Shown here: piece after piece, positions 1 to 64,000 of the stretch | Position numbering within the stretch: the first letter of the stretch is position 1 | How the letters are laid out: every line of letters starts with the position of its first letter | Source of the DNA: an uncultured Gammaproteobacteria bacterium | GTDB taxonomy: Bacteria; Pseudomonadota; Gammaproteobacteria; JABCZS01 | Direction of reading: 5' to 3' | NCBI GenBank assembly: GCA_963848305.1 | Contig: CAWKDC010000001.1 | Coordinates: 64,001 to 128,000 of the forward strand | Length of the DNA stretch: 64,000 nucleotides | The notes under the pieces: model-generated | Seen by the model: only the letters and a program-made list of their open reading frames with translations | What the model was told of the DNA's origin: nothing | Databases searched by the model: none | Made by a program: the position numbers and the translations under genes

Positions 1-717
1 CAAATTCGGGGGCAGAAACCCAGGGTGGACTTCACAACAAACAAGTTCGCAAGAGGGCTGGGAGAGCGTCCGAGTGAGTCCCTGAAGAACGGAATGCTCA
101 TGTCCTTCCACATCGATCTTTACTGCCCGAGGTGGAACCAAGCCCCGACTTTCGACAAAACGATCACCGTGGACGACGTTCACACGCTCCGCGTGCACAG
201 GCGCGCCATCGCCGTCATCGGAGCCAACAATGCGCCCTGCGCCCGCCACGTCACCGGTCTGAAGCGTGGCATTGCCGTCCCGGTTACTGAGTGCCAACCG
301 AAAGGGCTGAACGTTGTCCAGGTTATTCAGCTTTAGATTCTCCCGCAATCGTCCGTAGGAGTCAGGTTCAGGCTCGAAAGCAACAACGCGTCCCTCTTCC
401 CCTACTACCTGGGCAAGAAAGACCGTGTACAAGCCCGTCGCTGCGCCGATGTCGTAGAGACAATCTCCTGGGGTGAGCTTCCCCATCAAGAACTCGAGCG
501 TCTCGCGCTCTCCACCCATGGAATCCAAAGCCTGAACCGTGGATGCTGAATAGACATGGAATTGCGCTTGTCGCCCGGCTACGGAGATCTGATGTTTACC
601 GCCTTTAGGAGCAAAGCAAAACCGATATACCCTAAGCAGGAGACCGCGGATCCCCAATAAATCCGTCAACCGAACGAAGAATGGATGTCGGGCAATTCTC
701 TTCAACGAATCTCGCAT
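1..717 (-). CDS. FkbM-family SAM-dependent methyltransferase (3' end runs off the window)
   Basis: Manual minus-strand translation (not in the ORF track): ATG at 717 after an AGGA RBS; MRDSLKR...LYDIGAATGLYT...VVAFEPEP...KIDVEGHE...CEVHP are the FkbM motifs. Confidence 0.88.
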   Translation of the reverse strand, partial: MRDSLKRIARHPFFVRLTDLLGIRGLLLRVYRFCFAPKGGKHQISVAGRQAQFHVYSASTVQALDSMGGERETLEFLMGKLTPGDCLYDIGAATGLYTVFLAQVVGEEGRVVAFEPEPDSYGRLRENLKLNNLDNVQPFRLALSNRDGNATLQTGDVAGAGRIVGSDDGDGAPVHAERVNVVHGDRFVESRGLVPPRAVKIDVEGHEHSVLQGLTRTLSQPSCELVCCEVHPGFLPPNL

Positions 718-1832
718 TGGGTCCTTCTTGCCTCACGATCGTGATATCTCCATTTTCCACCGATTCCCCGGTAGCCATCCACCATCCCTCGAAAAATGGC
801 CAACGCCGCCTGCGGGCGGCGTGAAACTAGATTCTTCAGAATCCGCGCTGAGCACAACACGCTGTTCAGGAGATGAAAAAAAGCGCGCCAAGGCATGGCG
901 AGGTTTCCCCTGGCCATGAAGACGCGGTTCCGGCTCTGGTAGTAATAGGCCAAAGAATTGAACTGACCTCCGCTGCTGCTTGCCGCCCCATGGTGAACGA
1001 CCGCATGGCAGGCCATGACGGTTCTGTAGCCAGCTCGTCGGGCGGCCTCACAGATTTCCATGTCCTCGCCATATAGAAACAACTTTTCATCCAAATAGCA
1101 TCCGCGTAATCGGTAAACATCTTGAAGAGCCGCCCTACGGATGAGCATGGCTGCTCCTGACACCCAGGACATGGCCTGGAACTGCATTCCATTGTCGGGC
1201 CGGGCATGGCGTAAGGGAAAAAGAGGGCGAAACAATTGACGCGCCACGGAGACCGAGTCGTCGCATCCCATGAATTGGTAATGACCGCTCTCTTCATCTT
1301 TGATCAGCGCGCCCACGATGCCCGCGCCACTCACGTGCCCTGCTTCCAGGCCACGCGCCAGACAATCTCTTTCCACCAGCGCATCATTATTGAGGAAAAA
1401 GACGTACTCGGCGGGCAGCAGGCGGCGCAAAGCATACTGGATCGCCACATTGTTCCCGCCCGTAAATCCAAGGTTTTCCGCGTTGTTAATCAGCACCAGC
1501 CGCCGGAAGGAACCGCAACGCTGTAAATCCTGTTCCATGGCCGCATCGCCGCCAGCGACGGCAACCTCCCTGCTGTACTCAACAAAAGCCCCGCCTTCCC
1601 GGAAGTGAGCCTTCGCCCAGGCACGCAACTCCGCAAGGGATTCGTTACCTGAACCATTTTCCACCACAACTATCAGGTAATTTGGATATTCGAGCTGCCG
1701 GACGGATCCGATGCATTCCAAGGTGTGTCGCCAACTATTCCAGTTTAAAATGCTGATCGCCACAAGGGGTGCGGACGGCTCCCACGCAGTTTCCGGTGAG
1801 TTGAGTTCTTGCATGCTCCCCATTTTTTTCAT
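702..1832 (-). CDS. GT2-family glycosyltransferase
   Basis: ISILNWN, VVENGS, NLGFTGGNN, FLNNDA, SGAAMLI, YGEDMEIC motifs. Confidence 0.92.
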   Translation of the reverse strand: MKKMGSMQELNSPETAWEPSAPLVAISILNWNSWRHTLECIGSVRQLEYPNYLIVVVENGSGNESLAELRAWAKAHFREGGAFVEYSREVAVAGGDAAMEQDLQRCGSFRRLVLINNAENLGFTGGNNVAIQYALRRLLPAEYVFFLNNDALVERDCLARGLEAGHVSGAGIVGALIKDEESGHYQFMGCDDSVSVARQLFRPLFPLRHARPDNGMQFQAMSWVSGAAMLIRRAALQDVYRLRGCYLDEKLFLYGEDMEICEAARRAGYRTVMACHAVVHHGAASSSGGQFNSLAYYYQSRNRVFMARGNLAMPWRAFFHLLNSVLCSARILKNLVSRRPQAALAIFRGMVDGYRGIGGKWRYHDREARRTQCEIR

Positions 1833-1835
1833 CCA

Positions 1836-2921
1836 TCACCCGGCCCGCGTTGCAATCAAGACCAGTTCTTCTCCTACTTTGCCGTTTAAAAGACGGAGCG
1901 ACTCTTCCAGGGCCAAAAACGCCCAAGCTTGATAAGCCACGCGGCGGCCGGGCCGGCGCCCGTCGTGCGGATGCGGCACTCCGCGGCGGATCGCCTGACT
2001 AAAGATGTAGATCTCGCGGCTCAAACGATCGATGGTGCGCAGAGACTCCGTGTGCAGCCCCGCCCGATCTGCGCAAGCCTGAAGTCCTCGCAGCGAAAAC
2101 AAGTGCAAATGGCGTGGCGGCTCAAGGCCGCGCCAACAGGATTTGAAGAAGCGGTGCCCGAGACTTTCGACATTTGGCGTTATCGCCACCAGCCGGCCAT
2201 CGGGCTTGAGAACCCGACAGCATTCACGCAGCAAGGCAACGGGATCCGGCACGTGCTCGATAACGTGGTGCAAGGTAATGGCATCGACGGAGGCGGCAGG
2301 CAGCGCCGCTGCCTCCAGCGTGCCGGTAGCCACATCCAAGCCCAAGCGCTCGCGCGCCACACGGGCGGCGTCAGGGTCAGGCTCAACCCCCTGCACTTGC
2401 CAGCCATAATCTCGCATGCGCCCCAGGAAGACCCCGCTTCCGCACCCAATGTCCAGAAGCCGGCCGTCCGCAGCTAGGGGTAAGTACATCACTATGGCCC
2501 CCGCCGCCTCTCGCAGGAGTGGGAACAGTCGCCCCACTTTGCCCACGAGTTCCCACGAGCGGCCGGGGAGAGACGCCCGGTAACCATAGTGCATGGCAAG
2601 GACAGACATTCTTAGCTTGTAATGCCAGCTCGCCGCCACAGGTGGGGCTTCATCAGCGGAGGGCGGCTGCCCATGTGTGTGGTAATGTTCGTAGAGCTTT
2701 CCAATGTCCTCTGGCGCCGGCTGGGGGTTTAGCCACACGAGGCCACACGGTCGGCACTTGAAGAGATTCCACACACCAGGGGCATCGAACAGCCGGTCGC
2801 GGAGGCCGGTGTAAAGGGCTTGGCCCGGGCGCCCGCAGATTCGGCAGATTCCCAAACTCCGGACACGAACCCCCTCGTTCTCAAGCGCCTCCGTGGTTCC
2901 ATTTTTCGAGCAAGAGTTCAT
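1836..2921 (-). CDS. Class I SAM-dependent methyltransferase with an N-terminal Cys (putative Zn) motif
   Basis: CRIC...CRPC, LLDIGCGSG, GVEPD, HVIEHVPDP, PRHLHLFS; start taken at ATG 2921, which overlaps the flippase stop (ATGA). Confidence 0.88.
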   Translation of the reverse strand: MNSCSKNGTTEALENEGVRVRSLGICRICGRPGQALYTGLRDRLFDAPGVWNLFKCRPCGLVWLNPQPAPEDIGKLYEHYHTHGQPPSADEAPPVAASWHYKLRMSVLAMHYGYRASLPGRSWELVGKVGRLFPLLREAAGAIVMYLPLAADGRLLDIGCGSGVFLGRMRDYGWQVQGVEPDPDAARVARERLGLDVATGTLEAAALPAASVDAITLHHVIEHVPDPVALLRECCRVLKPDGRLVAITPNVESLGHRFFKSCWRGLEPPRHLHLFSLRGLQACADRAGLHTESLRTIDRLSREIYIFSQAIRRGVPHPHDGRRPGRRVAYQAWAFLALEESLRLLNGKVGEELVLIATRAG

Positions 2922-4474
2922 CAGCGCGATACCTTGACCCACTGTCGGATGTGCCCCTTCTCCTCCAGGTCCAGGATGTAATGCCAAGTAACCACCAGGA
3001 ATCCGGCAGCCAGGAGCAAACTAAAGAAGATCTGGGCGAGTAGGTTGTGGCTCCAGACCCATAGAGCCAGGAAGCCAAGGGTCAGGGCAGCCAGGATCGC
3101 AAGGCTTCGCAATACGTCTCTACCCGCAAGTAAGCGGGGGGAGGAGTGCGTCACCCAGAGGGCGGCAATGGTGAGAAGCAGGAAATCAAGGGTGACGCGG
3201 GCGGAAAAGGCGAGGGCCGCTCCGGGCAGCCCAAGCTTCGTGACCAGGAACCAAAGCAGGCCGAGATGGAAAGGAACTTCGAGAAGATGAAACTTGGCAG
3301 TCAAGTCAGGGCGCCCGACCCCCTGCAAAAGATTGTAAGGAACGTAGGCAAGGGCGTTAATCAGTGTTCCCACCGTAAGGATCTGAAGCACCAGCGTGCC
3401 CTCGGAGGCAAATTTGGCGCCGACCCAGAGGGTCAGAAGCGGACGCGCGAAGAAGATCATAGCAAGCGATGCCGCTCCAACCACAAGCAACACGTATTTA
3501 AGAGAACGGACCAGGGCGGTGCTGATCCACGCATTGTCACCGCGCCCGTGAGAGGTGCTGAAGGCCGGAAATAGGGCGGCGGTAAGGCTGGCGGGAAGGA
3601 TGATCAACTTGGACGAAATCATGAACGGGGGCGTATAGAAGCCGATCGCCGCGACGGACAAGAGTCCGCCGATAACAAATCGATCAAAGTAAGTCAGGAT
3701 TGGGATAACGGCGCCAGAGACCGTGACCCAGCCACCGAAGCCGAGCAGGGGAAGAACGAGCGAGCGCTGGTATGTTATGGCATGTCTTAGAACTGGGTAA
3801 AGACGCAGGCAGAGGAGGCCATAACCCCCCAACGCCACAATTCGGCTCAACACCAAACCCAATACGACAGCACGAAGGCCAAACCCCACGGCCAACATCA
3901 TAGCGGGTAGGAGGTAATAGAGCACCGCGCTGGGCAGGCTGATTGCATTCACGAGGTCGAATCGCTGAGAAGCCCCTAGCACGCCCTGGAACGTGCCCGT
4001 GGCAAATCCAATGGGCAGGGAAATGGCCAGAATCAGAAAGACCCAGTGGGCCTCCGTTCGGAGTTGGGGCGGAATCTTGAGGAGGCGATCGGAAAGGGCG
4101 GGCGAGCCTGCGGCGAACAGAACGCCAGCCAGCATACCAAAGCCCGTTTGCGTGGCCACGGCGGTCCAAACCAGCGCGGGCAGGCGATCGAGTTCACCCT
4201 TGCCGAGAAGTTCCGCAACAAATTTGGTGGTAGCAGGGCCGATGCCGAAATCGAGGAGAGCGAAATAGCCGACGACCAGCCAGGCGAGCGACAGCAGGCC
4301 GAAACGGTCCGCGCCCAGGCGGCGGATTACATAAGGCATCGTAACAATGCCAACCAGGAGCGGGATGACCTGCCCGGCAACATTCAATGCCGTGTTGCGG
4401 GCCAGCACATGACTACCAATTTTCAGGGCTGGGGCACGCGAAGGCTTCGGCGCAGTTTCAACTGACATTTCCAT
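2921..4474 (-). CDS. wzx: Wzx-type polysaccharide flippase
   Basis: LARNTALN...LGADRFG...DFGIG motifs, many TM segments, DRFVIG; polysaccharide locus context. Confidence 0.9.
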   Translation of the reverse strand: MEMSVETAPKPSRAPALKIGSHVLARNTALNVAGQVIPLLVGIVTMPYVIRRLGADRFGLLSLAWLVVGYFALLDFGIGPATTKFVAELLGKGELDRLPALVWTAVATQTGFGMLAGVLFAAGSPALSDRLLKIPPQLRTEAHWVFLILAISLPIGFATGTFQGVLGASQRFDLVNAISLPSAVLYYLLPAMMLAVGFGLRAVVLGLVLSRIVALGGYGLLCLRLYPVLRHAITYQRSLVLPLLGFGGWVTVSGAVIPILTYFDRFVIGGLLSVAAIGFYTPPFMISSKLIILPASLTAALFPAFSTSHGRGDNAWISTALVRSLKYVLLVVGAASLAMIFFARPLLTLWVGAKFASEGTLVLQILTVGTLINALAYVPYNLLQGVGRPDLTAKFHLLEVPFHLGLLWFLVTKLGLPGAALAFSARVTLDFLLLTIAALWVTHSSPRLLAGRDVLRSLAILAALTLGFLALWVWSHNLLAQIFFSLLLAAGFLVVTWHYILDLEEKGHIRQWVKVSR

Positions 4475-4506
4475 CTTGGTTTACTGACAAATGGCGAGTA
4501 TACGCT

Positions 4507-5327
4507 TTAACCGCCGCGCCGCGCAATTCCACTGCCCCTCCCGTCCCTGGGTCCCCGCCTGTGCCCCATCACATCGAGGAGCGAGAGAGCCATAAACTGG
4601 GGGCCGTAGATCAAGGCCCGTCGCCAGACGGTGCGGGGCTCATGCAACAATCGCCATAGCCATTCCAAGCCGGATTGGCTGGCCCAGCGCGGAGCCGGAA
4701 CAACTCTTCCACTGTGAAACTTGATCGCCGCCCCGACCGCGACGATCACCGGCGCCTTCAGCCGGTCGCGGTGGGCGACAATCCACCTCTCCTGTTTGGG
4801 AAGCCCCAGCGCCACCCAAAGCACATCGGGGTTAGCCTGATTAATCATTTCAATGACTTGCGCGTCTTCTTCGGGAGTAAGCTGGCGAAAAGGGGGCGAA
4901 TAGGCGCCGACAATCTGTACCCCCGGGTGCTTCTGCCGCAGCCGGTTGCTCGCCGAGCGTCAGGGTTTCATCCGTATCACCGTAGAAGTAATTGGTGATA
5001 TCCCTTCTCGCGGGAAAGCTCACAAAATGCCGACATTAAATCCGCCCCGCGAACCTGATGGGTGGCACAGGACATTTTTTTGGCCGCAACCCGGGCAGCC
5101 CAGCGCCCGTCCGGCACGGAAAGGTCGGCGGTATGGAGAACGGCACGGAAATCGGGGTGCTTGTGCGCCTCAAGCGCCCCGTGCGAACCCGTCACCGCGA
5201 TCCAATGGGGCTGGCGACGCTCCCGGATCCATTGCTCCATCAAGCGCAAGACAGACTTAATGTCAATAATATGAACGGGCGCTCCGAGAACCTCGGTGCA
5301 GGGCGGGAGCCCGGCCTGTTCGGTCAA
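4507..5327 (-). CDS. WecB/TagA/CpsF (GT26) glycosyltransferase; apparent frameshifts near 4955-5000
   Basis: N-part ADLSVPDG...VRGADL; middle YFYG and YSPPF read in shifted frames; C-part PDVLWVALGLPKQE, GLEWLWRL..EPR. Confidence 0.88.
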
Positions 5328-6064
5328 AAGGTTGCGCTTCCATATTCATGTTGGACTACGGTAACTTTCGGCCGCGCGGCACCCATTAGCCCTTTACCCC
5401 GAATGGCTGGCGCTTCGCACGGGGGCTTGCCTACCGGCGCCATTCGCTTTTTTGAGGCCCGCCGCCCGCCCAGCAACCGTGGCAGCTTTGCTGAGCGCTC
5501 TTCCCATTTTCCGGTAAAGGTCACGAGGAAGGAGATGAAAACCAGGCGAAGGTCCAACCAAAAGCTTTGCTTCTTGATGTAGACAAGATCGTAACGGAGC
5601 TTCTGGCGGCGGGGCAATTCGCTGTGGCCATAAATCTGAGCGATTCCGGTAAGCCCTGGGGTAACGGCGTGACGGCGGTCGAACCCGGGTATTTCCACCC
5701 GAAATTTCTTCACCAGTTCCGACCACTCGGGCCGAGGTCCGACAAAACTCATGTCACCGCGGAAGATATTCCAAAGCTGCGGAAGCTCGTCCATCGCCGT
5801 GGCACGCAGAATCCGGCCCACGCGCGTAATTCGCGGATCGCGTTCGGTGGCCGGAACGACTCCCCACTTGGCATCCGAATCCGGCACCATGGAGCGGAAC
5901 TTGACGCTTTGGAATTCCTTGCAATCCTTCCCCACGCGGGGTTGGCCATAGAAAATGGGACCGCCATCCTCGATCTTAATGGCAACGGCAATCGTCGCCC
6001 AAATCGGCGAAGAAACAATCAAGCCGAGTCCGGAAAGCGAAATGTCAAAGATGCGTTTGAGCAT
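5324..6064 (-). CDS. Priming sugar transferase (bacterial sugar transferase, WcaJ/WbaP C-terminal domain)
   Basis: [46 protein letters not shown]. Confidence 0.93.
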
Positions 6065-6075
6065 GTTTAGTTTAT

Positions 6076-6099
6076 AGGTTACAGGGCATAGGTTACAGC
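6076..6099 (+). repeat. Left inverted-repeat arm flanking the four-helix-bundle gene
   Basis: AGGTTACAGGGCATAGGTTACAGC; 21/24 match to the reverse complement of 6579-6602. Confidence 0.8.
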
Positions 6100-6135
6100 A
6101 CTCAAGCTACCATCTAAACTTATGATTCCCTGCCC

Positions 6136-6558
6136 CTATTGCCTTTCACCTGATCCTTCGAGCAGGCGCTTCCGCAACGCTGTAAGCATCTTGCTTATTT
6201 CAGTTATCAGACTAAGACTCGGTTCTGCCTCGTCTTTGGTCAAGTAGACCAGTCGGACAGCCAACATCAAGAAAGTCTCGGTCTCCATAAGAGAGCCTTT
6301 AGCGATTGCTAGAAAATTTGCATAGTCCTTCCGGCTTCCCCGGGCGCTGCCTTCCGCGATATTGGCCGGGACAGATGCCACTGCTCGGGTGATTTGTGCA
6401 GTAAGACGGTACATTTCTGTCGGTGGAAACCGGGATGCCAGACGATATATTTGGACAGCCAAGTCCATCGCCTTCTGCCATACAACCAAGTCGCGATGCG
6501 ATCTTATCGGTCGCCTGTCGCCTATAACCAAACAACCTGACCCCTGGTCACCAATCAC
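6136..6558 (-). CDS. Four-helix-bundle protein (23S rRNA intervening-sequence protein / Avd-like family)
   Basis: HRDLVVWQKAMDLA, FP..E.Y.L..QI.RA..SVPANIAEG..R, FL.IAKGSL.ETET. Confidence 0.92.
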   Translation of the reverse strand: MIGDQGSGCLVIGDRRPIRSHRDLVVWQKAMDLAVQIYRLASRFPPTEMYRLTAQITRAVASVPANIAEGSARGSRKDYANFLAIAKGSLMETETFLMLAVRLVYLTKDEAEPSLSLITEISKMLTALRKRLLEGSGERQ

Positions 6559-6578
6559 CTTTCCCCCGTAGCCGGAGA

Positions 6579-6602
6579 CCTGTAACCTGTCCCCTGTAAC
6601 CT
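6579..6602 (+). repeat. Right inverted-repeat arm flanking the four-helix-bundle gene
   Basis: CCTGTAACCTGTCCCCTGTAACCT; on the minus strand these are AGGTTAC/AGGGGAC heptamers. Confidence 0.8.
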
Positions 6603-6603
6603 T

Positions 6604-7764
6604 TTACCTTTCGCCTCCCAAGCCACCGGGCAATGTCAGCAGGGCTCGCAAGGTTGCCAGCAGTGCACGATGGTGCCAATCAAACTTCAGCTTGCCATTC
6701 AATCGAACCAACAGGTTGGAGGCATTTGCTGCATCGAAGAATCTGTCAATTTGCTTGTCAGTAAAGTGGCTGGCAAGCTTCCGGGCGAAATATCCAACCA
6801 TCAACTCATTGCCGAAAGTCGATCGCCAATAACGTTCGAATTCGCCCAAGGTCCGGGCGTTGAAGTTCTTGCTCCGGAAAGCGCGAATCAGCACGTCAGC
6901 CACCAGTTCGGCGGAAAGTAGCCCGTAGTAGATTCCGCCACCCGTTGTGGTCTTGATGTGCCCGGCCGCTTCACCTGCGGCGATAACGCGGTCCGAAACG
7001 CAGCGACCCACGGCGGCCTGGGCAATCCCCTTTCGATCGATACGTAATGTCGAAATGTCTGTCTGGGGCGCAATTCTACGGACGAGCCTGGCGAAATAAG
7101 GGTCGGGGTTGTCCTCCGTCATAAGCCCCACTCTCCACCGGTTGTTACCCAGAGGAATTTCCCAGCCAAATGCGCCGGGGGCAACCCCTTGGCCCACAAA
7201 TACCCGGGTGGCATTCCCATGCCCATTAGGTGGCAGGGACATTTCCGCCTGGACGGCGCGAAGGAATTGCCGGGGATGCGCCAATCCCAGGGCAGAGTTC
7301 AAGGAACCATTAACGCCGGTGGTTATGACCGCCACCTGTGCCCGCACTCTGGCCGGCCCTGTCTCCGAATGGCGGAATTGGACTTCCACCGAATGTTTTT
7401 CAACCTGCAGAGAATTCACCCAGCAACCAAGCTGCAAGTTCACGCCGGCGTTAACGGCGCGCTGGGCCAAAGCACGATTAAATTCACCTTTATCGATTAC
7501 CTGTGCGAGCGGCGCATCCGTCCGATGCTCCAACTTCCTTCCCCCGGGGGAAATGGCTTGAATGCATCGAATGTTTGACAAGATAGGCTGCGAGGGAAGG
7601 TCAAATCGAGGAAAAGCTTCGTCACCGACCACGCCCGAGCAGATCGCCCTTTCGCCAACCCGGTTTTGGGCCTCGAAGAGGACAACATCCAGCCCTGCCT
7701 GTGCCAACAGAAAAGAGGCGTGAATGCCTGCCGGACCTGCTCCGATGACGACTACGTCCTTCAA
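6604..7764 (-). CDS. Geranylgeranyl-reductase-family FAD-dependent oxidoreductase
   Basis: DVVVIGAGPAG, CSG, FGWEIP, GEAAGHIKTTTGGGIYYG motifs. Confidence 0.85.
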   Translation of the reverse strand: MKDVVVIGAGPAGIHASFLLAQAGLDVVLFEAQNRVGERAICSGVVGDEAFPRFDLPSQPILSNIRCIQAISPGGRKLEHRTDAPLAQVIDKGEFNRALAQRAVNAGVNLQLGCWVNSLQVEKHSVEVQFRHSETGPARVRAQVAVITTGVNGSLNSALGLAHPRQFLRAVQAEMSLPPNGHGNATRVFVGQGVAPGAFGWEIPLGNNRWRVGLMTEDNPDPYFARLVRRIAPQTDISTLRIDRKGIAQAAVGRCVSDRVIAAGEAAGHIKTTTGGGIYYGLLSAELVADVLIRAFRSKNFNARTLGEFERYWRSTFGNELMVGYFARKLASHFTDKQIDRFFDAANASNLLVRLNGKLKFDWHHRALLATLRALLTLPGGLGGER

Positions 7765-7867
7765 ACTGTCTCCCTCGCCCTTCTATTCGTCTTGATACTT
7801 CCCCAGCAACAGAATTCAGTGAAATCACTTAGACCGCGTAAGCCCATCGTAGTTGATGTCCGGATCG

Positions 7868-8782
7868 TCAAAACCCTGTCACCTGCGACTGGAGCAACTC
7901 CTGGCCACGCCCAGATATCTGTATATTGAACTCGCCCAATCGTTGGCCTTCCTTGAGGTAATGCGCCAGACCGACCATCCAATGGGGAAGGGCGCCCAGA
8001 TGATTTTCAATCAAGCGACGATTTTCCAGCACGGAATACGCCGGCCGAGGGGCCCTTCGTCCGGATTCCTGAGTCGAAATCGGTACCACGCGCACTCGCT
8101 TCAGTCCCGCCAATTCTACGATCGACTGGGCAAATTCAAACCAACTACAGTTCCCCGCCCCTGTCGCGTGGTAGATTCCGTAAGCTTCGGTTCGCATCAT
8201 CTCTGCAAGCTTCAAAGCCAAGTGGTGCGTATACGTCGGGGAGCCCCGTTGGTCACTCACCACCCGAAGCTCGTCACGCTCCATGGCAAATTTGACAATC
8301 GTGGCCACAAAATTCTTGCCGCGCGGCCCGTACAGCCAAGAAGATCTGACAATGAAGTACCGCTTGAGCAACGACTGCACGTGACATTCGCCCCCCAACT
8401 TCGACTGGCCGTAAACGCTGAGGGGATGGGTGGCGTCATCCTCCCGATAGGGTCTTTCCGATGATCCATCAAATACATAGTCGGTGCTAACGTACAGCAA
8501 AATCGCGCCGCTTTCGGCACAAGATCGCGCCAGATTCCGCGTCCCCTGGGTATTGACCTCGTCGGCCAACCGGGGGTTCGCTTCACAACCGTCGACATCC
8601 GTGTAGGCAGCGAGGTGATACACAAAATCCGGCCGCAAATCCCGAAAAGCCTTTTGAACCGCGGCCTCATGAGAGATGTCAAAATCGTTGAGGTCCACGC
8701 CCACAACTTCGTGTTCGCTCCCCAGGCATGGCAGCAGCGCATTCGCCAGCATTCCCTTGGCGCCCGTGACAAGAACGCGCAC
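7868..8782 (-). CDS. rfbD: dTDP-4-dehydrorhamnose reductase
   Basis: VLVTGAKGML, AAYTDVDGCE, STDYVFDG, YGQSK, DQRGSPT, APRPAYSVL. Confidence 0.95.
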   Translation of the reverse strand: MRVLVTGAKGMLANALLPCLGSEHEVVGVDLNDFDISHEAAVQKAFRDLRPDFVYHLAAYTDVDGCEANPRLADEVNTQGTRNLARSCAESGAILLYVSTDYVFDGSSERPYREDDATHPLSVYGQSKLGGECHVQSLLKRYFIVRSSWLYGPRGKNFVATIVKFAMERDELRVVSDQRGSPTYTHHLALKLAEMMRTEAYGIYHATGAGNCSWFEFAQSIVELAGLKRVRVVPISTQESGRRAPRPAYSVLENRRLIENHLGALPHWMVGLAHYLKEGQRLGEFNIQISGRGQELLQSQVTGF

Positions 8783-9829
8783 TACTTTCTTCCTCCGCGG
8801 TTGAGCACTTTCTTCATCGTGGAATCCCGACGATCATACTGCTGGCGGTAATATGCACGATAGGCGCGCGCCGTCACGCGCCTTATCCATTCACCGTTGG
8901 AAAGGTACCAGTCAACAGTTTGCTTCAGTCCATCTTCCAAGGTTATTTGCGGCCCCCAACCCAATTCCTTTTTTGCCTTTTCGCTGTTGAGGGCGTACCG
9001 GCGGTCATGACCGGGGCGATCCTGCACATAGGTCAGCAAGGAATCGGGCTTTGCCGACAAGCTGCAAAATACGGCGCGCGATTTCAAGGTTGGGCCATTC
9101 GTTCCCGGCGCCCAGATTGTAAATCTCTCCGTCACGGCCCTGGTGCAGGGCAGCATCCAGCCCTGCGCAATGATCCATGACATGGATCCAATCCCTGATC
9201 TGTAGCCCGTCCCCGTACACAGGAATATTCTCCCCCTGAAGTGCACGGGTAATAATGAGTGGGATGAATTTCTCCGGGTACTGGTAGGGGCCGTAGTTAT
9301 TTGTGCACCTTGTGATAATAACCGGAAATCGGTAAGTACGGAAGTAGGCACGAGACAGGAGGTCGGCGCCGGCTTTACTGGCCGCGTAAGGGCTGTTGGG
9401 GGCGATAAGGGATTCCTCCGTGAACTTTTCGCCGGAGGGAGCGCTTCCGTACACCTCATCGGTGCTTACCAGGATAAACCGTTTGACTCCCGCGTGACGG
9501 GCGGCGTCGAGCAAGCACTGAGTTCCGAGAACATTCGTTTTAACGAAGGCGGTGCTATCTAGAATGCTCCGGTCAACGTGGGATTCGGCCGCGAAATGGA
9601 CGACCGCGTCAACCCCCTTCAAGACTTCCCGAGCTTTACTGCGATCACCAATGTCTCCGCGTACAAAAGCGTGCCGTTTGTTCTTTTCCAAATCCCGCAG
9701 GGTATGAAGGTTGCCGGAGTAGGTCAGCTTGTCCAGATCTAGAATTGAATACCCGGAGTGGTGCGCAAGGATGTAGCGAATAAAGTTCGAACCGATGAAT
9801 CCTGCTCCCCCTGTGACCACGAGCTTCAT
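8782..9829 (-). CDS. rfbB: dTDP-glucose 4,6-dehydratase; frameshift near 9050
   Basis: VTGGAGFIGSNF, DKLTYSG, HFAAESHVDRSI, STDEVYG, PYAASKA; C-terminal DRPGHDRRYA lies in the adjacent frame. Confidence 0.93.
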
Positions 9830-9903
9830 TTCTAGCCCTCTATTTCTATATGGAGTTAAACGGGTATTCCAAGACCGTGACAAAGTACTTGGGCCTTGAG
9901 AAG

Positions 9904-10629
9904 CTATGGATGCGGCATGCCATCTGCCACCAGGTTCGTTGCCAATCGGAGTGACTCGAAAGTCCCCGCGTCCGTCCACCAGCCTTCCAAAATGCTGTGA
10001 GTTAAGGTGCCTTCCCGCAAATAGGCATTGTTGACATCGGTTATTTCCAGCTCGCCGCGATGGGAAGGTTTGAGTCGGTTGGCCTTTTCGAATACCGTTG
10101 CGTCATAGAAGTAAACACCGGTGACGGCAAAATGACTTGCCGGGGATGCCGGCTTTTCTTCGATGCGGGCAATCCTGTCCCCATCAAACACCGGGACGCC
10201 AAACCGTTCGGGGTTGGAAACTTCCTTGAGGAGGATGTGTGCCCCATTGGGTTGCTGCACAAATTTCTCGGCAGCCTGCTTGATGCTTCCCTCCAGAATA
10301 TTGTCACCAAGAATCACGCAAATCCTTTCACCTTCCGCAAAAGCCTCAGCCAGCCGAAGAGCATCGGCGATCCCGCCTTCCCCCTCTTGATAGGCATAAT
10401 TCAGACGCTTCAGTCCAAATTCCTTCCCATTGGCCAGCAATCGCAGGAAGTCGCCAGCGTTGCGTCCTCCGGTAACAATGAGGATCTGTTCGATTCCAGC
10501 ATTTACCAGTGTCCGGAGGGGATAATAAATCATAGGAGCGTCGTATACCGGCAGCAAGTGCTTATTGGTAACTTTTGTCAAAGGGAACAACCGCGAACCT
10601 GTTCCACCTGCCAGAATGACACCCTTCAT
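9904..10629 (-). CDS. rfbA: Glucose-1-phosphate thymidylyltransferase-like sugar nucleotidyltransferase (RmlA/SpsI type)
   Basis: GVILAGGTGSRLFPLT..TNKHLLPVYD, LGDN, EEKP, RGELEITD, WTDAGT. Confidence 0.88.
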   Translation of the reverse strand: MKGVILAGGTGSRLFPLTKVTNKHLLPVYDAPMIYYPLRTLVNAGIEQILIVTGGRNAGDFLRLLANGKEFGLKRLNYAYQEGEGGIADALRLAEAFAEGERICVILGDNILEGSIKQAAEKFVQQPNGAHILLKEVSNPERFGVPVFDGDRIARIEEKPASPASHFAVTGVYFYDATVFEKANRLKPSHRGELEITDVNNAYLREGTLTHSILEGWWTDAGTFESLRLATNLVADGMPHP

Positions 10630-10758
10630 CTCGTAATCCTCCTAATGCTCGGCCACCGCGACTCACAACTGACTCCCAGACGTTGTCCGTCCCATACCCA
10701 TCGCCCAGAAACGGAGTTCGTCAGGATAGGGAGAACGATCCCCCTCCACTAAAGTCCT

Positions 10759-12158
10759 TCAATTCAAAAATCCCTCGTCGCGTTCTGAAGCCGGTTCCGA
10801 GACCACTCTTCTGGGGCGATCAGGCAAAGAGCTTAAATGCGTTGCGACGGCGACGCACACCACAAACCAAGCGGCATTGGCAGCAACACGCAAGTTGAAA
10901 TCGACCAAACTATGGCAGAGCAATCCCACCGCGCCCACCACCGCGCCGACTTGAATCCAACCCCACCTCGTCCGGAGACGTTCCGGGATGTGTAGAAAAG
11001 CCCGGCGAAAGAAAAGCACCAACCCCCAAATCAAAAGGACGCCCCCCGCCAATCCCGTCTCCGCCAAGCCCTCCGCGAAGTCATTGTGGGCATGTGACCA
11101 ATGAAGTTCGGACGGATGAGTCATATAGGCGGGGAATACAGTCTCAAAGGATCCCACTCCGATTCCCTGCCTGAGATGGCTTCGCGCCATTCGGAGCGTG
11201 TCCTCCGCTACCCAGAATCGGTCGCCCAATTTCCCTTGGATGGAGTTTTCCGTTTGGAAAATTGACAAGGCGCGGTTGCCCACACGGCCCGAACTAGCCA
11301 TCCAGGCGAAAACGCCAGCCGAGATCAAAACCCCTCCGAGGATCAGGGGGAAGGCGCGATGCCACACGCCCGTGGGCCGATGCCAAAAAATGATGAATCC
11401 AAAAACCAGGACTTCCACCAGCATAACCGCGGCACCGCCCCGCGAACCGCTGATCACAATCGGAGGCGAGGGCAACTCCCACGACCAGCCAGAGCAACAG
11501 CCGTGGCACCTTTCGCGAGTACCCCGAAAGGACATATCCCGCCGCGATCGGAATCAGCATTTCCATTAAGCCACAGTAGTCGTTGGCGCTAACGTAGGGG
11601 CCGAAAGGACCGAATGGCGTCGCCACACTCCAATAGATCAAGCCTTGTCCTGTCGTCATAACCTGTGCGAGGGCCAGCACGCTCAGACCCAATGCGAGCA
11701 TGGTAACAACCAATCCCCACCATTTTAGGGCCCTGCCATTTTCGGGTTGCGTAAATAAAAGTTGGCCCGCCAGGAAGAAGAACACAAAGTTGGTGATGAG
11801 CTTCAGGACGGCCTCACGCGTGGCCACGTGATCAGCGGTCAATCCCGCAAAGAATTGTACACTTGCGATCAAAAGCAGCAACAGGAAAGGCCAGTAGAGC
11901 GGAGACCAGCTCACCTCGAGAATGCCGCGATGAGCGCAACCCGCAGCCCATAGAACCAGCGTGAGCAAGGCCAAAACCATCAAGGCACCCCAGGCCCACG
12001 GCTGTACGGCGCCGAAAGCCCACGGGGCGGCAAAAATTGTGGCCAGAAAGAGAATTCGCGCTCCAGAGTGGAAAAGAGATGAGTCCGCCCGGCCGTCGTC
12101 ATGCGGTGTGGTTCTGCCGCGATGATGGGAAGACCTTGAAATGGTTGGGGATTGTCAC
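10759..12158 (-). CDS. O-antigen ligase/polymerase-like membrane protein; frameshifted, start uncertain
   Basis: PWAFGAVQPWAW, FGPYV..NDY.G..EM, SGSRGG, G.G.GSF, HAHNDFAE..AETG, HSLVDFNL; split across ORFs 11294-11983 and 10759-11535. Confidence 0.8.
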
Positions 12159-13497
12159 CGGGTCCTCGCTTGGTTCACCTTGGGTCCGGAAGCGTCCACG
12201 GCGCGAAGAGTCACATCATCCAGCCAGACCGTGCCGGTTATGTCCCGCGAAGATGCTTGCTCTTTGGGCCGCCAAAAAGAAACTCTTACCGCTTGCGTCT
12301 GCGGTTGGGTCATAAACTCAACATCGATCGGGTGCCACGCCGTGGTTCCCACCGTCGGATCGCTGGTCCGAGCAACGCAATCTGCACAACCCATCTCATC
12401 TACCCGCAACTGCGGTCCGCTGCTGGAGGTGAGATTGTCGGATCGCACATAAGCAGTTAATTGATAATGCGTGCTGGGTCGAATGCGAACGACTTGATTC
12501 ACCAGTTCATATTCCACATTTCGACCGAACACGAAATCAATCCGCAGGCACTTCCCGCCCTTGTAGGCGGAGGGATCAGAGAAATCATAGGCCAAGTCCT
12601 GGGAATCGCTTGATACGCCAGTCAAATCCGGTGTTGAGAGGCTGCCCCTCAAAACCCCCGTTATAGAGCAGGTTGGCGGATTGGGAATTGGGCGCCGGGG
12701 GGATGACCCCCGCATGTTGAAGGTCGTTCCACACCGTGCCGGCATCCTGTATTTGATTATGGTCGATTAGGAAGTCCAAAAAATGTTTTACCATTGAAAT
12801 GTTGGGGGAACGATCAGGCCCGGAGATCATTTGTCCCCAAATTTTCATGGCGTTTTCGTAATCGGCGACGGAGCTCAAAAACATCAGGAATGCAAACCTT
12901 GCGGAGGCATTCTTTCCGTGGGGGACAACCTGCGCGTAGATCGCTTGCGGGTCGCGGGTCGCGCGAAGGCACAAGCGAAATGTATTATCGAGGTATTCCG
13001 GAGCCAATTCCAGCAAGTCTGCGAAAGTAGGGGAAGGCCTTGTCCTCGCGATTCGTTAAGAGGTAATGATTTCCTGCCGACCACAGTAAAGCGGGAGTCA
13101 TGGGGTTAAGCACAATGGCTCGCTCAAAAGCCTCATCCGAACACGCGATGTCTCCGACAAAATCACAGGCCGTTCCCAGATCCGCCCAATAATCCCAATG
13201 GCGAGGGTTGAGTTCGACGGCTTGCCGGAGATATTTCACTGCCTCGGAAAGATTGAGGTCCGTGGGATCAAAGGTATAGACCAATCCCAGGCGATGGACC
13301 AAGTCGGCATTATCCGGATCCAGTCGCAGCGCCTTTTGAAGGTCGGTGATGGATATGGTGTCAAGGCGGGAAGTTACTCGGGCCACGCGAATCGCTTCCC
13401 AGGCCAAACCAAGGCTGACGGCAACGATGGGCATCAGGAAAAGAACGGCCCGCCACCAAGGGCGCAAGGAGGCATGCCAAAATGTGATTCGAATCAT
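12155..13497 (-). CDS. Membrane-anchored TPR protein with a C-terminal carbohydrate-binding-like domain; split by two frameshifts
   Basis: N-terminal TM, TPR-like ALRLDPDNAD/AVELNP/AIVLNP; NLLYNGGFE...GFDW...TVWLDDVTL resembles a CBM4/9-like beta-sandwich; three overlapping ORFs. Confidence 0.72.
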
Positions 13498-13654
13498 GCC
13501 GGGACGTTAGCTCTCTCACCAGAAAGGTCAGGGTTGGGCATGTTGACTCATCTCTCGTGTGATCCTGGAAGAGACGATTGACGAATAAGGGGCAGGCCGG
13601 TCCAATCCCCCTTGGAGGGAAATCCCCACTCGTTCGTCCGACTACGTTGAATGC

Positions 13655-16009
13655 TCATGCCCGGCGGGATGAATCCTTTCTGGCATGGCCTCCTCCGGAA
13701 GAATGCGAGGGATTCGACACCGAGGCTTCATCATAGTAGGACTGATGATAAGGGCCGTAATAGGAGCCATAGTAAGTGTCGAAGCGCATGTCAACCTTGT
13801 TAAGGACCATTCCCAGAACCCGCGAGCCGGCGTTTTCAAGGATTCGATGCGCCCGGGCAAGGGCGCCCCGTGCCGTCGTACCACTGGCCACCACCAATAT
13901 AACGCCGTCCACCATTGCGGAGAGGATCACGGCGTCGGTCACCAGAAGCAGCGGGGGGGAGTCGATAACAATCTGCGTAAACCGCTTCAGCAAGTCCTTA
14001 AGGGTCGCATCCATCATGTGCGAAGAGAGCAGTTCGGCAGGATCGGGAGGCCGAGGCCCGGCCGGCAAGATCCAGAGATTGGGGATACGTTCATATTGGA
14101 TCAGAACTTCATCGAGAGAATGAGCGCCGGTCAAGAAGCTGCTCAAACCCCTTTCATTGGCAACTCCCAGGGTCTTCGCAACGGATGGGCGGCGCATGTC
14201 GGCATCAATGATCAAAACCGGGCCTTGCCTCTGGGCAAAAGACATTGCCAAGTTAGTGGCAGTGGAAGTCTTTCCTTCGCCCATCTGTGCGCTGGTGACC
14301 AGCAAAGTTTGCGGTGGACGCGGAGCGGTGGAGAGTAAAACGGAAGTCCGGAGGCTGCGGAACGACTCCGCCATAGGCGAGGATGGACGCTTAAGAACAG
14401 CCAAGCCCACACCATTCGGTCCGGCAGCCGCGCCCAGAGAAGGGCCCCCAGCCATTTGCTTCCGTCGATAACCGTCAGTTTCGGCAGGGATTACGGCCAA
14501 AGCCGGAGCATTGACAAGCCTCTCCGCTTCTTCAGCAGTCCGGACCGAACTGTCGAGAGCTTCCTGTACGAAAGCCAGCGTAATCCCAAGAATGAGGCCG
14601 ATCATCAGACCGGCGGCCAAATTGCGCGGCCGGTTTGGGCTAATGGGAGTCGAAGGCGGAGTGGCCGGGTCAATAACGTGAACATTGGTGACTTGCAGGC
14701 TGGCGGAAAGGGTGGCATCCTTCAAGCGTTGCAAGAGGCTCTCATAGAGCTGCTGGTTAATGTCGAATTCCCGCTTCAAAATATTGTGTTCGATCATGCG
14801 TTGATTAAGCGCACTGACATTTTCTTTTTCCTTGGCCATCGCCTCACCGATAAGTTTTTCCCGGCTTAGCGCCTCCAAATAATCGTTGTGAGCCTTCTCA
14901 ATCGCTAGCTTACGCGCCGCCTCCATGAGAGATTGCAACTGCGTAAGCTGGTCATGAAGGCGGACGGCTTTAGGGAAATTCGGCCCATATTGGGTCAGGG
15001 CGTCAGCATAAGCTGCCTTGAGATCACTGTATTTCTCCTCCAAATGCTGGAGAACTCTGTCTTCCACAATAATTCCAACCTGGCCTTCGTTGGCCTTGGC
15101 AAGCTCATAAAGAGATTGCTTCTGAACCCGGTCACTCTCTGCATTGGTGTAGTCCCTGTTCAGTTGCTCCAGCCTCTCATCGTTGATAGTCCCCTTATCC
15201 CCAACGCTGACAATCAGGTTCTGACGCTCATAATCGATCAAAGCCTGTTGAGATTTCTCCACCTTCACCTTGAGTTCCTGTAATTGTTGCTCCATTCCGC
15301 CCGATGCGCGTCGGGTAAAGTCATTCCGCTGCTCGAAGTTGGCGTCGGTGTAGTTATCAATCAATCTATTCACGGCATTCGCCGCCAACTCAGGATTCCC
15401 GCTTTCATAACTTACCGCCAGAATACGGCTGTCCTTTAGGGGTGCAACCGAAAGTCCCTCCTTAAAATCTCCGATCAAGGCTGCCTTGCGTGCCGCGGCA
15501 ATTCGAATGGCCGATTGCCCAGGAGCACTCGCCATGCCCGGCGAGGCGGCGCGGTCAAGTCCAAGCTGCTGCAGCGTTGTCCACGCCAGGCTGTCACTTT
15601 GTAGGACCTGCATCTGGGTGACCAGGAACGAGTTATCATCCACGGGAGACTGACGGTAAACCTCGTTGAGGGTTTGGAGTTGGGGGTAAGTGGTTTCGAC
15701 ATCAACAGTTGCCGTCGCCTTATACACGGGAGACATCTTAAAGGTGTAAATCGCCGTCAGCACTGCCACAATGACAGTGGCCGTAACGATCGTCGTAATA
15801 CGCTTCAGGACGACTTGCCAGAAGGTGGCAAAACTGAAATGAGGTTCACTTCCTTGGGCCTCTAAATCCAGCGTCGTTGGTGTGAACGTATTAATCCGAT
15901 GCGGCAATTGACGTTCAATGGGTGATAATGAGTCGTTGTCAGGCACCTTAAAAAGCTCCCTCGAGAAAAAATCCGATTCCGCTAGACCCTCGGCAACTCC
16001 AGTACTCAA
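13655..16009 (-). CDS. wzc: Polysaccharide co-polymerase / tyrosine autokinase (Wzc)
   Basis: Two TMs, periplasmic coiled coil, Walker A TSAQMGEGKT, IIDADMRRP, VIDSPP, C-terminal Tyr cluster YYGSYYGPY..YY. Confidence 0.95.
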   Translation of the reverse strand: MSTGVAEGLAESDFFSRELFKVPDNDSLSPIERQLPHRINTFTPTTLDLEAQGSEPHFSFATFWQVVLKRITTIVTATVIVAVLTAIYTFKMSPVYKATATVDVETTYPQLQTLNEVYRQSPVDDNSFLVTQMQVLQSDSLAWTTLQQLGLDRAASPGMASAPGQSAIRIAAARKAALIGDFKEGLSVAPLKDSRILAVSYESGNPELAANAVNRLIDNYTDANFEQRNDFTRRASGGMEQQLQELKVKVEKSQQALIDYERQNLIVSVGDKGTINDERLEQLNRDYTNAESDRVQKQSLYELAKANEGQVGIIVEDRVLQHLEEKYSDLKAAYADALTQYGPNFPKAVRLHDQLTQLQSLMEAARKLAIEKAHNDYLEALSREKLIGEAMAKEKENVSALNQRMIEHNILKREFDINQQLYESLLQRLKDATLSASLQVTNVHVIDPATPPSTPISPNRPRNLAAGLMIGLILGITLAFVQEALDSSVRTAEEAERLVNAPALAVIPAETDGYRRKQMAGGPSLGAAAGPNGVGLAVLKRPSSPMAESFRSLRTSVLLSTAPRPPQTLLVTSAQMGEGKTSTATNLAMSFAQRQGPVLIIDADMRRPSVAKTLGVANERGLSSFLTGAHSLDEVLIQYERIPNLWILPAGPRPPDPAELLSSHMMDATLKDLLKRFTQIVIDSPPLLLVTDAVILSAMVDGVILVVASGTTARGALARAHRILENAGSRVLGMVLNKVDMRFDTYYGSYYGPYHQSYYDEASVSNPSHSSGGGHARKDSSRRA

Positions 16010-17115
16010 TGGTAGATCATCATTGCCTGCCCGCCGGTGGTCGCAACTTCAATAGCAGCAGTGGTGGATGCATGCAGAGCCTTAAGCCCGCCGCTTTCTG
16101 GCACAAAGAGAATATCGTCTGGCATCAACCGAATATCTGCAATCTGCCCTTTGACCATGGCTTTGTAATCCACGGGAATTTCCTCCCGCTTTTCGCCCTG
16201 GGCCGCCGGATCCCGCCGCAGGATAACAATATGGCTCCTTTTGGCAATGCCGTTCACGTCGCCCGCCAAGGCCAATGCTTTAAGTACCGTAGTGTGTTGT
16301 CGAGCATCGCTCAGCACGTATCCTCCGGGGCGCGCAACGGCACCCAAGACGTAAATGAGGTCGGCCTTCTGGACCGTGATTCGATCACCCGGATAAAGGA
16401 GGATGTTGGTATTGGTATTGTCGTCGCCCGTTTCCACCAGCTTTCGAATTTTCAGAGTGAATGGCTGCCCATTGGCCGAAGGATCCACTGCACCAGTTCG
16501 GGCGCTTTCTTCAAGGTCGGCGCGCTGGCCGACCGCCCCCCGCGATATTACCGCATCATCGCTGGCACTATTGGTCAATCCCCCCGCCTTAATGAGAATC
16601 TCGATTAACCGAGTGGGGCCAAAAATCGGATAGGCCTGAGGACTTCTAACTTCCCCCGAAACCAGTACAGTATGCAACCTCGTTTCCTTGAGCGAAACTG
16701 ACACTTGCGCGTTATTCAGCATGCCTGCATCGTGAAATTTGGTGGCAATCAAGCGTGAAAGCTGATCCAACGTTTCGCCCGCTGCGGGGATCGGTTCAGG
16801 CAGCAGGGGCAGGGTCAATAAGCCATTGGAACTAACCCGATAGGTTCGAGTGACTTCAGGCACGTCCATCACCTGGATGTCCAACAAATCTTCCGGGCTC
16901 ACCGTGTAATCGTTGATGGGCGCCGGTTGGCCATCGGAGGGACCTACGAGACCGCTGGCGGCCTTCGAGGCTACCGCTGGCTGCGGCGGAGTACCCGAAT
17001 TCTGCCGCTGTGCCCACGCCAGCGTCAAACCAGTCATAAGATATAGCGCCAGTCCCGGCCCGCATACCTTCGCAAAAACTCGCAGATCCCAAACCTCCAC
17101 CCGTTTACTGACCAT
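16006..17115 (-). CDS. wza: Polysaccharide export protein (Wza/OPX, Poly_export + SLBB domains)
   Basis: YTVSPEDLLDI.V, G.LTLPLL, VSGEVRSP, YVLGAVARPG, LMPDDILFVP; signal peptide. Confidence 0.9.
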   Translation of the reverse strand: MVSKRVEVWDLRVFAKVCGPGLALYLMTGLTLAWAQRQNSGTPPQPAVASKAASGLVGPSDGQPAPINDYTVSPEDLLDIQVMDVPEVTRTYRVSSNGLLTLPLLPEPIPAAGETLDQLSRLIATKFHDAGMLNNAQVSVSLKETRLHTVLVSGEVRSPQAYPIFGPTRLIEILIKAGGLTNSASDDAVISRGAVGQRADLEESARTGAVDPSANGQPFTLKIRKLVETGDDNTNTNILLYPGDRITVQKADLIYVLGAVARPGGYVLSDARQHTTVLKALALAGDVNGIAKRSHIVILRRDPAAQGEKREEIPVDYKAMVKGQIADIRLMPDDILFVPESGGLKALHASTTAAIEVATTGGQAMMIYH

Positions 17116-17720
17116 CGGCCCACCTCACTCCTATACTCAACCGCCTTCCATGCTGATTTTCCCAGGTATCGGCCTTCATCACAAACCTGTTGCTTGCACC
17201 TCGTCCTCCCGGCAGAAATGCTGACCTAATGGTATGTTCAGCGGATTGGCGGCGATTCCACAGGGCTCGTGACTGCATACTCCCTGGTGTGCTCCGTGGC
17301 AGATTAAGAGGCATCTGCGGCTGGCAACTCAATCACATGGACTGCTGAGGTCTCATCAGGCTGATCTCTTTCTTGACGGTCTCCGGGGCACCTAACCTCC
17401 AGAGGGGATGTCGGGAAAGGGCTTGCGAACTAGCGCGTGCGAGCTTTGACTTGCGTCGCCGGGAACGACGACAGGGTTCCCATCCTCTCGCCGTAAATCT
17501 TCTAAACCCCTCGCGAAGCCCCCTCGAACTCGGCAAAATGAGAATTCCGCCCATGTCATCTTTTCGTTCTTTGCAGCTGCTTTGAATTAAGATGACAATC
17601 TGTAAGTTTGCGGGTATAGGCCTTCCCAAGCACTAACGACACCTAAGGAACCGCCATGGCACCGGTTCGGCGTGGTTATTGAGTTCCGGCAAGTCGCACC
17701 GACATAATTCGACGGGAGTT

Positions 17721-17749
17721 AGTGTACGTCTACGTTGTCATGTTGTCAA
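17721..17749 (-). promoter_or_regulatory. Sigma70-type promoter facing the wza operon
   Basis: TTGACA-N17-TACACT on the minus strand, about 600 bp upstream of wza. Confidence 0.6.
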
Positions 17750-17802
17750 TAGCGAGGGGAATCGGGGGGAATCGTTACGGGGGGATCTTTGGTGACACCC
17801 CC

Positions 17803-17832
17803 TTGACACTGCACTTCTAACCCCATTAGGAT
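17803..17832 (+). promoter_or_regulatory. Candidate sigma70-type promoter for ugd
   Basis: TTGACA-N18-TAGGAT just upstream of the GAGGAGG RBS. Confidence 0.45.
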
Positions 17833-17846
17833 GAGGAGGACAAATC

Positions 17847-19289
17847 ATGAGCGACAATTCCAATCGGCAAGAGACGAGTTTCGATGATGCCGCCATCACG
17901 GTCCTAGGCTTAGGCCATATCGGCCTCCCAACTGCGCTCGGTTTGGCGGAGTTGGGAAAGCGTGTTGTTGGCGCTGACGACGATAAGGGCAAGGTGGGAC
18001 GTATTCGGGCGGGGGACCCGATTTTTTTTGAACCCGGCCTTGAAGATCTGTTGTCGAAGCACCTTCAAAGCGGAAGATTTCAGGCCGTCGATGATGTGGA
18101 AGCCGCAGTGCGTTCGGGTTCCATCATTTTCATATGTGTCGGTACACCACAAAAAGCCAGCGGTCAAGCTGATCTCGGTCAGGTAGAAGCGGTGGCGCGC
18201 GTGGTGGCACGCAACTTGAATGGATACAAACTCATCGTTGAAAAGAGCACCGTTCCAGCCATAACCGCACATTGGCTCAAGCGAGCAATTGTGCGCTATT
18301 GCCCTGGGAAGCTAGCTACGGCAGGCGAGGGCACTGCGGGCCCGTCTTCCCCAACGCCCTTGGATTTCGATATTGCCTCCAATCCCGAATTCCTTCGCGA
18401 AGGCAGAGCCCTGGAGGATTTTTTCCATCCTGACCGCATCGTGTGCGGGGTCGATTCCGAGCGGGCGCGCGATATCTTGACAAACCTTTATAGTCCCCTA
18501 CAACGGCCGATAGTGGTTACGGATACAAGCACCGCAGAATTAATCAAACATGCTGCTAACGCCTTTCTTTCGATGAAGATATCGTTCATCAACATGGTTT
18601 CGGATTTGTGCGACGAGGTGGGGGCAAACGTCACTGCGGTAACGCGTGGCATCGGACTGGATTCCCGCATTGGTCCGCAGTTCCTTGACGCTGGAATCGG
18701 CTACGGCGGTTACTGTTTCCCCAAGGATGTTCGGGCCTTCATTCACTTGGCGGAAGAGCATGGAGTGGATTTCTCGCTTCTCCAAGAAGTGGAGCGCGTT
18801 AACCAACGTCGCGTAGACGTCTTTATCAAAAAAGTCCAAAAAGTGCTATGGACGTTGCGCGGAAAGACCCTTGGAATTCTCGGATTGGCTTTCAAAGCCG
18901 GGACCGATGACATTCGGGAGGCGGTCAGCCTTAAGATTATACAAGCCTTACTCAATGAGGGATGCATGCTGCGCTTGTATGATCCGCAAGCCATGCCAAA
19001 CACCCGGGAAGTGTTTCCTGCCTCGACGGAACGACTCAGTTACTGTTCCTCCGCCTATGAGGCGGCGCACGGAGCCCAGGCCCTGCTTGTTATTACCGAG
19101 TGGGAAGAATTCCGCCAGCTCGACCTCTTGCGTTTGCGGAATAGCATGGAAGTACCTATTTTGATAGATGGTAGAAACCTTTTTGATCCTGACGCTGTCC
19201 GCAAAGCCGGTTTCGAATATGTTTCGATAGGGCGCGATGGGGCGACACCCGCTGGCGCTCACACGCATTCGGCAAAATTCGCCGACTAG
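17847..19289 (+). CDS. ugd: UDP-glucose 6-dehydrogenase
   Basis: [65 protein letters not shown]. Confidence 0.93.
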
Positions 19290-19328
19290 CGTGGACCACG
19301 CTGTAGCGGCAGGCGGAGGTGCCCCTCT

Positions 19329-20378
19329 ATGTCCAATTCTGCTTCAGGCGAGAATCTCCGGCCACTAACCCTTGTTACCGGCGGCGCGGGTTTCTTAGGT
19401 TCCCATCTTTGCGACCGTCTCCTGGCGGAGGGACACGATGTCATCTGCCTCGACAATCTTATTACCGGTCGTCGTGAGAATTTTCTGCATCTTCTCTCCG
19501 ATCCGCATTTCCGCTTTGTGCTTCACGACGTGACCCGGCCGATTGACTTCCCCGCCCTGCTCGCCTCCTCCCCAGGACAACCGCCATTTGCTTCTCGCCG
19601 GCTAAGTTACATTTTACACTTTGCATCGCCGGCCAGCCCGAAGGACTATGCCCGGCACCCGATTCACACTCTTAAGGTGGGAGCGCTGGGAACCTACCAT
19701 GCGCTGGGATTGGCAAAAGCCCACGGGAGCGTCTTCCTGTTGGCCTCTACCTCGGAAATCTATGGCGACCCGGAGATCAGCCCGCAGCCCGAGAAATACT
19801 GGGGGCATGTTAACCCCATCGGTCCGCGCAGCGTTTATGACGAGGCCAAACGGTTCGCGGAGGCCATAAGTATGGCCTATCACCGCGAGCACGGAGTCAA
19901 GGTGCGCATTGTCCGCATCTTCAATACGTATGGCGAGCGTATGCGATTGGAGGACGGGCGCGCCTTGCCTAATTTCATGGTCCAGGCCCTGCTCGGCCAA
20001 CCCCTGACGGTGTATGGAAAGGGCAGCCAGACCCGCAGCTTGTGTTACGTCAGCGATCTGGTGGAGGGACTTTACCGGCTACTGCTGTCAAACGAGACCG
20101 GACCGATCAACCTGGGAAACCCTGAAGAGCTCTCCATTCTGCAACTCGCCGAGGCCATCCTTCGCGCCACGCAAAGCAAGAGTTCCATCATCTTTGAACC
20201 CCTTCCCGAGGATGACCCGCAGCGCCGCCAACCCGACATCACCGCCGCCCGCGGAAAACTAGGGTGGCAGCCCCACGTCAGCCTGGATAACGGCTTGGCC
20301 AAGACCCTTCCCTATTTCCAATCCTCATTGCAGAATCTATCCCAGCCCGCCGACGCCCCAGATGAGGACATCCAGTGA
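19329..20378 (+). CDS. UDP-glucuronate decarboxylase (UDP-xylose synthase family)
   Basis: [59 protein letters not shown]. Confidence 0.92.
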
Positions 20379-20381
20379 GGA

Positions 20382-20960
20382 TCAGGGGTGGGTTGGAGAC
20401 AGGGTAGCGCCGGGACGGGTTTCCGGCTGCGTCGGAGCCTTGGGGGGGCGTGGAGGAAGGGGGGCTGTTTTGGGAATCACTCTTCGGTCGACATACTCTA
20501 ACAAGCTTTTCTTGACATTCTGTACTTCTCCCGATGCCAAAACGTCGTGCGGGAGTTCCTGAAAATCTTTTTCAATGGCCGCCTTGAGGTCCCGATTGAG
20601 CTCCTGTGCTTGCCGGTCCAGTGCCTCTTGGGAAGCACGGCTCAGGAGATCCATCGTTTCGTTCAGCTTCACCAATTCATCGTGATTGAGTTTGTCATGC
20701 AGGGCCGCGTAGTCGTAGGAGTTGTAAATCGGACCGGTGCACTGGACCATTTCATCACTCCAGGGCTCGTTAGGGTCGATTGGAGTTGCCGTAAGCTGAC
20801 CATCGCAGACGAACCCGCCCCTGCCCATTCGAATCGACTGATTCGGTCCCGCGACAACCCGGATTTCCTGTGCTCGCAGAGTTCCAATGTTCAACAAACC
20901 GAATAGTGCAACAAGCGCTGACCATGATGCGAAGCGGACGGTATTTCTGAACTCGCACAT
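20382..20960 (-). CDS. Hypothetical exported protein with a Pro-rich tail
   Basis: ATG after a GGAG RBS, signal-peptide-like N-terminus, coiled-coil-like middle; no family recognised. Confidence 0.6.
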   Translation of the reverse strand: MCEFRNTVRFASWSALVALFGLLNIGTLRAQEIRVVAGPNQSIRMGRGGFVCDGQLTATPIDPNEPWSDEMVQCTGPIYNSYDYAALHDKLNHDELVKLNETMDLLSRASQEALDRQAQELNRDLKAAIEKDFQELPHDVLASGEVQNVKKSLLEYVDRRVIPKTAPLPPRPPKAPTQPETRPGATLSPTHP

Positions 20961-21160
20961 TGAGGTAACTCCTTCGTTTCGGACGTCCTAGAGTCCTAGC
21001 CGCATACTCATTATTACCACACAGCCGCTGATAATCAACCGCCACCCGCATGCATGCGCGGGCCCTCGATTGTGTGATCGGGGTGAAGTCTTTGCAAGCG
21101 TAGCGGGGACTTGTTTTATATGCCCATCGGTTTTCCGACCGTTCGCGCTACATTTCCTGC

Positions 21161-22048
21161 CTACTGCTGATTGCTTCCTGCCTTCGGTTCTTCCACGCCG
21201 CCGGTAATCTTTGAATTCACGCGGAACTTGCGATAGTCGCTGTATGTCGAGGTGCCATTGAGGGACTTATGAAGGAAGAGAAGGCGGGCATGCAGATGAA
21301 ACTCACCGTAGGACGGCATCCAGATCTCGTTATTCACGAACCGCTGCTCCAGAACGACGTTTCCGCCCTTCTGCACGGAGGCCAACAGGCCGCCTCCCAC
21401 CTTCACACTCTCGAGGAAACGGGCTTCCAGGCGCACGCCCTGCTTGGCCTGCTCGTCAATCCAGAGGGTTCCTCCCAAGGATTTCAGTAGCTTATCGACC
21501 AGAGAATGGGGCTCAAATTCCGGGCGGGGCGCAAAATCCATTGCATAAACCTCGCGCCCCTGATAGGTGTCGCGACGCAGATTGTAGAAGCAGTCCGCCG
21601 CTAAGAATTTCGCCAAAGTAATCGCGTCCTTGCCGGGGTTCTCGCCTGCCTCCCGTTTGGCAACTTTCTGGCGGGCCTCGGCTTCCTGTTTACGGACGTC
21701 GTCGTCCTGCTTCTTGCTTTCCCTCTCGGTTAAGGGCTTGCCCTCTCTGCTCACCAGTCGCTCAATTTCCCAAGGGCCGATAAAATAGACCTCGTACTCC
21801 TTGATCTCGGTCGATTTCACGCGCCCCTGGGAGTCAAACTTCTCATCTTCATCCTTGCGATGAAATATGTAGTCCTTGCGTGCTGCCTCAATCTGTTTTT
21901 GGTTCTCCCAAACGGTTTTGATGAGCGTCGTAGGGTCGGGGGAGGCCGCATTGCGGGCTGCGGGTTCGGGGGGAACGGCCTTGCCCTGCGGATAAAGCGT
22001 TAATGCCCCGGCAGCAGTAAGCGACGTGAGGCACGCAACTCGGGCCAA
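21161..22048 (-). CDS. Hypothetical exported protein (beta-rich, lipoprotein-sorting-like fold suspected)
   Basis: 295-aa ORF with signal peptide; DF.P, GTLWIDEQ, W.PS, YSDYRKF pattern. Confidence 0.65.
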   Translation of the reverse strand: MARVACLTSLTAAGALTLYPQGKAVPPEPAARNAASPDPTTLIKTVWENQKQIEAARKDYIFHRKDEDEKFDSQGRVKSTEIKEYEVYFIGPWEIERLVSREGKPLTERESKKQDDDVRKQEAEARQKVAKREAGENPGKDAITLAKFLAADCFYNLRRDTYQGREVYAMDFAPRPEFEPHSLVDKLLKSLGGTLWIDEQAKQGVRLEARFLESVKVGGGLLASVQKGGNVVLEQRFVNNEIWMPSYGEFHLHARLLFLHKSLNGTSTYSDYRKFRVNSKITGGVEEPKAGSNQQ

Positions 22049-22090
22049 TGCCAGGAAAATTAAGGATGGGGAAAAAGGGCTTTGAATATT

Positions 22091-22165
22091 TGGCTCCTCG
22101 GCCAGGACTCGAACCTGGAACCCTTCGGTTAACAGCCGAATGCTCTACCATTGAGCTACCGAGGA
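22091..22165 (-). tRNA. tRNA-Asn (GTT)
   Basis: TCCTCGGTAGCTCAATGGTAGAGCATTCGGCTGTTAACCGAAGGGTTCCAGGTTCGAGTCCTGGCCGAGGAGCCA; full cloverleaf, encoded CCA. Confidence 0.97.
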
Positions 22166-22206
22166 GTGTACCTACACCTTAAACATCGGCGTAAGCGAGC
22201 TTTAAG

Positions 22207-22236
22207 TTTATAGCACAGAGGGAAAAAGGTCGTCAA
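22207..22236 (-). promoter_or_regulatory. Promoter of tRNA-Asn
   Basis: TTGACG-N18-TATAAA with TGn extended -10. Confidence 0.55.
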
Positions 22237-22348
22237 CTGCGGCACCAAAATCGGGTGCGCGACATAAATGTGACGGTTTGGGTTGGCTCTTTTTTTGTCG
22301 CTCATATCCTTACGTATATGATACGTTAGGACAAAGGAGACTCTAAAT

Positions 22349-22753
22349 ATGCCCCCCTCACTGGATGTTCTCGTGAACCAACGGGCCGAATTGCTCCGCC
22401 AGATCGCGCAACTCGGTGACCTCCGCAGTGGTTCTATCACCAGCATTACCGGTCGCTGCGGCAAGCCCAATTGTCGTTGTCATCAGCCGAACCATCCCGG
22501 CCATGGCCCCAACTTCCGTCTGACCCACAAGGTGCAGGGCAAGACGGTGAGCGAAACCTTCCCCAGTCCGGCCGCCCGACGCCAAGCGGAACAGCAGATT
22601 GCCGAGTTCCGCACCTTTCAACAACTGAGCCGGGCCTTCCTGGAGGTGAACGAAAAGATTTGTCGCCAGCGTCCCTTGCCGGCGGAGACGGAAGGGGCGG
22701 AGCAGGAAAAAAAACAGCGCAAGCCATTCAGCGGGAAGTCGCGCAAGAAGTAG
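22349..22753 (+). CDS. IS OrfA (DUF6788-like, CGKPNCRC...HGP)
   Basis: GGAG RBS; R.GS.....RCGKPNCRC....GHGP motif; A8 run at its 3' end. Confidence 0.8.
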   Translation: MPPSLDVLVNQRAELLRQIAQLGDLRSGSITSITGRCGKPNCRCHQPNHPGHGPNFRLTHKVQGKTVSETFPSPAARRQAEQQIAEFRTFQQLSRAFLEVNEKICRQRPLPAETEGAEQEKKQRKPFSGKSRKK

Positions 22754-24057
22754 AGTCGCTGTTGGCAGTCATCTTTGCCGGACGACGCCAGTCTGGCGGG
22801 CTGGATTTGGAAGCCGTGGAGATGGCCACGCGCGCGGCCTTGCACCAGGCGGGGGCGGCGGTGCTGGAGGAGTTGCTGGCTGCCCCGGACGAGTATCCTC
22901 GACAAGTTCCTTGTGGCTGCGGCCAGTCGGCGTACTACCACGAGAACCGTCCCAAGCAACTGCTCACCGTGCTGGGGCGGGTGGAGACGGAACGTCCCTA
23001 CTATGTCTGCCCGGCCTGTCACCAGGGGCAGAGTCCGCGCGATCAAGAGTTGGATGTGGAAGGCACGGAATATTCTCCTGGGGTGCGGCGGATGATGGCG
23101 GTGGTGGGCAGCGAGACCTCCTTTGACCAGGGGCGGGAACAACTCGAACTGCTGGCCGGATTGCCGGTGACGACCAAGGCCGTGGAACGCCACGCGGAAG
23201 CTCTGGGCGCGGAGATGGTCGCCCAGGAGCAAGCCGCCCTCCAGCGGGGCCTGCCCCTACCCTTGGCGGGACCGGCCGTTCCGGTGCTCTATGTCGAGAT
23301 GGATGGGACGGGAGTGCCGGTGGTGAGCGCGGAAACCGTAGGGCGAGTGGGGAAACAGACCGCGCAGGCGCGCACGCGGGAAGTGAAACTGGGGTGTGTC
23401 TTCACCCAAACGACGGTGGATGCCCGCGGCCGACCGAGGCGTGAGGAAGGCTCGACCACCTACACGGGAGGCATCGAAACGGCGGAGGCGTTTGGGCGGC
23501 GCATCTGTTTCGAAGCGTACCAGCGGGGCTGGAACCGCGCCCAGAAGAAAGTCGTCATCGGCGACGGTGCCCCATGGATTTGGAACCTCACCGCCGAGCA
23601 CTTTCCGGGAGCGATTCAGATCGTGGATCTTTATCACGCCCGTCAGCACTTATGGGAACTGGCGGGCAAGCTCTGGCCGAGCGACGACCGCCGCCGCCGA
23701 AAGTGGACCCGCCAACAGCAAAAAAAGCTGCAGGCGGGGCGCATCGAATCCCTGCGGCGCGGGCTGCGCTCGCTCTCTCCTGCCACCCCCGAGGCCGCCG
23801 AACTCCTGCGCCACACGGCCGATTATTTCGCCGTCAACGCGCCACGCATGCGCTACCCGGCGTTTCGGCGACAGCATCTGTTTGTGGGCTCTGGGGTCGT
23901 CGAAGCGGGCTGCAAGACTCTGATCGGCAATCGCCTCAAACGCTCCGGTATGTTCTGGAGGGTCCGAGCGGCCAACGCCATCATCGCTCTTCGCTGCCAT
24001 CGCTTGAGTGGTAAATTCGAGGATTACTGGGAGAACCGCCGGGGCCAGGCCGCGTGA
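22707..24057 (+). CDS. ISKra4-family DDE transposase (OrfB, in the -1 frame relative to OrfA)
   Basis: CGCG/CPAC Zn-like motifs, EMDGTG, IGDGAPWIW, DLYHA, GSGVVEAGCK, RLKRSGMFW. Confidence 0.9.
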
Positions 24058-24253
24058 CTCTCACAGATTTGTCGCGCACCCACCAAAATCGGGCGACTCC
24101 AAGATTGCGCACGCGACACCACGAATGATTAGCGTAAGGCCGAAAATTCAAAGTACATCGCTAAGGGTGAATCGGGATCGTGAACGCTCCCTCCACGAGT
24201 TAACCGGCAGGGTTGCGAGCCCTCCGGATTCGACCCCTACACTTTTTGGTGTA

Positions 24254-25117
24254 TCACGTTGTGCTTTCAACCTGGCAAATCTCTGTCAGGATCACGGTGA
24301 TGTTGTCCGGACCACCGCCTTCATTGGCGCGGGTAACCAGATGCGCAGCTTTCTCATAAAGTCCGGCCTCAAGTTCCAGGGACTCGACGATGTCTGCCGG
24401 AGATACAACTTTGTACAATCCATCACTGCACAGCAAAAGTAGATCTTGTGGCTCCAGGTCAAGCGCCGCCATAATGACTTCAATCTTCGCTTGTGATCCC
24501 ACCGCCTGGACCAGCATCTCCTGGATATGCGCATCCACTTTGGTGAAGTCTTCACCCCGGCTGCGCAACTGGTTTCCGATGGTCTGATCCTGGGTTAACA
24601 AAACCAAATTTCCCTCACGGAGAAGATACGCGCGCGAATCCCCCACCTGCGCGATATCGGCGTGTTCCCCTTGCAAAAGCGCCGCGGTCAGGGTCGTCCC
24701 CATCGTCAATTTCTCGACGTAGCCTTGGGCATGGGCAAACACGGCATGGTGCGTGACCTCTACCGTTTTTTGCAGAGCAGAGGGCAAGTCCGGATCGCCA
24801 TTTTCTGAAACCTGAAGCTGGGTCAGGATTTCCTTGGCAAGCATTTCCACGCACAAACGGCTTGCCTCTTCACCACGAAAGTGGCCGCCCATGCCGTCCG
24901 CCACCGCCACCAGCAACCCGCCTTTTTCAATCTCGACAAGTCCCGGTCCGGCAAAGCGTGGAGCACTTCCGCCATCCAAGGGCAAAACCAGAAGGTTATC
25001 TTGATTGTTGTGCCGTCGGCGGCCCACATCGGTGACGTGAGCGACACGTGCATAGAGCCGGGGCTCGCCGTTCCTGTCATCATTTATGGGCGATAGTTCC
25101 GGCGACTGATCTGCCAC
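24254..25117 (-). CDS. PP2C-family Ser/Thr protein phosphatase
   Basis: TDVGRRR.NNQD, VADGMGG, MGTT, VGDSRAY, LLCSDGL, GGPDNIT. Confidence 0.93.
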   Translation of the reverse strand: MADQSPELSPINDDRNGEPRLYARVAHVTDVGRRRHNNQDNLLVLPLDGGSAPRFAGPGLVEIEKGGLLVAVADGMGGHFRGEEASRLCVEMLAKEILTQLQVSENGDPDLPSALQKTVEVTHHAVFAHAQGYVEKLTMGTTLTAALLQGEHADIAQVGDSRAYLLREGNLVLLTQDQTIGNQLRSRGEDFTKVDAHIQEMLVQAVGSQAKIEVIMAALDLEPQDLLLLCSDGLYKVVSPADIVESLELEAGLYEKAAHLVTRANEGGGPDNITVILTEICQVESTT

Positions 25118-25310
25118 GAGGAAGATTCCTCCTCACTTCGCGTTTTTTGGGTTATTTTTGCCAGGTCATCTCAACCCATGCAGTTTAGCGAAAATTCCGG
25201 GAAATGCAAGCCACGGAATCCACTACGAATACCCCACGAACCCCTCGTTTGCCGATGTCCAGTGGTGCATGAGTGAAACTTCCCTGGCCACATCGATCAT
25301 AGCCCTTTTA

Positions 25311-25498
25311 TTTTCATGGACATTTCCTGGAAAAAAGGTAACCGCCTTTGTTTTCTATGACATTCCCGGTTCCACATTTTTCGGCTATTATCTCATTGGT
25401 TTTCATCAATATTCCCGGTTGTTGACTAACCACCTGTCTTATCAATGACATTCCCGGATATTCCCCGCCGGCATCCTGTGTTTTCAATAACATTCAGG
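25311..25498. repeat. Array of five degenerate 19-bp direct repeats (consensus TTTTCAATGACATTCCCGG) with unique spacers
   Basis: Copies start at 25311, 25351, 25400, 25439 and 25481 (periods 40, 49, 39, 42). Confidence 0.75.
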
Positions 25499-25671
25499 CT
25501 TCGCTCGTCATTTTCAGTGCAATTTCTTCTTGGGGATTCCGTAGGGCCTAGTTGCCCCAAAAAGAGTTCCATCATCCCTTTTTCCGCCGCGGGAAACAGG
25601 TTTACGGTTTGGGCGCGAAAATGGCTCGGGGCTTCTTCAGAGGGCGGAGTGGGGAATTTGCGCAGTGGCAC
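25426..25671 (-). CDS. Possible small protein (81 aa) running into the repeat array
   Basis: GTG start with GAGG upstream, directly downstream of a near-consensus promoter; the repeats translate as NVIENTG / NVIDKTG. Confidence 0.35.
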   Translation of the reverse strand: MPLRKFPTPPSEEAPSHFRAQTVNLFPAAEKGMMELFLGQLGPTESPRRNCTENDERSLNVIENTGCRRGISGNVIDKTGG

Positions 25672-25701
25672 GACGGCGCCTCGCTTCTAGCTACCTTGTC
25701 T

Positions 25702-25729
25702 AGTATACACGATAGCCTAATATTGTCAA
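25702..25729 (-). promoter_or_regulatory. Near-consensus sigma70 promoter facing the repeat array
   Basis: TTGACA-N16-TATACT. Confidence 0.55.
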
Positions 25730-26034
25730 GAGACATTATGCCCGAAACGGACGATTGCCAGCTCAGGCTCGCCGTAGCCTTACAATCAGGCAGTGTCCCA
25801 TGACCATCGCCAAGCCTTGGAGGTTACAGCACAAGGGCACGATGGCTTTCATCACGGGGCTGCCGACCGTAAACCAGGAAGGATATCACCACGGAGTGTC
25901 TGCCAGCCGCCGGCGGGTCCATAGTTGGCAGAAACTTCAGTTTCGGCCTACGCAGAATCAATAACTTACGTGAAGTTTCCGGAGAGGGCACAGAGGTCGC
26001 GGAGAACAGGCGGAGAAAAAGCAAGGGTCCCGAC

Positions 26035-26126
26035 CCCTTGCAAGGTCGGTGGCACAGGCACTCCTGCCTGTGCGCAATGCATAGAATGCATCAGCCCTCG
26101 GCACAGGCAGGAGTGCCCGTGCCACC
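26035..26126. repeat. REP-doublet (REPIN-like) palindrome
   Basis: GGTGGCACAGGCACTCCTGCCTGTGC ... GCACAGGCAGGAGTGCCCGTGCCACC; related copy at 29063-29203. Confidence 0.85.
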
Positions 26127-26162
26127 GCGCTCCTCGGCTGTTCCTGGCCACTATCCACTGCC

Positions 26163-29012
26163 TTACTCGTATCGCAGCGCCACCATGGGATCGACCTTAG
26201 CGGCCCGCCTGGCTGGGATGTAACTCGCCATGAGCGCCACTCCGATGAGCAGGAGCGCAACGAACAAATACGTCGGCCAGTCGTTGGGCTTGACATCGTA
26301 GAGCAAGCTCGACAATACCCGCGTCACCACAAGCCCGGCAGCAGCTCCGGCTCCCACTCCCAGCACAGTTAAACTAATTCCTCGCGTCATAATAAGCGCT
26401 ATTACCTTCCGCCGTTCAGCCCCTAGCGCAATGCGGATACCGATTTCACGGGTGCGGCGAGTGACTTCATAGGAAAGCAAGCCGTAAAGTCCAACGCAAG
26501 CAAGCAGCAGCGCCAGCAATCCGAAAAAGCTTGCAAGGCGCGCAATCATGCGCTCCTGCGTCACGAGGCCTTCGATGCTTTCGGATTGGGTACGTACCGC
26601 AAACAGCGGAAGATTGCTGTCCAGACGCTTCGCGAGTTCACGCACGGTAGGGACCAGAATGGAAGGATTCAAAGCAGTGCGGATTTCAAAATGAGCTCCG
26701 CCGCCTGTCAGTGGAACGTAGACGGCGGGATGAATTTCGCGGCGCAAATCGCTGTCTTTGGTGTCGCCCACGACCCCGGCGATTTCCCACTGGCGCGATT
26801 TAGGCTTGCCCACGGCGGAATCTCCGCTTGTTCCCTGGCTGTCTCCTTGGCCCAACATTTTGCCAAGCGGATTCTGGTTCAAGAAATACTGGCGAACAAA
26901 GGCCGCGTTGACGAGGACGGGAATCGGCAGGCCAACTTCCGCTGACGATTTTGCCGCCGCTGACGCAGCCTGGGAAGATGCACCGTGTTGGGGAGAGTCC
27001 CCGGAGGAAGCGGCTTGGGCTGCCTGGTTGAAGTCCGCGGCCGTGAACGTCCGGCCTTCGAGCAGCGGAATGCGCAGGGTCTTCAGGAAATCCGGCCCAA
27101 TGGCGAGCATATCCACTTCTTCCGTCGTCTTTTGGGGCTGTCCTTCCACGTGGACGTCGGTGGTCCAAAGGCTGCCACTAAGCAACGCGTCCGAAGAGTA
27201 GCTGACCGAGATGACACCCGGAAGAGCGGCGATTTGATCCTGCAAGTTGCGGTAAAGGCTTTGAATCTGCGCATCCCGGTATTTTTCCAGGGTGGGATTG
27301 ATGCCGAAGAGCAAGACGTTTCGGGTGTCGAAACCGGGGTTGATGCTGTGGAGGTTTTCGAGCGTTCGTACCATCAGGCCCGCACCAACGAGAACAATCA
27401 TGGAGAGCCCTACCTGGACGACCACGAGCGTCTTCTCCAGATGCCATCGCCGGCCCGCGTGCCTCCCTCCCCCGGGAAGCGTGGAGGCATTTTCCTTGAG
27501 CGCCGACGTCAAATCGAGGCGCGTGCTGCGGAATGCCGGTGCGAGGCCGAAAACGATTCCGGTGAGAAGTGAGACTGAAAGCGTAAATGTAAGGGCGCGC
27601 CAATCCGGCTCGACCGCAAAAGGAAACGGGCTGTCGGCATTGCCCAAGATGAACGCTGTCATGCCTCGGACGCCCCAAACCGCCAAAAGCACTCCCAGCA
27701 TGCCCCCGGCCAGTGAGAGCGTGACGCTTTCAGTCAGCAGTTGGCGCACAATCGTCCAGCGTCCAGCGCCCATGGCCAGGCGAACCGCCATTTCTTTCTG
27801 CCGGGCCGTAGCGCGCGCCAGCAGCAAGCCGGCCACGTTCGCGCAAGCAATCAAAAGGACAAAACCCACGGCACACATCAGGACGTAGAGTGGCTTGGAA
27901 AAGAACATGCGCTGGCCTGTGAGCCCCTGCTGAGCTGGAACGAGGACGATTCTGGGGTCGTCGGATTCCTTTGCAAGTGCCTTCGCGCCGTGCACCATCT
28001 CATTGCGAAAAATCAGAGTTGCCGCCGCTTGCGCCTGCCCAAGGGAAACCCCGGCTTTAAGACGGGCAACGATGACCAGCCACCAGTTGGTAGGGCCTTG
28101 GATGTCCCTCCCCCACGCAAGGTTCAAACGCGGAAACAGCGATAAGGTCAGGAAAAGGTCTTGCCGCTTCCCGGGAGAAAGCCTGGTAAAGCCGGGCTCC
28201 GCCACGCCCACAATTGTGAACGGTACGCTATTCAAGAAGATGGTCCGGCCAATGGCGGCGCGTTCCCCCGCGAAAGCAGTCTGCCAATAGGCGTAGCTCA
28301 GGACAACGGCCGGCAAGGCGGAAGGGAGGTCGTCACCCGGGCCGAGCGTGCGCCCCAACACGGCCTTCACGCCCAGGGTGGAGAAGTAATCGCCAGAAAC
28401 AAGTTCGCTCTGTACCATGCGCGCCAGTCCGTTGCCGCTGAGGACTAGGTCCGGGGGTCCCGCAAACGCCGCTGCTCCGGAAAACACATCTTTCTGAGAA
28501 CGGATCGACTCGAAAAAGGGGTACGGCATAGAACAGCCGGATGGATCCTTGGCACTGCCCTTTTCGCAATCGCCGTAGGAACTGACCGAATTGGCGTGCG
28601 GCGACTTATGTGCGGTCCAGCGCAGCACCACGAGTTGCGATGGGTCGCGGACCGGCAAGGAGCGCAACATGACCGCATCAATCAGAGTGAAGATCGCCGT
28701 GTTCGCCCCGATGCCGAGACCAAGCGTGATCACCGCCACAGCGGTAAAGCCGGGGTTTTTTCGGAGCATGCGCAGAGCGTACCGCAGGTCTTGCAGCAGG
28801 GTTTCAAGCCAGCGATAACCCCACATGTCGCGCGTCACCTCCTTGACCAAGGTGACGTTGCCGAATTCGCGGACGGCTGAAGTGCGGGCGTGCTCGGCGG
28901 TTTCGCCCTGCTCTATGCGCCCCTGCGCGGCCATGCGCAGATGACTCTGGACCTCTTCCTCTAATTCCTCTTCACGCTGCCGCCGGTGAAACAAACAGTC
29001 CCAGAGAGTCAT
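26163..29012 (-). CDS. Duplicated orphan ABC-transporter permease (ADOP, MacB/FtsX-like)
   Basis: EEEVQSHL..., QDLRYALRMLRKNPGFT, LGIGANTAIF, LLIACANVA, RRTREIGIRIALGA, PARRAAKVDPMVALRYE. Confidence 0.93.
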   Translation of the reverse strand: MTLWDCLFHRRQREEELEEEVQSHLRMAAQGRIEQGETAEHARTSAVREFGNVTLVKEVTRDMWGYRWLETLLQDLRYALRMLRKNPGFTAVAVITLGLGIGANTAIFTLIDAVMLRSLPVRDPSQLVVLRWTAHKSPHANSVSSYGDCEKGSAKDPSGCSMPYPFFESIRSQKDVFSGAAAFAGPPDLVLSGNGLARMVQSELVSGDYFSTLGVKAVLGRTLGPGDDLPSALPAVVLSYAYWQTAFAGERAAIGRTIFLNSVPFTIVGVAEPGFTRLSPGKRQDLFLTLSLFPRLNLAWGRDIQGPTNWWLVIVARLKAGVSLGQAQAAATLIFRNEMVHGAKALAKESDDPRIVLVPAQQGLTGQRMFFSKPLYVLMCAVGFVLLIACANVAGLLLARATARQKEMAVRLAMGAGRWTIVRQLLTESVTLSLAGGMLGVLLAVWGVRGMTAFILGNADSPFPFAVEPDWRALTFTLSVSLLTGIVFGLAPAFRSTRLDLTSALKENASTLPGGGRHAGRRWHLEKTLVVVQVGLSMIVLVGAGLMVRTLENLHSINPGFDTRNVLLFGINPTLEKYRDAQIQSLYRNLQDQIAALPGVISVSYSSDALLSGSLWTTDVHVEGQPQKTTEEVDMLAIGPDFLKTLRIPLLEGRTFTAADFNQAAQAASSGDSPQHGASSQAASAAAKSSAEVGLPIPVLVNAAFVRQYFLNQNPLGKMLGQGDSQGTSGDSAVGKPKSRQWEIAGVVGDTKDSDLRREIHPAVYVPLTGGGAHFEIRTALNPSILVPTVRELAKRLDSNLPLFAVRTQSESIEGLVTQERMIARLASFFGLLALLLACVGLYGLLSYEVTRRTREIGIRIALGAERRKVIALIMTRGISLTVLGVGAGAAAGLVVTRVLSSLLYDVKPNDWPTYLFVALLLIGVALMASYIPARRAAKVDPMVALRYE

Positions 29013-29062
29013 GGCTGACCTTCTTTGCGTGCGAGATTCACGATCTCGGAATATTCGCTATT

Positions 29063-29203
29063 CCCTTGCAAGGTTGGTGGCACAGGCACTCCTGCCTGTG
29101 CCGAAGCCTGATGCATCCCATGCATTGTGCACAGGCAGGAGTGCCTGTGCCGAAGCCTGATGCATCCCATGCATTGTGCACAGGCAGGAGTGCCTGTGCC
29201 ACC
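29063..29203. repeat. REP-doublet copy with an internal 49-bp tandem duplication
   Basis: Same arms as 26035-26126; the unit CCGAAGCCTGATGCATCCCATGCATTGTGCACAGGCAGGAGTGCCTGTG occurs at 29101 and 29150. Confidence 0.85.
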
Positions 29204-29243
29204 TCACTCCAAAACGCTACGCGCATTTTCGTCCACTCCTAAT

Positions 29244-29597
29244 TCAATATTCCGGACTCATAACCCCCGCGATGGCGTTGACGATCTGCTCCCATCGGTC
29301 CTGCTCGCAAACCAACTGCTTCCTGCCGGAGGAAGTCAGGCGGTAGAACTTAGCGCGCTGGTTGCTCTCTGTCTGCTTCCATTCGGCGGTTATCCAACCC
29401 TGTTTTTCCAGCCGATGGAGCGCGGGGTAGAGCGACCCGGTCTCAACCTGCAAGACCTCGCCCGAGCGCCCATGAATGGATTGGCTGATTCCGTAGCCGT
29501 GTTGCGGCCCCCACTGCAGGGTCTGGAGAATGAGCATGTCCAGCGTCCCTTGCAGTAACTCAATGCGATTCTGATAGCGTTCCCTTTTTGGTTTCAT
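29244..29597 (-). CDS. PadR-family transcriptional regulator (acidobacterial type)
   Basis: LLQGTLDMLIL, HGYGI, GSLYPALHRLE, RAKFYRLT..GRKQL. Confidence 0.95.
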   Translation of the reverse strand: MKPKRERYQNRIELLQGTLDMLILQTLQWGPQHGYGISQSIHGRSGEVLQVETGSLYPALHRLEKQGWITAEWKQTESNQRAKFYRLTSSGRKQLVCEQDRWEQIVNAIAGVMSPEY

Positions 29598-29600
29598 GCT

Positions 29601-29633
29601 GTAGATAATCTACGCTTTACTAGAGAGTGTCAA
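29601..29633 (-). promoter_or_regulatory. padR promoter with palindromic operator candidate
   Basis: TTGACA at 29628-29633; perfect inverted repeat GTAGAT-A-ATCTAC at 29601-29613, 3 bp from the ATG. Confidence 0.55.
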
Positions 29634-29829
29634 CTACTCTTTTGGAGGCTTTTCGGCGGGGAACACGGTGCGGTGCTACCCCCTTCGAAAAGCCCAATTG
29701 GAATATGATGAAGCCGGGAGACAAACTGGAAATTCCGGTAAAATGGTGAGCAGGGCGATCATACTTTGTGGAGGAATTCGTTTGCAGACGAGTGGCAGCA
29801 CTCTCCCAGGCGAGGGCGGAGGTGACTCG

Positions 29830-30291
29830 ATGATCCAGTTTAAGGTGAATGGAGTTGAGCGCATATTTGACGGCGATCCCGAGATGCCGGTGCTTTGGTA
29901 CCTGCGCGACGTCCTGGGCCTGACGGGAACCAAGTTCGGTTGCGGAGTGGCGCTTTGCGGGGCGTGTACCGTGCACCGAAATGGAGAGGCGATCCGGTCA
30001 TGCGTGGTTCCTGTCCGCGTGGTAGCCGGCGCAGAAATCACGACGATAGAAGGCATCGCCGGAGCGGGTTTGCATTCCGTTCAGAAAGCCTGGATGGATC
30101 TCAACGTCCCGCAATGCGGCTACTGCCAGGCAGGACAGATCATGCAGGCGATCGCCCTGTTAAAGAGCAAACCGCGACCCAGCGATCAGGATATCAATGA
30201 GGGGATGTCCGGTAACATCTGCCGTTGCGGGACCTATCAGCGAATCCGCGCCGCTATTAAAGCTGCTGCGGTGGCGACGGAGGCGTCATGA
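29830..30291 (+). CDS. [2Fe-2S] subunit of an aldehyde/isoquinoline oxidoreductase (IorA-like)
   Basis: [32 protein letters not shown]; GGAGG RBS. Confidence 0.93.
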
Positions 30292-32528
30292 GCCCCATCC
30301 AAAATGTCAGCCGGAGAGGCTTCCTGATGGGCGTGCTTTCAGGAGGGGCCTTTGTCCTTGGTGCTTACCTTACCCCGAACGCCGCGCAGGCGGCCCCGGA
30401 GGCCGACACTCCCGCCGATCGAGCTGTCTTTCATCCGAACGTGTTTCTTGGTCTCGAGACGGATGGGACGGTTTACATCATTGCGCACCGGTCAGAAATG
30501 GGAAACGGGAGCCGCACCGCTCTGCCTCGCCTTCTGGCGGACGAAATGGATGCGGATTGGAATCGGGTGAAGATCGTTCAAGCCGTGGGCGATCCGCGGT
30601 ACGGGTCGCAGGATACCGACGCGTCGCGCTCCATTCGCGAGTTCTTTACCTTGATGCGCCAAGCCGGGGCCACGGCGCGGCTTATGCTCGTCCGCGCCGG
30701 TGCTGCCCAATGGTCTGTTCCGGTTTCGGAATGCGAATCCGGCCTCCATGTGGTTGTGCACAGGCCGACGCGCCGCCAATGGACCTACGGGGAACTGGCG
30801 CTCGCCGCCTCGAGACTGCCGGTCCCGAGGAAGGAAGAACTGCAACTCAAATCTCGAACCGCGTGGCGGTATACAGGCAAGGACGCAAGTCTTTACGATC
30901 TCAAGGACATTTGCACGGGGAAGGCAATCTATGGCATGGATGCACGACTGGAAGGCATGGTCTATGCGTCGGTTGAGCATCCGCCGGTTCTCGGAGGGAA
31001 AGTGAAATCCTGCCAGGATCAAGATGCCTTGCGAGTGCCGGGCGTGCGGCAAACCGTGCTCATCGAACCCTTCAAGCCTCCGCATGGCTTCCAGCCGCTG
31101 GGTGGGGTGGCGGTGATCGCCGATAACACCTGGGCGACGTTTCAAGGCCGCAAAAAACTTAATGTGGTGTGGGACCATGGGCCGAATGCCGCCTATAACT
31201 CCGATCAATTCAAGAAGGATTTACAGGAAACGGCGCGGCACCCCGGCAAGGTGATGCGCAATGAAGGGGACGTCGATGCGGAGTTTGCCAAGGCCGGGAA
31301 GACGTTTGAAGCCGAGTATTACGTCCCGCACCTTGCCCACGCCACCATGGAGCCGCCGGTGGCGTTAGCAGATTTCCGGGATGGCAAGGTAACTATCTGG
31401 GCGCCCACACAAAATCCCCAGGGCGTACAGCAGGTCATCGCCCAGGCCTTGGGTATTCGCCCGGAGGATGTGACGTGCCATGTCACCCTGCTGGGTGGTG
31501 GATTCGGGCGCAAGTCGTTTTCTGACTTTGCAGCGGAAGCGGCTGTCCTATCCAAGAAACTGGGACAGCCCGTCAAAGTGGTGTGGAGCCGGGAGGATGA
31601 CATCAAGTTTGATTACTACCTCCCCGTCGCAGCCGTGTACTTGAAGGCGGCGCTTGACTCCACGGGCAAACCGACGGCCTGGCTGCAACGTTCCGCATTT
31701 CCTCCGATCAATTCCACGTTTGACAGCGCGGCGCGTTATGGCGGCTGGGAACTCAAAGGAAACTGGATCGAGGTGCCGTTTGATGTCCAGAATCTTCGCG
31801 TCGAGAGTGGCCCCGCCCAAGCTCACGTTCGACTCGGATGGTTGCGGTCAGTGGCGAGCAACTACCATACCTTCGCCGTCCAATCTTTCGTGGATGAACT
31901 CGCGCATCACACCGGCCAGGACTCTCTTGAGTACCTCTTGGAACTTTTCGGACCGCCCCGCATCCTCGATCTCAATATTCCAAATTACCCACCGGAGCCC
32001 GGATACCCTCTCGATATAGGCCGTCTACGCAGAGTTACAGAGATGGCGGCGGAAAAAGCGGGATGGGGCAGGCGTAAGCTCGGCCAAGGGAGCGGCCTCG
32101 GCATTGCTGCACAACGCTATTCATTTAATTACTGCGCATCGGTCGTGGAAGTTGAAGTAACCGAGAAAGGCGACGTCCGGATTCCGCGCGTTGATACCGT
32201 TGTGGACGCCGGTACCGCGGTTAATCCGGCCAACATCAAGGCACAATTCGAGGGTGCGGCGGTGTTTGGAACCAGCATCGCCCGAAGCGGAGAGATTACC
32301 GCCACCAACGGCATCATTGACCAGTCGAACTTTTTCGATTACCCGGTAGCTCGCATCGACGAAGCGCCCTACCAGACGAACGTCTACGTCATTGACAGCA
32401 ACGCTCCCCCGGCAGGAGTGGGGGAACCGGGAGTGTCGATCATTGCGCCGGCACTGTGCAACGCCATCTTTGCTGCCACCGGCAAAAGGATCAGAGAGCT
32501 GCCGCTTTCGAAAAATCGTCTTGCGTGA
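30288..32528 (+). CDS. Molybdopterin-binding subunit (IorB-like) with Tat signal
   Basis: [56 protein letters not shown]. Confidence 0.92.
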
Positions 32529-32553
32529 GAATGGGGAGCAGCAGTTACCGCCT

Positions 32554-33120
32554 TTACGCAAAGTCCGGCGCCAGCTCCTGCAATTGCACCGGGGTGAGTT
32601 TTTGTTCGGCCAGATATTTCGGGTGGTCAATGACAATCCTGGCCCCGCGCGGGAACGCCGCCATCTGTTCAGGACTAAGCTGGAATTTAATGTACTGGAC
32701 GGCGCTGAGTCGATCGGTGGAGATCTGGCGGTCGTCGAACCGCGCTTGGGACCGCTGGCCGCCCGCTTCAAGCCAGATGTGATGTTCCAGTCCCAGCAGG
32801 TTACGCAGCCAGAGGTCGCGTTCGGCGGGGGCTTCGTACTCAATCAGCAGGCATGCGGAAAGCTCACCGGCCGCAGGGATCAGGTCGTTGTAAGTCTTGA
32901 CCTCATGGGCGATCTCGTGGGGATTTTGCAACCGCTCGATCCGCATCATTTCCTGAATCTGGTAGCGTACCGTGTCGCGATTTTCGAACAGAAAGGTCAA
33001 ATGCCCGCCCACGCGAATGCGGCGCCGATCCTTGAGGGCCATCATTTGGGGCCGCCACTCGGCGCGCATGATTTCGTAGTCGGCAATGTGTTTGATTTCA
33101 GAAACGTCGATCAATTTCAT
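32554..33120 (-). CDS. DUF3501-family protein
   Basis: K..RRI.VG..LTFLFENRDTVRYQIQEM.RIE, YNDLIP, SAVQYIKF; typical partner of rubrerythrin. Confidence 0.85.
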   Translation of the reverse strand: MKLIDVSEIKHIADYEIMRAEWRPQMMALKDRRRIRVGGHLTFLFENRDTVRYQIQEMMRIERLQNPHEIAHEVKTYNDLIPAAGELSACLLIEYEAPAERDLWLRNLLGLEHHIWLEAGGQRSQARFDDRQISTDRLSAVQYIKFQLSPEQMAAFPRGARIVIDHPKYLAEQKLTPVQLQELAPDFA

Positions 33121-33175
33121 AGATCGAATGCCTCCATAGAGCAATGGATGCAAGAGCCAAAAGGCCGAGCACCGC

Positions 33176-34507
33176 TCAGCCCTGCTTCGGCTCCAGGGGA
33201 TTAACCGGTTTGGCAAAGCCGTCCGCGCGGTAGGCGCGGGCCAGCACCTGAAGAGGATGAATCGGCCGCTGCCCGATCGCCTGCTGAAAGTGAATCGCCG
33301 CCAGCGGGCAATCGGTGGCCATCACTTTGGCCCCGACGGCCTGCATCTGGTCAAAGGCCTTCTTGCCGGTGAGCAGGGAGAGGGGGAAAAACTCCTTGCG
33401 CATCGCCCACGTGCCATCGTGGCCGCAGCATTGCTCCACCATCTTCACTGTCGTTCCGGGAATCAGGCGCATCAGGTCGCGGGAACGATAGCCGATATTC
33501 TGGGCGCGCAGATGGCAGGGCACGTGGTAGGCGACCAGCTCCGGCGTGCTGCGGAAATCGCGGTTGAACTTGCCCTCTTGTTTGAGTTGAAACAGAAACT
33601 CGCAGGGATCCATGGCGGCGGCCGCCACCTCGCGCGCTTCCGGCGTGCCTACCAGTTCGCCATACTCTTTGCGCATCATGTAAGAGCAGGTGGGATTAAC
33701 CGCCAGAACCTTCTTCCCTTCCCGGACGTACGGCAGCAAGGTCTCCACGTTCTGCCGCGCCAGCCGCTTGGCCAGCTCAATGTCACCCGCTTCCATGGCC
33801 GGCATGCCGCAACAATTCTGCTTCGGCAGGCCCAGGGCGATGCCGTTCCGGGAAAAAACTTCCATCAGGTCCTTGCCCAGGTCAGGATGGTTGTAGTTCA
33901 CAAAACAAGTACTGAAAAGCACAGCTTTGGTGGGATCGCCGGCGGGGGGCGGTTGCTTGCGGTACCAGTCTTCAAACAGCTCACCGTGGAATTCCGGAAG
34001 AAGCTTGTCCTTGTGGATACCCAGCCCGAATTGAAGCCCCGCACGCAGCAGCGGTTGACGGTTGGCCCAGTTGGCCAAGCCGGGAGTGAGCTTGGCCATT
34101 TTCCCCATCATCTCCGGCCGGGACAAAACGCGGTCACGCAGCGTGAGGCCGCGCCGCTTCTGCCGGACGGCGTGGGCGCGCGTGACCAGGCGCGGAAAGT
34201 CGAGCTGAAATTCGTGCTTGTCGTCGGGCGTGTAGGGGCACTTGACGTAACAAATTTTGCATTGAAAGCAATCGTCGAGGATCTTGTCCGTCTCCTGCGG
34301 CGTCAATTCAGCGTGATCACCCACCTGGCGGTCGAAAGCGTTGAACATGGCCGGGAACGAAGGACAAAGATTGAAGCAAAGGCGGCAGCCGTTGCAGATT
34401 TCGAAGACGCGCCGCAACTCCTGCCTCAAACCCTCGGCATCCCAGTAAATCGGGTTATTCGGATCGTATGTCAGGCTAGCGGTGGGCGCGCCTTTGATGA
34501 TATCCAT
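33176..34507 (-). CDS. Fe-S oxidoreductase (GlpC/heterodisulfide-reductase-like; CCG domains)
   Basis: CNGCRLCFNLC, CFQCKICYVKCP, CCGMP, HVPCH, CCGHDG, TDCPLA; start 34507 or 34543. Confidence 0.88.
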   Translation of the reverse strand: MDIIKGAPTASLTYDPNNPIYWDAEGLRQELRRVFEICNGCRLCFNLCPSFPAMFNAFDRQVGDHAELTPQETDKILDDCFQCKICYVKCPYTPDDKHEFQLDFPRLVTRAHAVRQKRRGLTLRDRVLSRPEMMGKMAKLTPGLANWANRQPLLRAGLQFGLGIHKDKLLPEFHGELFEDWYRKQPPPAGDPTKAVLFSTCFVNYNHPDLGKDLMEVFSRNGIALGLPKQNCCGMPAMEAGDIELAKRLARQNVETLLPYVREGKKVLAVNPTCSYMMRKEYGELVGTPEAREVAAAAMDPCEFLFQLKQEGKFNRDFRSTPELVAYHVPCHLRAQNIGYRSRDLMRLIPGTTVKMVEQCCGHDGTWAMRKEFFPLSLLTGKKAFDQMQAVGAKVMATDCPLAAIHFQQAIGQRPIHPLQVLARAYRADGFAKPVNPLEPKQG

Positions 34508-34597
34508 GGGATCGGCTCCGGCAAAGCTGGGTTCGGTCAACACGACGGCGCGGACGCCGTCGTGTCGCCCTGTAGGTAATAAATACCGAATGTTATG

Positions 34598-35020
34598 TTA
34601 GGAAATGCTATCCAGACCTTTTTGGAATCGTCCCGCGTGGGATTTCTCCGCCTTAGCCAGGGTCTCAAACCAATCCGCGATTTCGGTGAAGCCTTCCTCG
34701 CGCGCGGATTTGGCCATTCCGGGGTACATGTCGGTGTATTCATGGGTTTCGCCGGCGATGGCGGCCTTGAGGTTATCCGATGTGTCGCCGATGGGCAGGT
34801 CGGTGGCGGGATCGCCTACGGCTTTCAGGTAATCCAGATGTCCGTGAGCGTGACCGGTCTCGCCCTCCGCTGTATCGCGGAACAACCCCGCGACATCCGG
34901 ATAGCCCTCGACGTCGGCCTGCTTAGAAAAGTATAAATACCGGCGGTTTGCCTGCGATTCGCCGGCAAACGCTGCCTTCAGATTCTCGTGGGTTTTAGTA
35001 CCCTTCAGATAAGTTGCCAT
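34598..35020 (-). CDS. rbr: Rubrerythrin (short form, no rubredoxin domain)
   Basis: [40 protein letters not shown]. Confidence 0.93.
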
Positions 35021-35057
35021 GATTCTAACTCCTTGTGATTGAGTATAGACTTCATCA

Positions 35058-35516
35058 TCAAATTAAAGCCTCAGGCTGCGGCGCGCATTGGCCGCAAAGA
35101 CCTAGGAAACTTACACTGTAGCCATCCACCCGGAAACCCCGGGGGAGGGTTTTGTTTAATTGCACAGGGGCCACACTATCCTCGGAAAGATCCAGGATCG
35201 TTCCGCAAGACCCGCAGACAAGATGATGGTGGGGGTCCAGATTGGCATCCAAACGCATCGTCTGGTCAGGAGTACTCATCTGCCTCAGCAGCCCCGCTTC
35301 AAGAAAGGTTTTGATATTCTTGTAAATGGTGGCGAGAGAAATGGAGGGAATCTCCTTGCGGACCTGCTCGAAAGTGTCTTCCGGGGTGGGATGCTGGTCC
35401 GTCCCAGCTAAAATGCGATAGATCACCCACCGCTGATGGGTCATTGCCAAGCCTCGTTCCGTGCAGCGGGAACGAAACAACTCCATCCGGAGATCGAACG
35501 TCTGTTGACCTATCAT
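35058..35516 (-). CDS. Fur-family regulator (PerR-like)
   Basis: THQR, HPT, ISLATIYK, HHHLVCGSCG, GLCGQC. Confidence 0.92.
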   Translation of the reverse strand: MIGQQTFDLRMELFRSRCTERGLAMTHQRWVIYRILAGTDQHPTPEDTFEQVRKEIPSISLATIYKNIKTFLEAGLLRQMSTPDQTMRLDANLDPHHHLVCGSCGTILDLSEDSVAPVQLNKTLPRGFRVDGYSVSFLGLCGQCAPQPEALI

Positions 35517-35537
35517 TATCTAAGAACAAATCGTCAA

Positions 35538-35552
35538 CGATAATAATTATCG
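35538..35552. promoter_or_regulatory. Fur/PerR-type operator
   Basis: Perfect 7-1-7 inverted repeat CGATAAT-A-ATTATCG, 21 bp upstream of the Fur-family gene. Confidence 0.75.
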
Positions 35553-35850
35553 ACTACGCGTTAATCATGCGCCCTGCGCCGAATTTTTGCAATTGAATTC
35601 TTCAGGATAATGCCCCGCCGGGAGAGAAGGTTGGAGGAGATGGCGAAATCACCGCTTTTGCTTTGGGAAGCGCTTTACACTCTTGCTTGCGACACAACCA
35701 CCCACGCGCAATTACCCCTCACCCTTCATGGCGGGTCAAAGGCGCAGACTGCAGTTCTGGCAGCGTTGCCAAAACCCATCGCCTACTTACCCCCCGCAAG
35801 GGATGAGAATGATAACCGCGATCGGCGCGCACGAAGCAGCTTGGATAGTC

Positions 35851-36189
35851 TCAGTGCTTGGCAAGCTTGTCAGCCATCGAAAGCAACAGCCTTCGATTCG
35901 TGCTCGACATCGTCTCGAAAGACTTAATCAGCCTCTTGACCGGCTTGCCCAGGTTCACCTGATCGGGAACCTTAGGCGCGGACGGCTTTCCCTCACCCTG
36001 AAAGAGCAATTGGTACGGCTCCACTTCCAATGCCTTGGCAAATTTTTCCAGGGTTGTAAGCGAGGGGGCTGTGTATCCGCCTTCCACACGAGAGATGTAC
36101 GAGCGCAGGAGACCAGACCGCCGTTCGATGTCGCCTTGCGATAGACCTTTTACTTCACGTAATTGTCTTAATCGTTTCCCTACGTCCAT
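35851..36189 (-). CDS. XRE-family HTH regulator
   Basis: GKRLRQLR..KGLSQ...RSYISRVEGG...PSLTTLEKFAKAL. Confidence 0.92.
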   Translation of the reverse strand: MDVGKRLRQLREVKGLSQGDIERRSGLLRSYISRVEGGYTAPSLTTLEKFAKALEVEPYQLLFQGEGKPSAPKVPDQVNLGKPVKRLIKSFETMSSTNRRLLLSMADKLAKH

Positions 36190-36195
36190 AGGCTG

Positions 36196-36224
36196 ATTAG
36201 AACAGAATCAGAACTTCATGTCAA
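36196..36224 (-). promoter_or_regulatory. Promoter giving a probably leaderless XRE mRNA
   Basis: TTGACA-N17-TCTAAT with TGn, ending 6 nt before the ATG; no RBS. Confidence 0.55.
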
Positions 36225-36576
36225 TCATATTAACTTAATATTTTGACGCCTTACCAAATCCATCAAGATGCCTGACTTGTGCTTTCCGAAAAAGATAGCT
36301 CACAAGTGTCGATTCTTAAATCTCCAATTACTCCCCAACCGGGCGGTGACTCCTTGTATAAACGAAAATTCGCCTACTGCACACGCGAAAAACTCGAACT
36401 CTGCCTACAAATTTAAAACCAGTCACGGCTTGAGCGCGCCTTGCGTCGCCAACATCGAAGCGGTACACTGCGAGGCCCGCCGGCAGCTCGGGTCGGGCTC
36501 CAGCTTGGCGACCGCCCGAAGGAAAAGGAACGGGTGGCAGTCGGAATAAAAGGCTTTATATCAAGAGGAGGCACTT

Positions 36577-38652
36577 ATGGATCAGCCGTTGATGGGTCGT
36601 CGTCGTTTCTTGCAGTATTCGGGAGGTGGGGCCTTGATGATGGCCGCGGGGCTTCCGGAGGCCCGCGCTCAAGTGCAGAGTGCGCCAAGCGCGGTAGTAC
36701 TCGCTTATCGCATTTGGCCGGCCCACTGGGAGACCGATGAAGAGTTTGCGCGCTTGGTGGCTCTCTTCAAGGCCCACCCCCGCGCTGTTGACGAGATCAG
36801 CTTGTTCGATGAAACTTTCCCGCGGCGGGCTTGCGCTTCGCTGGAGCGGCTGGAGCAGGCCGCCGGGACGCTAAAACGGCGAATCGTGGAGCTTCATGGT
36901 TACGGCATTCGCAGTGTAGGTATCAATGTAACTTACACGATCGGCCACGGGGATGTGCCCGGTGCGTTCCTGCCGCCATTGTCCGTCCAGCCGGCGGTGG
37001 GGCATGATGGCACGGTGTCAGATGCTTGTGCCTGCCCCAACAGCCCGGAGTACCGTTCCTACATCAAGAAGCGCTATGCCCTGATGGCGCGCGCCAAGCC
37101 GGACTTCATCTGGGTGGACGACGACATGCGCATGAGTCACCACGGCCCTACGTACCCATGCTTCTGCCCCATCTGCCTGGGGAAGTTTGGCCATGGAAAC
37201 GACCGCGCAGCCCTGGTGGAACAACTCAACGATCCTGGCAATGGTGAATTGCGCCGTGCCTGGACGGAATTCTGCGCCGCTTCGCTGGAAGGAGTGTGCG
37301 TCGATATCCGCCAGGCGGTGACGGAAACCGATCCCACGATCAAGTTGGGTCAGATGACCATCGGGTACAGCCACAGTACTTATGCCGGCTATCCCATCGC
37401 TCGCCTGATGACGGCCCTAGGCGCGCAACGCGGCCGGCCCGGCCACGGCTATTACAATGACGAAACGCCGCGCGGGCTGCTGAGCAAATCATTCGACGTA
37501 GGGCGCGAAATTCGGGATTACCCACCCGAAGTCAAGACCATCGAGTACGAACTGGAGGACTACCCGTACATTTCTCTGGACAAAGCGGTGCGCACGACGC
37601 TCAACGAGTGTACTGCCGCTCTGCTGATGGGCTGTAACGGCATCGCCTTCAATGCCCTCAAAGAGTGCGCAGGAACGCTGGAGGATTATGAGCCCTTGCT
37701 GCGCGGAGTAGCAGCGGAGCGGCCGATCTGGGAAGCGCTACGGGAAGGCGCCGCCGGCTTGCCGCTGGCGGGCTTTTGGCCTGCCGATAACCGCATGCTG
37801 ATGGCCAATCGTAAAGTCGACGCCACGGGATGGTTCTGGGAGCAGGGAGTGTACGATATCCAACGTTCCAATCCTCTGGCGGAAATCGGTCTCCCAATGA
37901 ACCCCGACCCGCATTCGGCTTGCGGCATCCTGCTAGCCGGCAAAGTGGCGGAGGCCTTCAGCAGCGACGAATTGCGTGACATGCTACGCAAGGGGGTCCT
38001 GATGGACGCTTTCGCCCTCTAGGTCCTCTGGTCGCAAGGGCTGGGTGAGCTGACGGGCGTCAAACCCGGCGAGACATTTCCCTCCGGCGTCAGCGAGCGG
38101 CTCACCAGCCATGCGCTGAATGGCCGCTATGCGGGCGACGGACGTGACGCTTTGGTGGGGCCGCAGGACGGCGTCTGCAACCTGCTGCCCGTAGGCGAGG
38201 GGGTTGGAGACCTGGCGCACCTGGTGCGTTACGACGACGTGGATGTGGGGTCCTGTTTCTCGACGTTTACAAATTCGCTAGGTGGCCGCGTCGCCGTGGC
38301 CAGCTACGCTCCCTGGCAGCTCATGGGGCGCGGCGCCATGCGTCATCAATTGCTTGCCGTGGCCGACTGGTTGGCCGGTGGGCGGCTGCCCGTGCTGATC
38401 GAACCCATGGTACGCATCGCGCCTTTAGTGCGGTGCAGTCCGGATGGCCGACGAATTGCCGTGGTCTTGCTCAACACGGCGCTGGAGCCGAGCGGGCCAG
38501 TCACCTTGCGCCTGCGCGCGCATCCTCAGCGAGTGTCGCTGGTTTCGGCGGAGAGCACCAAGCTCTTGCCAGCCCGGCACGAAGGGAACGATACCCTATT
38601 GGATCTACCTTCCATCCCGGCTTGGCGGACAGTGGTTTTACTCGGGCGGTAG
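36577..38652 (+). CDS. Tat-exported glycoside-hydrolase-like protein, interrupted by an in-frame TAG at 38020-38022
   Basis: GRRRFL signal; PDFIWVDDDMRM and CFCPIC motifs; the same frame stays open past the TAG to 38652. Confidence 0.6.
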
Positions 38653-38790
38653 TGCCGCCCCGCACGCCTCTCCACAGGTTTCGCTCAGCGCGGCGCGGGA
38701 GCCCAACGGATCGGTAGTGGTGTCATTTGGAATCGGATCGCTTTCGAAGCGCCGTTTATACCCCGAAGGCGAATTCCGTCCTTATGACCA

Positions 38791-39040
38791 AGAAAGAGGT
38801 TCCCACGGAGCGCACAGAGATGGGCTCACAGAGAGCGCGGAGAACACCGTGGCTCCTCTCCGTATTGCAATATCGCAACTTCTCGTTTTTTGAGCGTCTC
38901 GTAGGGGCTGGGCTTGCCCTGCCCCTGTCATATGTCCATGGCGTGGGACGAGGGCAGGGCAAGCCCAGCCCCTACGAGACGCATGGTTTGCGGCCCCGCC
39001 ACGCTGCGAACTCTGCGTGAAACGCTCTTAAGCCTTCCTT
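38791..39040. repeat. Composite dispersed repeat (shared outer shell + GTAG-type REP core)
   Basis: Ends match 54691-54927; core is a perfect 31-bp inverted repeat at 38894-38924 / 38952-38982. Confidence 0.8.
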
Positions 39041-39100
39041 CTGTAGCGCAGGTCTCACTGGTTTTGACGGAGAGCGCCAAAACCTTACCAGCGAGGCACA

Positions 39101-40129
39101 CTACTGCGAAACAGCGGGCTGCTTCGTCGCGCGTTGGGCTTCCATCGCAAGCCACTCGAGCATAAACAGGGTGAGCGTTGACGCCGGCGCCTCGAGGAGC
39201 GAAGGAATCAAAATCCCAAGGTCCGAGCCCTCGGCGAGATCGCGGTCGTTGCTGTCCGTTAGGGAAAGCACGCGCGCGCCATTCATCCGCGCTTGGGCGG
39301 CGGAGCGGTGCAGGAGTTTCTTGATTTTCGATTGCGAACCGGAAAGAAACAAGATCGCGTCGTCACGCCGGGCGAAGTGGTCGAGTCCACTCCAAAACTC
39401 TGTGGCCTCGATGCCCTCTACCGGAAGGCCGGCTTGGTATCTCATCCGGCGCGCCGCCTGCCAGGCGGGATAGTGGTAAAACCCTCCCCCCACGATGCGC
39501 GCCATGGGGAGGCGCGCGACCTCTGCGGCAACCGATCGGACCACCGACGGAAGCTGCGTGAACACCCAATTGAGCTTTTCCGGTAGCTGATCAAAATCCG
39601 TTTGCACGGGGTCCCACCAAGCCTTGGGTTTTTTCAGCGCACGCATGGCTTCGAATGCCAGGAAATTGATGGCGGCATGCATACAAACCGTCACGCTGGG
39701 CGATTCCACATCCCCTTCTGCCCGCGTTAGGAAAACCTGGTCCGCCAATTTCACCAGCGGGCTATCGGGAGTATTGGCCAATGCCAGCAGCACGCAACCA
39801 TGCTCAAGCGCATCGAGGGCAAGTTCCTGGGCTTCCGGCCAATCTCCCGGGGTCGAAATCATGAGCAGCACCGAGCGCGGCTGCAGGAGGGAGCGAGCGT
39901 AACTCTGGAAAACCTCTACCGGGCGCGATACCACCGGTAAGCCGAGAAAGTATTCCAATGCATACCCAGCCGCTATGCCCAAGGCAGCGCACTCCCCCGC
40001 CCCGCAGACGTAGATGGGCCCATCGCCCCACCGGACCTTGCGCGCTACGGCCCCATATTCAGCGCGGGCCATATCCAGAGTCATGCGCAATGCGCCCGGA
40101 ATTTCTTGGATCTGCTGCCGGTTTGTCAT
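39101..40129 (-). CDS. Double SIS-domain protein (GlmS isomerase/FrlB-like, divergent)
   Basis: QEIPGAL, N.PDSPL.KLAD, G.G..YP; no glutaminase domain. Confidence 0.75.
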   Translation of the reverse strand: MTNRQQIQEIPGALRMTLDMARAEYGAVARKVRWGDGPIYVCGAGECAALGIAAGYALEYFLGLPVVSRPVEVFQSYARSLLQPRSVLLMISTPGDWPEAQELALDALEHGCVLLALANTPDSPLVKLADQVFLTRAEGDVESPSVTVCMHAAINFLAFEAMRALKKPKAWWDPVQTDFDQLPEKLNWVFTQLPSVVRSVAAEVARLPMARIVGGGFYHYPAWQAARRMRYQAGLPVEGIEATEFWSGLDHFARRDDAILFLSGSQSKIKKLLHRSAAQARMNGARVLSLTDSNDRDLAEGSDLGILIPSLLEAPASTLTLFMLEWLAMEAQRATKQPAVSQ

Positions 40130-40148
40130 GAAAATCAACCTGGAAGAT

Positions 40149-40260
40149 CAGAAGTTAGAAGTTAGAAGTTAGAAGCTAGGAGTTAGAAGGTGGAAGTCGA
40201 CTTCTCGCTTCTAACTCCTAACTTCTACGTTCTCTAACTTCTAGCTTCTAACTCCTGACT
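40149..40260. repeat. Hairpin of tandem heptamers, (TAGAAGT)n followed by (ACTTCTA)n
   Basis: Seven TAGAAGT-like units, centre GAAGTCGACTTC, then about seven inverted units. Confidence 0.9.
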
Positions 40261-41220
40261 TGTCCCTTCTAAATTCTCACTTTCAGCCGGTGCGGCCTCG
40301 GTTCGAGCGGTCACGTCCGAGATAAACCTGTGCGCCGAGAGGTGCGCGCCGAAGAGCAGAATCAGGGACCCCACATACGCCCAAAAGAGCAAAGTCACAG
40401 ACAACGCGAAGGGCCCATAAACCTCCCGAAAATGAACCATCGGTTTGGTCAGCGAGTAGATGACCCCTCCCACTTCCGTTAAAATTCCCGTGGCGATGGC
40501 AGCGGGGAGAACTCGGGCGACGGGAACCTTGCCGTTGGGCAGAAGGTAGTAGATCATGAAATAAATCGAAGCCACAAAAGGCACGGAGGCAACATCCATA
40601 ACGAAATTCGATACTAGCGCGACGAAGCTCCGGGAAGGTATCCAGCCCATCAGGAAATCAATCGCCGATTGTATGGGCGTAACCGCCATGATAAAGCTCA
40701 GGGCAACCATCCCGGAAACTATGGCGAGCACAAAAGACATGGCCTGATTATTCAGGAAACTGCGATTGCGCTTGAATCCCCACACTTTGTTGAGGGCAAT
40801 CTCGAGCGGAAGAAACACCCCCGAAGTGGTGAAAAGGAGCATCAACACGGATACCAACTGCAACCGTGGCCGGCCTTGAACTGCCGCCACCAGGTTACGA
40901 ATCACCGTTTCCGCTCCGGTGGGCAGGTGAACGTTCAGAAGCCGGACGACCATCAGGTAGGCCTTCTCCCAGTGCAGCCAACGCCGGCAGACAGCGAGCA
41001 AAATCAGCGCGAAGGGAAAAAAGGATAGATAGGCGTTGGCGGCAATCGAAAAGGCATAAGCATGCACTTCCGTCTCGAACAGATAACGGATGCTGGAGCC
41101 AAACAGGGCCCCCAGGTGGCTAGGTGTCAGGCTACGGCGCCGAAGTCTTTCCCAATCTTCCACCATCGCTTCTTTCCACATACCAAGACCCACCCGGGAA
41201 TTAGACGCTGCAACCCGCAT
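40234..41220 (-). CDS. YihY/virulence factor BrkB-family membrane protein (start uncertain)
   Basis: AFSIA...YLSFFP, ALNKVWG, IYYLLP, YGPF...TLLFWAY...ILLFGA. Confidence 0.88.
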   Translation of the reverse strand: MRVAASNSRVGLGMWKEAMVEDWERLRRRSLTPSHLGALFGSSIRYLFETEVHAYAFSIAANAYLSFFPFALILLAVCRRWLHWEKAYLMVVRLLNVHLPTGAETVIRNLVAAVQGRPRLQLVSVLMLLFTTSGVFLPLEIALNKVWGFKRNRSFLNNQAMSFVLAIVSGMVALSFIMAVTPIQSAIDFLMGWIPSRSFVALVSNFVMDVASVPFVASIYFMIYYLLPNGKVPVARVLPAAIATGILTEVGGVIYSLTKPMVHFREVYGPFALSVTLLFWAYVGSLILLFGAHLSAHRFISDVTARTEAAPAESENLEGTSQELEARS

Positions 41221-41583
41221 ACAAAAGAGGCGAAGTATAGATCATCGGCTCTCGAGTTGCCAGAAGTGTTGTTAGATGCAACTTGAAGCCTTCTCGTATT
41301 CACAGGCGCGGGCCGGGGTGAGAGTGCGTTCAGGGAGCTATTCGAACGCTAGGGAACGATTCCCTTGCTTGAGGCTTCCCCAATATTCCCGATAACTGTC
41401 GCCCACAAAGGTGCTTTTGAATGGTATAATATGCGTCTTCAGGGTTAGGACTTTTTAAGGAGAATGAGCACGGGGGCGCTCACATTGTGGCGCAAAGCGT
41501 ACCGCCAGTGTAGCGTCATGGCCAGGATGGCCATGGTAAACAGGAAAACACATTTTCCAAACGCAAAAATCGAGGAGCCCAAT

Positions 41584-42225
41584 ATGCGAAGGAAGAAAAA
41601 CTTGCGGGAACTTCCCCCCGAAGGCTTTTCGCGACGCGACTTCTTAAAGGGCGCGAGCATGGCGGTATCAACCGGTTTGCTGGCCGCGCCGGAAGTCAGG
41701 GCCGCGGCGCCGGAACATTCACCGGAGGTGCTGGGGCCGGGGGCTGTGCCGATTACACTCCAAATCAACGGCAAAGCGCACAACTTGCAGGTTGAGCCGC
41801 GCGTAACCTTGCTGGATGCTCTGCGCAATCAGCTTGACCTGACCGGCGCCAAGAAAGTGTGCGATCGCGGCGTCTGCGGCGCCTGCACGGTGATCATGGA
41901 TGGCCGTCCGGTGTATGCATGCAACGTGCTGGCCATCGAGGCGGAAGGCCACCACATTGAGACCATCGAGGGAATGGGGACGATGGGTGATCTCCACCCG
42001 GTAATGGCGGCCTTCGTCGACCACGATGCGCAACAGTGCGGATTCTGCACGCCGGGCTTTGTGGTGGCCTGCAAGGCCTTCCTGGACAAGCATCCCGATC
42101 CAACCCTAGAAGATGTGGAACACGGCCTGGGCGGCAACCTCTGCCGTTGCGGCACCTACGCGGGGGTTCGGGAAGCCGTTCTGGAAGCAGCCAAAACCCT
42201 GAAGGGAGGGCGCGCCAATGGATAA
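41584..42225 (+). CDS. Tat-signal [2Fe-2S] subunit of a xanthine-dehydrogenase-family enzyme (PaoA/YagT-like)
   Basis: SRRDFLKG, EPRVTLLDALR, CDRGVCGACT, QCGFCTPG, NLCRCG; GAGGAG RBS. Confidence 0.92.
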   Translation: MRRKKNLRELPPEGFSRRDFLKGASMAVSTGLLAAPEVRAAAPEHSPEVLGPGAVPITLQINGKAHNLQVEPRVTLLDALRNQLDLTGAKKVCDRGVCGACTVIMDGRPVYACNVLAIEAEGHHIETIEGMGTMGDLHPVMAAFVDHDAQQCGFCTPGFVVACKAFLDKHPDPTLEDVEHGLGGNLCRCGTYAGVREAVLEAAKTLKGGRANG

Positions 42226-44381
42226 TTGCAAATATGATTGGCCGGCGGCCGGGGAACGCAGCCTGATCGGAAAGCGCATCAAGCGCATTGATGGGCCCGC
42301 CAAAGCGAGCGGCCGCGCCAAATACACCTACGACATTAACCGGCCCGGGCTCCTGATCAGCAAAATCTATCGCTCGCCTTACGCCCACGCGAAGATCACC
42401 GCCATTGACACTTCCGAGGCGGAAAAACTGCCCGGGGTGAAGAGCGTGCAGGTGGTTTTGGGCGTGGGGAAGGAAACCAACTGGGTGGGCGATGAAATTA
42501 TCGCCCTCGCCGCCGAGAGCGAAGATATCGCCGAGGATGCTCTCGGCAAAATCAAAGTGGAATTCGAGGAACTTCCCCACCTGGTCCTGGAAGAAAACCT
42601 GGAGCAAGCCGGCGACAATGCCAAGAAAGCAGGGAGCAAGACCGCCGGTGATCCCGCCAAGGCGTTCAGCGACCCCGACGTGGTGATTTCCGAGGGCTAT
42701 TACGGCATCGCAGACCATCACCCATTGTTGCCTGGAAGCCCATGGCAACGTGGCGGAGTGGACGGGCGAGAAACTGCTCACTTATTCCTCCACGCAGAAT
42801 GTCTCCGGGCTCCCGGGCCAAATCGGCCAGGCGCTGCGCGAGCAAGGGGTGAACGTTCCGGATAACAATATCGAGACCATTTGCAATTACATCGGAGGAG
42901 GATTCGGCAGCAAGTTCTCTCCCGACGAATGGGGCATCCATGTCGCGCAATTGGCGAAAACCACCGGCAAGCCCGTCAAGCTGATGCTCGATCGCAACAT
43001 GGAACTGGAAGCGGCCGGGGCGCGGCCCTCCGCCTACGCCCAAATCAAGGTGGCGGCGAAGAAAGATGGAACGCTGGTGGCGTGGGATTCCCATTCCTGG
43101 GGCACGGGAGGTCCCACCGGCACGGGGATGCCGCCCCTTCCTTACGTGCTGGAAATACCCAACGTCTCCACCCAGCACACTTCCGTCAGCACCAACACCG
43201 GACCCGCCCGCGCCTGGCGCGCGCCGGATCATCCGCAGGCAGCGGCGCTGACCATGTGCGCGCTGGAAGATTTGGCCGCCAAGCTCAACATGGACCCCAT
43301 CGAGTTTTTCTCCAAGAACGCCGACCTTTCGGCGGGACGTGGGAAAGTCTACCGGGAAGAACTTCAGAAAGCCGCCGAGCTCGCCGATTGGAAAAAGAAC
43401 TGGCACCCGCGGGGAGACAAAACCGCCAGGCCACATCAAGCGCGGCATGGGAGTGAGCATGCACACCTGGGGCGGACGCGGCCACAACAGCACTCTGCCT
43501 GGTCAGCATCCACCCTGACGGCTCGGTGGAAACCACCCTGGGAAGCCAGGACCTGGGCACGGGCACGCGGACGGCGATTGCCATGGTCGCGGCGGAAACC
43601 TTGGGGCTGCCGGTGGAAGCCATCACGGTCAACATCGGGGATAGCAAATTCCCTGCCTCGGGCCCTTCGGGTGGCAGCACGACGATCGGCGGCGTTTCGG
43701 CCTCCACGCGGCGCGGCTGCGGTGGATGCCCTGGACCAACTCTTTGCCGTCGTCGCTCCCGTGCTGGGCGTTCCGGCCGACCAACTGGTGGCGGTGGGTG
43801 GAAACATCCAGGCCAAGGGCGATGCTTCGAAGCAAATCTCTTGGAAGGACGCCTGCGCCAAGCTTCAAGTGAAAACCATTCAGGCCACGGGGAAGAATCC
43901 CGATGCGAGCAAGTGCAAGCTGGGGGATAGCGGCGTGGGCGGCGTGCAGATTGCCGACGTCTCCGTGGATACGGAAACCGGCCTGATTAAGATCAACAAG
44001 ATGGTGGCCGTGCAGGACTGCGGCTTGATCATCTCGATGAAAACCGCGGAGAGCCAGTGCTACGGCGCCTTGATCATGGGCATTACCTACGCGCTGTTCG
44101 AAGAGAAAATCATGGACCAGATCACGGGGCGCATGCTGAATAACAACATGGAGTTTTACAAGCTGGCCGGCATCGGGGACATCGGCGAACTGGTGGTCCA
44201 CATGATGACGGGCCCCGGCTATGACGAGCGCGGGACGATTGGCCTCGGCGAGCCTCCGGTGATTTCCCCCGGCGCCGCCATTTCCAACGCCGTGGCCAAC
44301 GCCATCGGCGTGCGCGTGCCGACCATCCCCTTGACTCCGGACAAAGTTCTGGCCGCACTCGCGAAAGGAGGGGTTGCCTGA
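42218..44381 (+). CDS. Xanthine-dehydrogenase-family molybdopterin subunit (PaoC/YagR-like); several apparent frameshifts
   Basis: RIDGPAKASGRAKYTYD, RSPYAHA, GGGFGSK, AWRAP, QDLGTGT, SGGS, GLGEPP, NAVANAIGVR, spread over several frames. Confidence 0.88.
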
Positions 44382-45361
44382 TGGAAGCCTTTGAATACGC
44401 TCGGCCGAAGTCGATCCAGGAAGCCATCAAGTTGCTCACGGGCACGGAAGGGGAAGCCCGCGCCTTGGCCGGGGGCACCGACCTCATCAGCTTGATGAAG
44501 GATGGAGTCGCGAAGTCCCCAGCGCCTGGTCAGCTTGCAACACGTCAACGAACTTAAGGGAATTTCCTTCCGGGGAGAGTCAGGGCTGCGCTTGGGCGCC
44601 GGCGTGACCTTGGAAGAGTTGATCGAGAACGCCGAAGTCCGGGAGCACTACCCCGCCCTGGTGCAGGCGGCGGAAGGGCGTTCGCAGCCCGCAAATCCGC
44701 AGCACGGGAACCGTGGGCGGCGACCTCTGCCAGCGCCCGCGCTGCTGGTACTATCGCGCCGGGTATGGATTGCTGGCGGTTTACAAGGGCAAGCCGCTGG
44801 TCCCCGATGGCGACAACCGCTACCACGCCATCCTGGGAAATTCCGGACCGGCTTATTTCGTCAGCCCCTCCAGCCTGGCGCCCATCCTGATTGCATTGGA
44901 CGCCAAGGTGAAGACTCCATGGCCCGCAAGGCGCGCGCGAACTTTCCGTGCAAGAGTTCTTTGTAACCCCCAAGAGCGACATGGAGAGCGAACACGCCCT
45001 GCAGCCCGGCGAAATCGTCACTGAAATCCTGGTGCCGCATCCAGGGGACGTGAAGATGGCGATCTACGAGGTGCGGCAGAAAGAAGCTTTGGACTGGCCC
45101 CTCGCCGCGGCTGCGGTAGTTCTGAAGCTCGACGGTGGCAGCGTGCAGAGCGCCCGCGTGGTGTTGGGACATGTCGCGCCCGTGCCCTGGCCCTCGCCTG
45201 AAGCGGAAGAAGCGTTGAAGGGCAAATCGGTGAATGAAGATGTGGCTTGGGAGGCGGGCAAAGCTGCGCTCAGCAAAGCCACGCCGCTTTCCAGGAACGC
45301 TTACAAAGTTCAACTGGCCCGCGTGGCCGTGAAGCGCGCCATCCTGCGCGCCGCGGTGTAG
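44381..45361 (+). CDS. FAD-binding subunit (PaoB/YagS-like); apparent frameshifts
   Basis: MEAFEYARP, LAGGTDL, QIR..GTVGGDLCQRPRCWYYR, RQKEALDW, VLGHVAPVPW, NAYKV. Confidence 0.85.
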
Positions 45362-45431
45362 GGCCGAACAGCGTTCGGCCGAAGGTAGGGCCGAACAGCG
45401 TTCGGCCAGGGCGAGCGCCGCTCGCCCCTAC
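45358..45431. repeat. GTAG-type REP cluster
   Basis: GTAGGGCCGAACAGCGTTCGGCC twice (27-bp period), then GGGCGAGCGCCGCTCGCCCCTAC. Confidence 0.85.
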
Positions 45432-45449
45432 AACGAAGGGAGAGGCCTG

Positions 45450-45671
45450 ATGGTAACTGAACCGGTCCGTCAAATTGCCGAGCCCCAGGTGCAGTGCCGC
45501 ATGATCCGCTCCAAGTGGATGTTCATTGAGGCGGAACCTGACCCCACGGTTCCCCGCTCCGGCGCCAGTATCTGCTGGTGCGTGCACACCCAGAAGTGCA
45601 TGGGTCCGGATGGCCAGATCGTGACGCTGGAGGCTTGCAATTCAGAGCGGCCTTGTTTTGAAGCTATTTAG
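45450..45671 (+). CDS. Small Cys-rich protein (73 aa, six Cys)
   Basis: GGAGAGG RBS; C..IRSK.MF, CWC..TQ.C.GPDG, C...R.CFE. Confidence 0.7.
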   Translation: MVTEPVRQIAEPQVQCRMIRSKWMFIEAEPDPTVPRSGASICWCVHTQKCMGPDGQIVTLEACNSERPCFEAI

Positions 45672-45836
45672 CGGGGCTTTGGCTTGGGCGCCGATTTCCT
45701 GGCGGCGAAAGTGGTTACCTAGCTAATGAACGAAATTCCCTAGCGCAGTTGGCTCGGCGGGTTGAATCCCTGGGCCGAAAGGGATAAAATGTCCATGTGG
45801 CGTTATTTTGAAACCTGCCCCGTGGAGGGTCGGTTC

Positions 45837-46503
45837 ATGAGGAAAATCATTATCTCGATTGCAATTTGTCTGTTTCTGATTTCGGCTTCGGCGGTTCCCG
45901 GAAGCGCAGCCCTGAAGGGCGATTACATCGAAGCCCGCAGCGCGGACGTTTACACGGGCCCCTGCTTCGCGAATTCGGAAGTGGGTTTAACCGGCCAGGA
46001 AGCCATTCTGGCCTGGAAAGTTCAGGAAGGCGACTGGAAGGGCGATCGACCTGAGCGGACTGAGCGTGGTGGCGGTGGTCAGAGCCAAGGCCACGCTGGG
46101 CGATCCTTACCACGACCCTTATCCGGCGCGGTCCGTGCTGATTGTGGATTCCCGCGCCAGTGGCCACCAGCGTGAAGCGCTCGCCGCATTTGCCGCATCC
46201 ATGGCAGGCGGCCTGCTGGACCACGTGGTACGGGTGGAGACGGCGCCCATCCAGATGACGGTGGAGCATGGCGATCAACACGGCGCGGCCAAAGTGGTGG
46301 CAGGACAATTTGCCCGAATCGAGACGCGCAGCCTTTGCCAGGGCGATCACCTGTGCGGAAACGAAACGGTTTATTACCCGCCGCTGGTGGCTCTAGCCCA
46401 CTCCATGCCGGCCTTCACGCTGGACAGTTCGTTCTCCGGCCAGGGCCTGGGCGAAGTTTGGAAGAACGTGGACAAGCGCAGCGCCTTTGTGGGCAGCTTC
46501 TAA
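45837..46503 (+). CDS. DUF1326-like exported protein; frameshift near 46045
   Basis: Signal peptide, GDYIEARSADVYTGPCFANSE, CGNE.VYYPPL, RSAFVGSF. Confidence 0.65.
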
Positions 46504-46611
46504 GCCACGCAGCTTTCCTTTGCACATCAGCCAAAAAAGCGGGAAACTTCCGAATGGGAGTTTCCCGTTTCGTGTTTATATCATCCAATAAGTGCTAAGG
46601 AGGCTTTGTCA

Positions 46612-47280
46612 ATGAAACTGCACCGCGTAGTTGGACTGGTCCTGGCGATTCAGCTCTGCGCGGCCTTGAGTGCATTCGGCCAAGGTAGTTACAAGGTTGA
46701 AGCGATTGGCGCTGCGCCGGCGGATGTACCGGCCCCCATCCAGAGCACTCTCGATACTCAGGGAGTGCGCGTCACCACCGACGGGGGCGCGACCGCTTTG
46801 CGAAGTATGGCTGCGCAAGACTCTCCCCACCAATGCGAGCCCCAACCCTGAGTCGGACATCCTCTATGGAGCGCTGACCGAGGGCGCCCTTCTGGGCGTT
46901 ATCCATTTCCCCAAGCCCACAACGGATTTCCGCAGTCAGAATATCAAAGCCGGGTATTACACCCTGCGCTTTGGCCTGATCCCCCAGGACGGAAACCATA
47001 CGGGCGTCAATCCTTATCGTGACGCCTTCGTGATGGGGCCTGTCTCCGCCGACCCGGGACCCGACAAAGTGCTTTCCTTTGACAGATCTGGTGAAGTTGA
47101 GCCAACAGGCTTCCGGAACTCCCCATCCCGGATTCCTGGTGGGTGCAACCGGTCAGCGGCGGCAGCCTTCCCTCCGTCGTCAAGGATGACTCGGGCAACT
47201 GGGACCTGCAAATTAAGGGACACACGAAAAGTGCTGACCTGCCCCTGGCGTTCACAGTAGTCGGCCATTGGCAAGGGTAA
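46612..47280 (+). CDS. Hypothetical exported protein; frameshifts
   Basis: AGGAGG RBS, signal peptide; CEVWLRK, DFRSQ.IKAGYYTLR...PQDGNH.GV.PYRD; split over three frames. Confidence 0.6.
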
Positions 47281-47338
47281 GGCCATTTTGGATTGGCGAT
47301 TTTGGATTTTGGATTACGGCGCCCGTGTCTCACCAAAA

Positions 47339-47620
47339 TTTCGGAGTGCGGGAGCTTGGTCCCGCTTTTTCTACCGCTGACTTGTCAGCGGTTCGTGGTT
47401 CGCCGCGACGAGTCGCGGCGTGCAAAAGCGGCGACGAGTCGCCGCAGTCCGAAAGCTGGTAGCACCGCCTCGTTCTCCAAAATGGGACAATATCATTAGC
47501 CTTAGGTGAAACCCCCGGCGGGCCGAATGGTTCGACCCCTCCAGGGTTGGAGCTTGTTTCCGGATCACCTTTCCGCAGGTTTCGCCTGCGGCTAATGACA
47601 TTCTTCCCCTTCGGGGAGAC
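47339..47620. repeat. Two adjacent palindromic REP-like elements
   Basis: TTCGGAGTGCGGGAGCTTGGTCCCGCTTTT...AAAAGCGGCGACGAGTCGCCGCAGTCCGAA; TCATTAGCCTTAGGTGAAACC...GGTTTCGCCTGCGGCTAATGA. Confidence 0.7.
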
Positions 47621-47623
47621 CCG

Positions 47624-49448
47624 CTAATTCTCCGACGGCCTCTCGATGTGATCGATGACGAGGACTTCCACCGGGCCTTTTGTGGGTTCCAGCTTCAGCC
47701 CAAGCTGCTCCTGAATCATGGTGAAGATGCTTGGACCCGGAGCATTCGCATCCGGGCCTTCCTTCATGGCGGCCGAGGCCGTGGGCCCGCTGAGGTCCGT
47801 TGCTCGGTCTAAGGCGAGATCATACGTCCCACTCAACCCAGTTCGGTCCACTACCGGCCGACCGACGAGACTCGGGAGGTCATGCGCAAGCTGCCACATC
47901 GATGCGCCAGTCATAAACAGTGACCACGAATGGTGTTTCCCGTCACGATGTGGATTCGCTGGGTCGTTCGGATTGGAAAACGTGCCGGCAGGGAGCAACT
48001 TCGGCCCATTCTTCGCCACGACCAGAGCATAGATTTTCATTTCCCTGGTCTCGCGGTGGAGCGTCAGATGGCAACGATCCTCAAGTAGCGACCGCAGCAT
48101 GAGAACGGTTTGTTCGACACGCTGCTGTCTAGTCAGCTTCTCCAGTTGGTCCCACTGCGCATCGGCGATCTTGGCCTCAACGTTATAGGGCTGTTTATCA
48201 AACCAATCCGGCCCTCCCAAAATCTGGGCAGGCGGAGTCTGGTACGCGTACTCGACTAGGGCCTTCATCGTCGCATTCCTAGTTTGGAATCGGGCGGGAT
48301 GCTGATCATCAATCATATACCCCGGCTCTCCGGAGCGATTCAGCTTGATCGTTGCAACCTCGAACGATGGCAAAGGCCCACCGTTTGCTGGAGCAGCTTG
48401 CACATTGGCCGCCGGGGCGTTCAGCACACCAAACACCACAGGTCCGGCAACGGCTGCTAGACCGATCGTGGCCAACACCAGCTTTCTCCCAAAACTGAGC
48501 TTGTTTGCCATGCGCTCGGTCATGATACGGGTAATCCGATTCTTCAGATCAGCGCCGGTAACTCCGGACACACAGGCCAGCGGCGATTCCACACAGAATT
48601 CGCACGTCTTCAAAATGCTCTCGGCGTAGACCTGTCGATCGCTGCCTGCTTCCAGGACTTCTTCGTCGCAGGCGCGTTCGCGCTCATCCACCAGCCGCGA
48701 TCCCAACCACCAAACCAGCGGGTGAAACCAGAAGATGGCTTCCACCACCATGTGGATCGCTGCGGCCAGATTATCGCGGCGGCGCACGTGCCACACTTCG
48801 TGAGCGAGAATGGCTTCCAGTTGCGCATCGTCAAGGCGCTCGGAGATTCCCTTCGGCCAAACCAGAGCGGGCTTGACGATGCCGAAAATACCCGGTTCCA
48901 GAGTAGCCGGCGACAGGAACAAGTCGATGGGCTTCCGTATCTCCCAGGCGGCGCTCCACGCGGCGCAGCGCTTCCACTTCGCGCCCTTCCCCTAGGGGCA
49001 CCGCTTCCCGCAGGACTGCGGAAATCCGCCGCCAGCGCGCGCACCATACGAAGAGCACCACCACGAATCCGCAGAACCACATTGCCACCACGATTGCCGG
49101 AAACAGGTTCGCGAAGGTCGTGGAGTGAACAACTGGAGGAATCACCCGTGCCGCCGGCGGCGTGAAGGGCTGGCTGATCTGCTCCATGGCATAGAAGAAA
49201 CCCGGTTCCGTTGGTGCGACAAGGCGTGGCTTCGCCAGATGACTGCCAATACCAATCAGCAACGAAAACGGAATCAGGAATTTTACGGACGCTGCCAGCC
49301 AAAGCCCGTAGCGCGCCCGCGCGTGGTTCTTGCGCAAAACCAAGGTCAGCAATCCCGCGATGACAAGGCACAGCGTCGATTGCCACAAGTGATTGCCCAT
49401 TGCGGGCGCCGTGGCCGACCATATTGCCGACAAGTATTTGGGGATCAT
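47624..49448 (-). CDS. BlaR1-like M56 metallopeptidase fused to a TIGR03435/DUF3738-like C-terminal domain; frameshift near 48930
   Basis: NHLWQST, ILAHEVWHVRRRDNL, FWFHPLVWW, ERERACDE; FEVATIK, RPVVDRTGL.G.YD, QEQLGLKL...VLVIDH..RPSEN. Confidence 0.9.
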
Positions 49449-49499
49449 AGCTTGTCCTTTCTCTCCGGTTCTACTGTTGCGCTACCGCGAGCCGAAGAA

Positions 49500-49532
49500 C
49501 CGTAGGGCGCGGTTCGCGAACCGCCCCTACGG
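49500..49532. repeat. GTAG-type REP palindrome
   Basis: CCGTAGGGCGCGGTTCGCGAACCGCCCCTACGG. Confidence 0.75.
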
Positions 49533-49550
49533 TTACTTCCGGGAGGCCCG

Positions 49551-49925
49551 CTACTTTCTCGCCAGCTTGCGCAGGGTTTTCTCCGCTTCCTTCACATCCT
49601 CAAGCGTGAGTTTGCCGGATTCAATCAGGTGCGCCATCACGGGCTGAGTGCTCCCGCCGAACAGCGCCAGCAGGTCGTCGATCAGCCTCCGCTGCGCGGC
49701 ATCGCGCGAGATCGTCGCTTCAAAAATGTGAAAATTGCCGACCTTCTTGACGCGGCGCAGAGCCTTCTTCCCTTCCAGCCGATAAACGGTGGTTTGAATG
49801 GTGGTGTAGGCGGGCCGCTTTTTCTCGGGAAAGGCTTCTTGAATCTCGCGAATGGAGGCTTGCCCCCGCGTCCACAGCGTTTCCATGATTTGAAGTTCGA
49901 GCTTGGTGAGTCTGGGTTCGCGCAT
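49551..49925 (-). CDS. BlaI/MecI/CopY-family repressor
   Basis: LTKLELQIMETLW, AYTTIQT...RLE.K, LFGGS. Confidence 0.93.
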   Translation of the reverse strand: MREPRLTKLELQIMETLWTRGQASIREIQEAFPEKKRPAYTTIQTTVYRLEGKKALRRVKKVGNFHIFEATISRDAAQRRLIDDLLALFGGSTQPVMAHLIESGKLTLEDVKEAEKTLRKLARK

Positions 49926-49950
49926 TTGCTATCTCCTATATCTGTGTGTG

Positions 49951-49978
49951 AGTCTACTACGCGCATAGGTGATGTCAA
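49951..49978 (-). promoter_or_regulatory. Promoter of the blaI-like operon with operator candidate
   Basis: TTGACA-N16-TAGACT; imperfect palindrome CTATGCGCGTAG in the spacer. Confidence 0.5.
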
Positions 49979-50041
49979 GGTTTTTTTCGCGGAAGAAATC
50001 AGGGGATGCCGTGGGAATATCAGGAGACGAGCAAAAGCAAC

Positions 50042-50132
50042 CTCGCGCAGAGACGCTGAGACGCAGAGTTTTGCCTTAAACAGATGCCTGAACTTTCTTT
50101 TCCGTCTCTGCGTCTCAGCGTCTCTGCGCGAG
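50042..50132. repeat. Perfect 27-bp inverted repeat (REP-like)
   Basis: CTCGCGCAGAGACGCTGAGACGCAGAG ... CTCTGCGTCTCAGCGTCTCTGCGCGAG. Confidence 0.85.
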
Positions 50133-50154
50133 ATTCCTTATTGTTTAACACCTT

Positions 50155-53020
50155 CTAAGGCGCGGGCAATCCGATGATGACCACTTGCCATCCATCGGAG
50201 GTGGGGGTGATGGAAAACTGGCTCTGGTAGGAACCGGGCGACGACACGCTTTCGAACACGGTGGTCAGATAATTCGGCGTTGAATTCGGATCGGTGATAA
50301 ATCCCGTCTGCGGAGTGAACGTGTGTGGGGCGTCCGAGTCCCCAAAGATCCAGCTCACCAGCAGCCCGGCCTTCGGGAGCGTGATGGGACTAGAGGTCGC
50401 ACTCGTCGTGTACGTGCCGGGGCTGGGACTGGTGATGGCGGAAGCGATGGGGGCCTGTGCAGTGTTTGAGCCTGCCACGGCCAGGAAATGCACAAAGATC
50501 GGCTCTTGGTTGTCCACCGTGATCGTGATCGTATCACCGGCCGGGCAGGACACGGGATTCTGGACGTAGTAGACCGTGCTCCGCATGTCGTAGAAATAGC
50601 CCACCCAGTTCGTGGGTCCGGCCAGGATGTTCCAGGTGTTTCCGCAGCTATCGGATACCGTCGGCTGAGCGATCGGCTGGCTGTAGAAGTTGTAATAATC
50701 TCCCAGGAACAGCAGGAGCGTAGAAGCTCCCGGATAGACAAACGGCCCAGTATCGTACGTGGTCGGGTAGGTTACCTGCGAAGCCGTTCCCCAGGCCCCC
50801 GATGACACCATCGTCGGTACGGGAGGATTCACCACGAGCGTGGCGGCTTTGCTGTGATTGGCGGAGTAATCCTCAAATCCCGCATAGACGTTCGGCGCGG
50901 CGTTATCCGTGCTCAGCAGGACAAACCGTATGGCCGAGGTGCTCGTCCACCCGGGCCGCGCGGTGATTTCATTAACGATGCTGGTCACATCGATGATGTG
51001 GGTGCAGGTGTTTTGGCCGTTGTTGTTCCCCTGGCAGCTTCCGTGAACATCGCCCGGTCCGGTGGTGGTGTAATCCGTGTAGGCCGTCGTATAGGGGACG
51101 TCCAGAGGCGTGTTACCGGTTGAACCACTGAACGAAGGCCCGTCGTCCTGCGCCACGCCGTAGACGCGGAAAGTGGAGCTCGTGCCGGGGCAAGGCGCTG
51201 ATCCGCAAACGGCACTGCTGGCGGACCCATCGCTGCTCACCAGTTGCAGGTAGGCGGAGCGGATCGTGTCACCTGACTTGACGCCGGTCGAGGGAAACCG
51301 GTAGCCGGTAACATAGGCCGTGGTCGTCCCCGCCCAACTCCCCACCAAATCCGCTCCCCCGGACGATGGCGTGCCATACCATACGCTGCCGTTTTGAAAG
51401 TAACCATCGTCGGCGTCAGTGGAAATCTGAATCGTGTGAGCAACCGGAGATTGTGTACCGCCGCCCGTAATCGTCAAGGTCAGTGACGCGGTCCCCGTGC
51501 CCGTGCTGTTCGTGGCGCTCAGCGTCACCGTGGAGGTGCCCGCCGCTGTGGGCGTGCCGGAAATCAGCCCGGTGCCGGTACTGACCGTTAACCCGGCGGG
51601 CAATCCCGCGGCGCCGTAACTGGTCGGCGTATTCTTCGCCGTGATCTGATAGGAGAAGGAGGCGCCCACCGTCCCGCTCGCTGTGGTCGCGCTGGTGATC
51701 ACCGGCGCTGCGGTATTCACCGGAAAGCTGAGCGTGGAGCTTCCTCCGCCCGACGCGGGATTCGTTACCACCACCGCATAACTTCCCGCCGTCGCCTGGT
51801 CCGCGGCGCTCAGCGTGATCGTCAAGGCGCTCGCGCTCACATAGGTGGCCGGGTGCGCCGCGCCGTTGTATGTCACCGTAGACGCTGATAGGAAGTTGCT
51901 CCCCTGGAGGGTCAGGGTGAGCGCCCCCGCCCCCACCGTCGAGGAGGCCGGCGAGAAACTACTGAGCGTTGGCGCCGGATTATTCACCAGGAAGTTCAGC
52001 GTCGACTTTCCCCCGCCCGGTGCGGGATTCGTTACCACCACGGCATAACTTCCCGCCGTCACCTGGTCCACGGCGCTCAGTGTGATCGTCAAGGCGCTCG
52101 CGCTCACATAGGTGGCCGGGTGCGCCGCGCCGTTGTATGTCACCGTGGATGTTGAGAGGAAATTGCTCCCTTGGAGGGTCAGGGTAAGCGCCCCCGCCCC
52201 TACCGTCGAGGAGGCGGGCGAGAAACTACTGAGCGTTGGCGCCGAGTTGTTGCCAACGCCGCCGAGGCTCACCGACTGTGGGCTCCCCGGGGCGTTATCT
52301 GCAAAGGTCAGAGTGGCGCTCCGCGTTCCGGTAACTGCCGGCGTAAAGGTCACACCGACCACGCAGGCGCCACTTGGTGCGACCGTAGCTCCCCCGCAGG
52401 TATCCTTGCTGATCGCAAAGTCGCTGGGGTTCGCGCCGCCGATCGTTACGGTCGAGACGGTCAGGTTCGCCGCCCCGTTGTTTGTCACCGTCTCCGTTTG
52501 CGCCGCACTCGGCGCTCCCACCAGTTGGCTTCCGAAGTCCAGGCTCGCGGCAGAGAGCGTGAAAGCCGAGGCGATGCCCGTCCCGCTGACCGGTATGATG
52601 TGCGGACTTCCCGCGGCATCGTCCGTGATATTTACTGATGCCGTGCGGTTCCCTGCCGCAGAGGGTTTGAAGGTCACAGTTGCAGTGCAGCTTGCTCCCG
52701 GCGCCAGCGAGACTTCCACACGTGTTGGTGAGAACAAAGTCCGCAGCATGGGGACCCGCCACCATGACACTGGCAATATTCAAAGTTGCGGTGCCACTAT
52801 TGGTCAAGGTGACGGTCCGAGGAGGGCTGGCCGTGCCTATGGGCTGACTATCGAACGTAATGGGCGCGCCACTGATCGTGACGTTGGCTGCTGAGACAGG
52901 AGGGGGCGTGACCGAGCCGCCCCCTCCTCCACAGGAAGCGAACAAAAGAACAGAAATGATACACTTGCCCACGAAAATCGCGGGGTTCGTGCAGCGCTTT
53001 GGATGCACTCTCGTTCCCAT
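50155..53020 (-). CDS. Large surface (lipo)protein with Ig-like domains (ASH/choice-of-anchor D, IPT/TIG, He_PIG); frameshift near 52720
   Basis: LLFASCGGGG lipobox-like; VTLTNSG, C..LAPGASC...VTF.P...G.R.A; two 89-aa IPT repeats; GLPAGLTV...TGLISGTPT. Confidence 0.8.
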
Positions 53021-53397
53021 AAGTCAGAAGTCGATCTTGAGCAGGTTCAATCGCTAAGGGGGGCATTGCATTTCCCCTGCGGCACGCCGATCCTCAAGCA
53101 CATTGACAGCCTAGTAGCGCGCCGTATAAGTCCATTCAGGGCAACCCACCCGTTCGTCGCGAAACTCTTTCAACTCTCTATGATAATTTTAAAATTGACA
53201 CTAGTTATGATAGCGGAATTCTGTCCTGGATGGAAAGTCTGACTGCGAGAACAATTCAGGTTCGGAGTAATATTGATGTCGATATTGGCCAATACATTGT
53301 ATCCCCAGCAGAGGCAGATCCCTCTGCCGCTCTGGCGGGTTACTTTAGATAGGAAGGCTTCTTCGCCCGCACGTGCTGTGTGTGGCACGCGGAATGA

Positions 53398-54677
53398 TTA
53401 CAGGGGAGAGTGGAGGTCCCCGCCGGCATCGAACTCCGCGGGGAAGGGGCCTTCCGCCAATTTCCAATGTGCCGGCGAAGCGATTTGGTCTTTAATCGAG
53501 GAGGAAACAGCAATTCTATTAATACTCAGAGTATTTTCGATCCAGACGATTCGCTGAGTGGCGGGTTCGGGAGTTCCCAGGTGGCCCAGGGCCAGATCCA
53601 GGGCGGCACGGTCGGTGGGCAAGTTGAATGGGCAGGCGCGCGCCCGAGGGCGTAAGCGCGACGATGGCATTCAGGTAGGTCTTCTGGAAATCGATTTTGC
53701 GGAAAAGGCGCTCGTGGATGATGTCGGCAAATCCCATGCCCACGGCGTTGCCGCCGCTCTCCTCGGTGAGATCCCGAAGGAAAATCATCGGAATAGGTTG
53801 GGAGCATCTTCCGGCGGCATGCCCGGGCAACGGCCCACAACCTTCAGGTCCATGCCCGCGCCGCTGATGTTCTTGCCAATTTCATCCAGAATCAGCAGGT
53901 GGAGGTTCCGGAAGGGAATGCGCGGAATCATCTAGCGGGCCAGAGCAGGAGCATCGATTCGTCCAGCGCAGGAATTCCCGCGGGCAGGGCCGCGCGCACA
54001 TCGGCGATCTCGTGCATTTCATTTTCGGTCACTCGCCACACCAAATAAAATCTTGCCGCTCGCCAGGATTCTTCGCTGGAGACAGCGCGGATGGTGGGCT
54101 CGAATCCGTATTTCCAGAATTGCCGATGGCCTTCCGTTGGCGCCCTCGCGCTTGCCCAGTCCGATCGCCATCATTTTCAGGAGGCCGCTTTCGATTTTGC
54201 CAAAGTAATCGGAATGAGGCTTGACGCGGTTCATAACCACGATACCGTCGGACTCCCAGGCGTGGCGGTCCGCATAAATATTGAACCCCTGAGGTGTCTC
54301 CCCCACCACGACCGTTTCCATCGACGCGCGAATCTCGGCGCCGATTTCCGGTTCGGTAATTCCATACTCAGCCAGAATTTGGAGCTGGCCTTCGGCGGTG
54401 GCTCCCCCATGACTGCCCATGGAGGGAACACAAAGGGCTGCGCTCCCCGCTCCTTCAACCAGCCGCAAATGGTGCGCACAATTTCTTGAAGATGGGCGAT
54501 GCCGCGGCTTCCCACGGTCAGAGCGATGCGTTTACCTTGGAGTTTTCCCGCCTCCACACCGAGGCCGGCCAGCGCGGCGCACATGGAACCACTCAGGTCA
54601 TCGACTTTCGGGCGGCTGGGCCCCTTGCGCTCTAAAATATAAAAACTGGCTAAGGGTATGTGGTGGTTGTGTGTCAT
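53398..54677 (-). CDS. LarA-like (lactate racemase domain / DUF2088) protein; multiple frameshifts and an in-frame TAG near 53932
   Basis: ALTVGSRGI, PSMGSHGGATAEGQ, NRVKPH, ESGLLKMMAIGLGK, DEIGKNISGAGMD, GNAVGMGFAD, I.NTL. Confidence 0.75.
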
Positions 54678-54690
54678 GGCAGAATCGCTC

Positions 54691-54927
54691 AAAAAGAAGT
54701 TCGCACAGAGGGCACAGAGATGGGCTCACAGAGAGCACGGAGCAAACCCATGATCTTCTCCGTGTTCTCTCCAGAAGCTTCGCCCAAACGTGACACGGGC
54801 GTCCCGCCCGTGCAGGGGGCACGGCCAAGATGGCCGTGGCACGTCGCGCGAAACATCAGTTTCTGCCCACTATGGACCCGCCAGCGGCGGGCAGACACTC
54901 TGTGTGAAACGCTTTTAAGCCCTCCTT
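54691..54927. repeat. Composite dispersed repeat (second copy of the shell, different REP core)
   Basis: 25-bp identity GCACAGAGATGGGCTCACAGAGAGC and the right end are shared with 38791-39040; core ACGTGACACGGGCGTCCCGCCCGTGC...GCACGGCCAAGATGGCCGTGGCACGT. Confidence 0.8.
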
Positions 54928-54949
54928 ATACCGGAATGTCAGTAGGCCC

Positions 54950-55950
54950 TTATGCGGCAAACGTTCCGCGGCATGCCGCAATGATTTCCTCTTCCGAGAC
55001 CATGACCGCCTTTTGCAGCGAGGGCGCAACCGGCATGGGGACGTCCCGGGTGCAGACCCGCTCGGGGGGCGCGTCCAGTTCTAAGAAGCACTCTTCCACC
55101 ACGCCGCCATAAGTTCCGCCGCATAACCACAGGTACGCGACCCATCGCTAACCACCACAAGGCGATTCGTTTTGCGAACGGATTGCAGGATGGTTGCGGA
55201 GTCCAGCGGTTTGAGCGTCCGGGGGTCGATCACTTCCACTTCAATCCCTTCCTTCGAGAGTTTCTCCGCCGCCGACAAGGCCAGCGTTACGGTGCGGCCG
55301 GTGGCTACGACCGTAACATCGCCGCCCGGGCGCTTGATGGCCGCAATACCCAGGGGCACCAGATACTCGCCCTGCGGAATCGGCCCGGTCAGTGAATACA
55401 GCATCCTGCTTTCGAGAAAAATGACCGGGTTGTTTTCCCGAATCGCGCTCTTGAGCAGACCCTTTCGCGTCCGCGGGATCTGACGGCATGACCACCTTGA
55501 GTCCCGGAACATGCACAAACCAGGCCTCCAGCGACTGCGAGTGCTGAGCGCCGAGTCCCACGCCCGTGCAGATGGGGGCGCGAATGACCAGGGGGATCGA
55601 GACCATCCCTCCGCTCATATACCGCAATTTGGCGGCGTGGTTCACGATCTGATCCATGGCAATCGTAATGAAATCCTGAAACTGCAATTCGATGACCGGC
55701 CTTGCTCCCACCAGCGCCGAACCTACGCCCGCCCCCGCAATCGCCGCCTCCGATATGGGCGTGTCAATCACCCGCTGAGGCCCAAATTCATCCAGCAGAC
55801 CCTTGGTGACGTTGAAAAGCCCTCCCATGCTGGCCAACATCTTCGCCGAGCACAAACACCAGTGGGTCGCTGCGCATCTCTTCCCGCAGAGCTTCATTGA
55901 GAGCTTCGACATACGACCTTACGTTGGCGATTGGAGTCAGGCGTAGACAT
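54950..55950 (-). CDS. 2-oxoacid/acetoin dehydrogenase E1 beta subunit; frameshifts
   Basis: [56 protein letters not shown]. Confidence 0.88.
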
Positions 55951-56929
55951 CCTGGTCTGCACTCTCCGGGTCTGGCGTGGGGCTGCCGACTGCGAAGGCC
56001 GAGGCTTTCGCCACTTCTGCCTGTACCTCCGAATCAATTCGCTGAGTTCGTCTTGGGTGGCCCCTTGCGTCCGGAGCAAGAACTGGCAATAACGCGCGAT
56101 GGGGTCTTTGTGTTTCCATTCTTCAATTTCCTGGTTGGGGCGGGTTTCCCGGCGAGTAAAAATCGAGTGCGGCTCCCAACGGTAGCTGACGCATTCGATT
56201 AAGCGACGGTCCGGCGCCTGCGGTGGCGCGCGCCGCGGCGGCAGTGGCTGCGTCAAAAACCGCCTCGACATCATTCCCATCCACGCGCTCGCCGGGCATG
56301 CCGTAGGCCGCCGCGCGATTTGCGACGCTTCCCCCGGCTGTCGTTTGTTTAAAGGGTGTGCTGAGAGCCCAGAGATTGTTTTCGCAGATGAAGAGGACGG
56401 CAAGCTGATTGATTGCCGCGAAATTGAGCGCCTCGTGAAAGGAGCCCTGGTTGCTTGCCCCATCGCCGAAGAAACAGAAGACGACGCACTCAATTCCCTT
56501 CAGCCGCATGCCGAGGGCTGCACCCGCGGCGATGGGAATCCCTCCGCCCACAATGCCGTCGGCGCCGAGCATGCCGCGCGAGACGTCTGTTATGTGCATG
56601 CTGCCGCCCTTGCCACGGCAATAGCCATCCGCGCGGCCTAATACCTCAGCCATCATGCGACCGAGATCCAGACCGCGGGCAATCGAGTGACCGTGGCCGC
56701 GATGCGTGCTGGTAAGAAGATCGCCCTCCCGCATGGCCGAACAAGCACCGACGGCAATGGCTTCCATGCCGATATACTGGTGCGCCGTGCCGGGGATAAG
56801 GCCCTTTTTGTTATGCTCGTAAATCTCGCGCTCGAAGGCGCGGATCCGGCACATCTGGCGGTACCACTGGAGCCGCATCGCGGGTGAGATCATCGAATTG
56901 GAGGTTCGCGATTCCTGTCTTGCTGCCAC
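55937..56929 (-). CDS. 2-oxoacid/acetoin dehydrogenase E1 alpha subunit (TPP); frameshifts near the 3' end
   Basis: IRAFE, G.EA, THRGHGH, GKGGSMH, GDGA.NQG..HE, CENN, VDGND, DPI. Confidence 0.9.
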
Positions 56930-57064
56930 GAGTCAACCACCCCTCAGAAATGTTGCTGTAGGAGCCCTGCACGTTACAATAGAGCAAACTGCACCACACC
57001 GAGTCCAGCTACAGGTCGATGGATTATCCCATCGGAGTTATACTGTCAAGCCAAAACAAAAACC

Positions 57065-57153
57065 GGTGGTGGATTAATTTGACGTAAAGGCGGCTTTACG
57101 CCGCCATCTGGCGAGGTAAACTCGCCGATGCTACACCAAATTCACCCACTACC
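57065..57153. repeat. Nested palindromic REP-like element
   Basis: Outer IR GGTGGTGGATTAATTTG / CAAATTCACCCACTACC around GTAAAGGCGGCTTTACGCCGCC; inverted copy of the core at 58311-58333. Confidence 0.7.
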
Positions 57154-57178
57154 GAAAATCTGGTGGCGGATCCCGAAC

Positions 57179-58000
57179 ATGCATGACCTTAAGAATAAAG
57201 TCGCTATCGTGACGGGAGGGGCCAGGGGTATCGGGCTCAGTGTTTGCGAAACCCTCGCTGGGGCCGGCTGCGCAGTCGTCATTGCCGACATTTCTGAAAA
57301 AAATGGGGGTGCGGCAGAGCTGAGTCTTCGTCATGCCGGTTACGCCTGCGAATACCTTTGGGTGGACGTGGCGCAGGAGGATTCGGTTCGAGCGATGGTT
57401 GAGGGTGTCCGGAAGCGCCATGACCGGATCGATATTCTCGTTTGCAGCTCCGGTGTGCCCGCTAAAGTCATTCCGACCATTCAACTGCCCTCGGAAGAAT
57501 GGATTCGTGTCCTGACCGTCAACCTTTTCGGGGTCTTTCTCTGCTGCCGCGAAGTGGGCGCCGTCATGGTGAAACAAGGTGGCGGGCGAATTATCAATAT
57601 GGCTTCTTTGAACGCCGTAAGTCCTCCCGCACTGACCGCGGCTTATAACGTGTCGAAGGCCGGAGTGGTAAGCCTGACCCAGACTTTGGCCCTCGAATTG
57701 GCGCCTTTCGGGGTCAATGTCAACGCCATCAGCCCTGGGCCCATCGTCGGGGATTTCAATGACGTGATCATGCCTCAGCGTGCCGCAACCCTGGGTATAT
57801 CCCAAGACCAGATGGTAGAGAAGATTCGGGCCTCGATTCCACTGGGACGATGGGGCACAACTGCGGACGTCGCCAATGCCGTGCTCTTTCTTGCCTCCCC
57901 ACAGAGTGATTGGATAACCGGACAAAACCTGATGGTGGCTGGCGGGCTTTCCGGCGTGGCCGCCTCGCCGCCCAAGGAAGTCATTCTTCAAAGATGGTGA
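57179..58000 (+). CDS. SDR-family oxidoreductase
   Basis: TGGARGIG, IINMAS, YNVSK, NAISPG, PLGRWG, WITGQ. Confidence 0.92.
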   Translation: MHDLKNKVAIVTGGARGIGLSVCETLAGAGCAVVIADISEKNGGAAELSLRHAGYACEYLWVDVAQEDSVRAMVEGVRKRHDRIDILVCSSGVPAKVIPTIQLPSEEWIRVLTVNLFGVFLCCREVGAVMVKQGGGRIINMASLNAVSPPALTAAYNVSKAGVVSLTQTLALELAPFGVNVNAISPGPIVGDFNDVIMPQRAATLGISQDQMVEKIRASIPLGRWGTTADVANAVLFLASPQSDWITGQNLMVAGGLSGVAASPPKEVILQRW

Positions 58001-58050
58001 AGGCCGACTGCGGTGTCTGCAATTCCCACCGAACGTTTGTCGGCCGGTGC

Positions 58051-58333
58051 CAGCCCGCGAAGCGGGCGCGGTCATGTAGCCCACGGTGAAGCCGTGGGAG
58101 AAAGCCAGCATTAATAAATCTTCCGAAGAAGCCCCTGCAAGGGGCGGCATCCGGCCCGCTTCAGAGGAGGCTTCGCACCTCGATGCAGACTTACCGGTGG
58201 AAACCCCCGATGTCGCCCCTGACGGGGCTGGCGGATCTCCTCGCTGCTCCTCGACCCACGGCTGGCTCGCCGTGGGCATGACCGCGCCCGCTTCGCAGGC
58301 TGAAGCCACCTGGCGGCGTAAAGCCGCCTCTAC
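58051..58333. repeat. Cluster of nested palindromic REP-like repeats between convergent genes
   Basis: AGCCCGCGAAGCGGGCGCGGTCATG...CATGACCGCGCCCGCTTCGCAGGCT; CCCACGG..CCGTGGG twice; GCCCC..GGGGC twice. Confidence 0.75.
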
Positions 58334-58334
58334 A

Positions 58335-59345
58335 TTACATTGCCCCAACTTCTTCAGGAACGGGTATTCCCTGAGGAAGTAGATTCTGCTTTTTCAGGTC
58401 TCGCCAAAATTCCGCTGGAATGGAATGACCCACGAACCGAAAGTTCTCTTCCACTTCAACCTCTGACCTTGCTCCGGGGACGATCGACGCCACCGCCGGG
58501 TGGCCGAATGGAAACTGGAGAGCGGCGGCCTGGAGAGGGACGGAATATTCCCGGCAAGTGTTTTCGATTTGCCGCACTTGTTCCAAAACCTCCGGACCGG
58601 CGGGAACATAGTTGTAGGTGGCCCCCGCCACCGCGCCCGTGGCTAGGATGCCGCTGTTGTACGGGCCGCCAATAATGATGCTGACGCCCTTTGCTTCGCA
58701 CAGAGGAAGGGCGTCCTTCAACGCGCTGTGATCGAGCAGAGAGTATCGTCCGGCCAGGAGAATGCAGTCAAAGTCGCCCGCTTGCACAAAACGGATGAGC
58801 GTCTCAACTTCGGTCGTGCCCACTCCCACTGCTCCAATCACCCGCTCCTTCCGGAGTTTGTCGAGCGCCACGTAGGCGCCGTTCATGGCCGCGTCGAAAT
58901 GATCGGTGGGGTCATGAATATGCAGAATATCAACGCGGTCCAGGCCAAGCCTGCGGAGGCTACCTTCCAGGGAGCGCATGACGCCATCGTAGCTAAAGTC
59001 GAACACCGGCTGGAGAGCGGGAGGATTGTCATAAGGGAAAAACATTTCCTGCTTGGCGCCGGGCGTTTGGGGCAGGAGCGCATATCCTACCTTGCTGGCC
59101 AGGACATACGAATCGCGGTTCCAACCCTCGAGTCCGCGCCTGTACCGTGACTCGCTCTTCCCCGCCCCGTAAAGCGGAGCCGTATCAAAGAAACCAATGC
59201 CGAGGTGCAAGGCGCGCTTGATGGTGTTCGTGGCCGTGTCTTCCGCCAGGTCATGAAAAAGTCCTCCCAACGCCGCCCCACCGATTCCCAATCGCGTCAC
59301 TTCTAAACGGGTTTTCCCCAACCGAACTTTCGCCAGCGGATTCAT
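58335..59345 (-). CDS. Aldo/keto reductase (D-threo-aldose / L-fucose dehydrogenase-like)
   Basis: FDTAPLYG.G.SE, SKVG, FDFSYDGV.RS.E.SL.RLGLDRVD.LHIHDP, LAGRYSLL, YNSGILA. Confidence 0.88.
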   Translation of the reverse strand: MNPLAKVRLGKTRLEVTRLGIGGAALGGLFHDLAEDTATNTIKRALHLGIGFFDTAPLYGAGKSESRYRRGLEGWNRDSYVLASKVGYALLPQTPGAKQEMFFPYDNPPALQPVFDFSYDGVMRSLEGSLRRLGLDRVDILHIHDPTDHFDAAMNGAYVALDKLRKERVIGAVGVGTTEVETLIRFVQAGDFDCILLAGRYSLLDHSALKDALPLCEAKGVSIIIGGPYNSGILATGAVAGATYNYVPAGPEVLEQVRQIENTCREYSVPLQAAALQFPFGHPAVASIVPGARSEVEVEENFRFVGHSIPAEFWRDLKKQNLLPQGIPVPEEVGAM

Positions 59346-59382
59346 AGGACCTCCACCGCCCTGAACCTGTCAGCCTTAGCCC

Positions 59383-61017
59383 TCAGCGGAAAATGTAGTA
59401 CAAAACCGCCACCGTCACGGCGAGGCTGGAGGCGATCAAACGCGGGTCTCGCCAACCTCTGAACCGCTCCTGCGTAATGGCGGCCAGGGGGTGACTCCAC
59501 GTAAGGCCATCCACCGATTCGGGGGCCGGCGCCGGCGTGACGAGGCTTACCAGCACGTAGATGAGACTGCAAATGCAGAACAGCCACCACGCCTGCATCA
59601 TAAATGGAATACCCCAGCGGTGCGTAATGATCTTTTCCGTGCCGAACACCGGAAGATCCAGGATGAAGGCCAGCACTCCCAAGACGAAGCCCGAAGTTAG
59701 CGTGTACAACGAAGCTTCTTTCGTGCCTCGCCGCCAGAGCACACCCCAAAGAAATACCACGGTGATCGGCGGCGCCAGGTCAGCCGCAATAGCGTTAATC
59801 GCCTCGAAAATGCTTGAGAATCGTCCCCCCTGGGTCGACCATGCCATCGCCAGCAGCATGACGGCGACGGAACTGACCCGGCCAATGGTCAACTGCGCGC
59901 GGTCGGAAGTGCCGGGCCGTAACCGCCTTACGATGTCAACGGCCACCAGGGTGCCGGTGCTGTTGAAAGCGGCGGCGATGGCGCTCATCAGAGCCGCCAG
60001 AATAGCCGCAATGATCACTCCCCGCAATCCGGTGGGGATCAATTGCTCAATCAGCACTGGCAGCGTCTGATTGCTCGCGTTCCCGATGACGTTGTGAAAC
60101 AGCACATACGCAATGACGCCGGGCAGCACCAGCAGAAATACCGGCAGGATCTTCAGAAACCCGGCAAAAAGCGGCCCCCATTGGGCATCTTCGGAGCTGC
60201 GCGCTCCTAACACTCTTTGCACAATCGTTTGGTCCGTGCACCAATACCAGACTCCAAGGATGGGGTAGCCAAGCAGCACGGCATACCAGTCGAGGCCTGC
60301 CGAATCGTGCGTGTGCACCATCGATAATTGTTGCGGCCGCGCCGCAGCCCGGAACTGTTCGATAGAATGGAATCCGTGGGCAGGCAAAGCGGCAAGCGAA
60401 AACACCAGGAGCAACACGGCTCCAAGGATAAGAATGGCAGTATTAACCGTCTCGGTAATAACCACAGCTCGCAGGCCGCCGAGCACCGTGTAAATCCCCA
60501 CGATCGCGGAAATAATGACGACCGATGTGACCACATCGATGCCAAAAAAGCGTTTGAAAACTGCCGCACCAGCGTACAGGCTCATGCCAATGTGGATAAA
60601 TAAGGCGGCGACGATGGCCATAAAAGCCAGGAAGGTGCGGGACGCGGGACTGTAACGGCGCTCCAGAAATTCCGGCAAGGTCGCGATGCGAGTTCGAAAA
60701 TAAAATGGGGCGAACACCAATGAGAGCAGGATCAGCGTGTACGCAGCCATCCATTCGAAGTTTCCCCAAACCAGGCCTTCGTTGTAGCCCGATGCCGTAA
60801 GTCCCACAAGGTGGATGGTGGAAATGTTGGATGCAAACAATGCCGCGCCCACCAGCGGCCATGATAGTGAGCGGCCGGCGAGAAAAAAAACGGTTCCTGT
60901 AATCCTGATATGACGGACCGACAACAGGCCAATCGTCAGGATGCCGCACAGGTACAGCAGGATGATCGCGAGGTCGAGAGGCGGAAGGGTCAGGGTCGAA
61001 AGCACGACGTGGTTCAT
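59383..61017 (-). CDS. Sodium:solute symporter (sugar SSS family)
   Basis: FFLAGRSL.W...GA.LFASNIS, EFLERRY, GGLRAV, WYWCTDQ.IVQR, AALMS. Confidence 0.92.
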   Translation of the reverse strand: MNHVVLSTLTLPPLDLAIILLYLCGILTIGLLSVRHIRITGTVFFLAGRSLSWPLVGAALFASNISTIHLVGLTASGYNEGLVWGNFEWMAAYTLILLSLVFAPFYFRTRIATLPEFLERRYSPASRTFLAFMAIVAALFIHIGMSLYAGAAVFKRFFGIDVVTSVVIISAIVGIYTVLGGLRAVVITETVNTAILILGAVLLLVFSLAALPAHGFHSIEQFRAAARPQQLSMVHTHDSAGLDWYAVLLGYPILGVWYWCTDQTIVQRVLGARSSEDAQWGPLFAGFLKILPVFLLVLPGVIAYVLFHNVIGNASNQTLPVLIEQLIPTGLRGVIIAAILAALMSAIAAAFNSTGTLVAVDIVRRLRPGTSDRAQLTIGRVSSVAVMLLAMAWSTQGGRFSSIFEAINAIAADLAPPITVVFLWGVLWRRGTKEASLYTLTSGFVLGVLAFILDLPVFGTEKIITHRWGIPFMMQAWWLFCICSLIYVLVSLVTPAPAPESVDGLTWSHPLAAITQERFRGWRDPRLIASSLAVTVAVLYYIFR

Positions 61018-61170
61018 ATGCAAGTTCCCGTTTCCCTTGCTGTCCTGCCGTACGCTTCCAACCCCTCGGAAGTCATTGCAGCACTCATGACACGGGGACG
61101 CACCCGCCCTGATCGATCGCCGCACACACAGCGCAAAGTGCGGCTGACTGCAATGATCCGACGGCAAAAG

Positions 61171-62816
<1,646 letters not shown>

Positions 62817-62927
62817 GGTTGTTCCACCTCCGGTGTTTGTTTGCCCTTACAACCGCCGCTTGCCCCGGGCCCTATATTGGCAGACTACAGCAACATCGAA
62901 TCCGCGGCAACACGCATCTAATTCTAT

Positions 62928-63386
62928 ATGAGATCAGTGGCAACAAATCTGCGGCAACAGGGTAGGTATTGGATTCTCGCGGTGGCGCTCAGTTCCCTTT
63001 TCGCCTCAAGTCTCTGGGCCGCCCAAGCCAAGCCATTGACTGCGCTAGAGGGTAAATTGCTGACCACCCGGGGCGACTGCCCCCTGCTGAAAATAGGCGA
63101 CCGGGAGCAGACGCTGTCAGCCAACACTCCCTATCTTCTCCACACGATGCAGGATAAGCGCCTGGACGGCCGCGAAGTGCGACTGGAAGGCTTGTCGAAG
63201 CCGGATGGCTCCTTCGAGGTTCAGTGGCTCTACACCGTCCACGATGGCAAGCTCTTTAAGGTGCGGTACTTCTGCGCCACTTGCAACATTGTGGCCCTCG
63301 AACCCGGCCTCTGCGTCTGCTGCCAACAGCCCACTGAACTCCAGGAAATTCCTGTGGATCATGCGATAGGGTCATCGGGGCATTGA
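62928..63386 (+). CDS. Hypothetical exported protein with a C-terminal Cys cluster
   Basis: Signal peptide; OB-like middle; YFCATC...PGLCVCCQQ. Confidence 0.7.
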   Translation: MRSVATNLRQQGRYWILAVALSSLFASSLWAAQAKPLTALEGKLLTTRGDCPLLKIGDREQTLSANTPYLLHTMQDKRLDGREVRLEGLSKPDGSFEVQWLYTVHDGKLFKVRYFCATCNIVALEPGLCVCCQQPTELQEIPVDHAIGSSGH

Positions 63387-63465
63387 GCGCCTGAGCCAAT
63401 GAATGATTTGCTCATTAAATGACCCGATGGCTCGATGGCCCGATGGCCGGATCATTCAATGGGCC
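63371..63465. repeat. Octamer tandem-repeat hairpin
   Basis: GTCATCGGGGCATTGAG... followed by the inverted units TGACCCGA TGGCTCGA TGGCCCGA TGGCCGGA. Confidence 0.6.
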
Positions 63466-63532
63466 AGTTGACACCCTTCGCCGGCGGATGTTACAAAAGA
63501 AGTATCGCTGTTTTCAGCGCAGCAACCGAGAT

Positions 63533-63609
63533 GGTGGGTGTAGCTCAGCTGGTAGAGCGCCAGACTGTGGATCTGGACGTCGCGGGTTCGAACCCCGTCA
63601 CCCACCCCA
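63533..63609 (+). tRNA. tRNA-His (GTG)
   Basis: G(-1)GTGGGTGTAGCTCAGCTGGTAGAGCGCCAGACTGTGGATCTGGACGTCGCGGGTTCGAACCCCGTCACCCACCCCA; C73 discriminator, encoded CCA. Confidence 0.97.
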
Positions 63610-63624
63610 AACAAAACACAACAC

Positions 63625-64000
63625 TTAACTGATTCCCAACTTCCCAACCCTTCGCTGTGACATCAATTGTGACATCACTGTGCCATCATTTTTCGCTAAA
63701 CGGCCGCCCCGCCGACTCCTACAGGCCGCCGTCCGGGCTTCCGATGTAGCCCCTTTACCAGAGTACATTCTCTGGTTGAGCTCCAGCGTCCAGGCTTTCC
63801 GGACATCTTCATCGACGTGCGCATAATACTTAAGCGTGGTCGTAATGGACTTATGTCCCATGATAGATTGAAGGGTAATTGGATCAACTCCCGACTTCAC
63901 CGCTGCGGTCCCGAAGCAGTGGCGCAGGAGCTTCCAATTGATCCCCTGGACCCCTAGCTTCGCACAGGCGTTCTTTAGATCCCGGCGAAGCAGGTTGTTG
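63625..64000 (-). CDS. Tyrosine recombinase/integrase, C-terminal part (5' end outside the window)
   Basis: Manual translation ...WKLLRHCFGT....G.D...LQSIMGHKSITTTLKYY: box II RH, GH and catalytic Tyr. Confidence 0.85.
   Translation of the reverse strand, partial: NNLLRRDLKNACAKLGVQGINWKLLRHCFGTAAVKSGVDPITLQSIMGHKSITTTLKYYAHVDEDVRKAWTLELNQRMYSGKGATSEARTAACRSRRGGRLAKNDGTVMSQLMSQRRVGKLGIS
63656..63688. repeat. Candidate integrase arm-type binding sites
   Basis: TGTGACATCA (63656), TGTGACATCA (63668), TGTGCCATCA (63679), about 50 bp from the tRNA 3' end. Confidence 0.65.

Follow-up and report, generated by a model that had tools for sequence, protein, structure and literature searches.

We analysed a stretch of 64,000 nucleotides of DNA (hereafter, the window), in which a small gene of the 23S rRNA intervening sequence (IVS) protein family lies inside an EPS operon, where its neighbours are a geranylgeranyl-reductase-like gene and a gene for a sugar transferase. 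All features of this cassette are on the minus (mRNA) strand. Together with the two flanking genes they are the following:

5324..6064, minus strand: downstream operon gene, polyprenyl glycosylphosphotransferase (Bac_transf; PF02397, E 2e-62; TIGR03025, 265.7 bits, below the cut-off of 295.55)
6069..6110, minus strand: 3' arm on the mRNA, C-type heptamers CTGTAAC CTATGCC CTGTAAC CTATAAA (inverted repeat, pattern matches at 6069-6096, RNA fold)
6127..6154, minus strand: four further G-type heptamers (..ATCAGGT GAAAGGC AATAGGG GCAGGGA) spanning the TAG stop codon of the enclosed gene
6136..6558, minus strand: four-helix-bundle (4HB) protein gene, 23S rRNA-IVS protein family, 140 amino acids from GTG (profile matches, PDB match, dN/dS)
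6500..6567, minus strand: degenerate continuation of the G-type heptamers, covering the likely Shine-Dalgarno sequence GGGGGAAAG, the GTG start at 6558 and the first 4HB codons (pattern match at 6510-6530)
6568..6609, minus strand: 5' arm on the mRNA, G-type heptamers AGGTAAA AGGTTAC AGGGGAC AGGTTAC AGGTCTC and further units (inverted repeat, pattern matches at 6575-6609)
6604..7764, minus strand: upstream operon gene, FAD-dependent oxidoreductase of the geranylgeranyl-reductase family (FAD_binding_3 and related Pfam matches; TIGR02032, 176.4 bits, cut-off 158.8)

The cassette (6065-6603) consists of a single PF05635/TIGR02436 4HB gene within inverted arrays of AGGNNAY heptamers, and fills the intercistronic gap exactly, from the stop codon of the geranylgeranyl-reductase-like gene to the start codon of the sugar-transferase gene. 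As the initial annotation stated, the sequence from 6609 to 6582 reads AGGTAAA AGGTTAC AGGGGAC AGGTTAC, and the TAA stop codon of the upstream gene (6604-6606) lies within the first unit. The reverse-complement units CTGTAAC CTATGCC CTGTAAC occupy 6099-6076, and 4 nt separate the end of the 3' arm from the downstream ATG. The proposed pairing of 6579-6602 with 6076-6099 was confirmed, with 21 of 24 positions complementary; a repeat search extended the arms to 42 nt each (6069-6110 and 6568-6609), 79% complementary and 457 nt apart. The ungapped arm score was 17, while 100 dinucleotide shuffles gave a mean of 7.4, a standard deviation of 0.8 and a maximum of 9. Three consecutive AGGNNAY units, with one mismatch allowed, were matched six times in the 64-kb window, always within 6069-6609, against 0.03 matches expected. 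In a fold of the RNA from 6050 to 6625 the arms were paired in both the MFE and the centroid structures (z -2.96), so the claim that they could loop out the gene was borne out; the inverted repeats at the termini make a long predicted stem around an S23p-family ORF, as in an IVS.

The first and last codons of the gene also fall within heptamers similar to those of the arms, as had been noticed before: degenerate G-type units run through 6500-6567 and 6127-6154. The GTG start and the GGGGGA preceding it are conserved in three orthologous alleles (L179, L181, L108). The units at 6127-6154 could pair locally with the 3' arm, and two sister alleles (L145, L176) have a complete small hairpin at the position of the 4HB stop codon. 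Scans of 5800-6900 for promoters, terminators and Rfam families revealed nothing above chance. The same segment had no rRNA match and the flanks of the cassette are protein-coding genes, which places it outside helix 25 or 45 of 23S rRNA.

The assignment of the enclosed protein to the family encoded in rRNA intervening sequences was upheld. The match to PF05635 (E 2.6e-38, 130.9 bits, cut-off 33.8) covers model positions 1-105 of 106, and TIGR02436 scores 126.6 bits (cut-off 24). Sequence matches to PDB entries 2gsc (XCC0516, five chains; E 2e-24) and 2rld (E 3.8e-11) make the protein a probable relative of solved pentameric four-helix-bundle structures. The gene is under strong purifying selection: the 10 pairs formed by the window's copy and alleles L179, L181, L108 and L176 all had dN/dS values of 0.04-0.11. 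Values of dS reach 1.3-1.6 among the orthologous 4HB alleles, and the arms of L176 still read AGGTTAC/CTGTAAC.

The GC content of the contig shifts from ~58% to ~46% near base 139,500, and genes in the window share 85-94% identity with Terriglobia records. This contig of the assembly is chimeric, and the host of the cassette is a soil or peat member of the Terriglobia (Acidobacteriota). Because of the GC shift and the Terriglobia identity of the window genes, searches of the cassette's own genome and of relatives proved to have targeted the other organism in the assembly, which makes up its majority. The statement that the genome has only one 4HB gene and its relatives none was rejected, since these searches covered the wrong lineage of the chimeric assembly. 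A phylum sample of 401 genomes (75 with a match) belongs to that other lineage and was used only as an independent set of cassettes. In each of five Terriglobia genomes, 5-16 PF05635 matches were found.

Orthologous EPS junctions were compared in soil and peat Terriglobia, with 67 alleles listed in addition to L108 and the window. At 17 junctions the flanking genes are separated by 0-46 nt, and 46 alleles are gene-free with 69-403 nt of sequence representing at least four repeat-unit families. Filled alleles containing the 4HB gene are L179, L181, L176 and L108. Two alleles are deletion scars: L145 retains only the 3' 185 nt of the 4HB gene, and L115 a 47-nt remnant of it (38/47 identical, score 55, shuffle maximum 30). 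A further allele, L123, is a collapsed relic of 18 nt. Hairpin-only alleles, which the initial annotation had suggested looking for at orthologous EPS loci, do occur with the cassette's own units (L104, L053 and L075, as well as L129 and L107). Filled, scarred, hairpin-only and empty states are interspersed on the tree of the flanks. In run X2, filled and unfilled forms occur side by side, and a DNA contig joins 6065 to 6579 across 120 other letters. Hairpin loops also contain other inserts, namely a GC-rich palindrome in L122 and L062, and a hairpin of the L189 type nested inside one of AGAAGYT units (hereafter b-type) in L064, L072 and L142. Side-by-side reading of empty and filled alleles made no target duplication evident, and the arrays vary in unit number. 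The series shows that at one junction a cassette is acquired, erodes through internal deletions and soon collapses.

The association of 4HB genes with inverted 7/8-mer arrays is general. Of 44 non-orthologous 4HB sites, drawn from two lineages, 40 had flanks that paired better than in any of 30 shuffles; under strict ungapped scoring, 21 of 31 4HB loci exceeded 100 shuffles. Copies located in 23S rRNA (L047/L048 and L049) have the 4HB gene between inverted arms in the same design as in the window. Gene and arms recur as a unit, around relatives of the gene as well as in genuine intervening sequences of 23S rRNA. The sequence of the unit differs between subfamilies. Window-like proteins at other sites (L190 and L200, 72-75% identical) have AGG[GT][AT]AC arms, and other 4HB subfamilies have arms made of AGAAGYT, GGGATTN, AGYTATC, GGCAAAR or CCGATGG. 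At non-orthologous sites the 6-mer cosine between arms was 0.067 for protein identities below 0.5, 0.137 for identities of 0.6-0.7 (n=41) and 0.258 for 0.7-0.8 (n=10), and the observed correlation between arm unit and protein identity was reached by 13 of 2000 permutations. The arm unit follows the protein subfamily, and the arms therefore belong to the lineage of the cassette, though plain co-inheritance of gene and arms could produce the covariation.

The window contains at least four gene-free heptamer or octamer hairpins, three of which are described here:

40149..40260, no strand assigned: gene-free hairpin of inverted AGAAGTT/AGGAGTT (b-type) heptamers, between co-directional minus-strand ORFs (8 pattern matches, 0 expected)
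50035..50139, no strand assigned: gene-free octamer hairpin (CGCAGAGA/CGCTGAGA, inverted), between co-directional minus-strand ORFs
63371..63465, no strand assigned: gene-free hairpin of CCGATGG-type units, between convergent ORFs

TRF-based pairing of arrays and a census of exact-9-mer hairpins detected only three and two periodic hairpins, respectively, and missed the one at 63371, because both were too strict for degenerate arrays. The units at 40149-40260 are those in the arms of another 4HB subfamily, Group 5 (L192, L201, L205). Orthologous junctions in four sister genomes had a gene-free b-type hairpin in two cases and no hairpin in the other two, and a filled allele in none of the four. 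A gene in cis is unnecessary, as this hairpin persists gene-free across flanks that are only ~70% identical. The hairpin at 63371-63465 best matches the arms of the 4HB cassette L248 (cosine 0.45, shuffle maximum 0.21). Among the 4HB cassettes compared, none had arms matching the octamers at 50035-50139.

Dispersed arrays were counted in 101 genomes of the family of G438, using the window unit AGGNNAY (a-type) and the Group 5 unit AGAAGYT (b-type). At least 20 a-type matches were present in 10 of the 13 genomes with a window-like gene versus 11 of the 88 without it (Fisher 3.7e-6, uncorrected for kinship); at least 20 b-type matches were present in 23 of the 26 genomes with a Group 5 gene versus 23 of the 75 without (4e-7, likewise uncorrected). 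Cross tests of each unit against the non-cognate gene were weaker (p = 0.054 and 4.5e-4), and all these tests overstate independence because the genomes are MAGs of untold completeness and kinship. Three genomes flagged as unpublished (G534, G538, G484) all fall in the cells without the gene and with fewer than 20 matches. The 11 a-type-rich genomes without a detectable window-like gene include the richest of all (G443, 222 matches), and one genome with 86 b-type matches (G437) has b-type arms at none of its 16 4HB loci. Each genome has dozens of arrays of the same unit versus one or two cognate 4HB genes. Arrays without a gene are far more numerous than the genes, and they are overrepresented in genomes that have the cognate gene. 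A sample of 20 further sites with a-type arrays in G438 had, at 17 sites, one-armed tandem repeats in which no stem is possible; nine of these 17 sites were without a callable neighbouring gene on either side (GC-rich DNA, calls based on open frames and GC3).

We consider it probable that 6065-6603 is an accessory cassette of the IVS type, made of a functional 4HB gene and inverted arrays of its subfamily's own heptamer, AGGNNAY. The cassette is a real protein-plus-repeat unit, a variant of the ORF-bearing IVS; how it works we can only infer. The protein, if it forms a pentamer as its structural relatives do, may recognise tandem copies of its own heptamer in RNA, in single-stranded DNA or in hairpin DNA, a proposition for which we see about even chances. 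Such putative binding of the protein to the repeat would lie behind the persistence or spreading of the arrays, and perhaps also behind autoregulation of the gene. It is plausible, though we would not call it probable, that base pairing between the arms turns the gene into a loop on the operon mRNA and yields an RNase III-type substrate, by analogy with rRNA. No transposase, integrase, reverse transcriptase or target duplication was recognised at the cassette.

The loop-out step is the core of an alternative in which the whole unit is an mRNA intervening sequence: RNase III would cut the looped unit out of the polycistronic transcript and so uncouple or tune the flanking EPS genes, the protein being incidental or an aid to processing. 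The architecture shared with the true rRNA copies and with the Coxiella IVS, the terminal stem in both predicted structures, the exact fit of the unit to the intercistronic gap, and the likewise intercistronic position of the hairpins at 40149 and 50035 are all consistent with it. However, G:U mismatches are not in excess over A:C mismatches in the stems (63 versus 65 in 31 hairpins without a gene, 103 versus 116 in the arms of cassettes), and therefore there is no sign of selection on an RNA stem or on base pairing within the sense transcript. Hairpins are dispensable for the operon, since 17 of 67 orthologous junctions are without any; nor is the protein incidental, given the strong purifying selection on it; and most of the sampled gene-free arrays (17/20) are unable to form a stem. 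We regard this explanation as possible but rather unlikely.

A further alternative, which we likewise hold to be rather unlikely, is that the protein is a non-mobile, trans-acting, nucleic-acid-binding regulator whose operators are the scattered intergenic heptamers, the arms of its own gene being autoregulatory. The dozens of arrays served by one or two genes, the enrichment of arrays where the matching gene is present and the purifying selection on the protein would all be expected of a regulator, as would the many orthogonal subfamilies within single Terriglobia genomes. The arrays also have a built-in strand polarity that suits a directional reader: G exceeds C in the 5' arm at 37 of 42 cassette sites (C exceeds G at three, two are equal) and in 28 gene-free hairpins (four with the reverse, two equal). 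Presence, absence and unit family nevertheless turn over very fast at a single conserved junction, and the genes are patchy among relatives (window-like in 13 and Group 5 in 26 of the 101 genomes), so that the system looks like a selfish or accessory element and not a conserved regulon. Copies inside 23S rRNA, and array-rich genomes without the gene (11 for the a-type, 23 for the b-type), also speak against a regulator.

As one option the initial annotation offered a mobile gene that inserts into heptamer hairpins, and it held that the hairpins at 40149-40260 and 63371-63465 look like empty sites; in this reading the gene enters the loops of hairpins already in place, and gene-free hairpins are its unoccupied targets. 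Both hairpins are real and gene-free, but they were not shown to be empty sites, because their units are the arms of other 4HB subfamilies. Hairpin-only alleles with the same units at the EPS junction, and loops that have received other inserts, agree with insertion. In contrast, arm units that follow the protein subfamily are unexpected if arbitrary hairpins are targets; some hairpin-only alleles at the EPS junction are deletion scars (L115 and L145, both products of a filled site); the junction orthologous to 40149 is filled in none of four genomes; and most arrays of the same unit are one-armed. The evidence thus goes against both the empty-site reading and insertion into existing hairpins, and we judge this alternative improbable. 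Coincidence, with ordinary intergenic repeats standing on either side of an unrelated small gene, might be entertained in a lineage where gene-free hairpins are this common, but is hardly credible given paired flanks at 40 of 44 independent 4HB sites, units that co-vary with the protein, and an a-type pattern found nowhere else in the window.

Extending the accessory-cassette reading beyond this locus, we tentatively suggest, at somewhat less than even confidence, that rRNA-IVS 4HB proteins may be sequence-specific readers of tandem heptamer arrays, each subfamily matched to its own 7-nt unit, in a widespread and undescribed protein-plus-repeat system. We know of no function for S23p/IVS proteins, a family that to our knowledge has been an orphan since the early 1990s, and of no cause or partner for bacterial heptamer arrays. 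If the pairing of protein and repeat is true, it would explain why these genes sit in hairpins, why rRNA intervening sequences have the form they have, and what the intercistronic gaps of soil Acidobacteriota contain. In many phyla, a system of such readers would give rise to heptamer arrays, keep them up or make use of them, be it between cistrons, in 5' regions or in rRNA helices, and would supply a partner and a function both for repeats of the STRR/TAACTGA type and for the orphan protein family. One conserved junction with about 70 alleles spanning every state of the element is a clean natural experiment, and the matched protein-repeat pairs (window type with AGGNNAY, Group 5 with AGAAGYT) are directly comparable. 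The arrays also matter for annotation, as they overlap stop codons, start codons and N-terminal extensions.

Intervening sequences of 23S rRNA bearing an S23p ORF are known from helix 45 of Coxiella burnetii, from Leptospira and from others. They share with the cassette a PF05635 protein and an ORF that occupies the loop between long terminal inverted repeats. The cassette differs in lying in a protein-coding operon and not in rRNA, and in having a subfamily-specific unit that is also dispersed genome-wide as gene-free arrays. In the literature searched, the only published heptamers of this kind were those of the Coxiella IVS, for which passages of PMC4990558 describe two to three tandem GACAGAT heptamers in the 5' arm before the start codon and an RNase III cut at the first heptamer. 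Tandem heptamers in the 5' arm just upstream of the start codon are thus common to both, whereas the Coxiella ORF is reported to be decaying and probably untranslated, and the cassette ORF is under purifying selection.

The relation to the DGR accessory protein Avd, also put forward in the initial annotation, is retained as a distant one between four-helix-bundle families: weak profile matches were obtained (PF22296, E 8e-4, 20.3 bits, cut-off 40; NF033474, 27.8 bits, cut-off 80), both below the curated cut-offs. Avd itself is pentameric, with RNA and the reverse transcriptase as its binding partners; a Pfam scan of the 12 neighbouring ORFs (702-11535) found no reverse transcriptase, and no pair of template and variable repeats was noticed.

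In REP/REPIN systems, a RAYT gene (an HUH/Y1 transposase) is flanked by inverted short repeats, and the repeat is scattered intergenically in far greater numbers. The cassette is alike in outline, having inverted repeat flanks, a dispersed repeat and an abundance of repeats that tracks the gene, with exceptions. Unlike RAYT, the cassette protein is a 4HB only, with no HUH/Y1 transposase domain in profile scans, and the repeats are variable tandem heptamers instead of fixed palindromes, in a leaky association. MITEs and integron cassettes resemble it as small, promoterless or non-autonomous units with hairpin-forming bounds that are gained and lost intergenically, but no fixed terminal inverted repeat, target-site duplication, attC or integrase context was recognised at the present cassette.

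STRR are the intergenic tandem heptamer repeats of cyanobacteria. The TAACTGA heptamers of Beggiatoaceae and Bacteroidetes are intergenic tandem 7-nt repeats, mostly in one-armed direct arrays and patchy across phyla, according to the passages of PMC4679880 on these repeats, which make no mention of IVS or four-helix-bundle proteins. The AACTGAT/AACTGAC units on either side of a distant 4HB copy (L002) include the TAACTGA heptamer. The arrays described here are likewise tandem 7-nt units in intergenic DNA, and resemble STRR and TAACTGA repeats in array type; what sets them apart is that each unit family here has a matching 4HB gene inside inverted arrays.

The polysaccharide locus at 700-11,500 of the window has every gene on the minus strand and, as judged by profile matches, encodes glycosyltransferases, a methyltransferase, a flippase, a Bac_transf sugar transferase, RmlD/RmlB/RmlA-like proteins, and a Wzy_C protein. 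The gap between its FAD oxidoreductase and sugar-transferase genes measures 539 bases (6065-6603) and holds the cassette, a four-helix-bundle (4HB) gene with inverted heptamer arms:

6604-7764, minus strand: FAD oxidoreductase, geranylgeranyl-reductase family (TIGR02032, 176.4 bits against a cut-off of 158.8)
6136-6558, minus strand: 4HB ORF, 140 codons (PF05635, E = 2.6e-38; TIGR02436, 126.6 bits; PDB 2gsc, E = 2e-24)
5324-6064, minus strand: sugar transferase (PF02397, E = 2e-62)

The initial annotation had assigned the enclosed gene to the 4HB family of 23S rRNA intervening sequences (IVS), and the three matches to the 4HB ORF bear this out. Identity with Avd is ruled out, both Avd models scoring under their cut-offs. 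Elsewhere in the locus, an RmlB-like dehydratase (8782-9979) is broken into two overlapping ORFs at 9005-9979 and 8782-9459, and a WecG/TagA-type transferase (region 4507-5327) is represented by a C-terminal fragment at 4507-4848, which follows an unassigned ORF at 4977-5327; frameshifts or assembly indels are the likely cause of both.

In mRNA sense, the 539 bases begin with AGGTAAA AGGTTAC AGGGGAC AGGTTAC AGGTCTC, and the TAA stop of the upstream gene lies inside the first of these units. Increasingly degenerate NNNNAGG units then continue across the GGGGGAAAG-GTG start region and extend over the opening codons of the 4HB ORF, whose TAG stop is spanned by four more G-type units. The 3′ end reads CTGTAAC CTATGCC CTGTAAC CTATAAA, with the ATG of the next gene 4 nt further on. 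A repeat search placed the arms at 6069-6110 and 6568-6609 (42 nt, 79% complementary), and the 21 of 24 pairings noted earlier are correct. The arms scored 17 and the best of 100 dinucleotide shuffles 9; the three-unit pattern matched six times in the window, always within the cassette (0.03 expected); and the arms were paired in MFE and centroid RNA folds alike (z = -2.96). Scans of the cassette region for a promoter, a terminator, or an Rfam family gave nothing above chance.

The GC content of the contig (C1, assembly GCA_963848305.1) is ~58% up to about base 139,500 and ~46% beyond, with an abrupt step outside the window. Periodic hairpins are confined to the first part, and the window's oxidoreductase is 75-94% identical to Terriglobia/Acidobacteriota MAG records and soil/peat metagenome contigs. 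Thus, the host belongs to Terriglobia, with only ~140 kb present; the contig is probably a chimeric join of this Terriglobia-like segment to another organism, which makes up the rest of the 1.89-Mb assembly. Searches of the host's “own” genome, “relatives”, and “phylum” had therefore addressed another lineage, and the same observations overturn the view that the genome has a single PF05635 gene, its relatives almost none, and that the EPS locus is not shared. Five real relatives, reached via loci L052, L067, L068, L059, and L056, have 16, 15, 12, 16, and 5 PF05635 matches.

We read 4HB copies at 31 loci of the other lineage, 14 further copies, and 57 from five Terriglobia genomes. In nearly all, the upstream flank carried consecutive 7-nt units (in some cases 8-10 nt) and the downstream flank their reverse complement, the unit varying by locus. 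Strict ungapped scoring placed 21 of the 31 loci above all 100 shuffles, and gapped scoring, with one locus per non-orthologous site, placed 40 of 44 above all 30 shuffles (exceptions L026, L046, L197, and L211). Arms of like design surround PF05635 ORFs within 23S rRNA genes (Rfam LSU, 1324 and 1118 bits), where the units are of GGAATCA and AGAAGTC types: L047 and L048, two identical IVS copies in genome G355, and L049 in G305. In loci L227 and L228, the gene is preceded by a full hairpin and followed by a third arm, and in L176 a full hairpin flanks the gene on each side; with L012, L239, and L244, these loci have three or four arms, and alternative pairings are possible. One 4HB subfamily (L226, L229-L233, and L197, in Terriglobia genomes G437-G441) has a C-terminal extension of ~60 residues; the GATTCAA arrays flanking its member L226 are direct, not inverted. 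In the other lineage, L012, L014, L015, L021, and L023 lie directly upstream of what we take, by eye, to be a GDP-fucose synthase/NAD-dependent epimerase-like N-terminus, which hints that polysaccharide loci are frequent hosts.

Away from this junction, the window's subfamily is represented by L190 and L200 (72-75% identical), both with AGG[GT][AT]AC arms. The arm units of other subfamilies are:

AGAAGYT/AGGAGYT: L192, L201, L205
GGGATTN: L191, L194, L195
AGYTATC: L184, L185
GGCAAAR: L234-L242, six loci
CCGATGG: L248-L250

Over 2238 pairs of non-orthologous sites, the 6-mer cosine between arms was 0.067 below 50% protein identity, 0.137 at 60-70% (n = 41), and 0.258 at 70-80% (n = 10), and the rank correlation of arms with protein (0.132) was reached in 13 of 2000 label permutations. 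In these comparisons, the arms follow the protein rather than the site. A gene inserting into arbitrary pre-existing hairpins is spoken against by this tracking of protein subfamily by arm unit, which likewise disfavours the mobile gene entering heptamer hairpins that had been proposed. The matching itself is compatible with co-inheritance and recognition alike and does not separate them. The 4HB gene is functional: dN/dS was 0.04-0.11 in 10 of 10 pairs among the window, L179, L181, L108, and L176. With dS against L176 at 1.05-1.58, AGGTTAC/CTGTAAC arms are still present in that locus, and this persistence of the heptamer unit where synonymous sites are saturated is the best argument for constraint.

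The junction of oxidoreductase and sugar-transferase genes is conserved in 67 loci carrying both genes (about seventy alleles in all); L108 was treated apart, and L067, L130, L155, and L157 were left off, because their oxidoreductase match ended early. The spacer is 0-46 nt in 17 loci and 69-403 nt without a 4HB match in 46 (38 distinct sequences), while L179, L181, L176, and L108 are filled by an orthologous 4HB gene (85-95% amino-acid identity). L145 retains the gene's last 185 nt and a small hairpin, and L115 retains, between intact arms, a 47-nt piece of leader and first codons (38 of 47 identical; it scores 55, shuffles at most 30). The 18-nt spacer of L123 looks like one 5′ unit fused to the end of the 3′ arm. 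Most of the gene-free spacers are hairpins built from inverted heptamer arrays. At least four families of unit occur among them, and for each the best match lies in the arms of a separate 4HB subfamily located at other sites of sister genomes (types L190; L192/L201/L205; L189; L183/L186); compared with cassette arms, 25 of 38 exceed the shuffle maximum, 16 by at least 0.08. In L104, whose oxidoreductase is 92% identical, the right arm is near-identical to the window's. Hairpins may be nested, L189-type within b-type (AGAAGTT/AGGAGTT units) in L064, L072, and L142, and an unrelated GC-rich palindrome (CCCCTCACCCCCAACCCCTCTCCCCC... and complement) in the loops of L122 and L062/L133, which belong to two different unit families, suggests that hairpin loops attract other inserts.

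The predicted alleles retaining only the hairpin thus exist among the gene-free spacers, and at least two (L115 and L145) are scars of gene loss. On a tree of the flanking coding DNA, filled, empty, and hairpin states are interspersed. Public sequencing run X2 contains the filled form and a contig joining 6065 to 6579 via 120 other letters; in run X3, a contig stops at 6065 and continues into b-type units. Together, the spacer forms, the interspersed states, and these contigs indicate rapid turnover of the element through gain, replacement, erosion by internal deletions, and collapse.

The gene-free hairpins at 40149-40260 and 63371-63465 had been regarded as empty sites of the cassette, which was not borne out. 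The former, between co-directional ORFs, consists of AGAAGTT/AGGAGTT units, which also make up the arms of the L192/L201/L205 subfamily. Its orthologous junction has a gene-free hairpin of the same type in two sister genomes (flanks ~70% identical), no hairpin in two others (~63%), and a filled allele in none of the four. The latter matches the arms of cassette L248 (cosine 0.45 vs. 0.21). As far as these matches go, both hairpins belong to array families tied to other 4HB subfamilies and are not established as vacant landing sites. A fourth periodic hairpin, of inverted octamers (CGCAGAGA/CGCTGAGA), lies at 50035-50139 between co-directional minus-strand ORFs; none of 58 Terriglobia cassettes has this octamer.

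Arrays far outnumber genes and track them imperfectly. Counting matches that overlap in 7-nt steps, the b-type three-unit pattern occurs 86, 121, 68, 33, and 9 times in five sister genomes (reversed-pattern control, 0). The a-type (AGGNNAY) pattern has 151 matches in G438, which alone among the five carries window-like genes, and 2-19 in each of the remaining four. Among 101 genomes (MAGs) of G438's family, a window-like gene (at least 65% identical) was found in 13; at least 20 a-type matches occurred in 10 of these 13 and in 11 of 88 others (Fisher 3.7e-6, uncorrected for kinship or genome completeness). For the L192/L201/L205 subfamily (Group 5), found in 26, the corresponding b-type values were 23 of 26 and 23 of 75 (Fisher 4e-7, kinship uncorrected). 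Three unpublished genomes (G534, G538, and G484) fall in the cells with no gene and fewer than 20 matches; excluding them gives 11 of 85 and 23 of 72. Crossed comparisons were weaker (p = 0.054 and 4.5e-4), and the a-type share of arrays was higher in G1-only than in G5-only genomes (p = 0.0024). Exceptions are G443, with 222 a-type matches and no window-like gene detected, and G437, with 86 b-type matches and b-type arms at 0 of its 16 4HB loci. A sample of 20 further a-type sites in G438 (L251-L270) gave 3 hairpins and 17 one-armed tandem arrays of 3-16 units; no 4HB remnant was found at the 20 sites.

Stems kept for the sense transcript should accumulate G:U mismatches in excess of A:C. There was no such excess in 31 gene-free hairpins (63 vs. 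65, with 947 Watson-Crick pairs and 83 transversion mismatches) or in cassette arms (103 vs. 116). The arms are nonetheless polar, the 5′ arm being the G-rich one: G exceeds C at 37 of 42 cassette sites (fewer at 3, equal at 2) and in 28 gene-free hairpins (fewer in 4, equal in 2), three of the four exceptions aligning on a nested palindrome. Because the hairpin reads alike on either strand, the polarity belongs to the element as such, and it points to a directional process or reader.

The best-supported account is that of a cassette combining protein and repeats, in which a 4HB gene under selection is flanked by arms made of its own unit. On this account the cassette forms part of a larger population of same-unit arrays, is quickly gained and lost, and can occupy operons and rRNA. 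That the 4HB protein reads its own repeats seems to us evenly balanced; by analogy with IVS, cutting of the operon transcript at the arms is possible, though we are doubtful of it. What is new is how deep the allelic series goes at a single junction, the scars demonstrated there, the finding that the window's gene-free hairpins carry units of other subfamilies, the association of genes and arrays over 101 genomes with its cross controls, the null wobble test, and arm polarity.

In the literature searched, the 4HB family was not linked to flanking heptamer arrays save in the Coxiella IVS, and the accessible part of the Beggiatoaceae TAACTGA paper (PMC4679880) does not link arrays to this protein family. 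The one-armed AGGNNAY arrays of G438 resemble the STRR/TAACTGA direct repeats of other phyla. According to the portion of the Coxiella report available (PMC4990558), the S23p start follows two or three GACAGAT repeats, the first of which is where RNase III cleaves. The Coxiella ORF is reported to be decaying, in contrast to the window-type 4HB gene with its dN/dS of 0.04-0.11.
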